From Coriobacteriales bacterium (lineage in GTDB: Bacteria > Actinomycetota > Coriobacteriia > Coriobacteriales > CADBOM01), in contig JBMNUM010000001.1 in the NCBI GenBank assembly GCA_050946275.1, positions 92,690 through 156,689 of the forward strand: 64,000 nt of DNA, read 5' to 3'. Below, piece after piece: positions 1 to 64,000 of the stretch (the first letter of the stretch is position 1; each line of letters opens with the position of its first letter). Under the pieces are notes generated by a model. The model ran no database searches, had not been told where the DNA came from, and was given only the letters and a program-made list of their open reading frames with translations. A program made the position numbers and the translations under genes.

Positions 1-42
1 GTGCAGATCGGCACCGGTGCAATAAGGAATCCGAGTTTCTGT

Positions 43-329
43 GTCCCAAAATGCGGGGTTGTCGAAAAACGGGCCCTCCGTGCATGGAAAACGCCCTCCT
101 ATGTCCCAAAATGAGGGTTTGTCGAAAGCGTCGAGCTCCGGATTTTTCGACAAACCCTCATTTCGGGACACGATTTTTCGACAACCCCGCATTTTTTGGC
201 AGTCGGCAGTGAGTCGGCTTCGACAACCCCGCATTTTTGGACAGGCGGGCCGCGAAAACGCGCCCGGGCGCTCCGTTTTTCGACAACCCCTCATTTTTGG
301 ACAGGCGGGCCGCGAAAACGCGCGCGGGC
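43..329. repeat. Family-A nested-palindrome intergenic element, copy 1 (more diverged). It has two forward half-sites GTCCCAAAATG(C/A)GGG(G/T)TTGTCGAAA followed by four reverse half-sites TTTCGACAA(C/A)CCC(G/T)CATTTTTGG.
   Basis: Half-sites read directly at about 43, 103 (forward) and 144, 173, 218, 276 (reverse). The inner pair 103/144 and the outer pair 43/173 are mutually complementary. The architecture matches 18970-19227 and the reverse complement of 49744-50029. Confidence 0.8.
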
Positions 330-628
330 TGCAGGCTGAGGCGGGCACGAGCGTCGGGCCTCGGCTGCGGCGGGCACGCGCATCGCGGCTTTCCGGCGGG
401 GCGTCATGCGCGCCTGTGTGCATCGCGTGCGTTTGCGGGGGCTGGCTTTTCCCGTTTGCATAAGTCGGGATATAATTAGTCATTCAACCATTAGTGACGG
501 TTGGTTGGCCAAGCGCGGGCTGTTCGCGGTCTGCGGGGCGCAGCGGCGCGCGCACGCGCGAGACCCCGCTGCGGGAGCCTTCGCCAACGGCCGTCTCATG
601 CGAACCTTGATAAGGGAGGGAGGCATAT

Positions 629-2527
629 ATGAGAACGCTCCATATCATGGACACCACCCTGCGTGATGCGCATCAGTCGCTGTGGGCGACGAGGATGCAG
701 ACCGGCGACATGCTGCCCATCTTGGACAAGCTCGACGAAGTGGGCTACTGGGCGCTCGAGGCGTGGGGCGGCGCGACGTTCGACACGTGCCTGCGCTTTC
801 TCGACGAGAATCCGTGGGAGCGCCTGCGCGCCATCAAGAAGCACTGCCCGAAGACGCCGCTCTCGATGCTCTCGCGTGGCCAGAACCTCGTCGGCTACCG
901 CCATTACTCGAAGGACATCGTGACGCGCTTCCTGAAGGCCGCGCAGCGCAACGGCATCGACGTGTTCCGCGTGTTCGACGCGCTCAACGACATCCGCAAC
1001 GTTGTCGATAGCGCCGAGGCCATCAAGGAGTGCGGCGCGCATCTCGAGGGCGCCATCTCCTACACGATGAGCCCGGTCCACACGCTCGACAGCTACATCG
1101 AGTACGCGCAGAAGTGGAAGGACCTCGGAGCGGACTCCATCTGCATCAAGGACATGGCCGGCATGCTCACCCCGTACCGCACCGAGCGCATCTGCACGGC
1201 GCTGCGCGAGGAGATCGGCCTCCCCATCCACCTGCATTGCCACTACGTCGGCGGCATGGCGCCTGCCAACTACATCAAGGCGGCCGAGGCCGGCGCGGCC
1301 ATCGTCGACACGGCGTCGGCGCCCCTCGCGTTCGGCAACTCCCAGCCCGCGGTCGAGATGATCGTCGCGGCGCTCAAGGAGTCCGGCTACGACACGGGCC
1401 TCGACCTCGACCTGCTGTTCGAGATCGCCCAGTACTGGGAGGGCGTCCGCGAGCGCAACCACTACAAGCGCGGCGTCAGCTCGCTCATCCACATGCAGGT
1501 CTACAGCCATCAGGTGCCGGGCGGCATGATGAGCAACCTCATCAGCCAGCTCGAGATCCAGAAGGCCGGCGACCGTCTCCAGGACGTCATGGACGAGATC
1601 CCCAAGGTGCGCGCCGAGGTCGGCTATCCGCCGCTCGTCACGCCCATGTCGCAGATCGTCGGCACGCAGGCCGTGCTGAACGTCCTGACCGGCCAGCGCT
1701 GGTCGATGGTTCCGGCGGAGATGAAGGACTACCTCGCCGGCCTCTACGGCAAGGCGCCCGGCCCGCTGAACCTCGACATCGTCAGCAAGGTGCTCGGCGA
1801 CACGAAGCCGCTCGATCCGGACGTGTGGCCCAGCAGCCTGAACACGAAATCGTACGAGGAGTACGAGGAGGAGATCGGGGACCTCGCCCGCAGCGAGGAG
1901 GACGTGCTCATGTACGCCCTGTTCCCGGAGAGCGCCCGCGCGTACTTGGAGAAGCATCGTTCATCCGGCAAGACTTCATTCCTGCTCGAGGAGGAGTCCA
2001 GCGCGATCATTGAGGAGGACTACGTGGATATCAACCAGATCAAGGAGCTCATGCGTGCATTCGAGGACTCGGGACTCGGCGAGATCTCCATCGAGGAGCC
2101 GGGCATGAAGGTCGTGCTCCGCGACAAGAGCCAGGCCGTCGCGGCGGCCCCCGTCATCATGCAGGCGGCCGACCAGCAGGCGCCGGCAGCGCCTGCCGCG
2201 GCGGAGAAGCCCGCCAAGGACAGCGGTGAACGCCCCGGCCTCATCGCGATCAAGTCGCCGATGGTCGGCACGTTCTACGCGGCCCCCTCGCCCGGTGCGG
2301 ATCCGTTCGTGCAGGTTGGCGACGAGGTCATGGCCGGCCAGTCGGTCTGCATCGTCGAGGCGATGAAGCTCATGAACGAGGTTCCCGCCGACCAGACGGG
2401 CGTCATCCGCGAGATCTGCGTCGAGGACGCCTCGCCCGTCGAGTACGGCACGGTGCTCTTCTACCTCGAGCCCATGCACGACGCGACGCCGGGCTCCGCC
2501 GACGCTGCGATGGGAGAGGGCGAGTAG
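629..2527 (+). CDS. pycB: Carboxyltransferase (5S/HMGL-like) subunit with a fused C-terminal biotinyl carrier domain. Likely pyruvate carboxylase subunit B or an oxaloacetate decarboxylase alpha-type protein.
   Basis: 632-aa ORF. N-terminus MDTTLRDAHQS...GIDVFRVFDALND is typical of the carboxyltransferase TIM-barrel. C-terminus carries a biotinyl domain with the EAMKLMNE motif. SD AAGGGAGGGAGG lies upstream of ATG 629. A biotin carboxylase gene follows directly. Confidence 0.8.
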   Translation: MRTLHIMDTTLRDAHQSLWATRMQTGDMLPILDKLDEVGYWALEAWGGATFDTCLRFLDENPWERLRAIKKHCPKTPLSMLSRGQNLVGYRHYSKDIVTRFLKAAQRNGIDVFRVFDALNDIRNVVDSAEAIKECGAHLEGAISYTMSPVHTLDSYIEYAQKWKDLGADSICIKDMAGMLTPYRTERICTALREEIGLPIHLHCHYVGGMAPANYIKAAEAGAAIVDTASAPLAFGNSQPAVEMIVAALKESGYDTGLDLDLLFEIAQYWEGVRERNHYKRGVSSLIHMQVYSHQVPGGMMSNLISQLEIQKAGDRLQDVMDEIPKVRAEVGYPPLVTPMSQIVGTQAVLNVLTGQRWSMVPAEMKDYLAGLYGKAPGPLNLDIVSKVLGDTKPLDPDVWPSSLNTKSYEEYEEEIGDLARSEEDVLMYALFPESARAYLEKHRSSGKTSFLLEEESSAIIEEDYVDINQIKELMRAFEDSGLGEISIEEPGMKVVLRDKSQAVAAAPVIMQAADQQAPAAPAAAEKPAKDSGERPGLIAIKSPMVGTFYAAPSPGADPFVQVGDEVMAGQSVCIVEAMKLMNEVPADQTGVIREICVEDASPVEYGTVLFYLEPMHDATPGSADAAMGEGE

Positions 2528-2528
2528 G

Positions 2529-3869
2529 ATGTTCGACAAGATACTCATAGCGAACAGGGGCGAGGTCGCGCTTCGCGTCATCCGCGCCGCGAAGGAGATG
2601 GGGATCGCCACGGTCGCCGTCTACTCCGAGGCCGACCGCGACACCGAGCCCGTGCGCATGGCGGATGAGGCGGTGTGCATCGGCCCCGCCCAGTCCGCGA
2701 AATCGTACCTGAACATGCAGGCGCTCATCGGCGCGGCGCAGATCACCGGTGCGCAGGCCATCCATCCCGGATACGGCTTCCTCGCCGAGAACTCCGACTT
2801 CGCGCGCGCGTGCGTCGACAACGACATCGTCTTCATCGGCCCCGATGCGGACGTCATGGACGCGCTCGGCAACAAGTCGAACGCCAAGGAGACCGCGCAG
2901 CGCGCGAACGTGCCTACCGTCCCCGGCAGCGACGGCGTCGTCGAGAGCATCGACGAGGCGCGCGCCTTCGCCGAGAAGGTCGGCTATCCGGTGCTCGTGA
3001 AGGCGAGCGCGGGCGGCGGCGGCAAGGGCATGCGCGAGGTTATGGGCCCCGACGACATGGAGAGCGCCTACACCACGGCCAAGAACGAGGCGCTCGCCGC
3101 CTTCGGCAACGACGACGTGTACATCGAGAAGCTCATCCTGCGCCCGCGCCACGTCGAGATCCAGGTGCTCGCCGACACGCACGGCAACATGATCCACCTG
3201 TGCGAGCGCGACTGCTCGATCCAGCGCCGCCATCAGAAGCTCATCGAGGAGGCTCCCTCGCCCGCGCTGACGGAGGAGCTGCGCCAGGAGATGGGCGCCA
3301 CCGCGCTGCGCATGGTCGCGGCGAGCGGCTACACGAACGCCGGCACCGTCGAGTTCCTGCTCGACGTCGACAACAGCTACTACTTCATGGAGATGAACGC
3401 CCGCGTGCAGGTCGAGCACGGCGTGTCGGAGTTCATCACCGGCATCGACATCATCAAGGAGCAGATCCGCATCGCGGCGGGGGAGGAGATGAGCTGCGCC
3501 GACCGCGCGCCCGTCTCGCCCTTCGGACATGCCATCGAGTTCCGCATCAACGCCGAGGACCCGGACAACGACTTCCGCCCGAGCCCCGGCACGATCACGA
3601 AGCTGCGCATGCCCGGCGGCCCCGGCATAAGGATCGACACCCATCTCTACGAGGGGTGCACGATCCCGCCGTACTACGATTCCATGCTGGCCAAGCTCGT
3701 CGTGTGGGGCTACACCCGCGACGAGGCCATCGACCGCGCCCGCCGCGCGCTCGACGAGTTCGAGGTGGAGGGCGTTCCCACGACCGTCTCGTTCCACCGC
3801 ACGGTCGTGGATAACCCGGCCTTCATACGCGGGGAGGTCTACACGGACTTCCTCGAGACCGAGATGTAA
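2529..3869 (+). CDS. accC: Biotin carboxylase (ATP-grasp); AccC or pyruvate carboxylase subunit A.
   Basis: 446 aa. Motifs KILIANRGEVALRVIRA, GGGGKGMR and EMNARVQVEH. Starts 2 nt after the upstream stop. Confidence 0.9.
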   Translation: MFDKILIANRGEVALRVIRAAKEMGIATVAVYSEADRDTEPVRMADEAVCIGPAQSAKSYLNMQALIGAAQITGAQAIHPGYGFLAENSDFARACVDNDIVFIGPDADVMDALGNKSNAKETAQRANVPTVPGSDGVVESIDEARAFAEKVGYPVLVKASAGGGGKGMREVMGPDDMESAYTTAKNEALAAFGNDDVYIEKLILRPRHVEIQVLADTHGNMIHLCERDCSIQRRHQKLIEEAPSPALTEELRQEMGATALRMVAASGYTNAGTVEFLLDVDNSYYFMEMNARVQVEHGVSEFITGIDIIKEQIRIAAGEEMSCADRAPVSPFGHAIEFRINAEDPDNDFRPSPGTITKLRMPGGPGIRIDTHLYEGCTIPPYYDSMLAKLVVWGYTRDEAIDRARRALDEFEVEGVPTTVSFHRTVVDNPAFIRGEVYTDFLETEM

Positions 3870-3896
3870 CGCGCACGACGATCCGTACGAGGAGTA

Positions 3897-4304
3897 ATGA
3901 TGAGAAACGCTTTCAAGGCACGCATCGACGAGGCGGGGCACCTGGTCGCCGAGGGACCGGATGGTCAGGCCATCGCCAATCTCGATATCGCCCCCGGCGT
4001 GATCGAGACGATGGTCGCGACGGCCATCGAGGAGGTTCCGGGCGTCGCCGCGGTCGGCAGCCCGAAGTTCGACCGGTCGTTCTCGACCACCCTGACGCGC
4101 GACGATGAGGACGCCGGCGTCGAGCTGATGGCCGAGGACGGCGAGATCAAGCTCGATATCCGCATCCAGATCTACTACGGCTACAAGCTGCAGGAGATCG
4201 TCGACGGGATCAGGGAGAACGTCAACGACGTCCTGATCAGCCAGGTCGGCGTGTCGATCGACGAGATTAACGTCTTCGTCACCAACCTGCAGTTCGAGGA
4301 GTAA
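3897..4304 (+). CDS. Asp23/Gls24-family envelope stress (alkaline shock) protein.
   Basis: 135 aa. IAPGVIETMVATAIEEVPGVAAV and the C-terminal VNVFVTNL pattern are typical of Asp23. The position between accC and nusB matches the conserved accBC-asp23-nusB arrangement in Gram-positives. Confidence 0.8.
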   Translation: MMRNAFKARIDEAGHLVAEGPDGQAIANLDIAPGVIETMVATAIEEVPGVAAVGSPKFDRSFSTTLTRDDEDAGVELMAEDGEIKLDIRIQIYYGYKLQEIVDGIRENVNDVLISQVGVSIDEINVFVTNLQFEE

Positions 4305-4306
4305 AC

Positions 4307-4816
4307 GTGGCACGCAATAACGCCGACAGGAGCCTGAAGCGCACGCGGGCACGCGAGCAGGCGCTCCAGCTTCTGTTCACACGCGATTTCATCAACGACG
4401 AGGACACGCCGCTGCGCTTCGTCGACGTCATGGACGACATCGTCGTCGAGGAGTACGCCCACGAGCTGTACGAGGGCGTTATCGATCGACGGCCGGCCAT
4501 CGACGAGGCGATCGAGAGCGCTTCGGAGAACTGGTCGCTGTCGCGCATGGCCCTGACCGACCGCTCGATCCTGCGCATCGCCGTGTTCGAGCTGATGTTC
4601 CGACCCGATATCCCGGCCGGCGTCTCCATCAACGAGGCCGTCGAGCTCGCGCAGCGATTCGGTGGCGAGGACGATTCGTATCGCTTCGTCAACGGCGTGC
4701 TGGGCAAGGTCGCGACGCAGCTGGGCGATGACGCGGCTGGAGCCGAAGGGGAAGCTGACGACGGACGGCCGGCGGACGAGGCCGGACAGGCCGGAGAAGA
4801 AGAGGAGATCGGCTGA
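4307..4816 (+). CDS. nusB: Transcription antitermination factor NusB.
   Basis: 169 aa with a GTG start. Contains RTRAREQALQLLF and DRSILRIAVFEL...INEAVELAQRFGG, both NusB signatures. Confidence 0.9.
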   Translation: MARNNADRSLKRTRAREQALQLLFTRDFINDEDTPLRFVDVMDDIVVEEYAHELYEGVIDRRPAIDEAIESASENWSLSRMALTDRSILRIAVFELMFRPDIPAGVSINEAVELAQRFGGEDDSYRFVNGVLGKVATQLGDDAAGAEGEADDGRPADEAGQAGEEEEIG

Positions 4817-5082
4817 TGACGGACGAGAGCACCTCCTACACGAGCGCCAAGGCGCAGCTCGACGATATCGCCGAGCAGGTGAAGTCGAAGGACCTGCCGC
4901 TCGAGAAGGCGCTGGACCTGTACGAAGAGGCCATCCGCATCGGCAACACGTGCGCCGACCTGATCGATGTCGCCGAATTCACCGTCGACGAGCTCGACGA
5001 GAATGAGGATGGCGGCGAGGCGGCGCAAGAAGAGGCGACCGGTGAGGTCGCCAAGCCGCGCGAGGAGAGCGCGGCCGAATAA
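4816..5082 (+). CDS. xseB: Exodeoxyribonuclease VII small subunit.
   Basis: 88 aa. LPLEKALDLYEEAIRIGNTCADLI matches the XseB helical hairpin. ATG overlaps the nusB stop (ATGA). Confidence 0.85.
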   Translation: MTDESTSYTSAKAQLDDIAEQVKSKDLPLEKALDLYEEAIRIGNTCADLIDVAEFTVDELDENEDGGEAAQEEATGEVAKPREESAAE

Positions 5083-5118
5083 CGCGATCGTCGCCATCGG
5101 CGGGCATCGTCCCGCACG

Positions 5119-7137
5119 ATGGGCGCGCGTGGGATGGGGGGGGAACCCGTGAGCACATACCTGAGCGACCTGCATCTATGCGATGCGGATCCAGATGAGA
5201 ACGCCGCATCGTCGCCCGAGGGCGACGGTCCGTTCATCCTGTCATCCATACAATCGCCGGCGGACCTCGTTCCGCTGAGCTACGACCAGCTCGACCAGCT
5301 CGCCGCCGAGATCCGCGCGATGATCCTCGCGACGGTCTCGAAGAACGGCGGCCACCTGGCCTCGAGCCTCGGTGCCGTGGAGATCATCATCGCCATGCAC
5401 CGCGTGTTCCCGTCGCCAGACGACAAGCTGCTGTTCGATGTGGGCCATCAGACGCTCGCGCACAAGCTGCTCACGGGGCGCTTCGACCGCTTCTCGTCGC
5501 TGCGCCAGCACGGCGGCATCTCGGGTTTCCCGCGCCGCGAGGAGAGCCCCTACGACGTCTACGATTCCGGTCATGCGGCCGACTCCCTGTCGACAGCGCT
5601 CGGCATCCTGCTCGCCAAGGACCTCGGTGGCGAACCGGGGGAGGTGGCCGCGCTCATCGGCGACGGCTCCATCTCGAGCGGCATGGCGTTCGAGGCGCTC
5701 AACCAGATCGGCCAGCTCGGCAAGAACCTCATCATCGTTCTCAACGACAACGAGATGTCCATCTCGCCCAACGTCGGCGCGCTGTCGCTGCATCTCGGCA
5801 AGATGCGCCTGAGCAAGCGCTACATCAAGACGCGCGACAAGGTCGAGCGCAAGGTCAACTCGTTCGGCGACGTGGGCAGGATCGCCATGAGCCTCGGCGA
5901 GATGGCGAAGGACTCCGTGAAGAAGGCCCTCGTCGCCGGCACGCTGTTCGAGGACATGGGCATCACCTACATCGGCCCGATCGACGGACATGACCTCGAG
6001 GGTCTCGAGGATGCCCTGCGCGCCGCGAAGGCGCACGGCGGTCCCGTGATCATCCATGCCGTGACGAAGAAGGGCAAGGGCTACGCTCTCGCCGAGGCCG
6101 ATCCCTCGCGTTTCCACGGCACGCCCCCGTTCGACCTCGAGACGGGCGAGCAATTCAAGAAACCGGGAGCATCGGGTTTCACGAAGGTGTTCTCGAAGCT
6201 CATGTGCATCGAGGCGCGGCGAAACCGCGACCTCATCGGCATCACCGCCGCGATGGCCGACGGCACGGGCCTCGCCGCATTCGCCGGCGAGTTCCCGCGG
6301 CGGTTCTTCGACGTGGGCATGGCCGAGGAGCACGCGGTGACGCTCGCGAGCGGCATGGCGCTGGGCGGCAAGAAGCCGGTCGTCGCCATCTACTCGACGT
6401 TCCTGCAGCGCGGCTTCGACCAGATGATCACCAACGTCGCCCTGCAGAACCTCAACGTGACGTTCATGGTCGACCGCGCCGGCATCGTCGGCGCCGATGG
6501 CTCGACGCACCACGGGCTGTTCGACCTCGCGTATCTGCGCATGATGCCGAACCTGATCATCATGGCGCCCTCGAACACCGAGGAGCTGGCCGGCGCGTTC
6601 GCGACGGCCATGGCCTACGACAAGGGCCCGGTCGCCATCCGCTACCCGCGCGCGTCGCGCGAGGTCTACGAGCCCACGGGCGATGAGGATCCCTGGGAGG
6701 TCGGCAAGGCCGTCAAGCGTCGCGAGGGCAGCGACATCGCGATCCTCGCCATCGGCCGCATGGTCGACGTGGCCCTTGAGGCAGCCGAGTTGCTGAGCGG
6801 GGAGGGCATCGAGTGCTCCGTCCACGACATGCGCTGGGTGAAACCGCTCGACGAGGATGTCGTGCGCCAGGCCCGCCACGCCCGTCTCATCGTGACGATC
6901 GAGGATGGGACGACTGAGGGCGGCTTCGCGACGGGAGTCCTCGAGGAGCTGGGCAAGCACGACAATCCGGACACCCACAAGGTGGGGCATCCGGCCCTCA
7001 TCCGCCTCGGCGTCTCCGATCACTTCGTCGACCACGGCAGCGACGACGAGCTGTTCGCCGACCTGGGGCTGACGCCCGAGATGATCGCACGGCGCGTCGC
7101 CGACGAGCTCGGCATCAGCGACTCCCTGAGCAAATGA
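5119..7137 (+). CDS. dxs: 1-deoxy-D-xylulose-5-phosphate synthase.
   Basis: 672-aa ORF with the TPP-binding region GDGSISSGMAFEALN and transketolase-like pyrimidine and C-terminal domains. In-frame alternative starts at ATG 5134 or GTG 5149 (after a G-rich SD) are possible. Confidence 0.9.
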   Translation: MGARGMGGEPVSTYLSDLHLCDADPDENAASSPEGDGPFILSSIQSPADLVPLSYDQLDQLAAEIRAMILATVSKNGGHLASSLGAVEIIIAMHRVFPSPDDKLLFDVGHQTLAHKLLTGRFDRFSSLRQHGGISGFPRREESPYDVYDSGHAADSLSTALGILLAKDLGGEPGEVAALIGDGSISSGMAFEALNQIGQLGKNLIIVLNDNEMSISPNVGALSLHLGKMRLSKRYIKTRDKVERKVNSFGDVGRIAMSLGEMAKDSVKKALVAGTLFEDMGITYIGPIDGHDLEGLEDALRAAKAHGGPVIIHAVTKKGKGYALAEADPSRFHGTPPFDLETGEQFKKPGASGFTKVFSKLMCIEARRNRDLIGITAAMADGTGLAAFAGEFPRRFFDVGMAEEHAVTLASGMALGGKKPVVAIYSTFLQRGFDQMITNVALQNLNVTFMVDRAGIVGADGSTHHGLFDLAYLRMMPNLIIMAPSNTEELAGAFATAMAYDKGPVAIRYPRASREVYEPTGDEDPWEVGKAVKRREGSDIAILAIGRMVDVALEAAELLSGEGIECSVHDMRWVKPLDEDVVRQARHARLIVTIEDGTTEGGFATGVLEELGKHDNPDTHKVGHPALIRLGVSDHFVDHGSDDELFADLGLTPEMIARRVADELGISDSLSK

Positions 7138-7958
7138 GCAGGCCCAGGCGCGTACGTCTCGACGACCTGCTCGTCGACCGCGGCTTCTTCGCCACCCGCG
7201 ACGAGGCCGCCCGCGCCTGCTTTGCCGGAGACGTCACGAGTCCCGCGATGGCCCTGACGGCGCCCTCGCAGGCCGTCCCCTCCGACATCGAGCTCAGCGT
7301 CCGCCAGCTTCCCCGGTTCGTCTCGCGTGGCGGGGAGAAGCTCGCCGGCGCGCTCGCCGACCTGGGCTTGCCCGTCGGGGGACTGCGCTGCATCGACGCG
7401 GGCGCCTCCACGGGAGGCTTCACCGACTGCCTGCTGCAGGCGGGTGCCGCATCCGTGTGCGCGGTCGATGTCGGCTATGGCCAGTTCGACTACGGGCTGC
7501 GCTGCGACGACCGCGTGACCCTCTTCGAGCGCACGAACATCAAGAAGGTCGGAGCTGCCGACATCGGCGGTCCGTTCGACCTGCTCGTCGCGGACCTGTC
7601 CTTCATCTCGCTCGGCGCGCTCCTGCCCGTGCTCCACGGGTTCATCTGCGAGGGCGGGCGCATGCTCGTGCTCGTCAAGCCGCAGTTCGAGGCCGACCGC
7701 GCCAGCGTGGGGGAGGGTGGCATCGTGCAGAGCGCCGCGACCCATGAATCCGTGCTCGCGGAGGTGGTCGGGGGCATGGTTGCCGAGGGACTGTTCGTCG
7801 AGGGTCTCGTCGCATCCCGCGTCACCGGGAAGAAGAGCGGGAACATCGAGTTCTTCATCTGCGCCCGCGACAGCGCTGATGCGCCGGGAGTAGATGATAG
7901 TATAGACATCGCCAGCACCGTGATGCGTGCGCATCGAGATCAAGGAGAACCCGCATGA
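7134..7958 (+). CDS. tlyA: TlyA-family rRNA 2'-O-methyltransferase (S4 domain plus FtsJ-like methyltransferase).
   Basis: 274 aa. N-terminal RLDDLLVDRGFFATRDEA is S4-like. The SAM motif is IDAGASTGGFTDCLLQ. ATG overlaps the dxs stop. Confidence 0.85.
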   Translation: MSRPRRVRLDDLLVDRGFFATRDEAARACFAGDVTSPAMALTAPSQAVPSDIELSVRQLPRFVSRGGEKLAGALADLGLPVGGLRCIDAGASTGGFTDCLLQAGAASVCAVDVGYGQFDYGLRCDDRVTLFERTNIKKVGAADIGGPFDLLVADLSFISLGALLPVLHGFICEGGRMLVLVKPQFEADRASVGEGGIVQSAATHESVLAEVVGGMVAEGLFVEGLVASRVTGKKSGNIEFFICARDSADAPGVDDSIDIASTVMRAHRDQGEPA

Positions 7959-8812
7959 AGGTGGTCATCGTCATCAACGCCAGCAAGGAAGGCGCCGTTG
8001 CGAAGTCCCACGAGCTCAACGACTGGCTCGGGGAGCACGGCGTGACGACGGCCATGATCAACGCCGAGGACATCATCGATGGTGACCAGTTCTCCGCGAG
8101 CGCCATCAAGATCGTCGAAGGCACCGACCTGTACGTGACGCTCGGGGGTGACGGTACGATCCTGTCGACGGCGCAGCTCGTCTTCCGCCACAAGGCCCCG
8201 GTGCTCGGGTTCAATTTCGGGCACCTCGGGTTCCTCACCGGGGGCTCGCAGGATGCGGTCATCGACGGCGTCAACGCGGCGCTCGAGGGCAGGCTGGAGC
8301 GGGAGGAGCGTTGCGCTCTGTCGGTGATGATCGAGGCACGCGATGGTTCGCGCCACTGCTACACGGTGCTCAACGAGGTCGCCATCACGCGCGGCATCAC
8401 GGGCAAGATGATCAACTTCGACGTGAGCATCGACGATGCGCTCTTGTCGCACATGCGCGGTGACGGCGTCATCGTGGCCTCTCCGACGGGCTCGACCGCC
8501 TACTCGCTGTCGGCCGGCGGCCCCATCATCTCGCCGAAGCTGTCGTGTATGGCCGTCGTCGCGCTCGCGCCGCACTCGCTCGTCTCGCGCGCGCTCGTGA
8601 TCGATGACGACGAGCGCGTGGTCATCACGCCCGAGGACAAGTCGAACAAGGACTGCTCCGTGTTCGTCGACGGGCACCTCGTCCGCATGAAGCGCTCGCC
8701 TGCGAAGGTCAGCGTGACGGTCCATCCGAACGCGATCACGCTTCTGCGCTACAACGTCCCCGAGTTCACGAGGCTCGCCTCGCGCGTGTTCTTCGGGAGC
8801 CCGAATGATTGA
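7955..8812 (+). CDS. nadK: NAD kinase.
   Basis: 285 aa. GGDGTIL motif and NEVAITRG...DGVIVASPTGSTAYSLSAGGPI. ATG overlaps the tlyA stop. Confidence 0.9.
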   Translation: MKVVIVINASKEGAVAKSHELNDWLGEHGVTTAMINAEDIIDGDQFSASAIKIVEGTDLYVTLGGDGTILSTAQLVFRHKAPVLGFNFGHLGFLTGGSQDAVIDGVNAALEGRLEREERCALSVMIEARDGSRHCYTVLNEVAITRGITGKMINFDVSIDDALLSHMRGDGVIVASPTGSTAYSLSAGGPIISPKLSCMAVVALAPHSLVSRALVIDDDERVVITPEDKSNKDCSVFVDGHLVRMKRSPAKVSVTVHPNAITLLRYNVPEFTRLASRVFFGSPND

Positions 8813-10460
8813 GGAACTCCACGTATCCAATCTCGCGCTCATCGAGAGCGCGACGCTCGAGTTCTCGCCCGGGCTCACGGTGCTCACCGGTGAGACGGGG
8901 ACGGGCAAGACCGCGCTTCTCGGCGCGATAAAGCTCATCATCGGCTCGCGGGCCGACGCCTCGTCGGTTCGCGACGGGCAGCGCGAGGCCGTGGTGGAGG
9001 CCCTGTTCTCCGTGAATGCCGAGCAGGAGACCGCCCTTGCCGAGCAGGGGCTCGAAGCCGCCGACGGCCAGCTGGTCGCACGGCGCCGCCTGAGTGCCGA
9101 CGGCCGCTCGCGCTGCTACCTCAACGGCGGGATGGCGACGGTCGGCGCACTCGAGGCATCCGTGGGCTCGCTCGTCGAGCTGCACGGTCAGCACGAGCAC
9201 CAGCGCCTTCTTACGCCGCGCTCGCACCGCCTGTTCCTCGACGCCTGGGGCGACGAGGCGATCTCCCCGCTGCGGGAGGGGTACGCTGCGGCGTTCGATG
9301 CCTGGCGGGTCGCATCCGATCGACTTGCCGAGGCGCGCGATTCCGCCCGGCTCACGTCCGAGAAGCTCGAGGAGGCGCGCTTCCTGTGCGCGCAAGTCGA
9401 GGCCGTCGGCCCGCAACCGGGTGAGCTCGACGAGCTCGAGGCGCGGCTGCCCATCCTGCGCGACGGCGAATCGCTTGCGCGCTCGGCAGCGGAGGCGCTT
9501 GCCATCATGCGCTCCGAGGGAGGGGCGCTCGAGCTGCTGGGAAGCGCCCGCCGCGCTCTCGCGCGCGGCGAGGGGACCGACCCGCGCCTCGATGCGCTTG
9601 GCGAGCGGCTCGAGGGCCAGCTTGCCGACATCGAGGACCTCGCGCTCGAGCTGCGCTCCTACGGCGAGCAGGTGGAATTCGACCCCGAGGCTCTCGCGGC
9701 CGCACTCGAGCGGCTCGGCCAGCTCGACGGCCTCGTGCGACGCTTCGGCCCAACATACGACGAGATGCTCTCGAGATGGGAGGAGGCGCAGCGGCTCGTC
9801 GCCCTGCACGACGACGAGGCCGGCATGCTCGGCCGGCTCGAGCGCGCAGCCGACGAGGCAGCCCGCAACCTGCAAGCCGCGGCGGCCGCGCTCGAGGATG
9901 CGCGGCGGGAGACCGCGACGGCGTTTTGCGCGGAGCTCGGCGTCCGTGTCGCCGAGCTTGCGATGACCGGCGCGTCCTTCGAGATGAGCTGCACGGAGCT
10001 CGAGATGGGCCAGTGGACGCGCGATGCGTCGTGCCGCTACGAGCTCCTCTACGCACCGGCTCCCACCGTCGCCCCGCGTCCGCTCGCGCGCATCGCGAGC
10101 GGCGGCGAGCTCTCGCGCGTCATGTTGGCGCTCGAGTGCATGGTGGACGCGGACGAGGGTGCCGTGCTCGTGTTCGACGAGGTCGATGCAGGTATCGGCG
10201 GGGCGACCGCCCGCGCCGTCGCGGATCTGATCGAACGCCTCGCGGCAACGCGCCAGGTCATCGTCGTCACGCACCTCGCCCAGATCGCGACGCGCGCCGA
10301 CGCGCATCTGCTCGTCGAGCGCCACGATGACGGGGAGACGGCGCGCACGGTGATCCGGCCCATCGATGGCGAGGAGCGCGTCGCCGAGATCGCCCGCATG
10401 CTCTCGGGATCCGTCGACGACGAGTCCCTGGCCCACGCCCGCATGATGCTCGGACGCTAA
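8805..10460 (+). CDS. recN: DNA repair protein RecN (SMC-like ATPase).
   Basis: 551 aa. Walker A GETGTGKT at the N-terminus, long coiled-coil, C-terminal ASGGELSRVMLAL signature and VLVFDEVDAGIGG Walker B. Confidence 0.92.
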   Translation: MIEELHVSNLALIESATLEFSPGLTVLTGETGTGKTALLGAIKLIIGSRADASSVRDGQREAVVEALFSVNAEQETALAEQGLEAADGQLVARRRLSADGRSRCYLNGGMATVGALEASVGSLVELHGQHEHQRLLTPRSHRLFLDAWGDEAISPLREGYAAAFDAWRVASDRLAEARDSARLTSEKLEEARFLCAQVEAVGPQPGELDELEARLPILRDGESLARSAAEALAIMRSEGGALELLGSARRALARGEGTDPRLDALGERLEGQLADIEDLALELRSYGEQVEFDPEALAAALERLGQLDGLVRRFGPTYDEMLSRWEEAQRLVALHDDEAGMLGRLERAADEAARNLQAAAAALEDARRETATAFCAELGVRVAELAMTGASFEMSCTELEMGQWTRDASCRYELLYAPAPTVAPRPLARIASGGELSRVMLALECMVDADEGAVLVFDEVDAGIGGATARAVADLIERLAATRQVIVVTHLAQIATRADAHLLVERHDDGETARTVIRPIDGEERVAEIARMLSGSVDDESLAHARMMLGR

Positions 10461-10491
10461 GCGCCACCCTGACCACCCACCGTTCGACAAA

Positions 10492-10666
10492 GGCAATCAG
10501 CAAACCCGCATTCCGGGGTTCCATGTGGGGGTTGCTGACCGCGCTTTAGGTTCAGGCAATCAGCAGGCCCGCATTTCGGTCTCCTAGGTGAGGTTTGCTG
10601 ATTGCACCTGCGCTTCGGGCAATCAGCAAACCTTCATTTCGACCCGCCAGGTGGGGTTTGCTGACC
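10492..10666. repeat. Family-B tandem hairpin repeat array, about 3 units of about 60 bp.
   Basis: Unit is GGCAATCAGCAAACCCGCATT-N13-GTGGGGTTTGCTGACCGC. CAGCAAACCC is complementary to GGGTTTGCTG, giving a 10-bp stem with a loop of about 19 nt. Three units were read directly. Confidence 0.8.
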
Positions 10667-10748
10667 TTGGCAAAGGGGTCACATGGCAAACACGTCTGGC
10701 GTGTTTGCCATGCACCTCACGCAAAGGCAAGGCACATTGGGGCTCTCT

Positions 10749-10803
10749 GGCAAAACTGCACGGAAAAGGGTGCCTGAGCTGCCCTTTTCCGTGCAGTTTT
10801 GCC
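10749..10803. terminator. Long perfect hairpin between convergent recN and murJ; candidate bidirectional terminator. It forms the 5' part of the two-copy element X.
   Basis: GGCAAAACTGCACGGAAAAGGG - tgcctgagct - CCCTTTTCCGTGCAGTTTTGCC. The stem is 22 bp. T/A-rich runs sit inside the stem arms (read as T-runs on either strand) rather than after the hairpin. Confidence 0.6.
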
Positions 10804-10924
10804 AGAATCGGGCTTGTTGGGCCGGGAACGCCACCCTTTTTCGAACGAAATTGCCGAGTCGGTCTCCGACCGTGGTTGCCACCGTGCCAGCTGACTTGTG
10901 GCCTTCGGCCACGCGCTGGTCAGA

Positions 10925-12658
10925 TTAGCCGCGGTTGCCGGCCACGCGACGGGTGAGGCGCCTGGCGAGCGAGCGGATGAGCTCCGTCTCCTGCACGCGG
11001 AAGAGCTTGGCCAGGCCGTAGAAGATGGCGAGGCCGATCAGCCCGAGCACGACGATGGAGAGGAAGGCCTGCGGAATCGTCGCAGAACTGCCGAAGTACT
11101 GGAAAAGAATGAGGACGAGGTACGCGGGTATGACCGCCGCGATGAACGAGCGGATGCCCGTCGCGAACACGCTCGGCAGGCCGTAACCGCCGACCTTCTT
11201 GCGCATGACGAAGCACAGGATGAAGAACATCACGAAGTAGTAGATCGTGTCTGCCAGGGGGATGCCCACGAGGCCGAAGCTGAGGCCCGTGGTGAACATC
11301 GCGTACATGCCGGCGTGGAAGACGCGCCCCACGGCATCGATCCAGGTGATGAGCTTGAGGTCGTGCATGGCCGAGAACGACCGGTAGAGGTACATGTATC
11401 CCGCGTAGAAGGGCAGCGACAAGCACCAATAGCGCAGCACGTCGGACACGGAGGTCACGTCATGGGCGCTGAACTCGCCCGCATGGTAGAGCGCGGTGAG
11501 CGGCTCGGCGAGGGCGAACATCAGCGCCGCGAGCGGGATGATGAGGAAGAGCGTTCCCGAGAGGCCTCCGCGCATCTTCTTGCGGAACGCGTCCCAGTTC
11601 TTCAGGGCCGCCGCGCCGCTCATCTCGGTGAGCATGGCGGTCGAGAGCGCCACGCCGATCACGCCGTAGGGGAACTGGTACCACAACCAGGCGTATGTCA
11701 GCGTCGAGGGGCCGTTGGGCGCCACGCCGAGCGAGAAAGCGTTGCGGAAGCTCACGACGATGAGGTTGACGACGACGAACACCGTCGCGGGCAGGGCGAT
11801 GCGCAGGGTCTCGCGCAGCGCCGGGTCGTGGAAGTCGATGTGCAGGCTGAGCTTGACGCCGTGCTTGCGCAGCGCCGGGATCTGCACGGCCATCATCGCG
11901 ACGACGCCGAGCGACGTTCCCACCGCCAGCACGACCTTGGCAAGCTCGGGGTCGCTCTTGTTGATGAACACGTACGAGAACATCGTGATGATGACCACGA
12001 TGTTGTTGAACACCGGCCCGAGCGACGGCCACAGGAAGTGCTTGTGGCCGTTGAGGATGCCCGATATGATGCCGCCCATCCCGTAGAACACGATCTGGAT
12101 CGCGAAGAAGCGGAAGAAGAAGATGGCCTGCGCCACGTCGGCGGGGTTCTCGGACATGAACGTCTGCGTGAACACGACCTGCGGTGCGAACACGGTGGCG
12201 AGGAGCGCGATGATGGCCAGCGCGATGGCGGCCAGGCACATCAGGTTCGAGGCGTATTTGTTCGCACCGTCGTTGCCCCGGGTCTTGAGCGTCGAGACGA
12301 ACACCGGGAGGAAGGCCGTCGTGATGATGCCGCCCGCGACGAGCTCGAAGAGCATGTTGGGGATGTTGTTGGCGACCTGGTAGGCCGACGCGAGGACGGT
12401 GTTTCCCAGGGCGAACGCGCACGCCCACGTGCGGATGAACCCGGTGATGCGCGAGAGCATCGTAGCCATCGACATGGTGATGGTCGACCTGACCACGCCG
12501 GCGACGTCGTCGTCCACCTCGCCGTCTGCCCCGACGATCTCGGATTCCCCGGCGGTGACCTCGGTGCCGGAATCGTCGGTCTCGGCTATGGCGACGGGAT
12601 CCGCGGTATCGTGCGCGCGCGGCTCCTCGAGGGATTCTGTTTCGTTTTCGCGTTGCAT
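10925..12658 (-). CDS. murJ: Lipid II flippase MurJ (MviN family).
   Basis: Polytopic membrane protein with MurJ-like N-terminal segments (SMATMLSRITGFIRTWACAFALGNTVLASAYQVANNIPNMLFELVAGG). Start chosen at MQRENE (ATG at 12658). The ORF track extends to 12814, but that upstream part crosses the palindromic promoter region. Confidence 0.85.
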   Translation of the reverse strand: MQRENETESLEEPRAHDTADPVAIAETDDSGTEVTAGESEIVGADGEVDDDVAGVVRSTITMSMATMLSRITGFIRTWACAFALGNTVLASAYQVANNIPNMLFELVAGGIITTAFLPVFVSTLKTRGNDGANKYASNLMCLAAIALAIIALLATVFAPQVVFTQTFMSENPADVAQAIFFFRFFAIQIVFYGMGGIISGILNGHKHFLWPSLGPVFNNIVVIITMFSYVFINKSDPELAKVVLAVGTSLGVVAMMAVQIPALRKHGVKLSLHIDFHDPALRETLRIALPATVFVVVNLIVVSFRNAFSLGVAPNGPSTLTYAWLWYQFPYGVIGVALSTAMLTEMSGAAALKNWDAFRKKMRGGLSGTLFLIIPLAALMFALAEPLTALYHAGEFSAHDVTSVSDVLRYWCLSLPFYAGYMYLYRSFSAMHDLKLITWIDAVGRVFHAGMYAMFTTGLSFGLVGIPLADTIYYFVMFFILCFVMRKKVGGYGLPSVFATGIRSFIAAVIPAYLVLILFQYFGSSATIPQAFLSIVVLGLIGLAIFYGLAKLFRVQETELIRSLARRLTRRVAGNRG

Positions 12659-12737
12659 TTGGTTTCCCGACCGCCTTTCGGATGCTTTCACGATGATAAC
12701 AAAGGGAAAACGCGCCGATGCCGATGAATAGCCCGTG

Positions 12738-12814
12738 TGGAACGCTCCCCGGGGGAGCGTTCCAACTGTTAACCGGCTGCAACTTGTGGAACGTTCCCCC
12801 GGGGAGCGTTCCAC
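12738..12814. promoter_or_regulatory. Two copies of a 27-29 bp palindrome, TGGAACGCTCCCC-G-GGGGAGCGTTCCA, centred 49 bp apart in the murJ / zinc-ribbon-operon divergent intergenic region.
   Basis: 12738-12764 is a perfect palindrome. 12786-12814 has one mismatch. A TATAAT hexamer at 12843-12848 lies downstream, toward the plus-strand operon. Confidence 0.6.
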
Positions 12815-12886
12815 TTCGCGCCCGCATTGCTCTCCATCTCGCTATAATCGTTGCAGGAAACACGGGTCGACGCGCGAGGAGGTGCC

Positions 12887-14497
12887 ATGAAGTGCCCGCA
12901 TTGCGGAGCTGAGCAGAGCAGCCATCTGAAGATGTGCTCCCAGTGCGGTTCGCCGCTTCTCGCGGGTTCTCCCGATGAGACGCTGCTCGTTCCCGAGGAC
13001 GTCTCCCAGGACGCGCTGCTCTCGGCCATCGCCGCACGGCTCGACGGCCGGGACGGCGACATCACGCTCGTGGCCCCCGACGCCGATGCGACGGTCGCGT
13101 GGTCCGAGGGCCGCCCCGGCGACCCGCTCGACCCGACGCTGTCGGACATGAACATCCCGTATTCCGCGGAGCACGCGGTCGATAGCGGCCGCGACGCGGC
13201 GATCGCGAGCCTCGACGATCCGACGGCTGGCGAGGACCAGTCGAAGTTCGCGGCCAAGTATTCCCGCTACGGGCACGGCAAGGAGGGCGAGCCGATCCCC
13301 GGCTCCACCATCGACAGCAGCGAGCCGACGGTCGCCGAGGTCGCGGCAGCCGCGGCGGTCGCGGCCGTCAAGGGGAGGAGCCGCCGTCGCTCGATCGGCA
13401 TCATGCTCGTCGTGATCATCCTGCTCGCCGGCATCGTCGCAGGCGGTGTCGCCTACTACATGCTCAACCAGCGGCAGGCCGCCGAGACGACCGGCGGAAC
13501 CCCCATCGTCTTCCGCCTCAACATCCCCGACTACCGCGAGGGCGCGGCGAGCCCCGTCCCCGTCCGTGTCGAGGGCAAGACGACCGAGGGGAGCGCCGTT
13601 TCGGACATCTTCTGCATAACGCCCTCCGACAACACGGTCGAGCTGCAGCCCGGCACGTACACGGTCACCGCCGCGGGTAGCCCCGTGACTGCGGACGGCA
13701 CCATCTACCAGTACCCGACCATCCCGAACAAGGTCACCGTCACCGCCACGACCGTGCGCGTCGATGAGGTCGCGACCGATGGCATCTCCTACGCGTACAC
13801 GGCGATCCTGCCCGAATACGTGACCGACGAGCAGATCCAGGCCATCGTCGCGTGGATGTCGCAGGCCGGCATCTCCGACGATGTCGCGATTCCCTACCGC
13901 GATGCGATCATCGCCTCGCGCCAGGCGCGCCTCGAGAAGCTCGCCGCCGACGCCGCGGCTCGCGAGCAGGCCGCCGAGGAGCAGGGACAGCAGGGATCCG
14001 AGTATGTGCCGCAGTTCGACGACCAGGGCCAGGCGGATGCGGCGTCGGGCTACTACATCGAGAACGATTTCGCCTACCTCGCCATCCCCGACTCGTGGGC
14101 GACGAGCGTCGAGTTCAACACCGAGAGCACGGGTGGCGAGGAGCTGCTCCGCATCTACCTGTACGGCAACCCGCAGCTGCCCATCATGTACGTCCGCAAG
14201 GTCGTGGAGGGGGAGGAGTCGTCCGCCACGTTCGACGACGATTCGGTCGACGCGGACATGGTCGAGGTCTGGCGCACCGAGCGCGATGGTGCCGTGTACA
14301 CCGTCGAGGCGTGCGAGTGGCCGTACCAGTTCAGCCAGAACCCCGGTTACCTCGGCCTATCGGAGGACCAGCGCAACCAGCTCGTGAGCGTCTCGACGGG
14401 CGGATCGCTCACGTATGCGGATGCCGCCTCGGCCGATGCGCATGCGGTCGAGTCCTTCCTGGAGGCCAACGTGATCCCGACGCTCGTCGTCAGGTAG
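12887..14497 (+). CDS. Zinc-ribbon (CxxC-N10-CxxC) single-pass membrane protein with a large extracytoplasmic domain; function unknown.
   Basis: MKCPHCGAEQSSHLKMCSQCG at the N-terminus, after SD GAGGAGG. TM segment IGIMLVVIILLAGIVAGGVAYYML. Paralogous to the product of 15589-17388. Confidence 0.8.
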   Translation: MKCPHCGAEQSSHLKMCSQCGSPLLAGSPDETLLVPEDVSQDALLSAIAARLDGRDGDITLVAPDADATVAWSEGRPGDPLDPTLSDMNIPYSAEHAVDSGRDAAIASLDDPTAGEDQSKFAAKYSRYGHGKEGEPIPGSTIDSSEPTVAEVAAAAAVAAVKGRSRRRSIGIMLVVIILLAGIVAGGVAYYMLNQRQAAETTGGTPIVFRLNIPDYREGAASPVPVRVEGKTTEGSAVSDIFCITPSDNTVELQPGTYTVTAAGSPVTADGTIYQYPTIPNKVTVTATTVRVDEVATDGISYAYTAILPEYVTDEQIQAIVAWMSQAGISDDVAIPYRDAIIASRQARLEKLAADAAAREQAAEEQGQQGSEYVPQFDDQGQADAASGYYIENDFAYLAIPDSWATSVEFNTESTGGEELLRIYLYGNPQLPIMYVRKVVEGEESSATFDDDSVDADMVEVWRTERDGAVYTVEACEWPYQFSQNPGYLGLSEDQRNQLVSVSTGGSLTYADAASADAHAVESFLEANVIPTLVVR

Positions 14498-14501
14498 ACC
14501 C

Positions 14502-15476
14502 ATGTCGTCCGCGCGCCGCTCCACCGGCACCATCATCGGATCCGCCGTCGCCTTCCTCGTCGTTGTCGCCGCCATCTGCGTCTTCGGCTGGCTGTCCGTG
14601 CGGCTGTCGGACATCCCGGTCCGCCATGCATGGCTCGCGGCCACGGAAGCGACCGACCAGGTCGACTTCCTGGAGGCGAACGGGGGCAAGGCCCCTTACG
14701 AGGGACGGTACCGCTACCAGCAGCTCGACGAGGAGGGGAGGCGCCTGTACGAGGCGATCTACCGCAACCTCTACTTCATGCGCGGCGACGCGTTCATCTA
14801 CGGAGCCGACGCCGACGATGCGCTCGACACGTACTTCGACCTCTGGTACGACTCGCCTGAGATCTTCTACACGGCCGACAACGCCTCGGCGACGGAGAGC
14901 TCGGTCGAGACCCGCTTCGGCACGGGCCATCTCGAGACGCTCGTCCACTTCCACTACCTTTACGAGCGCGACCAGATCCCGGCCGTCGCAGAGCAGCTCG
15001 AGGGCGAGGTCGCGGCCATCATGGCCGGCGTGGGCGACGGCTGGAGCGAGGAGGAGAAGGCCGCGTACTTCCACGACGTGCTCATCGAGCGAGCCGACTA
15101 CTCCTACGATTCGGAGCGGGTCGCCACCACGCAGCCCGAGTTCTTCGAGAGCAGCACGGTGGCCGGTCCGCTGCTGCGCGGAGAGGCGATCTGCGGGGGC
15201 TACACGCAGGCACTCGAGCTCCTGTGCCGTCGGGCCGGTATCGACTGCTTCACGGTGATCGGCCGCGTCGACGAGGAGGAGGACCCCGAGACCATGCACG
15301 CCTGGAACGCCCTGAACATCGACGGCTCGTGGACGAACGTCGACACCACATGGGACGAGGCGCTCTCGCAGGCGGGCATGCCGTTCGAGTACCTGTTCGT
15401 GACCGGTGCCGAGCTGCTCGAGTCGGGCCACCACGCCAACGACAACGAGGTGCTCCCCGATGCCTGCCGCACCTAG
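14502..15476 (+). CDS. Membrane-anchored transglutaminase-like (papain-fold Cys-His-Asp) protein.
   Basis: N-terminal TM IIGSAVAFLVVVAAICVFGWL. The core reads GEAICGGYTQALELLCRRAGI...HAWNALNIDGSWTNVDTTWD. ATG lies 5 nt after the upstream stop. Confidence 0.8.
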   Translation: MSSARRSTGTIIGSAVAFLVVVAAICVFGWLSVRLSDIPVRHAWLAATEATDQVDFLEANGGKAPYEGRYRYQQLDEEGRRLYEAIYRNLYFMRGDAFIYGADADDALDTYFDLWYDSPEIFYTADNASATESSVETRFGTGHLETLVHFHYLYERDQIPAVAEQLEGEVAAIMAGVGDGWSEEEKAAYFHDVLIERADYSYDSERVATTQPEFFESSTVAGPLLRGEAICGGYTQALELLCRRAGIDCFTVIGRVDEEEDPETMHAWNALNIDGSWTNVDTTWDEALSQAGMPFEYLFVTGAELLESGHHANDNEVLPDACRT

Positions 15477-15588
15477 CGGGGTGGGCTGCTTGTCGCCGGC
15501 AGCCTGTCGTGCAACTCCAGACGGGGTATAATGGCATCTTGAACGCAAACGAAACGTAGCTTAGTCGCAGCCGAACGGAGGTGCCGCT

Positions 15589-17388
15589 TTGATCTGCAAA
15601 GCGTGCGGAGCCGAACTTGATCGCGATTCCGAGGTGTGCCCGTCGTGCGGCGCGCCGATTCCCCAGCCTGTCGACGAGCCCGAGCCGTCCCTCGAGGACG
15701 AGCCGGGGGAGGACCTCGATGAGGAGTTGGGCGCCGACGAGTCCGATGATGCGCTGGACGAGGGCGAAGGCGAGCCCGAGGCCGACCTCGACGAAGAACC
15801 CGATGCCGACGCGACCGTCGTGTACGCACCGGATGGTGACGAGACCGTCGTGATCGGAGGCGACGGAGTCGATCCCGGCGATACCGCGCTCCTCGGCAAC
15901 GCCGATGCGACCGCCGTGTTCGGCGAGGCCGCTCCCGGGGATGACGACGAGGTGGTCGAGTACGTGCGCCAGGGCTTCGCCACCTTCATGCCCATCGAGC
16001 AGGGCTCGGACGAGGGCATCGACGTCGACCCCGACGAGCTGACCGTCCTCGAGCCCATCGCCATGCGCGACCTCGACGAGGACGAGGCCGCCACCACGGC
16101 CATCGGCCCCGCGTACCAGATGGAATCGGAGGCTCCCAAGAGCCGTCGCGGTCTCAAGATCTTCCTCGCCGTGTTCATCATCCTGCTCGTCGCCGCGGGA
16201 GCCGCGTGCGGCATAGGCTACTACAAGTACAAGGACCGCGTCGCGCACGAGGACGTCGCGGTGCACGTCGTGATGGAGGTGCCGGGTTACCCGGCGGGCG
16301 ACGATTCGTCCACCATTCCCGTGCGTGTCGCCGGCATGGACCTCGATGGCAACAACATCGACGAGCGCATGTACTTCGAGGAGACGTCCGGCGATATCGA
16401 GCTCAAGCGCGGCGAGTATCAGATCTCCGCTGTGGGCACGCCCGTCACGGGCGAGGGAACCATCTACCGCTATCCGAAGCGCTCCGCGAGCATCGTGGTC
16501 GACGAGACCGGCGTGCATGCTGCCGGTGCCGGTTCGGGTGGCGCCGAAGAGGGCGAGGACACCGAGGAGGCCGAGCCGGTCCAGCAGTCCGACGACGGCG
16601 CGGACTCCGGCGCGACGTTCATGGGCGAGAAGGTGCATCTCACCTATGAGCAGATCGCTCCCGAGCGCATCTCGGATGCCATGATCGACGACGCGGTCGC
16701 GTGGATGGCCGACTCCGAGGTCGATGCGCCCAAGGCCGAGACGTTCAGGGCCGCCATCACGAAGGCGCGCGACGCTCGCCTCAAGCAGATGGAGGAGGAG
16801 AAGAAGGCCCTCGAGAAGCAGCGCCGCGAGGAGGAGCTGAAGTCCGCGCTCGCCGGCAACCCCGCCAAGGTCGACTCGGCGTCGCGCGAGTGGGCGTTCA
16901 CCGGCGTCGTCGTGGAGTTCAACGTCGAGCACGAGGTCGACGGCGAGATGCGCTACTACAAGCAGTATGCGCTCGAGATTCCCGAGGAGGCGGAGTTCGA
17001 CCTCGTCAGCAAGGATGACGCGAAGAAGCTCGAGGAGCAGAAGAAGGCCGCCGAGGAAGATGACGGCGAGGGGGACGACGCTGCGGCGGACGAGAAGGAC
17101 GAAGCCGCCGAAGACGGCGATGCCGCTGCCGAGGACGAGGATGCGGCCGACGAGCCCGACCTCGTCGACCCGGTGAAGTCGACGAAGATCATCATGCTCT
17201 CGTCGGTGAGCTCGGGCTCGAGCGATACCATCGCCGCCAGCCCCTGGGCCGAGTACGTCGGCAAGACCGTGACGGTCAAGGGCAAGCTCTCGCAGTCGAT
17301 CGCGGACACTCCCGAAAACGAGCATTCCCAGATCCACTTCGCCGACGACGCCAGGATGATAAAAGACTTCGGCGTGATCGAGGAGTAG
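15589..17388 (+). CDS. Zinc-ribbon single-pass membrane protein, paralog of 12887-14497, with long acidic low-complexity tracts.
   Basis: TTG start after GGAGG. MICKACGAELDRDSEVCPSCG. TM GLKIFLAVFIILLVAAGAACGIGYY. Shared blocks with the paralog: IPVRV(A/E)G; (I/V)EL(K/Q)(R/P)G(E/T)Y...G(T/S)PVT(G/A)(E/D)GTIY(R/Q)YP; (D/A)(A/I)VAWM. Confidence 0.8.
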   Translation: MICKACGAELDRDSEVCPSCGAPIPQPVDEPEPSLEDEPGEDLDEELGADESDDALDEGEGEPEADLDEEPDADATVVYAPDGDETVVIGGDGVDPGDTALLGNADATAVFGEAAPGDDDEVVEYVRQGFATFMPIEQGSDEGIDVDPDELTVLEPIAMRDLDEDEAATTAIGPAYQMESEAPKSRRGLKIFLAVFIILLVAAGAACGIGYYKYKDRVAHEDVAVHVVMEVPGYPAGDDSSTIPVRVAGMDLDGNNIDERMYFEETSGDIELKRGEYQISAVGTPVTGEGTIYRYPKRSASIVVDETGVHAAGAGSGGAEEGEDTEEAEPVQQSDDGADSGATFMGEKVHLTYEQIAPERISDAMIDDAVAWMADSEVDAPKAETFRAAITKARDARLKQMEEEKKALEKQRREEELKSALAGNPAKVDSASREWAFTGVVVEFNVEHEVDGEMRYYKQYALEIPEEAEFDLVSKDDAKKLEEQKKAAEEDDGEGDDAAADEKDEAAEDGDAAAEDEDAADEPDLVDPVKSTKIIMLSSVSSGSSDTIAASPWAEYVGKTVTVKGKLSQSIADTPENEHSQIHFADDARMIKDFGVIEE

Positions 17389-17390
17389 TT

Positions 17391-17420
17391 GTTCCGAGCG
17401 TTCTTAGCCGAACGCTCGGA
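17391..17420 (+). terminator. Hairpin immediately after the zinc-ribbon operon.
   Basis: TTCCGAGCGTTC-ttagcc-GAACGCTCGGAA. The stem is a perfect 12 bp and begins 3 nt after the stop. No clear U-tract follows. Confidence 0.45.
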
Positions 17421-17684
17421 AACACTCGACGCTGCGCGGGCCCACAGCATGCCGCCTTGCCGTTCAACAAGAACCTCGCGGGCATAAGCCCGGCGAGAAC
17501 CTTGTTTCGCGGCAATTCGGCGCACTGTGGGCCCGCTCGCTGTCTCTGCGAACGATTCCGGGCTCGCCGGAGGTTGCCTCTCTCGGCCGCTCGACGCGGC
17601 TATCGCACTCGGCAGCCGGCCTCTCGCTGACGTTACTAACAATCCCGGGCTCGTTTTGGTTGCGGCGATCGGGTTTTTGTCTCA

Positions 17685-18692
17685 TTACCTGCGTGGGCGG
17701 AGGCGGGCTCGGGGATGGCACGTGAGGTACTCGTCGCGCACGTGTGCGCGGTCGACGTGCGTGTAGATCTGCGTGGTGGAGATGTCGCTGTGGCCGAGTA
17801 TCTCCTGGATCGAGCGCAGGTCGGCACCGCCCTCGAGCATGTGCGTCGCGAAGGAGTGGCGCAGCGTGTGGGGGTGCAGGTCCTCGAGCCCGACGCTCTC
17901 CCCGGCTGCGCGCACGATGTTGAAGACGGCCTGCCGTGTGATGCGCCTGCCGCGGGCGTTGAGGAACACGGCGTTCGCATCGGCCGGACCCGTCACGCCC
18001 TTGGGGTGCAACAGCAGCCTGCCGCGCTCGAGGTAGGTGGTGAGAGCGGAGAGCGCCGTTCCGCCGATGGGGACCACGCGCTCCTTCGACCCCTTTCCGA
18101 ACACCTGGATGAACTCCTCGTCGAGGAAGAGGCGCTGCATGTCGAGTCCGACGAGCTCCGACACGCGGATGCCGCAACCGTACAGCAGCTCGAGGATCGC
18201 CTTGTCGCGCATGCCGCGCGGGTCGTCGGGGAACGACTGGTCGAGCAGCGACGAGATCTCGGCGATGCTGATGGTGCGGGGGAGGCGTTGGGGCTTGCGG
18301 GGGAGGGGAACTGTCGACGACGGGTCGGTCGGGGCGAAGCGCTCCGCGACGCAGAACCGGTGGAACCGCTTGATCGCCGACAGCGCGCGTTCGAGCGAGG
18401 TCGGCGCATAGCCGCAGTCGCTCAGGGCCGCGAGGTATGCCGTGACGTGCTTGCGCGTCGCGTCGCGGACGTCGTGGACGCCGGAGCTGTCGAGGTACGC
18501 GCAGTAGCGGCGAACGTCGCGCAGGTAGCCGTCGAGCGTGTTGCCCGAGGCGCCGCGTTCCAGCGAAAGGTACGCGGAGAACTCCCCGAAGGGCTCCTCG
18601 AACCCGAAGGGCAGGTCGTCGGAGAAGTACGCCTCGTCGCCCTTGGCGGTGTTTCCACGCGCATGCGCGCTATGTGCGTCATCGGCTTTCAT
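17685..18692 (-). CDS. xerD: Site-specific tyrosine recombinase, XerC/XerD family.
   Basis: N-terminal SAM-like domain ([27 protein letters not shown]). Catalytic C-terminus has [39 protein letters not shown]. The start is uncertain: ATG 18692, ATG 18710, or the ORF-track start 18809. Confidence 0.8.
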
Positions 18693-18969
18693 GCCGCAGC
18701 TGTCTCCCATCGAGTCCGCCCGCGCCAACGTTGGCCGCGGGTTCCGTGTTCGCGCCCGCCGGGCCACTGGCTGTCCGCGAACCCACGCGCCGTCTCCGAC
18801 CCGGTGCACTTGCGCCCGCGGCCCACTGGCTGCCCGCCGACCCGCGCGTCGTGCTCTTGCAACCGCCGATTTGCGACGGATATCAACTGCCTCGAGTATA
18901 GCCGAATGGGTTTCGCGAGAATCAAACGGCTATGCCATGGATGCAGGTGCGCCCATCGATATCCTGCTG

Positions 18970-19227
18970 CCCCAAAGTGCGGGGATGTCGAAAACCAGAC
19001 CCGCCTTGCAAGGAAAACTCCCTCCCGTGTCCCAAAATGCGGGGATGTCGAAAGCGCGACGTTCCGGATTGTTCGACATCCCCGCATTTTCGGGCAAGAT
19101 TTTTCGACAACCCCGCATTTTCGGACACGTGGGAGGGATCCGCTTTCGACAACCCCGCATTTTGGGACAGGCGGGCCGCGAAAACGTGCACGGGCGTCTT
19201 CTTTTTCGACATCCCCGCATTTAGGGG
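18970..19227. repeat. Family-A nested-palindrome element, copy 2 (forward-forward-reverse x4).
   Basis: By manual alignment, about 90% identical to the reverse complement of 49744-50010. Half-sites lie at about 18970, 19029 (forward) and 19070, 19101, 19144, 19203 (reverse). Confidence 0.85.
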
Positions 19228-19316
19228 CGCCCATGCCGTGGCCGTCGGCCGCGATGGACCCGGGTTCCCGGCGCCCGCCGGCTGCGCGCGGGCGAAGAAT
19301 CGCGTGTTCGGGCCCA

Positions 19317-19524
19317 GGTGGGGTTTGCTGACCGCCCTTGCGCCAACCGCAATCAGCAAACCCGCATTTGGAGCCGCCATGTGGGGTTTGCTGACCGCGC
19401 TAGCGGCAACGGCAATCAGCAAACCCGCATTTGGACCTCCGGTGTGGGGCTTGCTGACCGCTCTTGCGCTTCCGGCAATCAGCAAACCCGCATTCCGGGC
19501 AGCGGTGTGGGGTTTGCTGACCGC
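19317..19524. repeat. Family-B tandem hairpin repeat array, about 3.5 units of 62-63 bp, directly abutting family-A copy 2.
   Basis: GTGGGGTTTGCTGACCGC-N15-GCAATCAGCAAACCCGCATT-N13 is repeated. Read directly. Confidence 0.85.
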
Positions 19525-19640
19525 TCTTGCGGTCTGCGCTCTGGCGGGTCGAAGCGCGCCGCGTCCCTCCAACCCCTCTTCCCATATATTGTGTGCGAAC
19601 ATGCGTTCTCTACTATATGCGGAAATCAGCCCAAATGCGC

Positions 19641-19723
19641 CGGTCATCGAATGACCGCTGATGTCATAAAAAATCATAAAATGTCATAAAAAGTTTGATT
19701 TTGGGCATCCGGTGGCCTATTAT
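19641..19723 (+). promoter_or_regulatory. Candidate dcw (Pmra) promoter with 10-bp-phased direct repeats, a possible MraZ operator.
   Basis: (G/A)TCATAAAA(A/T) appears three times with an exact 10-bp period at 19663-19692. It is preceded by the palindrome CGGTCATCGAATGACCG at 19641-19657. -35 TTGATT (19695-19700), 17-bp spacer, -10 TATTAT (19718-19723). This lies about 50 nt upstream of the mraZ GTG. Confidence 0.5.
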
Positions 19724-19772
19724 TCTTACTGCGAGGTCGTCGAGACTGAACGGTAGAAGGGAGGGTCGAAGC

Positions 19773-20204
19773 GTGTCCGTATTTCTCTTTGGAGAATACA
19801 AACACAACCTAAACGCAGCTGGACGCGTTTCGATACCGCCTGCCTTCCGCGAGGCCATCGGCTCGACCGTCGTGCTGGTTCCGGGTCCCGACGGCCAGCT
19901 GAACGGTTTCACCCCGGAGGGTTTCCAGGAGTATCGCGAGACGCTGTTCGACAAGGACGGTGGCTTCGATAGGCGAAATCCCAATCATGCGAAGATCATG
20001 ACCAGCATGAGCAGGAGCGCCAAGATGGCCAGCTTCGACAAGGCCGGCCGTCTTCTCATCTCCGAGGAGCACCGTACGGCCGCGGATCTGGAGGGCGCGG
20101 TCTCGATCGTCGGCGACGGGGATCACTTCTCCATCTGGAACCCGGAGAAGCTCGATGCCTACACCGCGGATGCCGAGGCCAGCTTCTACCGCACCGACAT
20201 CTAG
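19773..20204 (+). CDS. mraZ: Transcriptional regulator MraZ.
   Basis: GTG start after AAGGGAGGG. VSVFLFGEYKHNLNAAGRVSIPPAFR matches the first MraZ SpoVT/AbrB-like repeat, and a second repeat includes AGRLLISEEHR. Confidence 0.9.
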   Translation: MSVFLFGEYKHNLNAAGRVSIPPAFREAIGSTVVLVPGPDGQLNGFTPEGFQEYRETLFDKDGGFDRRNPNHAKIMTSMSRSAKMASFDKAGRLLISEEHRTAADLEGAVSIVGDGDHFSIWNPEKLDAYTADAEASFYRTDI

Positions 20205-20222
20205 CCCACGGCGGTACTCGCG

Positions 20223-21182
20223 TTGAGGGATTTGAAAACCGAATACAGGCACATCCCGGTGATGGCGGACGAGTCCATCGAGAGCTTGAACCTGAAGCCA
20301 TCATCGATTTTCGTCGATTGCACGCTTGGTGGAGCGGGGCACTCGATGCTCGCGGCGAAGGCCATCGCCGCCGAGGGAACCTTGATCGGAATCGACGAGG
20401 ACCCGATGGCGATAGAGGCGGCCACCGCGCGGATCGAAGGCGAGTTTCCGGGCATGGACTTCCGTCCGATGCAGGGCGACTTCGCCGACCTCGACGCCAT
20501 CCTGTGCAGGGCGCAGGTACCCGGAATCGATGCGATCCTCTTCGATCTGGGACTGAGCTCGCCGCAAATCGATTTTCCCGAGAGGGGCTTTTCCTACAAG
20601 GAGAACGCTCCCCTTGACATGCGGAGGAATTCGGGCAAACACACCAAAACAGCCGCAGAGGTCATTGCAACCTTAAACGAAACAGACCTCGCCCGAATTT
20701 TCCGGGAGTACGGAGAGGAGAAGTGGGCCGCGCGCATAGCGTCGTTCATCGTCAGACGGCGCGAGGAACAGCCGATCGAGACCACGTTCGACCTGGTCGA
20801 CGTGATCCGGGCGGCCATCCCCGCATCTGCCCGTCGAGAGGGTGGGCATCCCGCGAAACGCGTGTTCCAGGCGCTTCGAATCGAGGTGAATGGGGAACTC
20901 GAGGGTTTGAGAAAAGGTCTTGATGCTGCAATCCGGTGGCTCCGTCCAGGAGGCCGGATCGTCGTCATCTCGTACCACTCGCTCGAGGACAGGATCGTCA
21001 AGGAGACCTTCGCGAGCATGGCGAAGGGCTGCACGTGCCCGCCGGATCTTCCGGTTTGCGTGTGCGGACACGAGCCGAGCGTGAAGATCGTGACGAGAAA
21101 GCCGGTTGTGCCAACGCAAGAAGAACGAGAAACGAACCCGAGGGCCAACAGCGCGAAGCTGAGGGTGGCCGAGAAACTGTAG
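20223..21182 (+). CDS. rsmH: 16S rRNA (cytosine1402-N4)-methyltransferase RsmH (MraW).
   Basis: HIPVM...VDCTLGGAGHS...DLGLSSPQID...ISYHSLEDRIVK motifs. TTG start assumed. Confidence 0.9.
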   Translation: MRDLKTEYRHIPVMADESIESLNLKPSSIFVDCTLGGAGHSMLAAKAIAAEGTLIGIDEDPMAIEAATARIEGEFPGMDFRPMQGDFADLDAILCRAQVPGIDAILFDLGLSSPQIDFPERGFSYKENAPLDMRRNSGKHTKTAAEVIATLNETDLARIFREYGEEKWAARIASFIVRRREEQPIETTFDLVDVIRAAIPASARREGGHPAKRVFQALRIEVNGELEGLRKGLDAAIRWLRPGGRIVVISYHSLEDRIVKETFASMAKGCTCPPDLPVCVCGHEPSVKIVTRKPVVPTQEERETNPRANSAKLRVAEKL

Positions 21183-21245
21183 CACTGAACGAAACACGAG
21201 ATGCGGCTTAAACGCAGCATCAAACGCAGCAAGGACGTGTAGGAA

Positions 21246-21740
21246 ATGGCAAGCACCGCGCGTGCATATGCACCAAGGCACCGCTACGAGGAGGTACCCG
21301 CCTCCCCGCAGTTCGAGGTGCACGCTGGGCAAGGCCGGAAGGCCGAGCATGCGCAGTACTCGCAGACGATGGCCATTTTCCGCATCGGGATGATCGTTCT
21401 GGCGCTGCTCGCGGCGATGGCCGTCGGCCGTCTGTGGCTCACGAACACCTCCATGGAGGTGCTCACGCAGACGAACTCCATCAACACGACCATCAAGGAG
21501 GCGCGCCTCACGGGCTCCGAGCTCGAGGTCCAGTACTCCGAGCTCACGAATCCCGCGAAGGTCAAGCTTTACGCGCAGTATCGCCTCGGCATGGGGCCCG
21601 CATACGGCGCGACGACATACGTCGACCTCACGCCGCAGTTCGCGAAGGAGGCGACGCCGCTCGTCGTGAACAGGGTGGTGGGAGCGCAGGCGCAGGTGGC
21701 CGCGCTGGAGCAGACACCGATGCAAGTGCAGTTGCAATGA
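21246..21740 (+). CDS. ftsL: FtsL-like cell division membrane protein.
   Basis: 164 aa. Single TM (IFRIGMIVLALLAAMAVGRLWL) followed by a coiled-coil-like stretch. Canonical position between rsmH and ftsI. Confidence 0.7.
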   Translation: MASTARAYAPRHRYEEVPASPQFEVHAGQGRKAEHAQYSQTMAIFRIGMIVLALLAAMAVGRLWLTNTSMEVLTQTNSINTTIKEARLTGSELEVQYSELTNPAKVKLYAQYRLGMGPAYGATTYVDLTPQFAKEATPLVVNRVVGAQAQVAALEQTPMQVQLQ

Positions 21741-21838
21741 TAGCCGCGCGCGTGCATGCATGCGCGCACGGATTGAAAACGGGGGAAGAAACGGACGCCG
21801 TCTCGCGATCATAGGAACGCAGGCGGCGATTCGATGCT

Positions 21839-23893
21839 ATGAGCAGATACGATGACCACAGGGGGCGGCAGAACGGCCGCGGCTCTCGCACGCGCGATGG
21901 CCGCGGTAACGGTCGTCTGCGCGCCGATCGCCCCGCCCGCAGCCCCTACGAGGCGGGCATGTTCTCAGAGGGCGATTCCTCGCGCACCTCGTGGCTGCTC
22001 ATCGCCTTCGTCTTCATCGCCGTCGCCCTCGTCATCCGCCTCTTCGTGCTGCAGGTCGTCTTCGCCGACGAGTACCGCGCCGAGGCGGAGACCCATCACA
22101 CCTCCGACGAGGTCGTGTACGCCAAGCGCGGCACGATCTACGACCGCAACGGCAAGATCCTCGCGATGACCGTCGATGCGAAGACCATCTACGCCAACCC
22201 CAAGGAGATCGTCGACGCATCGGCGACGGCCAGCCAGCTCGCGGAGATCCTCGGCGGCGAGCCCGCCGACTACATGGAGGCGCTCACGAAGGATACGACG
22301 TTCTCCTACGTGCTGCGCCAGGGCGAGGTGAAGCTCGCAGAGAACCTCCAAGCGCGCAAGAAGGAGCTCCAGGAGCAGATCGATGCGCTGCAGCTCCCCG
22401 AGGGCTCGTCGCCCCCGGCGAATCCGCTCGCCGGTATCTACTACCTCGACGACACGCGCCGCGAGTACCCGTACGGCGAGGTCGCCGGCCAGATCATCGG
22501 ATACGTGGGCAGGGACGGCAAGGGCCTCTCCGGCCTCGAGCTCCAATACGACAACATCCTGCGCGGCCGCGATGGACACCGCGTCGTCGAGCAGGGCAAG
22601 GGCGGACTGCAGATTCCCGGCGGCACGAAGCTCGACCAGGAGGCCGTGGATGGAACCGACATCACGGTTTCGATCGATATCGAGCTCCAGCAGTACGCGG
22701 AGCACGAGCTGCTGGCCCAGCAGGCCGAGTCGAATGCCGAGGGTGGCGAGATCACCATCCTCGACGGCGCCACGGGCGAGATCTACGCGTCCGCCTCTCT
22801 GCCGCTCTACGACCTGAACCACGTGGACGAGGCCGCCGAGGGCGCCTCGAACCTCAAGACCGTCTCGCACGTGTACGAGCCCGGCTCGGTCTTCAAGATC
22901 GTCACCGCCGCGGCTCTGCTCGAGGAGGGCGCGGTCGACCCCGACAAGAAGATCGAGGTTCCCAACTCGCTCGAGATCGGCGATCGCACCATCACCGACG
23001 CGCACGACCATGCGGTCATGCAGTGGAACCTGCGCGACATCATCCGCGAGTCCTCGAACATCGGCATCAGCATCCTCGAGGACGAGATCGACCGCGAGAC
23101 GTTCGCCTCCTACCTCGACAAGTTCGGCTTCGGGAAGAAGACCGGCGTCGACTATCCCGGCGAGAGCGAGGGAATCCTCACGGACGTGCGCCATTGGTAC
23201 GACGTGCTCGAGGCCAACGTCGCGTTCGGCCAGAGCATCAGCGTCACGTCCGTGCAGATGGCGGGCTTCTACGGCATGGTCGCCAACGACGGCATGTACA
23301 TCCAGCCGCACTTCCTGATCGACTACCCGCACACGAGCCAGGAGGTCACGTACGAGAGCACGCGCCTGCTGTCGCCCGAGACCTGCGCCACGCTCAAGGA
23401 GATGATGATAGACGTCGTCGAGGAGGGCACGGGAACGCTCGCCCAGATCGACGGATTCGACGCGGCCGGCAAGACGGGCACGGCGCAGCAGGTCGTCGAC
23501 GGGCAGTACTCCGACGGCAAGTACACCATCACCTTCGACGGCATGCTGGCCAACACGAACAGCAAGCTCGTCTGCATCATCGCGATGAACAATCCCGGGA
23601 CGAGCGCGGCCATGCCGCTGTTCTCCTCGGTGATGGCGTTCGCCGCCGACCTGTACTCGATCATCCCGTACGCCCCGCCGTCGGCCGACGCCGATACGGG
23701 GGACGCCGACGAGTCCGGCGAGTACGATGAGGGTGAGAGCTCGTCCGATGAGGATTCGTCCGACGAGAGCTCCTACGATGAGAATTACGACGCCTCGTAT
23801 GACGAAGGCCCGGGAGAATCCGAGGGAGATTCCCCGAACGCCGACGGCTCGTACGAGGGCAATGGCGGCGAGCAGAACGGCAAGGCCGCATAG
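21839..23893 (+). CDS. ftsI: Class B penicillin-binding protein / peptidoglycan D,D-transpeptidase FtsI.
   Basis: 684 aa. N-terminal TM, PBP dimerisation domain and transpeptidase motifs (SVFK, SSN, KTGTA). Arg/Gly-rich N-terminal extension and acidic Ser/Asp/Glu/Tyr C-terminal tail. Confidence 0.9.
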   Translation: MSRYDDHRGRQNGRGSRTRDGRGNGRLRADRPARSPYEAGMFSEGDSSRTSWLLIAFVFIAVALVIRLFVLQVVFADEYRAEAETHHTSDEVVYAKRGTIYDRNGKILAMTVDAKTIYANPKEIVDASATASQLAEILGGEPADYMEALTKDTTFSYVLRQGEVKLAENLQARKKELQEQIDALQLPEGSSPPANPLAGIYYLDDTRREYPYGEVAGQIIGYVGRDGKGLSGLELQYDNILRGRDGHRVVEQGKGGLQIPGGTKLDQEAVDGTDITVSIDIELQQYAEHELLAQQAESNAEGGEITILDGATGEIYASASLPLYDLNHVDEAAEGASNLKTVSHVYEPGSVFKIVTAAALLEEGAVDPDKKIEVPNSLEIGDRTITDAHDHAVMQWNLRDIIRESSNIGISILEDEIDRETFASYLDKFGFGKKTGVDYPGESEGILTDVRHWYDVLEANVAFGQSISVTSVQMAGFYGMVANDGMYIQPHFLIDYPHTSQEVTYESTRLLSPETCATLKEMMIDVVEEGTGTLAQIDGFDAAGKTGTAQQVVDGQYSDGKYTITFDGMLANTNSKLVCIIAMNNPGTSAAMPLFSSVMAFAADLYSIIPYAPPSADADTGDADESGEYDEGESSSDEDSSDESSYDENYDASYDEGPGESEGDSPNADGSYEGNGGEQNGKAA

Positions 23894-23945
23894 AACGGGC
23901 GGGAAACCGCTGGAGTAACGTGCGAGGGAAAGCTGGTGGACTGAA

Positions 23946-25478
23946 ATGACACAGGGCAAACGGATCACGGGCGTCGCCGAGATGCTCGCCGGCATGCAGT
24001 TCGAGGCAGTGGGGGCGCACGATGTCGAGGCGACGGGGTTGGCCTACCGGTCCGACCGGGTCGAGCCCGGCGGGGTGTTCTTCTGCATCCCGGGCCTGAA
24101 GCGCGACGGGCACGACTTCGCCGCCGACGCCGTCTCGCGCGGGTGCGCGGCGCTGGTCGTCCAGCGCAAGCTCCCGCTCGATGTGCCGCAGTTCGTGGTC
24201 GCGGACTCGCGCCGCGCGCTCGCGATCGCCGCATCGCGCTTCTACGGCATGCCCTCCGAGCAGCTCGACGTGGTGGGCATCACGGGCACGAACGGCAAGA
24301 CCACGACGACGTTCCTCGTGGACTGGGCCGCGCGCTCGCGCGGGCTCAAGACGGGCCTGATCGGCACCGTCGAGACGAGGATCGGCGATGAGGCCCTCCA
24401 CGCCGACCACACGACCCCCGAGTCGCTCGACCTGCAGGCGCTGTTCGCGCAGATGGGCGAGGCCGGCTGCCAGGAGGTGACCATGGAGGTCTCGAGCCAT
24501 GCGATCGACCTGAACCGCATCCTCGGGACGCGCTTCGCCGTCGCGGCGTTCTCGAACCTCACGCAGGACCATCTCGACTACCACGAGACCATGGAGAACT
24601 ACTTCGAGGCCAAGGCCGCGCTCTTCACGCCCGAGTACACGGGCAAGGCGGCCATCTGCATCGACGACCGCTACGGCGAGAAGCTCGCCGCCCGCGCCGC
24701 CGACCTCGGCCTCGACGTCGTCACGACGGGATTCGAGCCCGCGGCCGACATCCGCGTCCTCCTGGCCAAGTACCATGCGACGCACACGGCGCTGACCATC
24801 TCGGCGTTCGGCGAGACGTACTCGTTCGACTATCCGCTCATCGGGCGCTTCAACGTCGAGAACATCGCGCTCGCGCTCGGCATCTGCCACCAGCTCGGCT
24901 ACGACCTGGGCGAGGTGTGCCATGCCATGGAGCACGCGCCGCAGGCGCCCGGGCGCATGGAGCGCGTGTCGCTGCCGGGCAAGACCGCCCGCGAGACCTA
25001 CGATGCGACGGGCATCTCCGTGTTCGTCGACTACGCGCACACACCCGACTCGATCGAGAAGGCCATCGCGGCGCTCAAGCCCATCACGTCCGGCCGCCTC
25101 ATCACCGTGTTCGGCTGCGGCGGCGACCGCGACCGCACGAAGCGCCCGAAGATGGGAGCCGCGTCGTGCGCGTCCGACCTGATGGTCGTCACGAGCGACA
25201 ATCCGCGCACGGAGGACCCCGACACCATCATCGCCGACATCCTTCCCGGCATGCGCCAGGGCACGGGCCGCTACGAGGTCATCGCCGACCGCCGCGCGGC
25301 CATCTTCCGCGCCATCGAGATGGCGGAGCCCGGCGACGGCGTGCTGATCGCCGGCAAGGGCCACGAGGATTACCAGCTCGTGGGCGACAAGGTGCTCGAC
25401 TTCGACGACCGCATCGTCGCGCGCGAGGCCCTCGAGGCGCTCGTCGCCAAGGATGGGGGTGCCGCCGATGCAGATTAG
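23946..25478 (+). CDS. murE: UDP-N-acetylmuramoyl-L-alanyl-D-glutamate--2,6-diaminopimelate ligase.
   Basis: 510 aa. GITGTNGKTTT P-loop and the DNPR motif typical of meso-DAP-adding MurE. Confidence 0.9.
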   Translation: MTQGKRITGVAEMLAGMQFEAVGAHDVEATGLAYRSDRVEPGGVFFCIPGLKRDGHDFAADAVSRGCAALVVQRKLPLDVPQFVVADSRRALAIAASRFYGMPSEQLDVVGITGTNGKTTTTFLVDWAARSRGLKTGLIGTVETRIGDEALHADHTTPESLDLQALFAQMGEAGCQEVTMEVSSHAIDLNRILGTRFAVAAFSNLTQDHLDYHETMENYFEAKAALFTPEYTGKAAICIDDRYGEKLAARAADLGLDVVTTGFEPAADIRVLLAKYHATHTALTISAFGETYSFDYPLIGRFNVENIALALGICHQLGYDLGEVCHAMEHAPQAPGRMERVSLPGKTARETYDATGISVFVDYAHTPDSIEKAIAALKPITSGRLITVFGCGGDRDRTKRPKMGAASCASDLMVVTSDNPRTEDPDTIIADILPGMRQGTGRYEVIADRRAAIFRAIEMAEPGDGVLIAGKGHEDYQLVGDKVLDFDDRIVAREALEALVAKDGGAADAD

Positions 25479-26889
25479 CCTTGCGAAGATCATCGAGGTG
25501 CTGGGGGGCGCCACCGTCGTCGCCCCGTCTCAAGCCGAGCGCGTGGTGGAGCAGATCGTGTGGGACTCGCGCGCCGTCACGGACGGATGCGCGTTCCTGG
25601 CCATCAAGGGCGAGCGCGTCGACGGCAACTCGTTCATCGGCCAGGCGCTGAGCGCCGGCGCGGCGCTCGCAATCGCCTGCGACGAGCCGGGCGAGGCGGC
25701 CTGCGAGAAGGCGCGCCTTCTCGGTGCCGGCATCGTGCGCGTCGAGGATCCCTGTGATGCGCTCAGGGCGCTCGCGGGCTACGTGCGCTCCACGCTCACG
25801 GCCACCGTCGTCGGCATCAGCGGCTCGAGCGGCAAGACCACAACGAAGAACATGATCGCCCATGTGCTCTCCGCCGAGTTCGCCACGGTCGCCACGAAGG
25901 CCAACCAGAACAACGAGCTCGGCGTCCCCGCGACGGTGCTCAACGCGTCCGAGGCCACCGAGGCGCTCGTCGTCGAGATGGGCATGCGCGGTTTCGGCCA
26001 GCTCGAGTCGCTCTGCGAGTTCGTGCGTCCCGGCATCGGCGTGCTCACGAATATCGGGACGGCCCATGCCGAGCTGCTCGGATCGCAGGAGAACATCGCC
26101 CGCGCCAAAGCCGAGCTCATCGCCGCTCTGCCTGCGGGAGGCACCGCCGTCCTCAACGGGGATGACCCCTTCACGCCGTTCGTGCGCGAGGTCGCCGGCT
26201 GCGATGAGCGCGGCGTCGATGTGCTGCTGTACGGCACGGGCGAGGAGTGCTCGGTCCGCGCGACCGACATCGAGTTCTCGCGCATCGGGCGCCCGACGTT
26301 TTCCATCACGTTCCCCAACGGGCGCAGCACGCGCGTCGAGCTGCCCCTCATGGGGATGCACAACGTCCTGAACGCGCTCGCGGCGGCCGCCGTGGGCTAT
26401 GCCTGCGACATGCCCATCGAGCGAATCGCCAACGCCCTGCGCACCGTGGAGGGCCAGAGCATGAGGCAGGAGCTCGTCGAGGCGGGTGACGGCGTCATCG
26501 TCATCAACGACGCCTACAACGCGAACCCCGATTCGATGCGGGCCGCGCTCTCGCTGCTCTCCATGATGGATGCGGGTGCGGGCCGGAAGATCGCCGTGCT
26601 CGGCGACATGGGAGAGCTCGGAGCGGACGAGGTTGCCGACCACCGCGGGGTGGGGGAGGCGGCCGCGGCGTGCGGTCCCGACCTGCTCGTCACCATCGGC
26701 GAGCTCGGCGCCCACATCGCCGCCGGTGCCGTTGACGCCGGGATGCCCGCCGACCACGTCGTCGCATGCGCCGATGTGCCGCAAGCGGTGCGCGCAATCG
26801 AGGGAGCGCGCGTGCCAGACAGTATAATCTTGGTGAAGGCCTCGCGGTTCATGGAACTCGAGCGGGTCGTCGAGGAGTTGATCGGTTAA
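25468..26889 (+). CDS. murF: UDP-N-acetylmuramoyl-tripeptide--D-alanyl-D-alanine ligase.
   Basis: Start MQISLAKIIEVLGG at ATG 25468, overlapping the murE end. P-loop GISGSSGKTTTK. Confidence 0.9.
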   Translation: MQISLAKIIEVLGGATVVAPSQAERVVEQIVWDSRAVTDGCAFLAIKGERVDGNSFIGQALSAGAALAIACDEPGEAACEKARLLGAGIVRVEDPCDALRALAGYVRSTLTATVVGISGSSGKTTTKNMIAHVLSAEFATVATKANQNNELGVPATVLNASEATEALVVEMGMRGFGQLESLCEFVRPGIGVLTNIGTAHAELLGSQENIARAKAELIAALPAGGTAVLNGDDPFTPFVREVAGCDERGVDVLLYGTGEECSVRATDIEFSRIGRPTFSITFPNGRSTRVELPLMGMHNVLNALAAAAVGYACDMPIERIANALRTVEGQSMRQELVEAGDGVIVINDAYNANPDSMRAALSLLSMMDAGAGRKIAVLGDMGELGADEVADHRGVGEAAAACGPDLLVTIGELGAHIAAGAVDAGMPADHVVACADVPQAVRAIEGARVPDSIILVKASRFMELERVVEELIG

Positions 26890-27941
26890 TGCTAGGCTCT
26901 GCCAGCTATCCCACATTCCAGGTTTTCCTGGCCATTTTCATCGCCATGGCGTTCACCATGGCGGTGCTTCCGTTCTGGATTCGCCTGCTCAAGTACGAGG
27001 GCATCGGCCAGCAGGTTCGCGCCGATGGCCCCGAGAGGCATCTGGTCAAGCAGGGAACGCCCACGATGGGCGGCGTCGTCATCCTGATCGCGGTTCTCGT
27101 CATCGTCATCCTCGTGGCGGCGTTCTCGCACAACATCGACAAGCTCGCGCTCGCCCTCGTCGTCGCGGCGACGATACTGACGGGCCTGCTCGGCTTCGTG
27201 GACGATATCACCAAGGTGCTCAAGAGCCGCTCGCTCGGCTTGAGCCCGCGTGCGAAGCTGGCCGGGCAGATCGCCATCTCGGTCATCTTCTGCCTGCTCG
27301 TCGTGAACTTCTGCGGCGTGAGCCCCGTCGTCAAGATCCCGTTCGTTGTGGACATCAACCTCGGCGTGCTCGCGATCAACATCCCCATGGGCGACGGCGT
27401 GTTCACGATCCCGTGGCTCTACGTCATCTTCGTGACGCTCCTCATGGCGGGCATGTCGAATTCCGTCAACCTCACCGATGGCCTCGATGGCCTCGCCGGC
27501 GGGTGCGTGATGATCGCCATGATCGCCATGGGCGCCATCTCGTACCGTGCCGACAACCTGGCGATGGCGATCTTCTGCGGTGCCGTGGCCGGCGGCTGCA
27601 TCGGCTTCATCTGGTTCAACACCTATCCGGCGAAGATCTTCATGGGCGACACGGGCTCGCTTGCGTTCGGCACGGCGCTCGCCGCCGTCTCCATCGTGAC
27701 GAAGTCCGAGGTCGTGGGTCTCGTGATCGGCGGCCTGTTCGTCGCCGAGTCCGTCTCGGTCCTGCTGCAAGTCATCCATTTCAAGCGGACGGGCAAGCGC
27801 ATCTTCCTCATGGCGCCGTTCCACCACCATCTCGAGAAGAAGGGCTGGTCGGAGCCGCAGGTCGTCACGCGCCTGTGGATCGTGACGGGTTTCCTCGCGT
27901 GCCTCGGCTTCGCGTGGTACTTCCCGATCGGCATGATGTAG
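26889..27941 (+). CDS. mraY: Phospho-N-acetylmuramoyl-pentapeptide transferase.
   Basis: ATG overlaps the murF TAA (TAATG). QQVRADGPERHLVKQGTPTMGG and NSVNLTDGLDGLA motifs. Polytopic membrane protein. Confidence 0.92.
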   Translation: MLGSASYPTFQVFLAIFIAMAFTMAVLPFWIRLLKYEGIGQQVRADGPERHLVKQGTPTMGGVVILIAVLVIVILVAAFSHNIDKLALALVVAATILTGLLGFVDDITKVLKSRSLGLSPRAKLAGQIAISVIFCLLVVNFCGVSPVVKIPFVVDINLGVLAINIPMGDGVFTIPWLYVIFVTLLMAGMSNSVNLTDGLDGLAGGCVMIAMIAMGAISYRADNLAMAIFCGAVAGGCIGFIWFNTYPAKIFMGDTGSLAFGTALAAVSIVTKSEVVGLVIGGLFVAESVSVLLQVIHFKRTGKRIFLMAPFHHHLEKKGWSEPQVVTRLWIVTGFLACLGFAWYFPIGMM

Positions 27942-27950
27942 GAGCATCCC

Positions 27951-29429
27951 ATGTCTAGTGGTCTGGGAAACGTCCTTGTCGTCGGGCTGGGCAAGAGCGG
28001 GCTGGCCGCCGCGCGGTTTGCCATCGCGCATCTCGGCGCCCCCGCCGATGACGCCTTCGCCGTCGAGAGCCTCACGGTCTACGGCGGCAAGTCCTCCGAT
28101 GCCGCGGTCGCGTTCGCGGCCGAGGCTGCCGAGCACGGCGTCGAGGTCATCCTCGACTGCGAGGACGTGAAGGGTTCCTACGACCTCGCCATCATCAGCC
28201 CGGGCATCTCGGTCAACAGCGGCTTCTTCCAAAGCGCCGCCGCATCCTCGCGCGAGGTCGTGACCGAGCCCGAGCTCGCGTTCCGATTCTCGCCGCGCCG
28301 TTGGATCGGCATCACGGGAACGAACGGCAAGACGACCACGACGACGCTCACGGCGCACCTTCTCGCCGAGGCCGGTGCGGGGAGCATCGCATGCGGCAAC
28401 ATCGGCCTGCCCTGCATCGAGGCGGCCTGCGCGCGCACCGACGACTCGTACCTTGTGGCCGAGCTCTCATCGTTCCAGCTCGAGTCGATGCCGACGTTCG
28501 CGCCCCGTGCGGCGATCCTGCTCAACATCACCCCCGACCACATCGAGTGGCACGGGAGCCTCGACGCCTATGCCGCGGCCAAGGAGAAGATCTTCTCCAA
28601 CCTGGGCGCGAGCGGCTACGCCATCGTCGATTGCACCGCGGAGAACACGCGTGCACTCGCCGGTCGCCTGGCCGCCCGCGGCGACGCGGTCGTCGCCATC
28701 GGCGGTCCCGACGGGTTCGGTGACGCCTACCACCCGCTCGGGGACCCTGCCGCCTGCGGGCGCGGGGGGTGCGCCTATCTGGACGGCGGCGTGCTGACCG
28801 TCGTGCTCGATGGGGCTGCGCATCGACTCGCCGCTGCCGGCGAGCTTTCCATCAAGGGCGATCACAACATGCAAAACGCGCTCGCGGCAAGCGCCGCCGC
28901 GCTCATCGCGGGCGTCGACGACGTGCAGCTTGCCGCCGGCCTGCGCTCGTACCATCCCGTCGAGCACCGGGTCGAGCCCTGCGGCGACGTGGGTGGGGTG
29001 CTCTTCTACAACGATTCGAAGGCGACGAACACCGATGCCGCCATCAAGGCCCTCACGGCGTTCCCCGGCCAGCGCGTCTGGATGCTTCTGGGCGGGCACG
29101 ACAAGGGCACGGATCTCTCCGAGCTGGTCGGCGCCTGCACGGATTCCTGCACGGGCGTCATCTGCTTCGGCGAGGCTGCGGGTCGCTTCCTCGCGGCGTT
29201 TGCGGACGCCGGCGCGGAGGCTGCGGGACTGCAGGTCATCGAGGCGCCCCACATGCGCGAGGCGTTCGCGGCGGCATGCGATGTGGCCCAGGACGGCGAC
29301 GTCGTGCTGCTCTCCCCGGCCTGCTCGTCGTTCGACGAGTTCTCCTCGTACGAGGAGCGCGGCAAGCTGTTCAAGCAGCTGGTGGCCGACCTGCGCGGCA
29401 CGGTCGCGGAGGAGGTCGTCCATGGTTGA
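27951..29429 (+). CDS. murD: UDP-N-acetylmuramoylalanine--D-glutamate ligase.
   Basis: 492 aa. GITGTNGKTTTT P-loop and NDSKATN motif. Confidence 0.9.
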   Translation: MSSGLGNVLVVGLGKSGLAAARFAIAHLGAPADDAFAVESLTVYGGKSSDAAVAFAAEAAEHGVEVILDCEDVKGSYDLAIISPGISVNSGFFQSAAASSREVVTEPELAFRFSPRRWIGITGTNGKTTTTTLTAHLLAEAGAGSIACGNIGLPCIEAACARTDDSYLVAELSSFQLESMPTFAPRAAILLNITPDHIEWHGSLDAYAAAKEKIFSNLGASGYAIVDCTAENTRALAGRLAARGDAVVAIGGPDGFGDAYHPLGDPAACGRGGCAYLDGGVLTVVLDGAAHRLAAAGELSIKGDHNMQNALAASAAALIAGVDDVQLAAGLRSYHPVEHRVEPCGDVGGVLFYNDSKATNTDAAIKALTAFPGQRVWMLLGGHDKGTDLSELVGACTDSCTGVICFGEAAGRFLAAFADAGAEAAGLQVIEAPHMREAFAAACDVAQDGDVVLLSPACSSFDEFSSYEERGKLFKQLVADLRGTVAEEVVHG

Positions 29430-30675
29430 AGAGCAGGACAAGGAGCGTAGGGCCGCACGCAGGAGCCGCGACAAGGGCCGCGGCGACATGGCCGTGCTCA
29501 CCCCGCGCCTGACCTTCATCATCTCCGTCGCGCTGCTGCTGGCGATCGGGCTCGTCATGGTGTACTCGGCATCCGCTCCCGAGGCGTACCGCGACTTCAA
29601 CGACACGGCCTACTTCCTCAAGCGCGAGGTCATCTGGGTCGCCGCGGGCGTCGTCCTGACGTTCATCGTGGCGAAACTTCCCTTCGGGTTATGGAACCGC
29701 AAGGTGCTCTGGGTGATCTGGGGCATCATGGTGGCGATCCTGATATTCAACCACATCGCGGGCTTCGTCGGTCTGGGAGCGCGCCGCTGGATCATGATCG
29801 GGCCGTTCACGTTCCAGCCCTCGGAGTTCGCCAAGATCGCGATGATGCTGCTCGCGGCGTCCATCGTCATAGGCTACCGCAACGGCGAGTTCCGCTCATT
29901 CGGGCAGTTCGCCGTCGTGTTCATCGGCAGCATCGCGATACCCACGTTCCTCATCCTGGCCCAGCCCGACCTCGGCACCGTCCTCGTCGCCCTGGTGGGC
30001 ATCCTCGCCGTCCTGTGGTTCGGCGAGTTCTCCAAGCGCATCATCGCCGCGGTGATCATCGCCGTGATCGTGCTCGCCCTTCTGGCCATCGTGTCGCAGG
30101 GATTCCGTTCCGACCGCATCGCGGCGTGGATCCATCCCGAGGACGATCCCGCGGGCACGGGCTACCAGATCCTCAACTCCTTCTACGCCTTCTCCGAGGG
30201 AGGCGTCTTCGGCGTGGGACTGGGCAACTCGACGCAGAAGTACCTGTACCTGCCCTTCGCCTACAACGACTTCATCTTCGCCGTCATCGGCGAGGAGTTC
30301 GGGCTCATCGGATGCGCCGTCATCATCGTGCTGTTCCTCGTGATGCTGCGCTCGGCGCTCCAGATTGGCGAGATGGCGTCGAGCCCCTTCGCGAAGATCA
30401 TCGCGTGCTCGTCGGCCACGGTCATCGCGTTCCAGGCCTTCTTGAACATGGCCTGCACCATCGGGGCGTTACCCGTCACGGGCAAGCCCCTGCCCTTCAT
30501 CAGCTACGGTGGCTCGTCCATGTTCGCGACGATGATCCTCGTCGGCTTCGTGCTGGCGGTCTCGTTCCAGAGCTCGGACGACACCGCGACGCGCCGCAGG
30601 AAGGACATCCGCGTGTACGAGACCGGATCGGGCGGCTCGTCGTCGTATCCATCGAGAACCAGAAGAGGTGCCTGA
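29422..30675 (+). CDS. ftsW: SEDS-family peptidoglycan glycosyltransferase FtsW.
   Basis: Start MVEEQDK at ATG 29422, overlapping the murD end. Ten predicted TM segments, with FQPSEFAKI and PFISYGGSSM motifs. Confidence 0.9.
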   Translation: MVEEQDKERRAARRSRDKGRGDMAVLTPRLTFIISVALLLAIGLVMVYSASAPEAYRDFNDTAYFLKREVIWVAAGVVLTFIVAKLPFGLWNRKVLWVIWGIMVAILIFNHIAGFVGLGARRWIMIGPFTFQPSEFAKIAMMLLAASIVIGYRNGEFRSFGQFAVVFIGSIAIPTFLILAQPDLGTVLVALVGILAVLWFGEFSKRIIAAVIIAVIVLALLAIVSQGFRSDRIAAWIHPEDDPAGTGYQILNSFYAFSEGGVFGVGLGNSTQKYLYLPFAYNDFIFAVIGEEFGLIGCAVIIVLFLVMLRSALQIGEMASSPFAKIIACSSATVIAFQAFLNMACTIGALPVTGKPLPFISYGGSSMFATMILVGFVLAVSFQSSDDTATRRRKDIRVYETGSGGSSSYPSRTRRGA

Positions 30676-30676
30676 T

Positions 30677-31822
30677 ATGAGGTTCGTCATCTCCGGCGGA
30701 GGGACCGCCGGCCACATCTACCCGGCTATCGCCGTCGGCAAGCAGCTCGCGTCCATGGGGCACGAGGTGTTCTTCGCCGGCACGCCCGAGGGTCTCGAGG
30801 CGCGCCTGGTGCCCGAGGCGGGCTTCCCGTTCGAGGCGTTCGACGTCTCGGGATTCAACCGCAGCCATCCGCTGACACTCCTGAAGTCGTCCATGAAAGC
30901 GCTCAAGGGCTCGTCGGCCGCCAAGAAGTGGCTCAAGTCCCTCGGCGCCGATGCCGTCATCGGCTTCGGCGGCTATGTGTCGATTCCCGTGGGCAAGGCC
31001 GCGGGCGACCTTGGCATCCCGCTCGTCATCCACGAGCAGAACTCCGCTTGCGGCATGGCGAACAAGTACCTTGCCCCGCATGCCGCGCATATCGCGCTGA
31101 CGTACGACGTCGCGCGCAGGGACCTGAAGACCGACGCTCCCATCGAGGTCACGGGCAATCCGGTGCGTCCCGAGCTGCTCGAGGTCGACGCGGCCTCGGC
31201 CCGCTCGAGGCTCGGCGTTCCCGACGATGCGGAGCTGCTGTTCGTGTTCGGCGGCTCGCTCGGCGCCCGCCATATCAACACGGCGATCTGCAAGCTGGCC
31301 GCGCGCCTGCTCGAGCGTCCGAACCTGCACGTCATCCATGTGACAGGGCCCAAGGAGTACGACACGGTGCGCGCCGACCTCGAGGCGCAGGGCATCGCGC
31401 TATCCGGACCGGGCTTCTCGCCGGAGACGGGTTGGGAGAACGCGGGCGAGCGCTACCACCTCACCGGCTACTTCAACAGCATGGGCGAGGCCCTGACGGC
31501 CAGCGACGCCGTCGTGTGCCGCGCCGGTGCCACGACGCTCGCGGAGCTGACGGCCATCGGCGTGCCGGCGCTCCTCGTCCCGTATCCGCATGCGACGGAC
31601 GACCATCAGACGAAGAACGCGCGGGCGCTCGTGGAATCGGGCGCATCGTTCATGTGCGCGGATGACGATGTCGAGGGAGAGGGCTTCGCCGAGATGCTCT
31701 TCACGCTGCTCGACGATGGCGCGCGCCGCGACGAGATGAGAGAATTGACGAGGAAACTCGGCCGCACGAACGCGGCGGAATTGGTCGCCAACCTGGCGAT
31801 CGACGCCGCGGCGCGCAAATGA
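30677..31822 (+). CDS. murG: UDP-N-acetylglucosamine--N-acetylmuramyl-(pentapeptide) pyrophosphoryl-undecaprenol GlcNAc transferase.
   Basis: MRFVISGGGTAGHIYPA N-terminus after SD AGAAGAGGTG. The ORF track offers GTG 30668 as an alternative start. Confidence 0.9.
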   Translation: MRFVISGGGTAGHIYPAIAVGKQLASMGHEVFFAGTPEGLEARLVPEAGFPFEAFDVSGFNRSHPLTLLKSSMKALKGSSAAKKWLKSLGADAVIGFGGYVSIPVGKAAGDLGIPLVIHEQNSACGMANKYLAPHAAHIALTYDVARRDLKTDAPIEVTGNPVRPELLEVDAASARSRLGVPDDAELLFVFGGSLGARHINTAICKLAARLLERPNLHVIHVTGPKEYDTVRADLEAQGIALSGPGFSPETGWENAGERYHLTGYFNSMGEALTASDAVVCRAGATTLAELTAIGVPALLVPYPHATDDHQTKNARALVESGASFMCADDDVEGEGFAEMLFTLLDDGARRDEMRELTRKLGRTNAAELVANLAIDAAARK

Positions 31823-31868
31823 GCCGATACCGATCATGAGCGGCTTATCGAAGGACTTACGGAGGTAG

Positions 31869-33272
31869 ATGGCGATGACGGGCGGAAACATGGACAGGAA
31901 CATAGCGAAGGTTCACTTCGTCGGCGTCGGCGGCGTTGGCATGAGCGGCATCGCGTCGGTCGCGAAGAAGCTGGGCATGCAGGTCACGGGCTCCGACTTG
32001 AAGGAGTCGAAGTACTCGAAGGCCCTCAAACGCCAGGGGATCAAGGTCTCCGTCGGACACGACGCGCGTAACATCACCGATAGCGACCCCGACGTGGTCG
32101 TCGTGTCGAGCGCCATCCCCGAGACGAACCCCGAGGTCGTCGCGGCCCGCGCGGCGGGCATCGAGATCTGGCCCCGCGCCAAGATGCTCGCGTATGTCGG
32201 CAACGGTTACAAGGTGCTGGCGGTCGCGGGAACGCACGGCAAGACGACGACCTCCTCGATGCTCTCGGCCGCGCTCGTCGAGCTGGGCGCCGACCCGGCG
32301 TTCCTCGTGGGCGGCATCATCGACGGCTTCGACTCCAACGCCCGCTACGGCGGCGGCGAGTACTGCGCCGTGGAGGCGGATGAGTCGGATGGCTCGTTCA
32401 CGTACCTCGATCCTTACATGGCCATCGTCACGAACATCGAGGCCGACCACCTCGACCATTACGGCGACCTCGAGAGCATCCGGAAGGCGTTCGCGGAGTT
32501 CGTCTCCAACATTCCCGGCGAGGGATGCGTCATCGCCTGCGGGGACAACGAGGGGCTCGTGGAGCTGATGCGCGCGTCCACGGAGGCGCCCGTGGTCTCC
32601 TACGGTATCGGCGAGGGGTGCGATGTGCGCACGGTGCCCGCCGATGATGGCTCGTTCGACATCATCGCCGCGGACGGCTCCCGCGCGACCATGCGCCTGC
32701 AGTCCAACCCCGGCGTGCACAACATGCTCAACGCCACGTCGGTCGTGGCGCTGCTCATGCGGCTCGGCTACGGCCTGGACGAGAGCGTCCGCGCCGTGGA
32801 GTCCTTCAGCGGCGTGCGGCGCAGGTTCGACCTCGTCGGCACGGCCAAGGGCGTCACGGTCATCGACGACTACGGACATCATCCGACGGAGATCAAGGCG
32901 ACGCTCGCCGCGGCCCGCAACCAGGGTGCCAAGCGCATCCACGTGCTCTTCCAGCCGCATCGCTACTCGCGCACGGCCTCGCTGGCCGACGAGTTCGCGA
33001 CCGCCTTCGACGGCGTCGACAAGGTGACGGTCATGGACGTGTACTCGGCGGGCGAGACGCCCATCCCGGGCATCACGGGCAAGACCGTCGTGGATTCGGT
33101 GCTGCGCCACGACCCTGCGATGGACATCTCGTGGGTGCAGGGACGCGCCGAGGTCGTCTCCTATCTGGCCGACTGGCTCGAGGAGGGCGACATGCTCATC
33201 ACGATGGGCGCCGGCGACGTCACCGCCATCGGCCCGATGGTCCTCGAGGCCCTCGAATCCGCAGGGGAGTAG
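31869..33272 (+). CDS. murC: UDP-N-acetylmuramate--L-alanine ligase.
   Basis: HFVGVGGVGMSGIA and AGTHGKTTTSSM motifs. 467 aa. Confidence 0.9.
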   Translation: MAMTGGNMDRNIAKVHFVGVGGVGMSGIASVAKKLGMQVTGSDLKESKYSKALKRQGIKVSVGHDARNITDSDPDVVVVSSAIPETNPEVVAARAAGIEIWPRAKMLAYVGNGYKVLAVAGTHGKTTTSSMLSAALVELGADPAFLVGGIIDGFDSNARYGGGEYCAVEADESDGSFTYLDPYMAIVTNIEADHLDHYGDLESIRKAFAEFVSNIPGEGCVIACGDNEGLVELMRASTEAPVVSYGIGEGCDVRTVPADDGSFDIIAADGSRATMRLQSNPGVHNMLNATSVVALLMRLGYGLDESVRAVESFSGVRRRFDLVGTAKGVTVIDDYGHHPTEIKATLAAARNQGAKRIHVLFQPHRYSRTASLADEFATAFDGVDKVTVMDVYSAGETPIPGITGKTVVDSVLRHDPAMDISWVQGRAEVVSYLADWLEEGDMLITMGAGDVTAIGPMVLEALESAGE

Positions 33273-33275
33273 CCG

Positions 33276-34208
33276 ATGACCGATATCGATGCATTCACCG
33301 CGTTGCTGCAACGCAACGTTTCCAACGTATGGCCCGATGAGGTCATGGCGCGCCACACGGGCTTCCGCATCGGCGGGCAGGCGAAGCTCTACGTCGAGTG
33401 CGACACGATGGACGAGCTCGTGACGACCATCGAGGTCGCCGGGGAGTGCGGTCTGGACTGGACGATCCTCGGCAAGGGGACGAACGTCCTGATCGCCGAC
33501 GAGGGCTACGACGGCATCATCATCACGCTCGGACGCGAGTTCAAGCGCTACGAGGTGCTACGGGACGAGGAGACGGGCAGGCCGTACGCCATGGTGTGCG
33601 GAGCCGCCGTCGCGCTCGGGTCGCTCGTCCAGGAGGCCGTCAAGACCGGTTACTCCGGCTTCGAGTTCGCCGTGGGCATCCCGGGGTCGCTCGGCGGCGC
33701 CGTGCTCATGAACGCAGGCACCAAGGAGGCCACCATCGGCCAGGTCTGCCGCTCTATCGTGGTCTACCGGCCCGACACCGGCCTGCACCGCTACGCGGGC
33801 GACGAGCTGCCCTGGCACTACCGCTATTCCGGCCTTCCGCGCGGCGAGGTGGTCCTCGAGGCCGAGATCGCCATCGAGGAGGCCTCGACGTCCTTCATCC
33901 AGGCGAAGATGGAGGGCATCCTCAAGAGGCGCAGGAAGACGCAGCCCGTCGGCGTTCCCAACGCCGGGAGCATCTTCCGCAATCCGCCCGATGATTCGGC
34001 GGGCCGGCTCATCGAGGCCTGCGGGTTCAAGGGCAAGAGCGTTGGCGGAGCGCAGGTTTCCGAAACGCATGCAAACTTTATAATCAACACAGGGCATGCG
34101 ACCGCGCGCGACGTGGTCGTGCTCATGACCGAGATCCGCAAGCGGGTGAGGGAAGAATATGGCATCGAACTCAAACCGGAGATCAAATTCCTCGGTTTCG
34201 GGCAGTAG
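33276..34208 (+). CDS. murB: UDP-N-acetylenolpyruvoylglucosamine reductase.
   Basis: 310 aa. FAD-binding PCMH-type N-terminal domain (GKGTNVLIADEGYDG) and C-terminal GSIFRNP...GGAQVSETHANFIIN. Confidence 0.9.
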   Translation: MTDIDAFTALLQRNVSNVWPDEVMARHTGFRIGGQAKLYVECDTMDELVTTIEVAGECGLDWTILGKGTNVLIADEGYDGIIITLGREFKRYEVLRDEETGRPYAMVCGAAVALGSLVQEAVKTGYSGFEFAVGIPGSLGGAVLMNAGTKEATIGQVCRSIVVYRPDTGLHRYAGDELPWHYRYSGLPRGEVVLEAEIAIEEASTSFIQAKMEGILKRRRKTQPVGVPNAGSIFRNPPDDSAGRLIEACGFKGKSVGGAQVSETHANFIINTGHATARDVVVLMTEIRKRVREEYGIELKPEIKFLGFGQ

Positions 34209-35535
34209 GAACGGCGCGCACGCGAGGCCCTCGGGCCAGCGCGGTGCATCCGGCCGCGGTGCCGCGCCCGACCAGCGCGCCGGCTCGGCCCGCTCCCATG
34301 CGCGTCCCAAGATCCCGACGATCGAGGAGCCGGCTCCCCTCGAGACGGCTTCCGACGACATCGAGGTCGGCGGCGACCGTCGCGGGCGCCGCGGCCGGCG
34401 AGGCGGACGCGGGGGCAAGATCCGGGCCCTGCTCATCGTCATCGTCGTGCTGCTCGTCGCAGCCGGCGTCTCGTGGGGCGTGCTCGGCCACACGGACGTG
34501 TTCAAGATCACGTCCATCGACGTGAAGAACACCTCGCGCCTCTCCGACAACTACCTCACCGCCCTCGTCGACATCCCCGAGGGCACGAACCTCATGAACA
34601 TCGATACGAACGACGTGAAGGAGCGCCTCACCGCCAATCCGTGGATTGAGAAGGTCTCCGTGCACCGCTCGTACCCGCATACGCTCGTCCTCGACATCGA
34701 GGAGAACATGCCCACGGCCGTCGTGCAGGTCGATCCGGCGACGGCGATAGGCGCCACGGAATACTGGTTCATATCGGGTGACGGCATCTGGATGAGCCAG
34801 GTCTCGTCGACGGGCATCGAGCAGGCGCGCGAGGTCGTCATGGACTCCACGGGCTCCGAGGACCTCACCGCCGCCATCGAGGAGACGCCGGTGGTCGACG
34901 ATCCGCTCGTCGACACCGATGGCGACGGCGTACCCGATGCGGCGGCCGGCAGCGTCGACGAGGACGGCGACGGCATCGACGACAACACCGGCGAGCCGAT
35001 CGCCCAGACCACCACCGTCCACGAGGACGAGGACGGCGATGGCTACGATGACTACACGAACGAGTGGATCGGCGGCTCCGAGGAGGATTCCGACGACTCG
35101 GACGATTCGTCTGACGAGGCCGCGGATGAGAAGGCCGATGATGCCGCGAAGGAGAACGCGGGCGGCGAGCAGAGCGTGTGCGCCGATGCTTTCGTTACCG
35201 TCGAGGAGCTCGCGAAGATTCCCGTCGTGTCCGGCGTGGCCATCGGCGTGCAGCCCGAGACGGGCAAGCAGGAGACCGATGCCGGCGTGATCAACGCTCT
35301 CAACATCCTGGAGGGCGCCGATGAGGAGTTCCGCGCGCAGATCGCCTCCATCACCTCGGCCACGGGGGACAGCACCGACATCATGCTGAACAACGGCATC
35401 GAGGTGGCGTTCGGTCCGGCCACGGACATCCAGAGCAAGATCCGCATCGTCGAGCAGCTCATAGAGGAGCATCCCGATTCCATCGCCTACATCAACGTGC
35501 GCGTCGTCTCGCGCCCGTCGTGGAGGGGGTTCTAA
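34159..35535 (+). CDS. ftsQ: Cell division protein FtsQ (POTRA-containing) with a large acidic insertion.
   Basis: Basic N-terminus, TM (ALLIVIVVLLVAAGVSWGVL) and POTRA-like FKITSIDVKNTSRLSDNYLTALVDIPEGTNLMNID. Canonical position after murB. ATG 34159 would overlap murB by 50 nt, so the start is uncertain. Confidence 0.8.
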   Translation: MASNSNRRSNSSVSGSRNGAHARPSGQRGASGRGAAPDQRAGSARSHARPKIPTIEEPAPLETASDDIEVGGDRRGRRGRRGGRGGKIRALLIVIVVLLVAAGVSWGVLGHTDVFKITSIDVKNTSRLSDNYLTALVDIPEGTNLMNIDTNDVKERLTANPWIEKVSVHRSYPHTLVLDIEENMPTAVVQVDPATAIGATEYWFISGDGIWMSQVSSTGIEQAREVVMDSTGSEDLTAAIEETPVVDDPLVDTDGDGVPDAAAGSVDEDGDGIDDNTGEPIAQTTTVHEDEDGDGYDDYTNEWIGGSEEDSDDSDDSSDEAADEKADDAAKENAGGEQSVCADAFVTVEELAKIPVVSGVAIGVQPETGKQETDAGVINALNILEGADEEFRAQIASITSATGDSTDIMLNNGIEVAFGPATDIQSKIRIVEQLIEEHPDSIAYINVRVVSRPSWRGF

Positions 35536-35536
35536 C

Positions 35537-36505
35537 ATGGAGGACCGGCTCGTCCAGACCGTGAGGTGGACCGAGCAGGAGCATGCGCTGCTGCTGCCCG
35601 CAATCGATCCGGATGCGAGCAAATACTCCCGTGGCTCGGTGCTCGTGGCGGGAGGAAGTGCCCGCTACACGGGAGCGCCCGTGCTGGCGGCCCGTGCCGC
35701 GGCCCGTGCGGGTGCGGGCTACACGAGCCTGATGGTTCCCTCCGACATGGAGCAGGTCGCACGTGCCCATCTGCTCTCCATTCCCGTGATCGCCGCGCCG
35801 TGCATCGACGGCGCCTTCCGGCCCGGAGCCGCCACCTTGCCCGGTGAGCTGCTCGGGCACCTCGACGCGCTCGTCGCCGGGCCCGGCATGGGCGTGACAG
35901 ATGCCACGGCGGGCTTTATCACGCGTCTCCTCGACGGCTACGACGTGCCCGTCGTGCTCGACGCGGATGCGCTCAACGTGGTCGCGGGCCGCAATCCGAT
36001 TGCCCGCGGTACCGGACGTCCCGGGGATGCGTTCCGCTCGCTGCTGGCCCGCGGGAAGCGCGGCGCGACGACGATCCTCACGCCGCACGACGGCGAGCTC
36101 AAGCGTCTGCTCGCGGCATGCGGCGTCTCCGACGATGCGGCTGGCTCCGAGGAGGACCTCGATTCCGCTCGCTTGCGCAGGGCGGTTGCCGTCGCGGAGG
36201 CGACGGGCGCCGTCGTGGTCGCCAAGGGCAGGAGGACGCTCGTCGTGGAGGCAGGCCGTCCCGTGCTCGTCTCGGCGTACGCATCCGCCGTGCTCGCGAA
36301 GGCGGGGACGGGAGACGTGCTCTCGGGCATCATCGGCTCGCTGTGCGCGCAGGGTCTGCAGGGTTTCGAGGCCGCCGCGCTCGGCGTCTTCGTGCACGCC
36401 AAGGCGGGGGAGGAGACGCGCGCCCGACTCGGGATGCACGCCCCGATGGCGGAGGATGTCATCGACGGGATAGCCCCGGCCCTCAAGGCCCTCGAGGAGC
36501 TGTAA
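35537..36505 (+). CDS. nnrD: ADP/ATP-dependent NAD(P)H-hydrate dehydratase (YjeF C-terminal / carbohydrate-kinase-like domain).
   Basis: 322 aa. YSRGSVLVAGGSARYTGAPVLAARAAARAGAGY and AKAGTGDVLSGIIGSL motifs. Starts 2 nt after the ftsQ stop. Confidence 0.8.
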   Translation: MEDRLVQTVRWTEQEHALLLPAIDPDASKYSRGSVLVAGGSARYTGAPVLAARAAARAGAGYTSLMVPSDMEQVARAHLLSIPVIAAPCIDGAFRPGAATLPGELLGHLDALVAGPGMGVTDATAGFITRLLDGYDVPVVLDADALNVVAGRNPIARGTGRPGDAFRSLLARGKRGATTILTPHDGELKRLLAACGVSDDAAGSEEDLDSARLRRAVAVAEATGAVVVAKGRRTLVVEAGRPVLVSAYASAVLAKAGTGDVLSGIIGSLCAQGLQGFEAAALGVFVHAKAGEETRARLGMHAPMAEDVIDGIAPALKALEEL

Positions 36506-36517
36506 CCGGCGAAGAAC

Positions 36518-36542
36518 GAGTCAAAGGACTGTCCTTTGACTC
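36518..36542. terminator. Perfect 25-nt palindrome between convergent nnrD and the lipoprotein gene.
   Basis: GAGTCAAAGGAC-T-GTCCTTTGACTC, followed by ATTGTGG on the plus strand. Confidence 0.5.
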
Positions 36543-36587
36543 ATTGTGGCCGCATTACGGTTGGAAGCTTGTCTGCATCAAACGCTG

Positions 36588-38516
36588 CTACAAGATGTGC
36601 TTGTGGTTCTTCATCCATGAATACGTCTTCATGAAGTACGTGGTCTTGGCCTTCTTGGTCTTGGAGGCGTCCCAGGTGGTGTCGACGTAGTAGGTCTTGC
36701 CCTTGATGACGATCTTGTTCCACGCGTGCTCGTTGGCACGGCCCTTCGGCGTGGTCTTGCCCACGACGACCGTGCAGCTCAGGCCGACCTTGTTGCACAT
36801 GTCGCGGTAGAGCGTCGCGTAGCCGAGGCAGCGCGAGGACTTCTTCACGGCCGCGGCGTACGTGGTCCAGGAGAGGTCGGAGACGGGCTTGTAGTCGTAG
36901 CGGACGTTGGTGGCGATCCAATCGTGGATGTACCTCGCACGCTTGACCGGGTCCTTGATCCTCTTGGCCTTCTTGATGACGTTTTGCTGGACCTTGTTCT
37001 GCTGGGCCACCATCTTGGTGATGGTCGGCTTGTTGAAGGTGTAGCGGAAGAAGAGGCTCTTGGCCGGCGTCTGGGTCTTCGTCGTGGTGACCTTGCCCGT
37101 GACGGGGTCGATGGTCCTTCTCGTCGTCCGCAGCGCATCCGAGTAGACGAGCTTGACGTTTTGCGTGTAGCTGTCCGTGTACCTCTTGGGGGACTGCCCG
37201 CCCTGCCACAGCTGGTATGCCTTCTGGAGCGTGTCGTAGGAGAAGCAGAACCTCTCGACATCGACCCTCGCGGAGCACGCGCGGGCCACGTTGGTCATGA
37301 CCTGCACGGCCTTGTTGGGGTTGTTGTAGCGCGAGGTGACGTTGGAGAACGCGAATATCTGGGACTTGCCGCCGTTTTCGGCCCATAGCTGGACGTTGGT
37401 CTTGTTGGCGGTATTGCCGCCCTTGACGTCGATGGCCAGCTCATCGACGTCATATGCCTTGGTGTAGATGGGGACGATCTCGTAGTCCTTGCCGCTCCTC
37501 TGGATGATGAACTTCTGGGCGTTGGAGCCGTTTTGCTGGTAGAGGACGATGTTCGTGCCGTTCTTCGTGCCCGTGGCGTTGGCATGGAGGGCGAGGTTGC
37601 TCTTCATGTTGATGATCGTGTAGAGACCGCGCTCGTCGACCTTGAAATACCATGCCTGGGCATCGGAGTTGTTGGACTGGTGGATCTGGACGTTCGTGCC
37701 GTTCTTGACGCCGCCGCCGGCGGCCTCGAGCACCTTGCCCGTCGCGCAGTAGAGCCTGATGATGTAGACACCCGATTTGACGGGGGCGGCGTACACGCGC
37801 TCGGACACGTCGTATGCGGCCTGTCGCCTGGCCTCGGCTTCCGCCTCAGCCTTGGCCTTCGCCTCGGCCTCTGCGCGGGCCTTCGCCTCAGCTTCCACCC
37901 GCGCGGCCGCCTCTGCCTCTGCCCTTGCCTTCGCCTCCGCCTCCGCTGCGGCCTGAGCCTCGGCCTCGGCCGCTGCCTGCGCCTCCGCCTCGGCCAGCGC
38001 CGCCGCCTCGGCCTCGGCTGCCGCCGCGGCGTCCGCCTCGGCCTGGGCGGGATCGACCTCGCCCGCCACCTCGGCGTTCTCTGCGACGGTGTCATCGGTG
38101 CTCTGCGCCGTCTCGTCGCTGGCGGTCTGCGCATCGGCATCCTGCTGCTCGGGCACGGGCGTCTCGGCGGCCTGGCCCTCGTCAGGCGTCTCGGCGGGAG
38201 GAGTCGTCTCGGCGAGCTGGGTCTCGCCCGACGGGGTGGTCTCCGCAGGTGCCTCCGCACCTTCCTGGCTGGGCGGCCAGGGAGCGGGTTGCTGCTCGGT
38301 GGACTCGTCCTGGTCCGTGGTTCCCTCGAGATCGCCCGCGAGGGGCACGGAATCGTCCGTGATGGTGTCGGACGGCTGCTCCTGGGTGGCGCCGGGTCCG
38401 GGTGCGGGCTTCTCGGCGCTCGGAGCGCATGCGGTTGCGAGGAATGCGATATAGGCGACGCACAGGGCGGCGACGATCGCGGTGATGAGCCGTTTTCTCG
38501 TTTTAGCCCTTCTCAT
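36588..38516 (-). CDS. Predicted lipoprotein. Domains in order: disordered acidic region, Glu/Ala/Lys-rich helical repeat, ricin-type beta-trefoil lectin, transglutaminase-like domain.
   Basis: Signal peptide plus lipobox-like AFLATAC. (AEAEA[KQA]A[RA])n tract. QxW-type trefoil repeats (SDAQAWYF, SNAQKFII, GKSQIFAF). C-terminal SSRCLGYATLYRDMCNKVGL...HAWNKIVIKGKTYYVDTTWD. Confidence 0.8.
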   Translation of the reverse strand: MRRAKTRKRLITAIVAALCVAYIAFLATACAPSAEKPAPGPGATQEQPSDTITDDSVPLAGDLEGTTDQDESTEQQPAPWPPSQEGAEAPAETTPSGETQLAETTPPAETPDEGQAAETPVPEQQDADAQTASDETAQSTDDTVAENAEVAGEVDPAQAEADAAAAAEAEAAALAEAEAQAAAEAEAQAAAEAEAKARAEAEAAARVEAEAKARAEAEAKAKAEAEAEARRQAAYDVSERVYAAPVKSGVYIIRLYCATGKVLEAAGGGVKNGTNVQIHQSNNSDAQAWYFKVDERGLYTIINMKSNLALHANATGTKNGTNIVLYQQNGSNAQKFIIQRSGKDYEIVPIYTKAYDVDELAIDVKGGNTANKTNVQLWAENGGKSQIFAFSNVTSRYNNPNKAVQVMTNVARACSARVDVERFCFSYDTLQKAYQLWQGGQSPKRYTDSYTQNVKLVYSDALRTTRRTIDPVTGKVTTTKTQTPAKSLFFRYTFNKPTITKMVAQQNKVQQNVIKKAKRIKDPVKRARYIHDWIATNVRYDYKPVSDLSWTTYAAAVKKSSRCLGYATLYRDMCNKVGLSCTVVVGKTTPKGRANEHAWNKIVIKGKTYYVDTTWDASKTKKAKTTYFMKTYSWMKNHKHIL

Positions 38517-38696
38517 CGTCGTCCGTCCTCTCCGTCCGTGGTCGTGAAGGCAATATGTCTTGCGGCCAGGATGACTTCAGGGATGTCAACGTCTGCCTAC
38601 CATACGTATAGGCTATTTTACAACGTCATACAAACGCTTAGCGAAATTGGTTGGTTTGCGAGGATATTGGTCGTGGCGTGGCAGCGGTTGCCGGCC

Positions 38697-39137
38697 CTAA
38701 TCGTCGAAGTTCCAGAGGAACGTGCCCGTCTCGGCATCGCGCCTGCCGGTTATGGTCCCGCCCTGCACGGGGCGCAGGACGATCTCGGCCGTGTAGAGGA
38801 AGGTCGTCGCCTTGACGTGCCCGCCGATCATGCGGTGCTCGCCCTGCTCGACGTAGGAGAACTGCGCATGCGCGTGCTGGTGCATCTCGTTGCCATCGCC
38901 GGCGAACACGCTTCCGGTGATGGAGACCATCTCGAGCATGCCCTCGATGCGCTCGGTCCGGAAAGCCTGCTCGACGGGGTCGAAGACGGCGACCTCGACG
39001 CTGCTGCAGCCGCCGATGCCCGTATATGTCGCGCACGCGACGTTCTCCTCGCGGCAGATACGCAGGATTGACGAGAGGACCTCGTCCCCGCGGTCCATGC
39101 GGATGTAGTATGCGTCTCCCAGCTTGCGGTAGTCCAT
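38697..39137 (-). CDS. PPC (DUF296) domain protein.
   Basis: 146 aa from ATG 39137, after SD GAGGGGG. MDYRKLGDAYYIRMDRGDEVLSSILRICREENV...LEMVSITGSV...HAHAQF...GGHV pattern is typical of the bacterial PPC/DUF296 fold family. The ORF-track upstream extension is judged non-coding. Confidence 0.7.
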   Translation of the reverse strand: MDYRKLGDAYYIRMDRGDEVLSSILRICREENVACATYTGIGGCSSVEVAVFDPVEQAFRTERIEGMLEMVSITGSVFAGDGNEMHQHAHAQFSYVEQGEHRMIGGHVKATTFLYTAEIVLRPVQGGTITGRRDAETGTFLWNFDD

Positions 39138-39334
39138 GCGGAGCCCCCTCGCGTGTAGATGCCGTGCACGAGTCCATGGTACCGCATGGCGGAACGGGAG
39201 GGGGGCTGCCGATCGAGGTGGCGCCTCGGCCGGGATGCGCGATGTCCGCGACCTTTGGGACCCCAAATCGACCAATTCCGCAGCCGTCGACTCATCGGGC
39301 GGCAAGCTCATACAATTGCAACATGAGCAAATCC

Positions 39335-39359
39335 GGAACGCTCCCCGGGGGAGTGTTCC
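39335..39359. promoter_or_regulatory. Third copy of the GGAACGCTCCCC-G-GGGGAG(T/C)GTTCC palindrome.
   Basis: One mismatch. It lies between a TACAAT hexamer (39311-39316) and the SD AGGGGGG / ATG 39380 of the surface-protein gene, in the intergenic region divergent from the PPC gene. Confidence 0.55.
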
Positions 39360-39379
39360 ACGTTAGGGGGGTGGACGAT

Positions 39380-40489
39380 ATGACGAGAAGAACGAGCGTA
39401 TCCGGAAGGGCCGTTTCCCTTCTCGCCTCTGTTGCGCTGATGACGTCCATCGCCTTCCCGATTTCCGCTTATGCGGCCGATGGGGCCGAGGGCGCGGAGC
39501 AGGTTGCCCAGGGCATCGAGGCACCGGCCGCCGGGGACGTGACCTCCACGGATGCCGGCGCTGATGTTGCCGCGGGGAACGTGGTCGTGGACTCCGATGC
39601 CGTGGCTCCTGCGAATCCGGCGGCAACCCCCGCTGCGCCTGCAAGCGCCGTGGCTGACACCGAGATGGCGGGCATCGACGGTCCTTCGGCTGCGCCGATC
39701 CCCGATGCAGCCGTTGACGATGCGTCCGCTCCCGCGGTTGTCGATGACGTACGCGCCTCCCAGCCTGCAGCGCAGGACGTCGTCCGGGGATTTGCCCCCA
39801 TGGCGGCCGCAACCGTGAGCAGCGGCACGGGCGACGCGGGCCAGGGCACCCCATCCGAGGGTGCCGCCCAGACGTACTACTTCGCATTCGCCGATGCCAA
39901 GGGCAACGTTATCCTGGGCACGGACGGCAAGCCCCTGATCCAGAGCATCACGGTCGTCGATGGCGTCGCGCAGGGCAGCGAGGTCCTCGCGTCCGTCAAG
40001 GGCGCCGCCGAGATCTGGGAAGTCGATGCGAACGGGAACAGGCTCGCCGAGGGCACGCCGTTCGGCAAGATGATCATCGCCGAGGTCGCCGCGCTCCTCA
40101 CCGGCGCCGATGATGTCGAGCCGGGTGCCCCCACCCGCGTCATCAGCTCGCTCATGGTGGTCTCCGAGACCACCGACGCCGCGCCGCCCGCCTACGACGA
40201 TCCGGCCCCCGCGGCTCCGACCAGGTCCGCGGCGGTCTGGTCCACCCCGGCTGCATACGCTAGCCCCGTGGGAGCTTCGGCGACTACCGTCTCCGCCACA
40301 TCGCCGACCACCGCCCCGACGGTCGCCGAGGTCATCGACGACGCGGCGAACCCGCTCGCATCGGGCGTCCCCGCCGAATCGAACATGACCCATGCGGCCT
40401 GGTCCTACTGGCTGATCGTTCTCGGCATCCTGGCCGTGGCGATTCTCGCCGTCACCGTGATCCTGCCCAAGCGGCGCAGGGAGCAGTAG
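39380..40489 (+). CDS. Secreted Ala/Pro-rich protein with a C-terminal membrane anchor; function unknown.
   Basis: Signal peptide MTRRTSVSGRAVSLLASVALMTSIAFPISAYA. Low-complexity A/P/D/V region. Small central folded segment. C-terminal TM WLIVLGILAVAILAVTVIL followed by PKRRREQ. Confidence 0.7.
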   Translation: MTRRTSVSGRAVSLLASVALMTSIAFPISAYAADGAEGAEQVAQGIEAPAAGDVTSTDAGADVAAGNVVVDSDAVAPANPAATPAAPASAVADTEMAGIDGPSAAPIPDAAVDDASAPAVVDDVRASQPAAQDVVRGFAPMAAATVSSGTGDAGQGTPSEGAAQTYYFAFADAKGNVILGTDGKPLIQSITVVDGVAQGSEVLASVKGAAEIWEVDANGNRLAEGTPFGKMIIAEVAALLTGADDVEPGAPTRVISSLMVVSETTDAAPPAYDDPAPAAPTRSAAVWSTPAAYASPVGASATTVSATSPTTAPTVAEVIDDAANPLASGVPAESNMTHAAWSYWLIVLGILAVAILAVTVILPKRRREQ

Positions 40490-40746
40490 GGTCGGGTATG
40501 CCGGGCGTGCTCGCGGCGTGGCCCCACCTGCCCAGTTACTAGGGCCTTGGCGGCGCAATGCCCCGACACGCGTGCATCGCTCGCTTGCCAGTCGGCGCCT
40601 GCGCCGGCACACCTACACCGCTCGTTTACCGGGCGCAGCTCGCGTCGGCGCACGCGCATCGTGCATGTTCCGGACGGCACGTCGACGACAGCTTGGCAAC
40701 TTCGTTCGAAAAAGAGCGTCTCATCCGGGTCAAATGGCTCGATTCT

Positions 40747-40801
40747 GGCAATTCCTAACGAAAAAGGGCGTGTGAAACGCCCTTTTTCGTTAGGAATTGC
40801 C
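40747..40801. terminator. Long perfect hairpin between the convergent surface-protein and MFS genes; second copy of the element X hairpin.
   Basis: GGCAATTCCTAACGAAAAAGGGCGT-gtgaa-ACGCCCTTTTTCGTTAGGAATTGCC. The stem is 25 bp, with T-runs inside the arms on both strands. Confidence 0.6.
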
Positions 40802-40859
40802 AAGAGGTCGCCATGCTGGAGCATCCCTGGCACGGCGGTGTCGGGTCGGGAGAGGACCC

Positions 40860-42203
40860 CTACTCCTTCACCTCGTCCGTCGTCTCCGCGAGCGAGCGAC
40901 CCTTCGTCTCCTGACCTATCACGGCCATGACGATCGCGACGATTGCGAACGCTGCAGTCAGCACGATGAACACTGCGGTGAATCCCACCTGCTCGCCGAA
41001 CATGCTGTAGACGACCGGCACGATGAACGGGGCGATGAACGCGCCGATGCGGCCGAATGCGGCGGCCCAGCCGGTACCCGATCCTCGCACGTCGGTGGGG
41101 TAGACCTCGGGGGTGTAGGAGTACACGCAGCCCCATGCGCCGAGCGCGAAGAAGTACAGCAGGCAGCCCGCGGCGAGGATGGCGCCCTCGCTACCGGCAT
41201 GGCCGAACAGCCACGCGGCGAGCGCCGTTCCCGCGAAGTAGATGATGAGCACGGGCTTGCGGCCGATCTTCTCGATGAGATACGCGGCGCTGAAGTAGCC
41301 GGGCAGCTGCGCGATGCACATGATCACGGTGAAGCCGAAGCTGCGCACCATGTCGAAGCCCTGGCCCATGAGCAGCGACGGCGTCCACAGCACGAATCCG
41401 TAGTAGCCGAAGTTGATGCCGAACCAGATGACCCACAGCACGATGGTCGAGCGGAGATGCGGCTTCTGCCAGAGCTTCGCGAAGGCGGTGCCGCGCTTGG
41501 TCGGGGGCACCAGCGCCGTCTTGTCCTCGTCGGCAACGGTGACGCCGGCCTGCGACTCCATCTTGGAGACGATGGCCTCGGCCTCGTCGTGCCTGCCGGC
41601 CAGCTCGAGGTAGCGCGGCGACTCGGGCACGGAGCGCCTCAGCACGGCCGCGAAGAACGCGGGGATGGCGCCCACGAAGAATGCGATGCGCCAGCCGTAG
41701 ACCGGGATGAGCAGGTACGCGACGAGCGCGGCGACGATCCATCCCCAGGCCCAGAAGCTCTCGAGGATGACGACGTTGCGGCCGCGCGACTTGAGCGGCG
41801 AGAACTCGCTGACGAGCGTCGAGGCCGCCGGCAGCTCGCCGCCAAGCCCGAAGCCCGTGACGAAGCGGCAGATGACGAGCATCACGTAGTTCGCCGATAG
41901 GCCGCACAGCAGGCTGCCCACGCTGTAGAACAGCAGCGTGACGAGGATGACGTTGCGGCGTCCCCATTTGTCGGACATGATGCCCGAGAGCGCGGCGCCT
42001 ATGATCATGCCGAACGTGCCGGCGCTGGCGAGGATGGAGCCGTCGAGCGGGGTGAGGGCCCAGCTCTGGCCGACGGCCGCGAGCACGCCGCTGACCATGC
42101 CCTGGTCCATGGCGTCGAACAGCCAGCCGATGCCCACGAGGAAGAGAATCTTGCGCATCATGGGCGTCATGGGGAGAGCTTCGAGGCGCTCCGAGATATT
42201 CAT
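40860..42203 (-). CDS. Major facilitator superfamily transporter (12 TM, sugar-porter/metabolite:H+ symporter-like).
   Basis: About 447 aa from MNISERLE (ATG 42203). GWLFDAMDQGMVS, SDKWGRR and PESPRYL motifs are typical of MFS sugar-porter-like proteins. Confidence 0.85.
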   Translation of the reverse strand: MNISERLEALPMTPMMRKILFLVGIGWLFDAMDQGMVSGVLAAVGQSWALTPLDGSILASAGTFGMIIGAALSGIMSDKWGRRNVILVTLLFYSVGSLLCGLSANYVMLVICRFVTGFGLGGELPAASTLVSEFSPLKSRGRNVVILESFWAWGWIVAALVAYLLIPVYGWRIAFFVGAIPAFFAAVLRRSVPESPRYLELAGRHDEAEAIVSKMESQAGVTVADEDKTALVPPTKRGTAFAKLWQKPHLRSTIVLWVIWFGINFGYYGFVLWTPSLLMGQGFDMVRSFGFTVIMCIAQLPGYFSAAYLIEKIGRKPVLIIYFAGTALAAWLFGHAGSEGAILAAGCLLYFFALGAWGCVYSYTPEVYPTDVRGSGTGWAAAFGRIGAFIAPFIVPVVYSMFGEQVGFTAVFIVLTAAFAIVAIVMAVIGQETKGRSLAETTDEVKE

Positions 42204-42653
42204 GTTCTTGTTCCTTTGTTTGATTGGTGGGATATAGGAGCCCATCCGGCCCTTACATCGTGTTGTCTCCAGTCATGCTAGCCGAAAGTGGCTGATTATC
42301 GGGGGACGTATGGCGTCAAGGGCGCTATGCGGGAGGTTCGCGGCCATCGCGCGCGGCGGGCGGTTCCGCTCGGCCGGTGCGCGGCGGGCCCGGATGCGGG
42401 ATGGGGTGTGGCAAGCACGGCGAGCGCCATTGTCGCGTCGACTGCTCCTGCTCCGCGGCGGGCCCGGCCCGAGAGGCTCCCTTTTGCACCACCTCGCATG
42501 CGATGCAGGTGCAATCCGTGTGGTTTTCGTCGTTTATGGTAATTATTTCCTCTCACCCGGCATATTGATGTAAAATCGGGGAGATTGAACGCAAGCGGAT
42601 GCTTACGCTTCACAGATGAAACACGCAATGCAAACACTACGAAAGGTGAGAAG

Positions 42654-43757
42654 ATGCTTGAACCGACCGCGATGGATCATCTTGCAGTTATCAAGGTTGT
42701 CGGCGTCGGAGGCGGCGGCACCAACGCTGTGAACAGGATGGTCGAGGCAGGCATAAAGGGCGTCGAGTTCATCGCCGTCAACACCGACCGTCAGGCGCTG
42801 CTCATGTCCGATGCCGACCAGACGGTCCATATCGGCGAGGATTACACGCGCGGCCTCGGCGCCGGCGGCAACCCCGAGATCGGCGCACGTGCCGCCGAGG
42901 AGTCCCGCAACGAGATCAGGGATGCCCTTGCGGGCGCCGACATGATCTTCGTCACGGCTGGCGAGGGCGGTGGAACCGGTACCGGTGCCGCTCCCGTGGT
43001 CGCCGAGATCGCCCGCGACGAGATTGGCGCGCTGACCGTGGCCGTCGTCACGAAGCCGTTCGGCTTCGAGGGCCGCAAGCGCTCTCAGCAGGCCGAGGAG
43101 GGCATCGACGTCCTCTCCGACAAGGCCGACACGCTCATCACGATTCCCAATGACCGCCTCCTGCAGGTCATCGAGAAGAAGACGACGATGCTCGACGCGT
43201 TCCGCATCGCCGACGACATCCTGCGCCAGGGCGTGCAGGGCATCACGGACCTCATCACGATCCCGGGTCTCATCAACCTCGACTTCGCGGACGTGCGCAC
43301 GGTCATGAAGGATGCCGGCTCGGCCATGATGGGCATCGGCGTCGCGTCCGGCGAGAACAGGGCCATCGAGGCCGCCAGCCAGGCGGTGTCGAGCAAGCTG
43401 CTCGAGTCCTCCGTCGTGGGCGCCCGCCGCATCCTCGTCTCCGTCGCCGGCGCGAGCGACATGGGTCTCGTCGAGGTCTCCGATGCCGCGAGCACGGTCA
43501 CCGAGGCGGCCGATCCCGAGGCGACGATCATCTTCGGTTCCGTCATCGACGACAGCCTCGACGATCAGATCCGCGTCACCGTCATCGCGACGGGCTTCTC
43601 GGATGTCGCCCCGCAGGGCAGCTTCGACTTCGCGAACGACCTCTCGCAGGCGCGCCAGCCGCAGCCGGTCGCCTACGCTGAGCCCGAGGCCGCGCCCGGC
43701 TCGCCGTCCATCTTCGACGAGGACTTCATTCCCGACTTCCTCAAGAAGGACTTCTAA
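42654..43757 (+). CDS. ftsZ: Cell division GTPase FtsZ.
   Basis: ATG after [28 protein letters not shown] and [11 protein letters not shown] tubulin signature. C-terminal DFIPDFLKK peptide. Confidence 0.95.
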
Positions 43758-43770
43758 GCGGGGAGAGGCA

Positions 43771-44658
43771 TTGGCTCCATTGGAGAACGAATCCGCGCTG
43801 CCGCTGCCGAGGCTGGAGAGATCCGCCTTGAGCAGCGGCAGCTTCTTTATCGGGGACCCGGCGCTCGGTCGGGCCCTCCTCGCGTTCACGTCGCGGCACG
43901 GTGGGACGAGCGCGGCGCCGTACGCCTCGCGCAATCTCGGCCGCCGCACCGATGACGACGCGGCCGCCATCGAGCGCAACATCGACATCACGCTTACCGA
44001 GCTCGGCCTCGCGGATGCGAGAGATGCGCTCGTGAACCCCGTGCAGGTGCACGGCGAGGCGATCCTCGCGCTCCTCGACGACGAGGAGGACCGGCGTCTT
44101 GAAGCCGCTGCACGGCACGACGGCCTCGAGGTCGTCCATCGGCAGGGGAGCGGCGACGTGGAATGCGACGCCGTCGTCTGCACCGCGCCCGGTATCCCCG
44201 TCATGCTGTGCTTCGCCGACTGCGTGCCCGTGGCCGTGGTCGCCCCCGACGGGAGCTTCGCGGCCATCCACTCCGGTTGGCGCGGCACCATCGCCGACAT
44301 CGCCGGCAAGGGCGCGACCGCGCTTGCTCGCGCGCTCGATTGCGACCCGGCGTCGCTCAATGCATACATCGGGCCTCATATCGGCACGTGCTGCTACGAG
44401 GTGTCCGACGAGCTGGCACAGCGGTTCGCCGAGCGCTTCGGTGCGGGATGCATCGCCGGGGAGCGTCATCTCGACCTGGAATTCGCGGTCCGCGCGTCGC
44501 TGGTCGATGCGGGCATCGCCCCGGGGCGAATCGCGTCTGCGGGCGTGTGCACCTCGTGCGACACGGGCGAGTTCTTCTCGCATCGAGCGGAACATGGCAC
44601 GACGGGCCGATTTGGCATGATCGTCTGCAAGGGAAAGCAGGGAAGCGAATGGAAGTGA
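43771..44658 (+). CDS. pgeF: Peptidoglycan editing factor PgeF (YfiH/DUF152 laccase-domain protein).
   Basis: FTSRHGG, ADCVPV, HSGWRG, CCYEV and FSHR motifs. There is no in-frame ATG, so TTG 43771 or TTG 43780 is assumed. Confidence 0.85.
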   Translation: MAPLENESALPLPRLERSALSSGSFFIGDPALGRALLAFTSRHGGTSAAPYASRNLGRRTDDDAAAIERNIDITLTELGLADARDALVNPVQVHGEAILALLDDEEDRRLEAAARHDGLEVVHRQGSGDVECDAVVCTAPGIPVMLCFADCVPVAVVAPDGSFAAIHSGWRGTIADIAGKGATALARALDCDPASLNAYIGPHIGTCCYEVSDELAQRFAERFGAGCIAGERHLDLEFAVRASLVDAGIAPGRIASAGVCTSCDTGEFFSHRAEHGTTGRFGMIVCKGKQGSEWK

Positions 44659-45362
44659 CGAACCCGGCCCCGGTAAACGGGGATGGCAGGATAGCCGCGC
44701 ATATCGCGGCGGCGCGCGATGATATCGCATCCGCGCTCGCGGAGAGCACCGACCCCGCGCGCGACGTGCTCCTCATCGCGGTGAGCAAGACGGTGGGGCT
44801 CGAGGAGGTCGCCGAGGCGATCGCCGCGGGCGTGCACGACTTCGGCGAGAATAGGACCGCCGAGCTCAAGCGCAAGCAGGAGGCGTATCCGGAGGAGAAC
44901 TGGCATTTCATCGGGCGCATCCAGACGAACAAGCTCAAGGATGTCGTCGGGCGCGCCTGCCTCATCCACTCCGTGGCCTCGCTTCACGCGCTCGACGCCA
45001 TCGAGAAGCAGGCGGCCAAGCTCGACATCGTGCAGCCGGTCCTCCTCGAGGTCAACGTCTCGGGCGAGGAGTCGAAGGACGGGTTCGCGCCCGCGGAGCT
45101 CGATGGCGCGCTCGAGCATGCCTCGGGGCTCTCGCACGTGCGGGTCGACGGCCTCATGACCATGGCGCCGCTCGGCGACACGGAGACGGCGCGGACGGTC
45201 TTCGAGAATTTGCGGGAAATGCGAGATAAACGCGCCGCAAGGTTCAAAGTCTGCAATAATATAGGTTTGAATGAGCTTTCCATGGGAATGACCCAGGACT
45301 TCCGCGAGGCGGTCCGGGAGGGCGCGACCATGGTGAGGCTCGGGCGTTCCATATTCGCCTGA
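44649..45362 (+). CDS. yggS: YggS-family pyridoxal-phosphate homeostasis protein.
   Basis: ATG 44649 overlaps the pgeF end. IAVSKT...FGENR...WHFIGRIQTNK...LSMGMTQDF motifs. Confidence 0.88.
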   Translation: MEVTNPAPVNGDGRIAAHIAAARDDIASALAESTDPARDVLLIAVSKTVGLEEVAEAIAAGVHDFGENRTAELKRKQEAYPEENWHFIGRIQTNKLKDVVGRACLIHSVASLHALDAIEKQAAKLDIVQPVLLEVNVSGEESKDGFAPAELDGALEHASGLSHVRVDGLMTMAPLGDTETARTVFENLREMRDKRAARFKVCNNIGLNELSMGMTQDFREAVREGATMVRLGRSIFA

Positions 45363-45387
45363 CACAGGATTCGACCGGGAGAAGAAC

Positions 45388-46158
45388 ATGAGCATTCTGG
45401 ATAGCGTCAAAGGCAAGCTTGGGGACAAGCTGGACGGTTTTCGCGGCAGGGATAATTGGGACGACGATTACGACGATTACGATGAGTGGGATGAGGAGTA
45501 CGACGAGGACGACTACTACGATTCCCAGTCCGATGATTACGATGACGGCTACGATCCCAACGCCACGCAGGCTCCCGGCTGGGATCGCGGTGGCCGCGGG
45601 GACGCGGGCACGCCGCTCGTCTCCTCGACCGACATCCGCGCATCGCGCGGCTACGAGTCGCGTCGCCGCGACAGCTCTTCGATAAGCACGCCCGACTACG
45701 AGTCGTCGCTGTCGATGTACAAGATCGAGCCGCGCGACGGCATCGGCCGCGCGTCCAACCACTCGCCCGAGGCGATCGACGCTGCCCGCGAGGAGCTCGA
45801 CCAGCTGCAGCGCGGCATTCCGGTTCCGCTGAACAGCATGTCCAGCAACCTGCCGCGTTCCGCGCAGGTTAAGCAGCCCTCCACCGTCAGCCGCAGGATC
45901 GTGACCATCACGCCGACGAACTACGAGGACGCCGCGAAGGTCGCCGATGCGTTCCGCGCCGGCTCTTCCGTCGTGATCGCGCTGACCGCCATCCGCCCGG
46001 ATCTGGCGCGTCGCCTGCTCGACTTCTCGTTCGGCGTCGTGAGCGTCAGCGAGGGCAAGGTCGAGAAGATCGGCGAGCGCGTGTTCTTCCTGTCGCGCGG
46101 CGGCATCTCGATCACCGAGTCCGAGAAGCAGCAGCTGGTCGACGCCGGGGTGCTGTAG
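45388..46158 (+). CDS. sepF: Cell division protein SepF.
   Basis: The C-terminal SepF core reads ITPTNYEDAAKVADAFRAGSSVVIALT...RLLDFSFGVVSVSEGKVEKIGERVFFL. Long Asp/Tyr/Trp-rich N-terminal region. Confidence 0.88.
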   Translation: MSILDSVKGKLGDKLDGFRGRDNWDDDYDDYDEWDEEYDEDDYYDSQSDDYDDGYDPNATQAPGWDRGGRGDAGTPLVSSTDIRASRGYESRRRDSSSISTPDYESSLSMYKIEPRDGIGRASNHSPEAIDAAREELDQLQRGIPVPLNSMSSNLPRSAQVKQPSTVSRRIVTITPTNYEDAAKVADAFRAGSSVVIALTAIRPDLARRLLDFSFGVVSVSEGKVEKIGERVFFLSRGGISITESEKQQLVDAGVL

Positions 46159-46986
46159 ATGACGGAGGCCGCCGAGATCCGATCGGCGCTCGGCCGGGTG
46201 CTCATCGTTGGCGGCGGGAGAATGGGTGAGGCCATCCTCGCCGGCCTGCTCAACGCGCGGGCGCTCGAGCCCTCGGACGTGATCGTCGCGAATCCGGGAC
46301 TCGCCAAGCGCGAGCGTCTCTCATCAACCTATGGAATCGCCTGCGTCGCCGACGCGACGGAGGCCGGTTCGTGCGATACGTGCATCCTCGCGGTGAAGCC
46401 GCAGGTCATGCATGATGTGCTCGTCTCCCTGACGGAGGGTCGCGAGTTCGCCCCGCAGCGGGTGATCTCGGTCGCCGCCGGTGTGAAGACGGCGTTCCTC
46501 GCGGAGTTCTTCCCAGCCAGCCATGTGATCCGCGTCATGCCCAACACGCCGTTGACGGTCGGGGAGGGCATGGTCGGCATCTCGCTGGGAGCCGGCGTTC
46601 CCGCCGAGGAGGGCGAACTTGCAAGCGCGCTCTTCGAGCTCATGGGCAAGGCCGTCGTCGTCGACGAGCCGCTGCAGGATGCGGTGGTCGCGCTTTCCGG
46701 CTCGGGTCCGGCGTATTTCGCGCTGGTCTGCCGCGAGCTGGCCGCTGCAGGCGAGGAACTGGGACTTCCCGCGGATTTGGCGCGCGAGCTCGCCATCCAG
46801 ACGATGGTCGGCACGGGTGCGCTCCTGACCGAGACGGGGCAGTCGCCCGAGGAGCTCATCGATGCGGTGAGCAGCCCCGGCGGCACCACCATCGCCGCGC
46901 TCGACGCCATGCGCGCGGCTGGTCTGCCCGAGGCGCTGCATGAGGGCGCGCGGGCTGCCGCGAGGCGATCGGAGGAGCTGTCATGA
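46159..46986 (+). CDS. proC: Pyrroline-5-carboxylate reductase.
   Basis: 275 aa. Rossmann N-terminus VLIVGGGRMGEAI. RVMPNTP and SPGGTTIAAL motifs. Confidence 0.9.
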   Translation: MTEAAEIRSALGRVLIVGGGRMGEAILAGLLNARALEPSDVIVANPGLAKRERLSSTYGIACVADATEAGSCDTCILAVKPQVMHDVLVSLTEGREFAPQRVISVAAGVKTAFLAEFFPASHVIRVMPNTPLTVGEGMVGISLGAGVPAEEGELASALFELMGKAVVVDEPLQDAVVALSGSGPAYFALVCRELAAAGEELGLPADLARELAIQTMVGTGALLTETGQSPEELIDAVSSPGGTTIAALDAMRAAGLPEALHEGARAAARRSEELS

Positions 46987-47237
46987 TTCCCTGGCTGATC
47001 CTCAAGATCATCGACCTCTACGTCCTCGTCATCTTCGTCTACATCATCATGTCGTGGATCCCGAACAACAATGCGACGTTCAACACGGTCTACGAAGCGC
47101 TCGGTCGGATCTGCGAGCCGTTTCTCGGGCTGTTCCGCAAGATCATACCCCCGGTTGGCGGGCTCGATTTCAGCCCGATAGTCGCCGTGATTGTATTACA
47201 ATTAATTGCAAGACTGGTCATAGGACTGCTATTCTAG
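46983..47237 (+). CDS. yggT: YggT-family membrane protein.
   Basis: 84 aa, two TM segments, with the IIMSWIP...GGLDFSPIVA pattern. ATGA overlap with proC. Confidence 0.85.
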   Translation: MIPWLILKIIDLYVLVIFVYIIMSWIPNNNATFNTVYEALGRICEPFLGLFRKIIPPVGGLDFSPIVAVIVLQLIARLVIGLLF

Positions 47238-47317
47238 AGTGTGGCAAGTTCATCAGGCATTTCGGCCCGCAGGGCAGAGCTGCGAAGTCGGTTGAGACAG
47301 ACGGAAGGAATCGTTAG

Positions 47318-48049
47318 ATGAGCATTTCCAGCATTGATATTCAGGAGCAGGGTTTCGGTACGGCTCGCAATGGCTACGATATGCAAGAGGTCGACGTGTT
47401 CCTCGAGCGTGTGGCTACGGAGCTCGACAAGATGCAGGCCGATTTCGAGGATCAGCTCGCGGCTGCGCGCGCAGAGGCCGCCAAGGCTGCTGCCAACCAG
47501 TCGTCCCCCGAGCAGGAGGCCGAGATTCGCGCCCTCAAGGCCGAGGTCGCCAAGCTGCAGAATCAGCTCGCTGAGCAGCAGACGAACGAGTCGGTGATCT
47601 CCGAGGCGTTCATCGCCGCTCAGAAGAGCGCGAACAAGATCAAGGACGAGGCTCGCAGCGAGGGCGACAAGGTCCTGCGCGATGCGGATGCCAAGGCCAA
47701 GCAGATCATCGGCGAGGCCGCCGGCGAGAAGAAGCGCATCATCGCCGAGATCGAGCGCCTCGAGACCTCCCGCACGAATTTCGTCGAGGAGTACTCGAAG
47801 CTCGTCGCCCACTTCCAGGATGAGGCGAAGCGCGTCTTCACGAGCGTCGGCCTGACGACCGACGATGGCGTCATCAACAAGGACATGAAGTCGATCCTCG
47901 ACGATGCCGACCGCGATTACGGCGTCTCCGCCGGCGACGAGAGCTACGGCGACGATGCCATTCCGTCGTACGGCTCGCTCGGCGATGCCCCCAAGGCCGA
48001 TGACACCATGTTCGGCGCGACGGGCAGCATCGACATCGACATCGACTAG
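47318..48049 (+). CDS. divIVA: DivIVA-domain cell-pole/septum scaffold protein.
   Basis: The N-terminus reads IDIQEQGFGTARNGYDMQEVDVFLERVATEL, followed by a long coiled coil. Confidence 0.88.
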   Translation: MSISSIDIQEQGFGTARNGYDMQEVDVFLERVATELDKMQADFEDQLAAARAEAAKAAANQSSPEQEAEIRALKAEVAKLQNQLAEQQTNESVISEAFIAAQKSANKIKDEARSEGDKVLRDADAKAKQIIGEAAGEKKRIIAEIERLETSRTNFVEEYSKLVAHFQDEAKRVFTSVGLTTDDGVINKDMKSILDDADRDYGVSAGDESYGDDAIPSYGSLGDAPKADDTMFGATGSIDIDID

Positions 48050-48051
48050 AC

Positions 48052-48327
48052 ATGCCCGTGCGTCTCGCGGTCAAGGTCAGCCCCAAGGCCTCGAGGAACG
48101 GAATACAAGGATGGACGGATAGCTCCCCGCGGGAGCTGTCCGTTTGCGTTAGCGTCGCTCCCGAGGGCGGCAAGGCGAACAAGGCGGTCTGCGAGCTCGT
48201 GGCAAAGTCGCTCGGCATCGCGAAGTCGCGCGTGAGCGTGAAGAGGGGAGAGACCGCGCGCCACAAGCAGCTCGAGATCGACATCGACGAAGCCGCCTTT
48301 CAGGAGTGGTGCGACGGCATCGGCTGA
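48052..48327 (+). CDS. DUF167 (YggU-like) protein.
   Basis: 91 aa. LAVKVSPKASRNGI...GGKANKAVCELVAKSLGIAKSRVSVKRGETARHKQLEI is the typical DUF167 pattern. Confidence 0.8.
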   Translation: MPVRLAVKVSPKASRNGIQGWTDSSPRELSVCVSVAPEGGKANKAVCELVAKSLGIAKSRVSVKRGETARHKQLEIDIDEAAFQEWCDGIG

Positions 48328-48398
48328 GCCCGAGCGGAGCAGGCTCGCCCGCGCATCCGGCCGGTGCTCTCCGCGTCGCGCCATCACAGCATCCCATG

Positions 48399-48407
48399 TG
48401 GTAGAAT
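48399..48407 (+). promoter_or_regulatory. Extended -10 element (TGgTAGAAT) for rnpB.
   Basis: TGG TAGAAT read at 48399-48407, 7 nt upstream of the first base that pairs in the RNase P P1 stem. Confidence 0.5.
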
Positions 48408-48413
48408 CGCAGT

Positions 48414-48768
48414 CCGGAGCGGGCCGGGCGGCCGCGCCATGGGTTGGTCCCATGGTGAGGAAAGTCCGGGCTCCACAGGGCAGGATGCCAGCTAACGGCT
48501 GGGCGGGGCGACCCGACGGAAAGTGCCACAGAAAAGGAAACTCCCCTGTACCTTCGGGTGCGGGAGAAAAGCTGAAAAGGTGCGGTAAGAGCGCACCAGC
48601 GTCGCGGTAACGCGGCGGCTTGGCAAACCCCATCCGGAGCAAGGGCAAATAGGGGTGCTATGCGCTGGCCCGGCGTGCATCCGGGTTGCCTGCTAGAGCT
48701 GTCCGGCGACGGGCAGTCGAGATAAATGACCGCACACGACAGAACCCGGCTTACAGGCCCGCTCCGGT
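48414..48768 (+). ncRNA. rnpB: RNase P RNA, bacterial type A.
   Basis: Universally conserved GAGGAAAGTCCGGGCTCCACAGGGCA and ACAGAACCCGGCTTA blocks. The 5' CCGGAGCGGGCC pairs with the 3' GGCCCGCTCCGG (P1). Confidence 0.92.
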
Positions 48769-48782
48769 TCATCATCTTCGCG

Positions 48783-49047
48783 CCTTGCTGACCGCTCCTG
48801 CGGCAGCGGCAATCAGCAAACCCGCATTTCGACCCTCAAGGTGGGGTTTGCTGACCGCGGACCGGGCAACGACAATCAGCAAACCCGCATTCCGGCCTCC
48901 CAGGTGGGGTTTGCTGACCGCTCCTGCGGCAGCGGCAATCAGCAAACCCGCATTTCGACCCTCAAAGTGGGGTTTGCTGACCGCTCCTGCGCTTCCGGCA
49001 ATCAGCAAACCCGCATTCCAGCCTCCCGGGTGGGGTTTGCTGATTGC
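48783..49047. repeat. Family-B tandem hairpin repeat array, about 4 units with a 62-63 bp period.
   Basis: Units start at 48841, 48904, 48966 and 49029 (GTGGGGTTTGCTGA...). Each contains AATCAGCAAACCCGCATT(T/C)C. The array lies between convergent rnpB and the tRNA operon. Confidence 0.88.
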
Positions 49048-49160
49048 GGTTGACATCCGTGGAGGCCATTATCCGCCCGGCACTGCGTCCGTCCGGTGCC
49101 GTGTCCCGCGTACAGGGGAAAACAGCCAATTATGGCTTGAGGCTTGAAAGGGGGCTAGGG

Positions 49161-49191
49161 CAAACAAAAAGGCCAACCGTTCGGTTGACCT
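49161..49191 (-). terminator. Rho-independent terminator of the tRNA-Gln/tRNA-Glu operon.
   Basis: The minus strand reads AGGTCAACCG-AA-CGGTTGGCCT followed by TTTTTGTTTG. Confidence 0.75.
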
Positions 49192-49199
49192 GAAGTAGT

Positions 49200-49276
49200 T
49201 GGTAGCCCGTGCGGGATTCGAACCCGCGATCTCCGCCTTGAGAGGGCGGTGTCCTAAACCGCTAGACGAACGGGCC
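49200..49276 (-). tRNA. tRNA-Glu (anticodon CTC).
   Basis: Manual cloverleaf: GGCCCGT acceptor (G1-U72), anticodon arm CCGCC-CTCTCAA-GGCGG, T-arm GCGGG-TTCGAAT-CCCGC, encoded CCA. Confidence 0.85.
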
Positions 49277-49293
49277 ATTCACAGTTGCTCTAA

Positions 49294-49367
49294 TGGCTGG
49301 GGTGGAAGGAGTCGAACCCTCACTGACGGAACCAGAATCCGCTGTCCTACCATTAGACGACACCCCA
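49294..49367 (-). tRNA. tRNA-Gln (anticodon CTG).
   Basis: Manual cloverleaf: acceptor TGGGGTG/CACCCCA, anticodon loop TTCTGGT, T-loop TTCGACT, encoded CCA. Confidence 0.85.
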
Positions 49368-49414
49368 GTGCAGAGAGCAGATCGAGCACTCGGTGCCCTG
49401 CAAATGCAAGAGAG

Positions 49415-49443
49415 ATATTACAGAAGGGCGCGGACGTTGGCAA
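49415..49443 (-). promoter_or_regulatory. Sigma-70-type promoter of the tRNA-Gln/Glu operon.
   Basis: Minus strand: TTGCCA, 17-nt spacer, TAATAT, about 45 nt upstream of the tRNA-Gln 5' end. Confidence 0.65.
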
Positions 49444-49488
49444 GTGTGAATTTCAAATTGACCGTTCACGAACGACGAGCGGAAACTG

Positions 49489-49696
49489 AGGGGCTTACTG
49501 ACCCCGCTTGCGGCGAGAGCAATCAGCAAACCCGCATTTCGACCTCCCAGGTGGGGTTTGCTGACCGCGTTCGGGGTCCCGGCAATCAGTAAACCCGCAT
49601 TTCGACCCCTCATGTGGGGTTTGCTGACCGCTGGGAGAGCGACTGCAGTCAGCAAACCCGCATTCCGGCCTCCCGTGTGGGGTTTGCTGATTGCGC
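49489..49696. repeat. Family-B tandem hairpin repeat array, about 3.5 units.
   Basis: The same unit as at 48783-49047. It abuts family-A copy 3, mirroring the A+B arrangement at 18970-19524. Confidence 0.85.
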
Positions 49697-49743
49697 TTAT
49701 GGCGGGCGACAGAGTATGGCCGCCGGGCTAGGTCTCGTCCGTC

Positions 49744-50029
49744 TGTCCGGAAATGCGGGGATGTCGAAAACAGGGGCGCCCGTGCACGTTTCCACGGCCC
49801 GCCTGTCCCAAATTGCGGGGTTGTCGAAAGCGGATCCCTCCCGCCTGTCCGGAAATGCGGGGTTGTCGAAAAATCTTGCCCGAAAACGCGGGGATGTCGA
49901 ATAATCCGGAGCGCCCCGCTTTCGACATCCCCGCATTTTGGGACACGGGAGGGAGTTTTCCTTGCAAGGCGGGTCTGGTTTTCGACAAACCCGCAATTTC
50001 GGGCCCTCGCGTGGGGCTTGCTGATTGCG
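49744..50029. repeat. Family-A nested-palindrome element, copy 3 (inverted relative to copy 2), ending in an A/B hybrid unit.
   Basis: Four forward and two reverse half-sites. Its reverse complement aligns at about 90% identity to 18970-19227. The last unit joins TTTCGACAAACCCGCAATTTCGGG to GTGGGGCTTGCTGATTGCG. Confidence 0.85.
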
Positions 50030-50032
50030 TTC

Positions 50033-50100
50033 GGGAAAAACGCCCCTGCGTTGGGGCGTTGTCTTTGAGGTGGCGCGCCCTGGGGTTCGAGCGCCCGGAG
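50033..50100 (-). repeat. Direct duplicate of the tRNA-Arg 3' end plus its terminator, with a decayed T-arm.
   Basis: 50033-50082 matches 50166-50220 almost base for base (apart from a 5-nt indel) across the terminator hairpin plus TGGCGCGCCCTG. The following GGGGTTCGAGCGCCCGG resembles AGGGATTCGAACCCCCGG of the tRNA, but no acceptor 5' strand is present. Confidence 0.7.
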
Positions 50101-50167
50101 AACGTGCCGGCTTTAGCCGGCCCAGGGGCCGGAGGCCAGGTGCGAATCCCTCCGCGGGGATGTTCGG

Positions 50168-50198
50168 GAAAAGAAAAACGCCCCTGCGTTGGGGCGTT
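50168..50198 (-). terminator. Rho-independent terminator of tRNA-Arg.
   Basis: The minus strand reads AACGCCCC-AACGCA-GGGGCGTT followed by TTTCTTTTCCC. Confidence 0.75.
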
Positions 50199-50208
50199 GT
50201 CTTTGAGG

Positions 50209-50285
50209 TGGCGCGCCCTGAGGGATTCGAACCCCCGGCGTTCTGATTCGTAGTCAGACCCTCTATCCAGCTGAGGTAAGGGCGC
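50209..50285 (-). tRNA. tRNA-Arg (anticodon ACG).
   Basis: Manual cloverleaf: acceptor GCGCCCT/AGGGCGC, anticodon arm TCTGA-CTACGAA-TCAGA, T-arm GGGGG-TTCGAAT-CCCTC, discriminator G, encoded CCA. Confidence 0.9.
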
Positions 50286-50297
50286 GTGCAGGAAATT

Positions 50298-50326
50298 ATT
50301 TTTGCACCAGCGTGGTCCTATGTCAA
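50298..50326 (-). promoter_or_regulatory. Sigma-70-type promoter of tRNA-Arg.
   Basis: Minus strand: TTGACA, 17-nt spacer, AAAAAT, about 12 nt upstream of the tRNA 5' end. Confidence 0.55.
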
Positions 50327-50599
50327 ATGCATTCGCCGAGCGGACGGTGACCGGTTTGCGGATCGTGCAGGGCAACGCATGACCGAGGGGCGGCTGCGCG
50401 TGCGCCGCGGCGGCTCGCAGGCCTGCTCGCAGGTCGTCCGGGCCCGACGACGCACGGTTGGGGGATGGGAGCGGCGGCTCGCATGCATGCTCGCAGGCCG
50501 CATGGGTGCGGCAAGACGCTGGCGGGGAGGGGCGAGGGTGGGTCCACCTCGACGACTCACAAGCCTGCTCGCAGGCCGCGTTCGCGCGCAGCCGGACCG

Positions 50600-51709
50600 C
50601 TAGTCTCGCCTCACGTGCTTGCCGTGAGCGCTCTCGGAGGCATCCGGTTCTCCCATGGGGGCGAGCAGGAGCTCGTCCTCCACGTGCACGGCCGCGGGGT
50701 TCTTCGAGCTGATGATCGACTGCCTCATCTCCACGAGGCGCTCGCCCTTGGCGCCCGGATCCTTCTTGTGGGCGCGGTCCGTGTGGTGGCTCTTGTGCGC
50801 ACCCTCGGTCTTGAGCCTCGAAAGGTTGCGCAAGTAGAGCTGCTGCAGGCCGATGATCGCCATCGACGCGACGGCACCCAGGACGCCCATGTAGATGTGG
50901 ATCGTCCCCGGGAAGACGAACGACAGCCCGAGGCTCAGCACGAGCAGCACCGCCGTCGTTATGAAGGCGCCCTTCAGCTTCCACCTTATCTCGAATATCT
51001 GCACGATGAGGGCGAATCCCATCGCGTAGTAAACAGCGATCTTGTGCAGGTGGACGTCGATGCCCTCGCAGAACAGCACGACTCCGATGATGACGATGAA
51101 GCACAGCGCGAGGATCTTCACACCCGAATTGCGGTTGATGAACTCCGAGATGGGGTTCGCGAAGATGATCATGATGGCCACGGCGATCATGACGGCCGCG
51201 ATCATGATGGGCAGGTCGTTGACCATGCCCACGGCGGTGATGACGGAGTCGAGCGAGAAGATGATGTCCATCACCATGATGAGCGCGACTGCATGCACGA
51301 GCCCGATATGGCGCATCTCGCCGCCGGATTCCGCATGGCGCTCCTCCTCCAGCCCGATCTTGCCGACGAGCTCGCGGATGCCCTTGTACACGAGGTAGAT
51401 ACCACCCGCGAGCATGATGATGTCGCGCGCGGTGATCTGAGCCATGTCGCCCTCGAGGAACTCGAGCGTGAGCAGGGGCGTGTGCAGCGACGCGAGCCAC
51501 GAGATCATGCACAGCAGCACGATGCGCATGCACAGCGCGCCGACGAGTCCCGCCCGGCGCCCGAGCGACTTGCGGTGGTCGGGGAGGCGGTCGGTGGTGA
51601 TGGCGATGAAGACGAGGTTGTCGATGCCGAGCACGAGCTCGAGGAACGTGAGCGTTGCGAGCTCGACCCATGCCTGGGGCGTCGAGAATATCGCGAGCGC
51701 ATCGAGCAT
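50600..51709 (-). CDS. TerC-family integral membrane protein.
   Basis: ELVLGIDNLVFIAI and FSLDSVITAVGM TerC signature repeats. Start chosen at MLDALAIF (ATG 51709). The basic/His-rich C-terminal tail is probably cytoplasmic. Confidence 0.85.
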   Translation of the reverse strand: MLDALAIFSTPQAWVELATLTFLELVLGIDNLVFIAITTDRLPDHRKSLGRRAGLVGALCMRIVLLCMISWLASLHTPLLTLEFLEGDMAQITARDIIMLAGGIYLVYKGIRELVGKIGLEEERHAESGGEMRHIGLVHAVALIMVMDIIFSLDSVITAVGMVNDLPIMIAAVMIAVAIMIIFANPISEFINRNSGVKILALCFIVIIGVVLFCEGIDVHLHKIAVYYAMGFALIVQIFEIRWKLKGAFITTAVLLVLSLGLSFVFPGTIHIYMGVLGAVASMAIIGLQQLYLRNLSRLKTEGAHKSHHTDRAHKKDPGAKGERLVEMRQSIISSKNPAAVHVEDELLLAPMGEPDASESAHGKHVRRD

Positions 51710-51741
51710 CGTATGAGCATCCTCCGTGATCCGCGGCGGCC

Positions 51742-51774
51742 ACAAAAAACAAACGGCGCCTCGAGGGGCGCCGT
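51742..51774 (-). terminator. Rho-independent terminator of tRNA-Leu.
   Basis: The minus strand reads ACGGCGCC-CCTCGA-GGCGCCGT followed by TTGTTTTTTGTG. Confidence 0.75.
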
Positions 51775-51785
51775 GAAGTTCACGA

Positions 51786-51872
51786 TGGTGCGGGTGAAAG
51801 GACTTGAACCTTCATGGGGTTGCCCCCATACGGACCTGAACCGTACGCGTCTGCCAATTCCGCCACACCCGC
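51786..51872 (-). tRNA. tRNA-Leu (anticodon CAG), long variable arm.
   Basis: Manual cloverleaf: acceptor GCGGGTG/CACCCGC, anticodon arm TACGG-TTCAGGT-CCGTA, variable arm stem-loop (ATGGGG-GCAA-CCCCAT), T-loop TTCAAGT, encoded CCA. Confidence 0.9.
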
Positions 51873-51885
51873 ACTAGCGGAAGCC

Positions 51886-51894
51886 ATCATACCA
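51886..51894 (-). promoter_or_regulatory. Extended -10 (TGgTATGAT) upstream of tRNA-Leu.
   Basis: The minus strand reads ATGGTATGATGG, about 14 nt upstream of the tRNA 5' end, inside an AT-rich stretch. Confidence 0.5.
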
Positions 51895-52012
51895 TAAATG
51901 CCGAAAGTCAATCTTAAAAGTTAGAAAACGGGTAAAATAAACCTGTTGATGGCAAAACGGCCGCAACGCCTTGCAAACGAACACCAACCAGACCACGCAA
52001 GGAGCTGCAGAG

Positions 52013-53890
52013 TTGGACTCCAACCTCCTGCTCGATCGATATGTGATACAGGAAACCCTTGGCTCGGGGAGCGGGGGCGTGGTCAATCTCGCCTGGGACA
52101 CGCGCATGCAGCGCAACGTCGCCATCAAGCGCATCGAGCTTCCCGTGCACCAGGACCTCGCGCAGATCCCCGGCCTCGAGGAGGCGCGCACCGGTGCGCA
52201 GCTGCACGACTCGCGCATCGTCAACGTCTTCGACTTCGAGGTCACCGACGACGAGGCACTGCTCATCATGGAGTTCGTCGACGGCATCTCGCTCGGCGCG
52301 CTCATGGACCGAATCCCGCGCATGCTCACGCTCGACGAGATCGCGTCCATCGTGCAAAACGTCGGCAAGGCGCTGCAGCATGCGCACCAGCATCACGTGC
52401 TGCACCTCGACGTCAAGCCCGACAACATCCTCATCGACACCACGGGCATGAGCAAGATGACCGACTTCGGCATCGGCAGGCTCGCCAGGCTCGGCGGCTT
52501 CGGCGAGGCCACGGCCGGCACGATCGGCTACATGCCGCCCGAGCAGCTGCGCGGCGAGGAGATCACGGAGAAGAGCGACCAGTGGGCGTTCGCCGTGGTG
52601 GTCTACGAGCTGCTGGTGGGGGAGGACCCCTTCATCCGCGACACGTTCGACGAGTCGCTCCAGGCGATGCAGCATGAGGAGATACCGCTGCCCTCGGCCT
52701 CCGACGAGGAGCTCGACCCCGCCATTGACGATGTGATCTTCAAGGCGCTCAGCCTCGACCCGGCCGAGCGCTATCCGTCCGTCGCGAAGTTCGTCGCGGC
52801 GCTGAACCCGTATCTCGGCACGGCCCGCACGGGCAGGAGCCGCCTCGGCAAGCTCGTCTCGGTCTTCGGAGACGAGATCGCCCTCGGCAGTCCCGAGGAG
52901 CGCATGGCGGCCATCCGGGACATGGATGACCTCTACGAGCCGGGCGACCAGCTCCAGTTCGACGAGATGTACTACGACGACGAGACCGAGCCGCTCGACG
53001 TGCAGCCCGACTACGACGTCGACGGCTACGGCGAGGATGCGATCGACCCCTACGACGAGCGCCGGGTCGTGAAGCGCCGCAGCTACAAGAACATCCTGGG
53101 TGACCGCGGCGTATCCATCATCGCGCGCGTCGTCGCGGCGGCGTGCAACGCGGCGCTCGCGTATCTGGGCATGGTCTCGATCCCACTGCCGCTTCCGTGG
53201 GCGGGTTGGGCGCTCGTGGGCATCGCCGCAATCGTGGGTGTCATCATCCCGCGCGTGGCCCCGCTCGTCTCGATGGCCATCCTCGCCTTCGGCATGGTGT
53301 GCGCCGACTGGATACCCCAGGCGGTCATCCTCATCATCGCCGGGCTGGCGTGGTGGATCTTCGTCGGCCGCAAGTCGAACGGCGCGGCGAACTGCGGCGT
53401 GCTGGCCCCCGCGGCCGGACTCCTCGGCTTCGCCTACCTGCAGCCCCTGTTCACCGGCTACCTCCTGCGCTGGCGCGAGGCGCTGGTGACGGGCCTGTTC
53501 GGCGTGGCGCTCATGCTGCTCGTCTACCCGCTCACCGGCTCGGGCGAGCTGTTCAAGACGTCGCTCGGGTTCATCCCCAACACGACCGCCATGAGGGCGT
53601 CACTTGTGGAGGTTTATTGGAGCGCGGAGCTGTGGATATACGTCGTTGCATGGCTTGTGGCTACTCTCGCCATGTCTGTGCTTGCCAACCGCGGAAGTAA
53701 AGCGCTCTCCATGGTTGGCGCGGTTATATCGACGGCTATAATTGTTATTTCGAGAGTGATGTACGGCATCGCGGGAGGAACGCTCCCCGCGCTCATGACG
53801 GTGGATTTCGTCTTCGCGGTGCTCCTGCCCCTGGTCATCGTGTGCGTCGCGGTTTGGATTCACGCGCCCAGGGCAGGCGGAAGCAACTGA
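52013..53890 (+). CDS. Hanks-type Ser/Thr protein kinase with a C-terminal polytopic (about 8 TM) membrane domain.
   Basis: GSGSGGVV...VAIKRI, HLDVKPDNIL, DFG and GYMPPEQ kinase motifs. The C-terminal about 270 aa are almost entirely hydrophobic helices. Start TTG 52013 (after GGAG) is preferred over the ORF-track TTG 51971. Confidence 0.85.
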   Translation: MDSNLLLDRYVIQETLGSGSGGVVNLAWDTRMQRNVAIKRIELPVHQDLAQIPGLEEARTGAQLHDSRIVNVFDFEVTDDEALLIMEFVDGISLGALMDRIPRMLTLDEIASIVQNVGKALQHAHQHHVLHLDVKPDNILIDTTGMSKMTDFGIGRLARLGGFGEATAGTIGYMPPEQLRGEEITEKSDQWAFAVVVYELLVGEDPFIRDTFDESLQAMQHEEIPLPSASDEELDPAIDDVIFKALSLDPAERYPSVAKFVAALNPYLGTARTGRSRLGKLVSVFGDEIALGSPEERMAAIRDMDDLYEPGDQLQFDEMYYDDETEPLDVQPDYDVDGYGEDAIDPYDERRVVKRRSYKNILGDRGVSIIARVVAAACNAALAYLGMVSIPLPLPWAGWALVGIAAIVGVIIPRVAPLVSMAILAFGMVCADWIPQAVILIIAGLAWWIFVGRKSNGAANCGVLAPAAGLLGFAYLQPLFTGYLLRWREALVTGLFGVALMLLVYPLTGSGELFKTSLGFIPNTTAMRASLVEVYWSAELWIYVVAWLVATLAMSVLANRGSKALSMVGAVISTAIIVISRVMYGIAGGTLPALMTVDFVFAVLLPLVIVCVAVWIHAPRAGGSN

Positions 53891-53950
53891 AAAGGACAAC
53901 TTAAATGAAGCAGCAGTGGCACGACGGAATACTTGAGGGGGAGTTCTAAA

Positions 53951-54904
53951 GTGGGTATCTTCTCTGCTTTCGAGGGTAAAGTCGATGACGCGTTCGACGG
54001 CATGGCGGGCGCGGTGTTCAAGTCTCCCATCGAGCCGACCCAGATAGCGAAGCGATGCGAGAAGCAGATGCACCGCAACAAGCTCGTGGGCAAGGGCGTG
54101 CAGTATGCGCCGACGCTCTACACCGTCTTGGTGAACGTCGACGACGACAGGCGCCTGTTCGGGTTCTATCCGACGATGGCCGGCGAGCTCGAGACCTATC
54201 TCGTGGGCGCGTCCGACGACGCGGGGCTCTCGCTCGAGTGCCGCCCGCTCGTCCGCTTCATCGCCGACGAGGGCCTCAAGAGCGGCAAGTTCGATGTCGT
54301 CGCCGAGGTCGTCACCTCCAACATCATCTCCGAGCTGCGCGAGGAGGAGGCCGAGTACTACGGCCTCGACGTGTTCCAGAAGGGACCGGCGCGCCAGTCC
54401 GGATCCGGCAGGGGCGGCAGGCGCCCGCGCGGCACGAAGCCGAAGAGCGGCGAGAAGCGCGGCGGCCGCCAGTCGCACGTGCAGGTCATGCCCGTGCAGC
54501 CCATCGACAACGGCCAGGACTTCCGCGACGACGACGTCGCGACCGAGCCCGTCGCCGACGAGCGCTACGAAGAGCGCGAGGACGACGGCTACCGCGGCGG
54601 CCACGCGAACTACGGCTTCCAGCCGGCGGTGCTCGTGGACGCGCGTTCCGGCGACGAGTATCCCATCGATTACGACAGCGTGATCATCGGCCGTGATGAC
54701 ACGAGCGACATCGCCCTGCCCGACGCGAGCGTCTCGCGCGCCCATGCGCGCATCAGCCGCGACGAGCTGGGCAAGTGGAGCATCACGGACCTCAACTCCA
54801 CGAACGGCACGTCCGTCAACGGGCGCAAGATCTCCAACGCGCGCCTCTCGTATGGCGACCAGGTGACCGTCGGCACGACGATCCTGCTGTTCCAGAAAGG
54901 ATAA
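53951..54904 (+). CDS. fhaA: FhaA-like protein (DUF3662 N-terminal domain plus C-terminal FHA domain).
   Basis: GTG start after GAGGGGGAG. VGIFSAFEGKVDDAFDG...AKRCEKQM is the N-domain. The C-terminal FHA reads IIGRDDTSDIALPDASVSRAHARI...TDLNSTNGTSVNG. Confidence 0.85.
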   Translation: MGIFSAFEGKVDDAFDGMAGAVFKSPIEPTQIAKRCEKQMHRNKLVGKGVQYAPTLYTVLVNVDDDRRLFGFYPTMAGELETYLVGASDDAGLSLECRPLVRFIADEGLKSGKFDVVAEVVTSNIISELREEEAEYYGLDVFQKGPARQSGSGRGGRRPRGTKPKSGEKRGGRQSHVQVMPVQPIDNGQDFRDDDVATEPVADERYEEREDDGYRGGHANYGFQPAVLVDARSGDEYPIDYDSVIIGRDDTSDIALPDASVSRAHARISRDELGKWSITDLNSTNGTSVNGRKISNARLSYGDQVTVGTTILLFQKG

Positions 54905-54907
54905 GCG

Positions 54908-55321
54908 TTGATAGACGTTGCCCTGTGGATCGGCCGCATCCTCCTCATAGCGCTGCTGTACCTCTTCCTCTTCGCGCTCATGCGCACGGGGATCAGGCTC
55001 GTCAGCGACCAGCGCAAGAAGGAGGGTGGCTGGACGATTACCGTCGAACATGGCCCCAAGGAGCTCAAGGGCGTGAAGATCAAGGTTTCCGGCCCTGTTG
55101 TGGTCGGCAGGTCGCCGGGTGCCGACATCGTCATCGGCGACTCCTTCGTGTCGGGCAAGCACGCCCGCTTCACGATCGCCGGCAACGACCTCCTCGCCGA
55201 GGACCTGCAGTCGACGAACGGCACGCTGCTCAACGGCCAGCCGCTGCTCCAGCCCACGGTGCTGCACAAGAACGACATGATCGTCATCGGCGACGTGCAG
55301 ATCAAGGTTGGTAGGGAATGA
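54908..55321 (+). CDS. fhaB: FhaB/FipA-like membrane-anchored FHA-domain protein.
   Basis: TTG start. N-terminal TM. FHA core VVGRSPGADIVIGDSFVSGKHARF...DLQSTNGTLLNG. Confidence 0.8.
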   Translation: MIDVALWIGRILLIALLYLFLFALMRTGIRLVSDQRKKEGGWTITVEHGPKELKGVKIKVSGPVVVGRSPGADIVIGDSFVSGKHARFTIAGNDLLAEDLQSTNGTLLNGQPLLQPTVLHKNDMIVIGDVQIKVGRE

Positions 55322-56544
55322 GCCCTCGCAAAGCCAAGGCGCAGCCCCCGATCACGGTCGGTGCCAAGACCGATGTCGGCCAGGTGCGTGCGCAGAACGA
55401 AGATTCCATGCTCGTGAAGCTGCCCCTGCTCGTCGTTGCCGACGGCATCGGCGGTCAGGAGGCGGGCGAGATCGCGAGCCAGATCGCCATCGAGACGATG
55501 GAGATCGAGGCTCCCGTGAGCGCTGACGCCGAGCAGCTCGGAGACGCCGTCGTGCATGCGAACGCGGCGGTCATGCGCGCGGCCGAAGAGGGTCGCGGCA
55601 GGCCGGGCATGGGCACCACCATGACGGCCGCCTACATCGAGCACTCGACGCTCGCGGTCGCCCAGGTCGGCGACTCGCGCGCTTACCGTATCCGCGCGGG
55701 CGAGATCGAGCAGCTCACGCACGACCACTCGCTCATCGCGGCCATGGTCGACAGCGGCCAGATCACCGAGGAGGAGGCGCGCACGCATCCGTCGCGCTCC
55801 ATCATCACCCGCGCGCTCGGGTCCGATCCCGACATGCGCCCGGACCTCTTCGAGTTCGACCTGCGCGACGGCGACCGCATCATCCTGTGCTCCGACGGCC
55901 TGCATGGCATGATCCCGGACGACCACATCAAGCTCATCATGGACGAGTATCCCGACGCCCAGGAGGCGGCGGATGCGCTCGTTGCTGCGGCGAACGCGGC
56001 CGGCGGCATGGACAACGTCACCGTCATCGTCGCCAACGTCGACAAGGTCAGCCCCGCCGAGGAGGTCAAGATGAAGCGCTCGCGGCGCTTCTCGGCCATC
56101 ATCTTCGCGGTCGTGGCGGCCGTTCTGGTCGTGGCGGCTATCGGCGGGTTCACGTTCTTCATCAACAGCTCGGCGTACCTCATCGCGGAGGATGGGGTGG
56201 TCGCCGTGTACAAGGGCCGGCTCGACAACTCGTCGGGCCTGGGCAAGAGCGAGCTCCAGTACGCCTCGGACGTGAAGGTGGACAAGCTGCCCGACATCAC
56301 GCAGGAGAAGCTCGCCGAGGGCGTGCAGTTCGGCTCCCTCGAGGAGGCCGAGGAGACGCTCGAGAGCTATCGCGTGCAGATTCAGGTGGACGAGAAGTCC
56401 GCCGAGGAGGCCAAGAAGAAGGAGGCCGCCGCCAAGAAGGAGGTCGAGGCCAAGGAGGCCGAGCGGGCCGCAAAGCTCGCCGCCATGGAGGCGGAGTACT
56501 ACGGCTACGACGAAGAGTACTACTACGACGAGGATGAGGGCTAG
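55318..56544 (+). CDS. pstP: PP2C-family Ser/Thr phosphatase (PstP-like) with a TM segment and an extracytoplasmic tail.
   Basis: GAKTDVGQVRAQNEDS, VADGIGG and DNVTVIV PP2C motifs. TM FSAIIFAVVAAVLVVAAIGGFTFFI. The tail is Lys/Glu/Ala-rich and then Tyr/Asp/Glu-rich. Confidence 0.88.
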   Translation: MSPRKAKAQPPITVGAKTDVGQVRAQNEDSMLVKLPLLVVADGIGGQEAGEIASQIAIETMEIEAPVSADAEQLGDAVVHANAAVMRAAEEGRGRPGMGTTMTAAYIEHSTLAVAQVGDSRAYRIRAGEIEQLTHDHSLIAAMVDSGQITEEEARTHPSRSIITRALGSDPDMRPDLFEFDLRDGDRIILCSDGLHGMIPDDHIKLIMDEYPDAQEAADALVAAANAAGGMDNVTVIVANVDKVSPAEEVKMKRSRRFSAIIFAVVAAVLVVAAIGGFTFFINSSAYLIAEDGVVAVYKGRLDNSSGLGKSELQYASDVKVDKLPDITQEKLAEGVQFGSLEEAEETLESYRVQIQVDEKSAEEAKKKEAAAKKEVEAKEAERAAKLAAMEAEYYGYDEEYYYDEDEG

Positions 56545-56556
56545 GGCTAGAGGCTG

Positions 56557-59295
56557 ATGTCAAGCTGGAGGTCGACAGAGCTGCTGCTGATTTTGGGTGC
56601 AACCCCCGTGGTCGCGCTCATCTCCATCATGTCCATCATCACCGGTGGCAACGCGATCACGTTCGAGACGCTCGCAGTGCCGATCGGCCTGTTCCTCGCG
56701 TTCATCGCGGCGCATTTCGCCGTGTGCAGGCTGGCGCCCAACGCGGACAACGCGCTGCTGCCCATCACGTACCTGCTCTCGGGTATCGGCATCGCGTTCG
56801 TGTTCCGCCTCGCGCCCGATTTGGCCACGAACCAGCTCATATGGCTGTTCGCGGGCATCGCGCTCATGGTGCTGACGCTCGTGTTCGTGCCATCGCTCTC
56901 GGCGCTCTCGCGCTACAAGTACACGATGATGGTGTTCGGCTTGCTGCTCCTGCTGCTGCCGATCGTCGCCGGCGTGGAGATCTACGGCTCCAAGATCTGG
57001 CTGTCCATCGGCGGTTTCTCGTTCCAGCCGGGCGAGCTCGCCAAGATCCTCATCGTGCTGTTCCTCGCCGCGTACCTCGCCGAGAACCGCGAGATGCTCT
57101 CCGTGTCGTCGCGGCGCATCCTGGGCATGCAGCTGCCGGACTTCAAGACGCTGTTCCCGCTCGTGTTCATGCTCCTGGTTTCGATCGTGATCGTGGTCTT
57201 CGAGCGCGACCTCGGTAGCGCGCTGCTGTTCTTCGGCCTGTTCCTCGTGATGATCTACGTGTGCACGGGCCGCATCAGCTTCGTCGTGATCAGCCTGATC
57301 GTCGTGGGCATCGTCGGCGTGCTGCTCTACCTCTCGTTCTCGCACATCCAGGCGCGCTTCGCCGTCTGGATCGACCCGTTCGAATACGCGCAGGACACGG
57401 GATACCAGCTCGTGCAGGCGCTCTACTCCATGGCCGACGGCGGCATGTTCGGCGTCGGCATCGGCAAGGGCATGCCGACGACGATCCCCATCGTCGAGAG
57501 CGACTTCATCTTCGCGGCGTTCGCCGAGGAGATGGGCCTGCTCGGCGCCTCGGGCGTCCTGCTGCTCTTCGTGCTGTTCGCGATTCGCGGCTTCGCCACG
57601 GCGGCCCGCGCTCGTCGCGACGTCGACGCCTTCGCGGCGGTGGGCCTCACGGCGGCCATCTCGCTGCAGGCGTTCGTCATCGTCGGCGGCGTGACCGGCT
57701 TCATCCCGTTGACGGGTGTGACGTTGCCCTTCATGAGCCAGGGTGGCTCATCGCTCATCTCGAGCTTCATCATCGTGGGACTCCTGCTGCGTACCGGCGA
57801 CGACGGAACCGGCACCGCGGAGGAGCTGACGATGTTCTCGCGCAGCATGGACGGCGGAACGCTCGGCAGGCGTGCGCTCGGCAAGCGCCTCACGCGCATC
57901 CTCACCGTGTTCTGCATCCTGTTCGCGCTGCTCATCGCCAACCTCACGAACATCATGGTCGTGAGGGCCGAGGCGCTGCAGACGATGCCGTCGAACAACC
58001 ACACGCTCGCGCATCACGAGCAGATCGAGCGCGGCTCGATCACGACGGCCGACGACGTGACGCTCGCCGAGTCCGTCCTGCAAGACGACGGATTCTACGC
58101 GCGCGAGTACCCGCAGGGCGACCTCGCGCCGCAGGTGCTGGGCTACTACTCGCTGCGCTACGGCACGGCGGGCCTCGAGGCGTCGCTCGACCAGACGCTC
58201 ACCGGCAACCGCAACTTCTCGACCATCACAGGTGCTATCACATCGCTGTCGGGCGGGACGAACCCGGGCAACAGCGTGCAGCTGACCATCGACTCGCGCA
58301 TCCAGCGGGCCGCGCAGGACGCTCTGGGCGGCTACGATGGCGCGTGCGTCGTGCTCGACCCCGAGACGGGCGCCGTGCTCGGCATGGCATCCGGCCCGGA
58401 CTACGACGTCAACGAGGTCGAGGACCTGCTCGCCGGCGACGTCGAGACCGACGCGCTGTTCAACCGCGCGACGCAGGGTCTCTACTCGCCCGGTTCGACG
58501 TTCAAGACGGTGACGCTCGCCACGGCGATCGAGAACAAGATCGCGACGCTCGACACCGAGTACTACTCGCCCGGCGAGCTCGAGATCGGCGGTGGAAAGG
58601 TCACCTCGTTCGACGGCAACAACCTGGGCACCATCACGCTGCAGGAGGCGTTCGCCTACTCGAGCAACACGGTGTTCGCGCAGGTCGGCGAGGAGATTGG
58701 CGACAAGATGCTCGTCGCGGGCTCGAACGCCTTCGGCTTCGGCAAGACCGTGTCGACGGACTTCAACATCCGCGTCTCGCTCATGCCCGACCCGAACGAG
58801 ATGATCCTGTGGGAGACCGCGTGGGCGGCTGTCGGACAGCCCGTCGGCGAGCACGACAGCCCGGCGGGTCCGCAGGCGACGCCCATCCAGATGGCGATGG
58901 TCGCGGCGTGCATCGCCAACGACGGCAAGATCATGACGCCGTATCTCGTCGACAACGTGAAGAGCCCGGAGGGCGCCGTGGTGACCACGACGAAGCCGAG
59001 CGAGTTCGCGAGTCCCATCAGCGCCGAGACGGCATCGAAGGTCCGCACCGCCATGGAGGACGTGGTGGATTACGGAACCGGTACCGGTGCCTATGTCGAG
59101 GGCGCCATCGTGTACGGCAAGACCGGCACGGCCCAGACGAGCATCCACGACGACAACTCGTGGTTCATCGGCACGGCCGAGGCCGGCGGCCGCAAGGTCA
59201 CGATCGCGATCGTGCTCGAGGACTACGACGAGCCAGTGACGTTCAAGGCCGCGGATGTGTTCGAGACCTCGCTCGAGGCTTTGGGGGCTTTGTGA
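56557..59295 (+). CDS. Fused SEDS glycosyltransferase (RodA/FtsW family) and class B PBP transpeptidase (PbpA-like) in one ORF.
   Basis: 912 uninterrupted codons. Residues 1-400 are polytopic with FQPGELAKI and LPFMSQGGSS. A TM (ILTVFCILFALLIANL) follows, then a PBP dimerisation domain and transpeptidase motifs STFK, SSN and KTGTA. Confidence 0.85.
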   Translation: MSSWRSTELLLILGATPVVALISIMSIITGGNAITFETLAVPIGLFLAFIAAHFAVCRLAPNADNALLPITYLLSGIGIAFVFRLAPDLATNQLIWLFAGIALMVLTLVFVPSLSALSRYKYTMMVFGLLLLLLPIVAGVEIYGSKIWLSIGGFSFQPGELAKILIVLFLAAYLAENREMLSVSSRRILGMQLPDFKTLFPLVFMLLVSIVIVVFERDLGSALLFFGLFLVMIYVCTGRISFVVISLIVVGIVGVLLYLSFSHIQARFAVWIDPFEYAQDTGYQLVQALYSMADGGMFGVGIGKGMPTTIPIVESDFIFAAFAEEMGLLGASGVLLLFVLFAIRGFATAARARRDVDAFAAVGLTAAISLQAFVIVGGVTGFIPLTGVTLPFMSQGGSSLISSFIIVGLLLRTGDDGTGTAEELTMFSRSMDGGTLGRRALGKRLTRILTVFCILFALLIANLTNIMVVRAEALQTMPSNNHTLAHHEQIERGSITTADDVTLAESVLQDDGFYAREYPQGDLAPQVLGYYSLRYGTAGLEASLDQTLTGNRNFSTITGAITSLSGGTNPGNSVQLTIDSRIQRAAQDALGGYDGACVVLDPETGAVLGMASGPDYDVNEVEDLLAGDVETDALFNRATQGLYSPGSTFKTVTLATAIENKIATLDTEYYSPGELEIGGGKVTSFDGNNLGTITLQEAFAYSSNTVFAQVGEEIGDKMLVAGSNAFGFGKTVSTDFNIRVSLMPDPNEMILWETAWAAVGQPVGEHDSPAGPQATPIQMAMVAACIANDGKIMTPYLVDNVKSPEGAVVTTTKPSEFASPISAETASKVRTAMEDVVDYGTGTGAYVEGAIVYGKTGTAQTSIHDDNSWFIGTAEAGGRKVTIAIVLEDYDEPVTFKAADVFETSLEALGAL

Positions 59296-59377
59296 TGAGA
59301 CAGCCGAATATATATCAACAAGGGAATGAATGTGCTAAGTTCAACCTGGAGTTTTTTGGAAGGCCGGGGGATGTAAA

Positions 59378-61210
59378 GTGATCAACAGGGTTATAGCTTC
59401 TCGATATCGCATTATCGAGCGAATCGGCATCGGGGGCATGGCCGAGGTCTACAAGGCGCAGGACGAGGTCCTGGGACGCGTGGACGCGGTCAAGGTGCTT
59501 CTCCCGCAGTATGCCACCGACCCGACATTCGCACGGCGGTTCAGGCAGGAGGCGCAGGCAGCTGCGAATCTCTCGAGCCCGTACATCGTGAGCATCTACG
59601 ACTGGGGTCTCGACGGCGAGACGTATTACATCGTCATGGAGTACGTCCGCGGCGTCGACCTCAAGACCGCCATCACGCAGCGCGGCGCCATCGACCAGCG
59701 CAAGGTCGCGCAGATCGCGTCGCAGGTGTGCTCCGGTCTCGCCGTCGCGCATGACAACGACGTCATCCACCGCGACATCAAGCCGCAGAACGTCATGATC
59801 CAGCCCGATGGCAACATCAAGATCATGGACTTCGGCGTCGCGCGTGCCGGCAACTCGACGATGACGCAGACGGGTTCCGTGCTCGGCACGGCCAACTACG
59901 TCTCGCCCGAGCAGGCGCAGGGCAAGGTGCCCGGCGCGGCATCGGACCTGTACTCCCTCGGCATCATGATGTACGAGGCCGTCACGGGCAGGCTGCCCTT
60001 CGAGGGCTCGGACGCCATCTCGGTGGCGCTCAAGCAGGTCAACGAGATCCCCGAGCCGCTGAGCGTGCACAACCCGCAGATCAGCCCGGACTTCGAGGCC
60101 ATCATCATGAAGGCCCTCGAGAAGGATCCGGCCAAGCGCTTCGCCAGCGCGGACGAGATGCGCGGCGCGCTCAACAACTTCCTCAACGGCAAGCCCGTGC
60201 GCATCGCCGGCGTGACCGGCATGGGCGCGGCCGCGACGCAGGTCCTCCCGGATGGCACGAAGACCAAGGTGCTCGGCCCCGATGCCAGCACGACCGCCGT
60301 CATGCCCGTCTCCAGCTACGGCCAGGGTGGCGGCAAGGGCGGCGTCAAGACCCCCGACAAGGACAAGAAGAAGCTCTCGGGCAAGAAGCGCGCCCTCATC
60401 GCCATCATCACCGTCGTGGCCATCGCGGCGATCGCGGCCGGCGTGTACTTCTTCATGGGAGGCAACTCGCTCGCCCAGGTGCCCAACGTCGTGGGCGAGA
60501 CCAAGGAGAGCGCGAAGAGCATCATCGAGGAGGCCGGCTTCGTGGTCGGCACCGAGAAGGAAGAGTACAGCGACACGGTCGAGGAGGGCCTCGTGATGCG
60601 GCAGTCGCCCAAGGCGAACTCCGAGCTCGCCAAGGGCAAGACGATCGACCTCGTCTACTCGAAGGGTCCCAAGCCGCCCGACCAGGTGAAGGTCCCCGAC
60701 TTGCGCAACCTGACAGCCGAGGAGGCCGAGAAGGCGCTCTCGGACAAGAACCTGCACGGCAGGGCGGGTGATGCGGTCTACGACGACGAGATCGAGGCCG
60801 GCAAGGTCGTGAAGCAGGACCCGGCTGCGGGCGAGACGGTCGACGAGGGCTCGACGATCACGTTCTACATCTCGCTTGGGCCCGAGCCGGTGACGAGCGT
60901 CACCGTGCCGAGCGTCATAGGCGATTCGGAGTCCGGCGCCGCGTGGGATCTCGAGCAATACGGCTTGTACCCGGATTACTACTACGTGTACTCCGACACC
61001 GCCAGCGCGGGCGTCGTCATCGATCAGTACCCGGGCGCGGGCGCCGAGGTCTCGCCGGGCTCGTACATCCAGGTGACCGTCTCGCAGGGTCCGGAGCCGA
61101 CGCCCGAGCCGGATGAGGGCGGCACGGACGGCTCGACCGATGGATCCACGGACGACAGCGGCAACACGGACGCGAACAACAACAACGGCAACGGCAACAC
61201 GAACCAGTAG
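59378..61210 (+). CDS. pknB: Ser/Thr protein kinase PknB with three extracellular PASTA domains.
   Basis: GTG start. GIGGMAEVYKA, HRDIKPQNVM, DFG and NYVSPEQ motifs. TM IAIITVVAIAAIAAGVYFF. Three PASTA-like repeats begin at VPNVVG, VPDLRN and VPSVIG. Confidence 0.9.
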   Translation: MINRVIASRYRIIERIGIGGMAEVYKAQDEVLGRVDAVKVLLPQYATDPTFARRFRQEAQAAANLSSPYIVSIYDWGLDGETYYIVMEYVRGVDLKTAITQRGAIDQRKVAQIASQVCSGLAVAHDNDVIHRDIKPQNVMIQPDGNIKIMDFGVARAGNSTMTQTGSVLGTANYVSPEQAQGKVPGAASDLYSLGIMMYEAVTGRLPFEGSDAISVALKQVNEIPEPLSVHNPQISPDFEAIIMKALEKDPAKRFASADEMRGALNNFLNGKPVRIAGVTGMGAAATQVLPDGTKTKVLGPDASTTAVMPVSSYGQGGGKGGVKTPDKDKKKLSGKKRALIAIITVVAIAAIAAGVYFFMGGNSLAQVPNVVGETKESAKSIIEEAGFVVGTEKEEYSDTVEEGLVMRQSPKANSELAKGKTIDLVYSKGPKPPDQVKVPDLRNLTAEEAEKALSDKNLHGRAGDAVYDDEIEAGKVVKQDPAAGETVDEGSTITFYISLGPEPVTSVTVPSVIGDSESGAAWDLEQYGLYPDYYYVYSDTASAGVVIDQYPGAGAEVSPGSYIQVTVSQGPEPTPEPDEGGTDGSTDGSTDDSGNTDANNNNGNGNTNQ

Positions 61211-61238
61211 CGGTTGCCGCCACATACCGCAAGCGAGA

Positions 61239-61274
61239 ATGAGTCGGAGGACGGTCCTCCGACTCATTTTTTTG
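61239..61274 (+). terminator. Rho-independent terminator after pknB.
   Basis: ATGAGTCGGAGGAC-G-GTCCTCCGACTCAT followed by TTTTTTG. Confidence 0.8.
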
Positions 61275-61319
61275 CAGCGGGGCAAAAGCGGACCACCCGC
61301 TTCTGGCGCGTCGGGTGCT

Positions 61320-61328
61320 TGCTATACT
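61320..61328 (+). promoter_or_regulatory. Extended -10 (TGcTATACT) upstream of tcdA.
   Basis: Read at 61320-61328, about 35 nt upstream of the GAAAGGA SD and GTG 61364. Confidence 0.45.
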
Positions 61329-61363
61329 CTTGGGGAGTTGTAAACAGCTGGAAAGGACGTGCC

Positions 61364-62116
61364 GTGGGCGCTGCCGAGACAGAGAAGCTTGCCGTGATCA
61401 TCGGGCGCGAGGGCGTGGAGCTGCTCGCGAACTCGACCGTCATGGTGCTCGGATGCGGCGGTGTGGGGTCGAGCTGTGTCGAGGCGCTCGCGCGCAGCGG
61501 CGTGGGCCGGCTCATCATCGTCGATCGCGACGTGGTCTCAGAGAGCAACATCAACCGCCAGGCCATCGCGTTCCACTCCACGCTCGGGCGCAGGAAGGTC
61601 GACGTGATGCGCGACATGATCCACGACATCAACCCGGCCATCGAGGTCGAGGCGCACGACGTCTTCCTGCTCTCGGAGAGCGTGGGGGAGTTCATGGACG
61701 AGTTCGCCGGGCGTGCCGATTGGGTGATCGACGCGATTGACAGCATCGCCGTGAAGCTCGCGCTGACGGAGCACGCGCAGCGCACCGGCATACGGCTCGT
61801 GAGCAGCATGGGCGGCGGCAACAAGCTCCACCCCGAGTTCTTCGCGTTCGCGGACCTCTACGACACGGTCAACTGCCCCGTGTGCCGCATCATGCGCAAG
61901 GAGGGCCGCAAGCGGGGCATCGAGCGGCTTCCCGTGCTGTACTCGTCGGAGCTGCCGGCCAAGACGGAGACGGCTCCGGGTGCCACGCGGGCCGACCGTT
62001 CGGACCTCGGGACGATGTCGTACATCCCGCCGATCATGGGGCAGATGCTGGCCGGATGGGTGATCCGGCAGCTGCTGGGGATGGACCCCGATCCGTATGG
62101 CGGTGGGCATGAGTAG
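61364..62116 (+). CDS. tcdA: ThiF/MoeB-family tRNA threonylcarbamoyladenosine dehydratase (TcdA-like).
   Basis: VMVLGCGGVGSSCVEALARSGVGRLIIVDRDVVSESNINRQ Rossmann/ATP motif. Length and overall pattern fit TcdA/CsdL. GTG 61364 is chosen over the ORF-track start at 61214, which crosses the terminator. Confidence 0.8.
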   Translation: MGAAETEKLAVIIGREGVELLANSTVMVLGCGGVGSSCVEALARSGVGRLIIVDRDVVSESNINRQAIAFHSTLGRRKVDVMRDMIHDINPAIEVEAHDVFLLSESVGEFMDEFAGRADWVIDAIDSIAVKLALTEHAQRTGIRLVSSMGGGNKLHPEFFAFADLYDTVNCPVCRIMRKEGRKRGIERLPVLYSSELPAKTETAPGATRADRSDLGTMSYIPPIMGQMLAGWVIRQLLGMDPDPYGGGHE

Positions 62117-62909
62117 CGTGCTGGACGTGGCCGGTGCCGGGTGGGCGGACGCCGGTGCGGTGACATTCGAGGAAGTGCTGGGCGCTGCGGGGTCGCCTTT
62201 AGACGCGCTCCCGCTTCACGACGCGCATTGCCATCTCGACTTCATGGCCGATGGCGAGCAGGTTGCCGCGGATGCGCTGGTGGCCGGGTGCGCCATCTTC
62301 GCGAACACGGTGGAGCCGGAGGCGTTCTCGCAGGTGAGCAAGCGATTCGCTCCGTATTCCAACGTGTCGGTCGGTTTGGGCTTGCACCCGTGGTGGGTGC
62401 GGGAAGACCCTCACGCGCAGATTCAGGCGTTCTCGGAGGCATTCGAGGCGTCGGGGACGCGCTTCGTGGGCGAGGTCGGATTGGACTTCGGCAAGCGCGC
62501 GGGCGCGACGCGCGATGCGCAGACCGTGGCGTTCGAGGCCATCGCCGCGCTGGCGGGGGAGCGGGGCGGATGCACGCTCTCGATTCACGCCGTACGCAGC
62601 GCGGGGACGGTGCTCGATATCCTGGAGGGCGCGGGCGCGCTCGGGAATTGCACGTGTATCTTCCACTGGTTCTCGGGCTCGTCCGACGAGCTGCAGCGGG
62701 CCGTGCGGGCGGGCTGCCTTTTCTCGGTCAACGAGATGATGGCGGCGTCGCGCCGGGGACGCGAGTACATCAAGGCGATTCCCGCCGCACAGCTTCTGCT
62801 GGAGACGGATGCCCCGCCCGAGGACGAGCGCGGCGCATATGCTTACGAGCGCCTCGAGGCGAGCCTGCGCAATGCGCTGGCGGCGATTGGGGAGCTGAAA
62901 GGCCGATGA
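62097..62909 (+). CDS. tatD: TatD-family metal-dependent hydrolase.
   Basis: HDAHCHLDF, GLHPW, EVGLDF, SIHAV, FHWFSGS and LLETDAP motifs. Start ATG 62097 or ATG 62109. Confidence 0.82.
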   Translation: MAVGMSSVLDVAGAGWADAGAVTFEEVLGAAGSPLDALPLHDAHCHLDFMADGEQVAADALVAGCAIFANTVEPEAFSQVSKRFAPYSNVSVGLGLHPWWVREDPHAQIQAFSEAFEASGTRFVGEVGLDFGKRAGATRDAQTVAFEAIAALAGERGGCTLSIHAVRSAGTVLDILEGAGALGNCTCIFHWFSGSSDELQRAVRAGCLFSVNEMMAASRRGREYIKAIPAAQLLLETDAPPEDERGAYAYERLEASLRNALAAIGELKGR

Positions 62910-62931
62910 GCAGGGATGACTGCCGTCTTTG

Positions 62932-63726
62932 ATGCATCGGGTTCGGCGGGGAGATCAGATGGGGCGGAAACGCATGCATAGCGTGGTGCTGATAGTGGTC
63001 GGCGTGCTCGTGCTGGGCATGTTCGCGCTGCCCCTTGCGCGCAGCGCGGTCAATCTCGGCAGCGTGCTCGGCATCGCCATCGGGCTCGTGCTGCTGCTCT
63101 ACGGCATCTTCTTCCGAGCCGTCAACAGCGGCATCGCGCACATATGGCAGGGGATGGCCGGACGGGTCGTGCTCTGCATCGTCGGTGCCGTCGTGGTGGC
63201 GGCGATCGCCGTGGGCGCTGTTGCAGGTGTCCATATCGCCGGCGCGCTTGCCAAGGCGCCTGCGGAGAACGCAACCGTCGTGGCGCTCGGCTGCAAGGTG
63301 CGCGGCACGGTGCCGAGCCTGTCGCTCTACCATCGCATCGAGGCGGCCGCCGACTATCTCGAGGAGCATCCGGATGCGGTGTGCATCCTCGCCGGCGGGC
63401 AGGGAGATGCCGAGGACATCTCGGAGGCCGAGTGCATGTACCGTTATCTCGTCGACATGGGCATCGATCCCGACCGTCTCATCAAGGAGGATGAGTCGAC
63501 GACGACGGTGGAGAACATCGCCAATGCGAAGGCCATCATCGAGGAGCGCGGCCTCTCGCGCGATCTCGCGCTCGTGACGAACGGCTATCACCAGTACCGC
63601 GCCCAGCTCATCGCGCGCGAGCAGGGCCTCGAGGCCGGTGCCGTGTGCGCCAAGACGGCCTGGTGGCTCGTCCCCACGTACGTGCTCCGGGAGATCTGCG
63701 CCATAGCCCACGAGTGGCTGCCGTAG
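62932..63726 (+). CDS. DUF218 (YdcF/ElyC/SanA-like) membrane-associated protein.
   Basis: Two to three N-terminal TM segments, then VVALGCKVRG...LAGGQGDAEDISEAECMYRYL...ESTTTVENI...LVTNGYHQYRA, typical of DUF218. Confidence 0.8.
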   Translation: MHRVRRGDQMGRKRMHSVVLIVVGVLVLGMFALPLARSAVNLGSVLGIAIGLVLLLYGIFFRAVNSGIAHIWQGMAGRVVLCIVGAVVVAAIAVGAVAGVHIAGALAKAPAENATVVALGCKVRGTVPSLSLYHRIEAAADYLEEHPDAVCILAGGQGDAEDISEAECMYRYLVDMGIDPDRLIKEDESTTTVENIANAKAIIEERGLSRDLALVTNGYHQYRAQLIAREQGLEAGAVCAKTAWWLVPTYVLREICAIAHEWLP

Positions 63727-63788
63727 CGAGGCGGTTACAGACTGCAGGGACCGTGGCAATGACGGTCGTCGTCGTTGTCGTCAAATTT

Positions 63789-63860
63789 GTGTACACAAGT
63801 TCGAAAAAACTTCGGTTTTGCTGTTCGAAAACGGGGGGGGTTTCGGCAACTTGTGTACAC
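63789..63860. repeat. 13-bp inverted repeat (GTGTACACAAGTT / AACTTGTGTACAC) enclosing two small hairpins. It lies between convergent gene ends.
   Basis: Arms at 63789-63801 and 63848-63860. Inner hairpins are AAAAC-ttcg-GTTTT and CGAAA-acgggggggg-TTTCG. The stretch is locally AT-rich. Confidence 0.6.
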
Positions 63861-63948
63861 TAATTCGCAATCCTCGCGGCGTCCGCCCGTTTCCCGCTCT
63901 CGCTCGGAGCGCCCCGTTCCTCCTGCGCGGTCCGCTTCCGAAAGGCGG

Positions 63949-64000
63949 CTACCCTTCCTTGCGGTGCTCGTCGGCGAAGCGGTTGAAGAAGGCCATCACC
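63949..64000 (-). CDS. 3' end of an unidentified minus-strand gene running off the window.
   Basis: The minus-strand frame reads ...VMAFFNRFADEHRKEG-stop (TAG at 63949-63951) with strongly GC3-biased codons. Too short to assign a function. Confidence 0.3.
   Translation of the reverse strand, partial: VMAFFNRFADEHRKEG

What the first reader, a model, noticed from the sequence alone, without database searches (positions are those of the whole stretch)
56557..59295. RodA-type SEDS polymerase and PbpA-type transpeptidase share one reading frame, with the PBP's own SD+ATG still present in-frame
Seen in sequence: there is no stop codon between the SEDS module (FQPGELAKI ... LPFMSQGGSS, ending near codon 400) and the class B PBP module (TM ILTVFCILFALLIANL; STFK, SSN, KTGTA). 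At the junction, a strong GGAGGAG (57819-57825) sits 6 nt upstream of an in-frame ATG (57832, codon 426, MFSRSMDGG...). That position is where a stand-alone pbpA would begin. Established knowledge: in the actinobacterial fhaA-fhaB-pstP-rodA-pbpA-pknA-pknB block, rodA and pbpA are normally separate genes whose products form a SEDS-bPBP complex. Inference: the locus may make a covalent 1:1 synthase, possibly alongside free PbpA from the internal start. By contrast, the divisome pair in this window (ftsW 29422-30675, ftsI 21839-23893) is unfused.
Basis: partly seen in the sequence, partly recalled or inferred. Interest (0 to 1): 0.6.

Follow-up and report, generated by a model that had tools for sequence, protein, structure and literature searches.

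The report
Natural RodA–PbpA fused wall synthase
This gene really does encode a cell-wall glycan polymerase and its partner cross-linking enzyme as one 912-residue protein, but the fusion is a widespread, already catalogued architecture in Coriobacteriia, and the apparent leftover ribosome-binding site plus ATG at the joint looks like a strain-specific coincidence.

Summary
Window 56557-59295 (+) is one uninterrupted 912-codon ORF. It carries an N-terminal SEDS (FtsW/RodA/SpoVE) module, a roughly 22-residue disordered cytoplasmic linker, a PBP membrane helix, a PbpA-type dimerisation domain and a transpeptidase domain. GGAGGAG (57819-57825) lies 6 nt upstream of the in-frame ATG at 57832.

The fusion is not an artefact. 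All 120 best protein hits and all 80 best genome loci carry the same single ORF; these include Collinsella, Olsenella, Eggerthella, Gordonibacter and Adlercreutzia. At least 121 of the top 150 50%-identity clusters are fused or span the joint, and one is from Armatimonadota. Catalytic residues of both modules are invariant.

The architecture is already known. NCBI annotates this exact protein. PDB entries from 2013-14 hold the transpeptidase halves of the Atopobium parvulum and Eggerthella lenta orthologues. A 2025 survey describes the Coriobacteriales fusion flanked by kinase and phosphatase genes. Engineered RodA-PBP2 fusions in the same domain order are functional.

The "retained SD+ATG" reading is not supported:
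- No relative among 78 has a strong SD plus ATG in the linker.
- Relatives above 90% identity have lost the strong SD, in part through a synonymous change.
- Stand-alone PbpAs start about 15 residues downstream.
- SD+ATG sites are no more frequent in linkers than elsewhere in these genes.

The parts
56557..59295 (+). Single ORF encoding the 912-aa RodA::PbpA fusion. It is identical to NCBI MGI6220380.1, annotated 'FtsW/RodA/SpoVE family cell cycle protein' from a Coriobacteriales MAG.
56557..56736 (+). N-terminal extension of about 60 residues with two predicted helices (4-30 and 36-59). It lies ahead of the part that aligns to the canonical SEDS profile and to T. thermophilus RodA.
   Evidence: AF2 secondary structure. 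The Pfam match starts at residue 89, profile position 37. The RodA alignment starts at residue 77. That these are two extra TM helices is an inference.
56821..57792 (+). SEDS glycosyltransferase module (residues 89-412). The catalytic Asp is D316 (57502-57504). The E160/K163 pair lies in the FQPGELAK motif.
   Evidence: PF01098 at 253.8 bits. D316 aligns with T. thermophilus RodA D255, and E160/K163 with E108/K111. All three are invariant in 66 relatives.
57802..57867 (+). Cytoplasmic linker (residues 416-437) between the last SEDS helix (397-415) and the PBP membrane helix. It is predicted to be disordered.
   Evidence: pLDDT is below 50 for residues 421-435. The alignments are rich in indels: 26-72 aa in Coriobacteriia and 6-121 aa in the wider family. 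The flanks GD(D/E)GTG and VLGRxALGKRLT are conserved within Coriobacteriia.
57819..57825 (+). SD-like GGAGGAG, formed by the codons GCG GAG GAG (Ala-Glu-Glu). It is most likely incidental.
57832..57834 (+). In-frame ATG (Met426) in the linker. It is a candidate internal start but is not a conserved one.
57868..57963 (+). bPBP membrane anchor helix (residues 438-469). Stand-alone PbpA homologues begin at the equivalent of about residues 440-444.
   Evidence: AF2 helix 438-469. Stand-alone proteins P0199, P0243 and P0252 align from query 440-444 and have N-terminal tails of 3-8 aa.
58030..58278 (+). PbpA-type dimerisation/pedestal domain (residues 492-574).
   Evidence: PF21922 at 69 bits.
58339..59229 (+). 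D,D-transpeptidase domain (residues 595-891) with S647-T-F-K650, S702-S-N704 and K855-T-G857.
   Evidence: PF00905 at 201.9 bits. The motif residues are invariant. Target TM-score is 0.91-0.95 to the A. parvulum and E. lenta structures and 0.83-0.87 to M. tuberculosis PBPA.
53933..54904 (+). fhaA (FhaA_N plus FHA domains), part of the same operon-like block.
54908..55321 (+). fhaB (small FHA protein).
55318..56544 (+). pstP (PP2C Ser/Thr phosphatase). It ends 12 nt before the start of the fusion.
59378..61210 (+). pknB-type Ser/Thr kinase with three PASTA repeats.

Best explanation
The locus encodes a naturally fused, single-chain SEDS-class B PBP peptidoglycan synthase. It is the RodA and PbpA of the actinobacterial fhaA-fhaB-pstP-rodA-pbpA-pknB block, joined head to tail.

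The RodA module ends in the cytoplasm. A short, disordered and length-variable cytoplasmic linker leads into the PbpA membrane helix. That helix carries the pedestal and transpeptidase domains to the outside. Glycan polymerisation and cross-linking are therefore fixed at 1:1 stoichiometry and made from one translation event.

The linker appears to consist of the former RodA C-terminal tail joined to the former PbpA N-terminus, presumably after loss of the rodA stop codon in an ancestor. The fusion is old and under selection, since it is present throughout Coriobacteriia and in many more distant lineages.

The GGAGGAG + ATG in the linker of this particular genome is an incidental by-product of Ala-Glu-Glu codons next to a non-conserved Met. 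It is not a retained pbpA start.

What is shown:
- the continuous ORF and domain order;
- intact catalytic residues;
- conservation of the fusion;
- lack of conservation of the SD+ATG.

What is inferred: membrane topology, enzymatic activity, the 1:1 covalent function, and the origin by stop-codon loss.
For: - The ORF is continuous and has three Pfam domains.
- All 120 best database hits are about 900-930 aa (one is 1129 aa) with the same three domains, at 54-72% identity.
- 80 of 80 genome loci across Coriobacteriales and Eggerthellales have one ORF of 900-1100 codons.
- Of the top 150 50%-identity cluster representatives, 98 are full-length fused and 23 are truncated but span the joint. Identity goes down to about 30%.
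- Distant fused members keep the FhaA-FhaB-PP2C-fusion-PASTA kinase context.
- Catalytic D316, E160/K163, SxxK, SxN and KTG are invariant.
- The AF2 model has mean pLDDT 86.4, and only linker residues 421-435 fall below 50.
- Engineered RodA-PBP2 fusions with the same order and short linkers largely restore rod shape in cells lacking pbpA-rodA. They also polymerise lipid II and bind bocillin (PMC6207328; PMC10449877).

Against the SD+ATG being functional or ancestral:
- 0 of 78 relatives have a >=5-nt SD core plus ATG in the linker.
- The sequence is GGC GAG GAA in relatives above 90% identity.
- There is no enrichment in linkers compared with the rest of the gene.
- Stand-alone PbpAs start about 15 residues downstream.
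Against: - No protein-level data exist for any natural fusion, so cleavage in the linker or internal initiation cannot be ruled out.
- In this genome the string gcGGAGGAG-N6-ATG is nearly identical to the SD and start assigned here to ftsW at 29422 (gcGGAGGAG-N7-ATG). It is one of only two such 7-mer sites found in ORF sequence in the window, so it could be recognised by ribosomes.
- The mRNA around it is slightly less structured than the gene average: -16.2 versus -19.7 kcal/mol. This is unremarkable, since 24% of windows are as weak or weaker.
Confidence: 0.85

Rival explanations
1. Dual-product gene. Besides the full-length fusion, ribosomes initiate at Met426 using the internal GGAGGAG. 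This would give free PbpA (about 53 kDa, with a 21-residue cytoplasmic tail) in this lineage.
For: - A strong 7-nt SD lies 6 nt from an in-frame ATG.
- The same string serves as the SD assigned to ftsW in this genome.
- Only 2 such 7-mer sites occur in about 71 kb of ORF sequence.
- Met426 and a weak GAGG are retained in the two relatives above 90% identity.
- Precedent from general knowledge: E. coli PBP1b and IF2 isoforms arise from internal starts.
Against: - It is not conserved. 0 of 78 relatives have a strong SD plus ATG in the linker, and only 3 have even a 4-nt core plus ATG.
- The two 71-72% identical relatives whose junction DNA was read (L001, L003) lack the SD, and Met426 itself is missing from several of the ~70% relatives.
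- The strong SD is lost, in part through a synonymous GAG-to-GAA change, in relatives above 90% identity.
- The rate of SD+ATG in linkers is no higher than elsewhere in these genes.
- The site lies 15 residues upstream of where stand-alone PbpAs start.
Confidence: 0.08
2. Polyprotein. The fusion is translated as one chain and then cleaved in the disordered linker to give separate RodA and PbpA that re-associate non-covalently.
For: - The linker is disordered and exposed in the cytoplasm.
- A purified engineered RodA-PBP2 fusion was partly cleaved within its linker (PMC6207328).
Against: - There is no conserved cleavage motif, and the middle of the linker is hypervariable in sequence and length.
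- The cleavage seen in the engineered fusion was minor and was treated as degradation.
- Nothing explains why a fusion would be maintained so widely if it were then undone.
Confidence: 0.06
3. Assembly or sequencing artefact. A missed stop codon or frameshift between separate rodA and pbpA genes would create an apparent fusion.
For: The window comes from a metagenome-assembled genome. Nothing else supports this reading.
Against: - The same continuous ORF occurs in 80 of 80 independent genomes, including isolates such as Collinsella aerofaciens and Adlercreutzia agrestimuris.
- It also occurs in five further full-length variants above 90% identity from other samples.
- The linker flanks are conserved as protein.
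Confidence: 0.01

Closest known systems
Natural 'bifunctional class B' synthases (GTase FtsW/RodA/SpoVE + PBPA_dimer + TPase), for example the 931-aa protein of Senegalimassilia faecalis described in Microlife 2025 (PMC12516126)
   Same: The domain order and content are the same, the taxon is the same class (Coriobacteriia), and the gene is likewise flanked by Ser/Thr kinase and phosphatase genes. The window protein is another member of this group.
   Different: Nothing architectural differs. That paper counted 117 such proteins in InterPro. Here, at least 121 50%-identity clusters appear among the top 150 alone, so the family is much larger than reported. None has been studied experimentally as a full-length protein.
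Crystal structures of the transpeptidase halves of the Atopobium parvulum (4JBF, 4N1X, 4QJG, 4R0Q, ...) and Eggerthella lenta (4MNR) 'peptidoglycan glycosyltransferases'
   Same: They match residues 469-898 at E of about 1e-124 with 46-48% identity and target TM-score 0.91-0.95. The 4MNR title, 'D,D-transpeptidase domain of peptidoglycan glycosyltransferase', points to a fused parent gene in E. lenta. For A. parvulum the fused parent is inferred from the entry names. Several entries are beta-lactam complexes.
   Different: Only the soluble half was solved. The SEDS module, the linker and the membrane helix are absent from these entries.
M. tuberculosis RodA (Rv0017c) and PbpA (Rv0016c) in the pstP operon
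   Same: The operon context is the same (fhaA, fhaB, pstP, rodA, pbpA, PASTA kinase; PMC6554272). The PbpA-specific dimerisation domain PF21922 is shared, and the fold is similar (TMt 0.83-0.87, about 30% identity).
   Different: These are two separate genes and proteins. Here they are one chain, pknA is not between pbpA and pknB, and a second kinase sits upstream of fhaA instead.
Engineered E. coli RodA-PBP2 fusions (Rohs et al. 2018, PMC6207328; Nygaard et al. 2023, PMC10449877) and the B. subtilis SEDS-bPBP fusion cited in the former
   Same: The order is the same: SEDS C-terminus, short cytoplasmic linker, bPBP N-terminus. These fusions are functional in vivo and active in vitro, which shows that this topology works.
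   Different: Their linkers are artificial (GGGSx3, TSGSGSGS), and their pedestal is the canonical PBP_dimer type rather than the PbpA type.

Membership tests
SEDS glycosyltransferases (FtsW/RodA/SpoVE, PF01098) | Profile match above the curated threshold | tested here: met
   PF01098 scores 253.8 bits against a cut-off of 26.4, covering residues 89-412.
SEDS glycosyltransferases (FtsW/RodA/SpoVE, PF01098) | Essential catalytic Asp in extracellular loop 4 (T. thermophilus RodA D255), and the Glu-Lys pair (E108/K111) | tested here: met
   D316 aligns with D255, and E160/K163 with E108/K111. All are invariant in 66 relatives. The identity of the key residues in T. thermophilus RodA is from my own knowledge.
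SEDS glycosyltransferases (FtsW/RodA/SpoVE, PF01098) | Lipid II polymerase activity that is insensitive to moenomycin | not testable with these tools
   This needs biochemistry.
RodA or FtsW equivalogs (NCBIfam TIGR02210 / TIGR02614) | Score above the equivalog cut-off | tested here: not met
   rodA_shape scores 197.6 against 336.7, and ftsW scores 243.8 against 337.5. Calling the module 'RodA' rests on synteny with pstP/pknB, not on the equivalog models.
Class B PBP, PbpA type | Transpeptidase domain with SxxK, SxN and KTG, plus the PbpA dimerisation domain and an N-terminal membrane anchor | tested here: met
   PF00905 scores 201.9 bits and PF21922 scores 69 bits. S647/K650, S702/N704 and K855/G857 are invariant. 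The anchor is helix 438-469. The fold matches M. tuberculosis PBPA and the A. parvulum structures.
Natural SEDS-bPBP fusion family ('bifunctional bPBP', PMC12516126) | GTase and TPase modules in one polypeptide, conserved in relatives rather than a one-off | tested here: met
Natural SEDS-bPBP fusion family ('bifunctional bPBP', PMC12516126) | The full-length protein exists and is active in cells | not testable with these tools
   No proteomic or biochemical data on a natural fusion were found.
Genes with a functional internal translation start (two products from one ORF) | SD-like sequence at a suitable distance from an in-frame start codon | tested here: met
   GGAGGAG, then 6 nt, then ATG at 57832.
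Genes with a functional internal translation start (two products from one ORF) | Conservation of the SD and start codon in relatives, beyond what the protein sequence requires | tested here: not met
   0 of 78 relatives have it. The SD is lost in relatives above 90% identity, partly through a synonymous change. There is no enrichment over the background of the gene body.
Genes with a functional internal translation start (two products from one ORF) | The start coincides with the N-terminus of the stand-alone homologue | tested here: not met
   Stand-alone PbpA representatives align from query residues 440-444, not 426.
Genes with a functional internal translation start (two products from one ORF) | Detection of the shorter product or of initiating ribosomes | not testable with these tools
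   This needs initiation profiling or N-terminal proteomics.

The most novel reading that the evidence does not exclude
In this shallow lineage only (the window genome and its relatives above 90% identity), the linker has acquired a working internal start. GGAGGAG-N6-ATG is almost identical to the ftsW SD and start in this genome. One ORF would then yield both the covalent RodA::PbpA synthase and free PbpA, uncoupling the otherwise fixed 1:1 ratio.
Probability: 0.08. Interest if true: 0.4.

Novelty: already known. Interest (0 to 1): 0.22.

Why it matters
The practical value is modest. Natural single-chain SEDS-bPBP synthases are ready-made 1:1 complexes for structural and biochemical work. They are also independent evolutionary support for the idea that SEDS and bPBP act as one obligate unit.

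The family seen here is much larger than the 117 InterPro entries reported: at least 121 50%-identity clusters appear among the top 150 representatives. It stays embedded in the FHA/PP2C/PASTA-kinase block. One Armatimonadota member even fuses an FHA domain to the synthase. This hints that the phospho-signalling module acts directly on the enzyme.

None of this is new in kind, and the specific claim of a retained internal start does not hold up.

Tried and rejected
- **Sequencing artefact.** Rejected, because every relative is fused. My first motif-based script wrongly dropped several loci and mis-picked the ORFs for L029 and L074. Listing the ORFs directly showed fused ORFs of 921 and 961 aa.
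- **SD+ATG as a relic.** Tested by junction alignment, by a DNA-level scan of 78 relatives, by relatives above 90% identity and by a background rate. Rejected as a conserved feature.
- **Local mRNA unfolding around 57832.** Unremarkable: -16.2 kcal/mol against a gene mean of -19.7 +/- 4.5, and 24% of windows are as weak or weaker.
- **A solved single-chain SEDS-bPBP in the PDB.** None was found. 8TJ3 is deposited as separate chains, and Foldseek hits cover only the PBP half.
- **Table S11 of PMC12516126 and Arora et al. 2018 (PMC5925798).** Neither is held. My recollection that M. tuberculosis RodA is phosphorylated on a C-terminal Thr is therefore unverified and is not used as evidence.
- **Naming the taxa of the distant fused clusters.** Only one of ten carried a name, Armatimonadota.
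- **Contacts between the PBP helix and the SEDS module in the AF2 model.** Could not be inspected, because coordinates are not exposed.
Full report
**Observation.** The window carries one uninterrupted ORF at 56557-59295 (+) of 912 codons. GGAGGAG occupies 57819-57825, followed by 6 nt (ctgacg) and an in-frame ATG at 57832, which is codon 426. Pfam places FTSW_RODA_SPOVE at residues 89-412, PBP_dimer_2 (the PbpA-specific pedestal) at 492-574 and Transpeptidase at 595-891. Neither the RodA nor the FtsW NCBIfam equivalog cut-off is reached, so 'RodA' is a name based on synteny. The neighbours are a Ser/Thr kinase, FhaA, FhaB, a PP2C phosphatase, the fusion, and a PASTA kinase. This is the block reported as conserved across Actinobacteria (PMC6554272). 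The window's ftsI and ftsW are separate genes and are the only other paralogues in the window.

**Is the fusion real?** Yes.
- The 120 best hits among 5.8 billion proteins are almost all about 900-930 aa (one is 1129 aa). All have the same three domains at 54-72% identity, and they are named from Coriobacteriales, Eggerthellaceae, Adlercreutzia and Raoultibacter.
- A scan of one genome per species returned 587 relatives. The 80 best match query residues from about 1-25 through about 888-912 in one piece. They include Collinsella aerofaciens, Olsenella, Atopobiaceae, Eggerthella, Gordonibacter, Adlercreutzia agrestimuris and Denitrobacterium.
- All 80 contain a single ORF of 900-1100 codons.
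- Five further full-length variants above 90% identity from other samples are also fused.
- In a library clustered at 50% identity, 98 of the top 150 representatives are full-length fusions and 23 more are truncated but span the joint. Identity goes down to about 30%. Only 22 are SEDS-only and 6 are PBP-only.
- Distant members at 38-42% identity keep the FhaA-FhaB-PP2C-fusion-PASTA kinase neighbourhood.
- One Armatimonadota protein additionally carries an FHA domain at its N-terminus.

**Anatomy and likely mechanism.**
- The catalytic Asp of SEDS enzymes (T. thermophilus RodA D255) aligns with D316, and the E108/K111 pair with E160/K163.
- These residues, together with S647xxK650, S702xN704 and K855TG857, are invariant in 66 relatives.
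- An AlphaFold2 model built on that alignment has mean pLDDT 86.4 and pTM 0.64. The last SEDS helix is 397-415 and the PBP anchor helix is 438-469. The only stretch below pLDDT 50 is 421-435.
- The linker is rich in Arg and Lys on its C-terminal side, which fits a cytoplasmic location (inference).
- Within Coriobacteriia the linker flanks are conserved (GD(D/E)GTG and VLGRxALGKRLT). The middle varies from 26 to 72 residues with many indels. In the wider family the range is 6-121 residues with no shared sequence.
- Stand-alone RodA homologues end 5-35 residues after the last helix. Stand-alone PbpA homologues start 3-8 residues before their membrane helix, at the equivalent of query residues 440-444.
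- The linker is therefore best read as the old RodA tail joined to the old PbpA N-terminus (inference).
- Engineered E. coli RodA-PBP2 fusions with the same order and short flexible linkers largely restore rod shape in cells lacking pbpA-rodA. They also polymerise lipid II and bind bocillin (PMC6207328; PMC10449877).
- The most likely function is a covalent 1:1 glycan polymerase and cross-linker.

**The internal SD+ATG.** This is the only part of the finding that could have been new, and it does not survive comparison.
- Met426 is kept only in the closest relatives. Many others have Met two positions earlier, or none at all.
- At the DNA level, none of 78 relatives has a >=5-nt SD core 4-11 nt upstream of an in-frame ATG in the linker. 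Only three have even a 4-nt core plus ATG.
- Two relatives above 90% identity read GGC GAG GAA where the window reads GCG GAG GAG. The strong SD is therefore lost, partly through a synonymous change, while the protein is essentially unchanged.
- The 71-72% identical relatives L001 and L003 have no SD at all.
- Across 79 fused genes, SD(>=5)+ATG sites occur at 0.035 per kb outside the linker. That predicts 0.42 in all linkers together, and one is observed: this window. For >=4-nt cores, 6.7 are expected and 4 are observed.
- Local mRNA structure around 57832 is unremarkable.
Only two in-frame GGAGGAG+ATG sites were found in ORF sequence. The other is the site taken as the ftsW start, which has almost the same string.
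- Ribosomes of this organism could therefore plausibly use the site. I put that at about 8%.

**What is already known.**
- NCBI annotates this exact protein (MGI6220380.1) as an FtsW/RodA/SpoVE family protein.
- The transpeptidase halves of the Atopobium parvulum and Eggerthella lenta orthologues were crystallised in 2013-14. They were deposited under the name 'peptidoglycan glycosyltransferase', and one title reads 'D,D-transpeptidase domain of peptidoglycan glycosyltransferase'.
- A 2025 survey (PMC12516126) describes a 931-aa TPase + PBPA_dimer + FtsW/RodA/SpoVE protein in Senegalimassilia faecalis (Coriobacteriales), flanked by Ser/Thr kinase and phosphatase genes. It lists 117 such 'bifunctional bPBPs' in InterPro.
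- I found no experimental work on a full-length natural fusion.

**Verdict.**
- Novelty is 'already known', and interest is low (0.22).
- The residual value lies in the size of the family, which is far larger than reported, and in its tight linkage to the FHA/PP2C/PASTA-kinase module.

Noticed in passing
L083 6001-9177 (Armatimonadota MAG JBKBRF010000053.1; protein P0138): A 1058-aa protein carries FHA + FTSW_RODA_SPOVE + PBP_dimer_2 + Transpeptidase. This amounts to an FhaB::RodA::PbpA triple fusion placed directly after an FhaA gene. It is a Rosetta-stone hint that the small FHA protein acts physically on the synthase.
   Followed up: partly
L084 4041-10607; L085 154-8567; L086 1285-8817: Fused relatives at only 38-42% identity keep FHA-protein and PP2C genes next to the fusion. 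L084 and L085 show the full FhaA-FhaB-PP2C-fusion-PASTA kinase order. L086 has a non-PASTA kinase upstream and a 1271-aa Tubulin_2 (PF13809) gene immediately downstream on the opposite strand.
   Followed up: partly
Linker region of L019, L027, L028, L030-L033, L035-L036, L039-L080 (Collinsella, Olsenella, Atopobiaceae): These lineages have an insertion of roughly 20-45 aa in the cytoplasmic linker. It carries a recurring 'HG(S/K)HAR-G ... (T/S)(P/A)ESGVLGRVAL' motif that is conserved across genera. Its function is unknown.
   Followed up: no
window 29406-29424 versus 57817-57834: The site taken as the ftsW start is preceded by gcGGAGGAGgtcgtccATG, inside the 3' end of the upstream ORF (probably murD; not tested). 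This is nearly the same string as the internal site gcGGAGGAGctgacgATG in the fusion linker.
   Followed up: partly
window 51950-53890 (+): A second Ser/Thr kinase without PASTA repeats sits upstream of fhaA. In mycobacteria a pknA lies between pbpA and pknB instead. The same arrangement is seen in close relatives L081 and L082 and in L085. The true start codon of this ORF was not determined.
   Followed up: partly
window 56557-56736 (+), residues 1-60: The SEDS module has two predicted extra N-terminal helices ahead of the canonical ten-helix core. This would give 12+1 membrane helices in the fusion. The count is inferred from AF2 secondary structure only.
   Followed up: no
window 57802-57822 (+), residues 416-422 (D-G-T-G-T-A-E; the motif starts at G414, 57796): The GD(D/E)GTG motif at the start of the linker is conserved across Coriobacteriia. 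Its Thr is a candidate phospho-site for the adjacent PASTA kinase and PP2C, with FHA proteins as readers. This is pure inference. My recollection of a C-terminal phospho-Thr in M. tuberculosis RodA could not be verified because the paper is not held.
   Followed up: no
L009, L017, L027 (record titles Acidaminococcaceae, Melainabacteria, Paludibacteraceae): Three loci have 52-55% identical fused genes and Coriobacteriia-like linkers, yet they sit in MAGs labelled as unrelated phyla. This is most likely mis-binned contigs rather than horizontal transfer.
   Followed up: no
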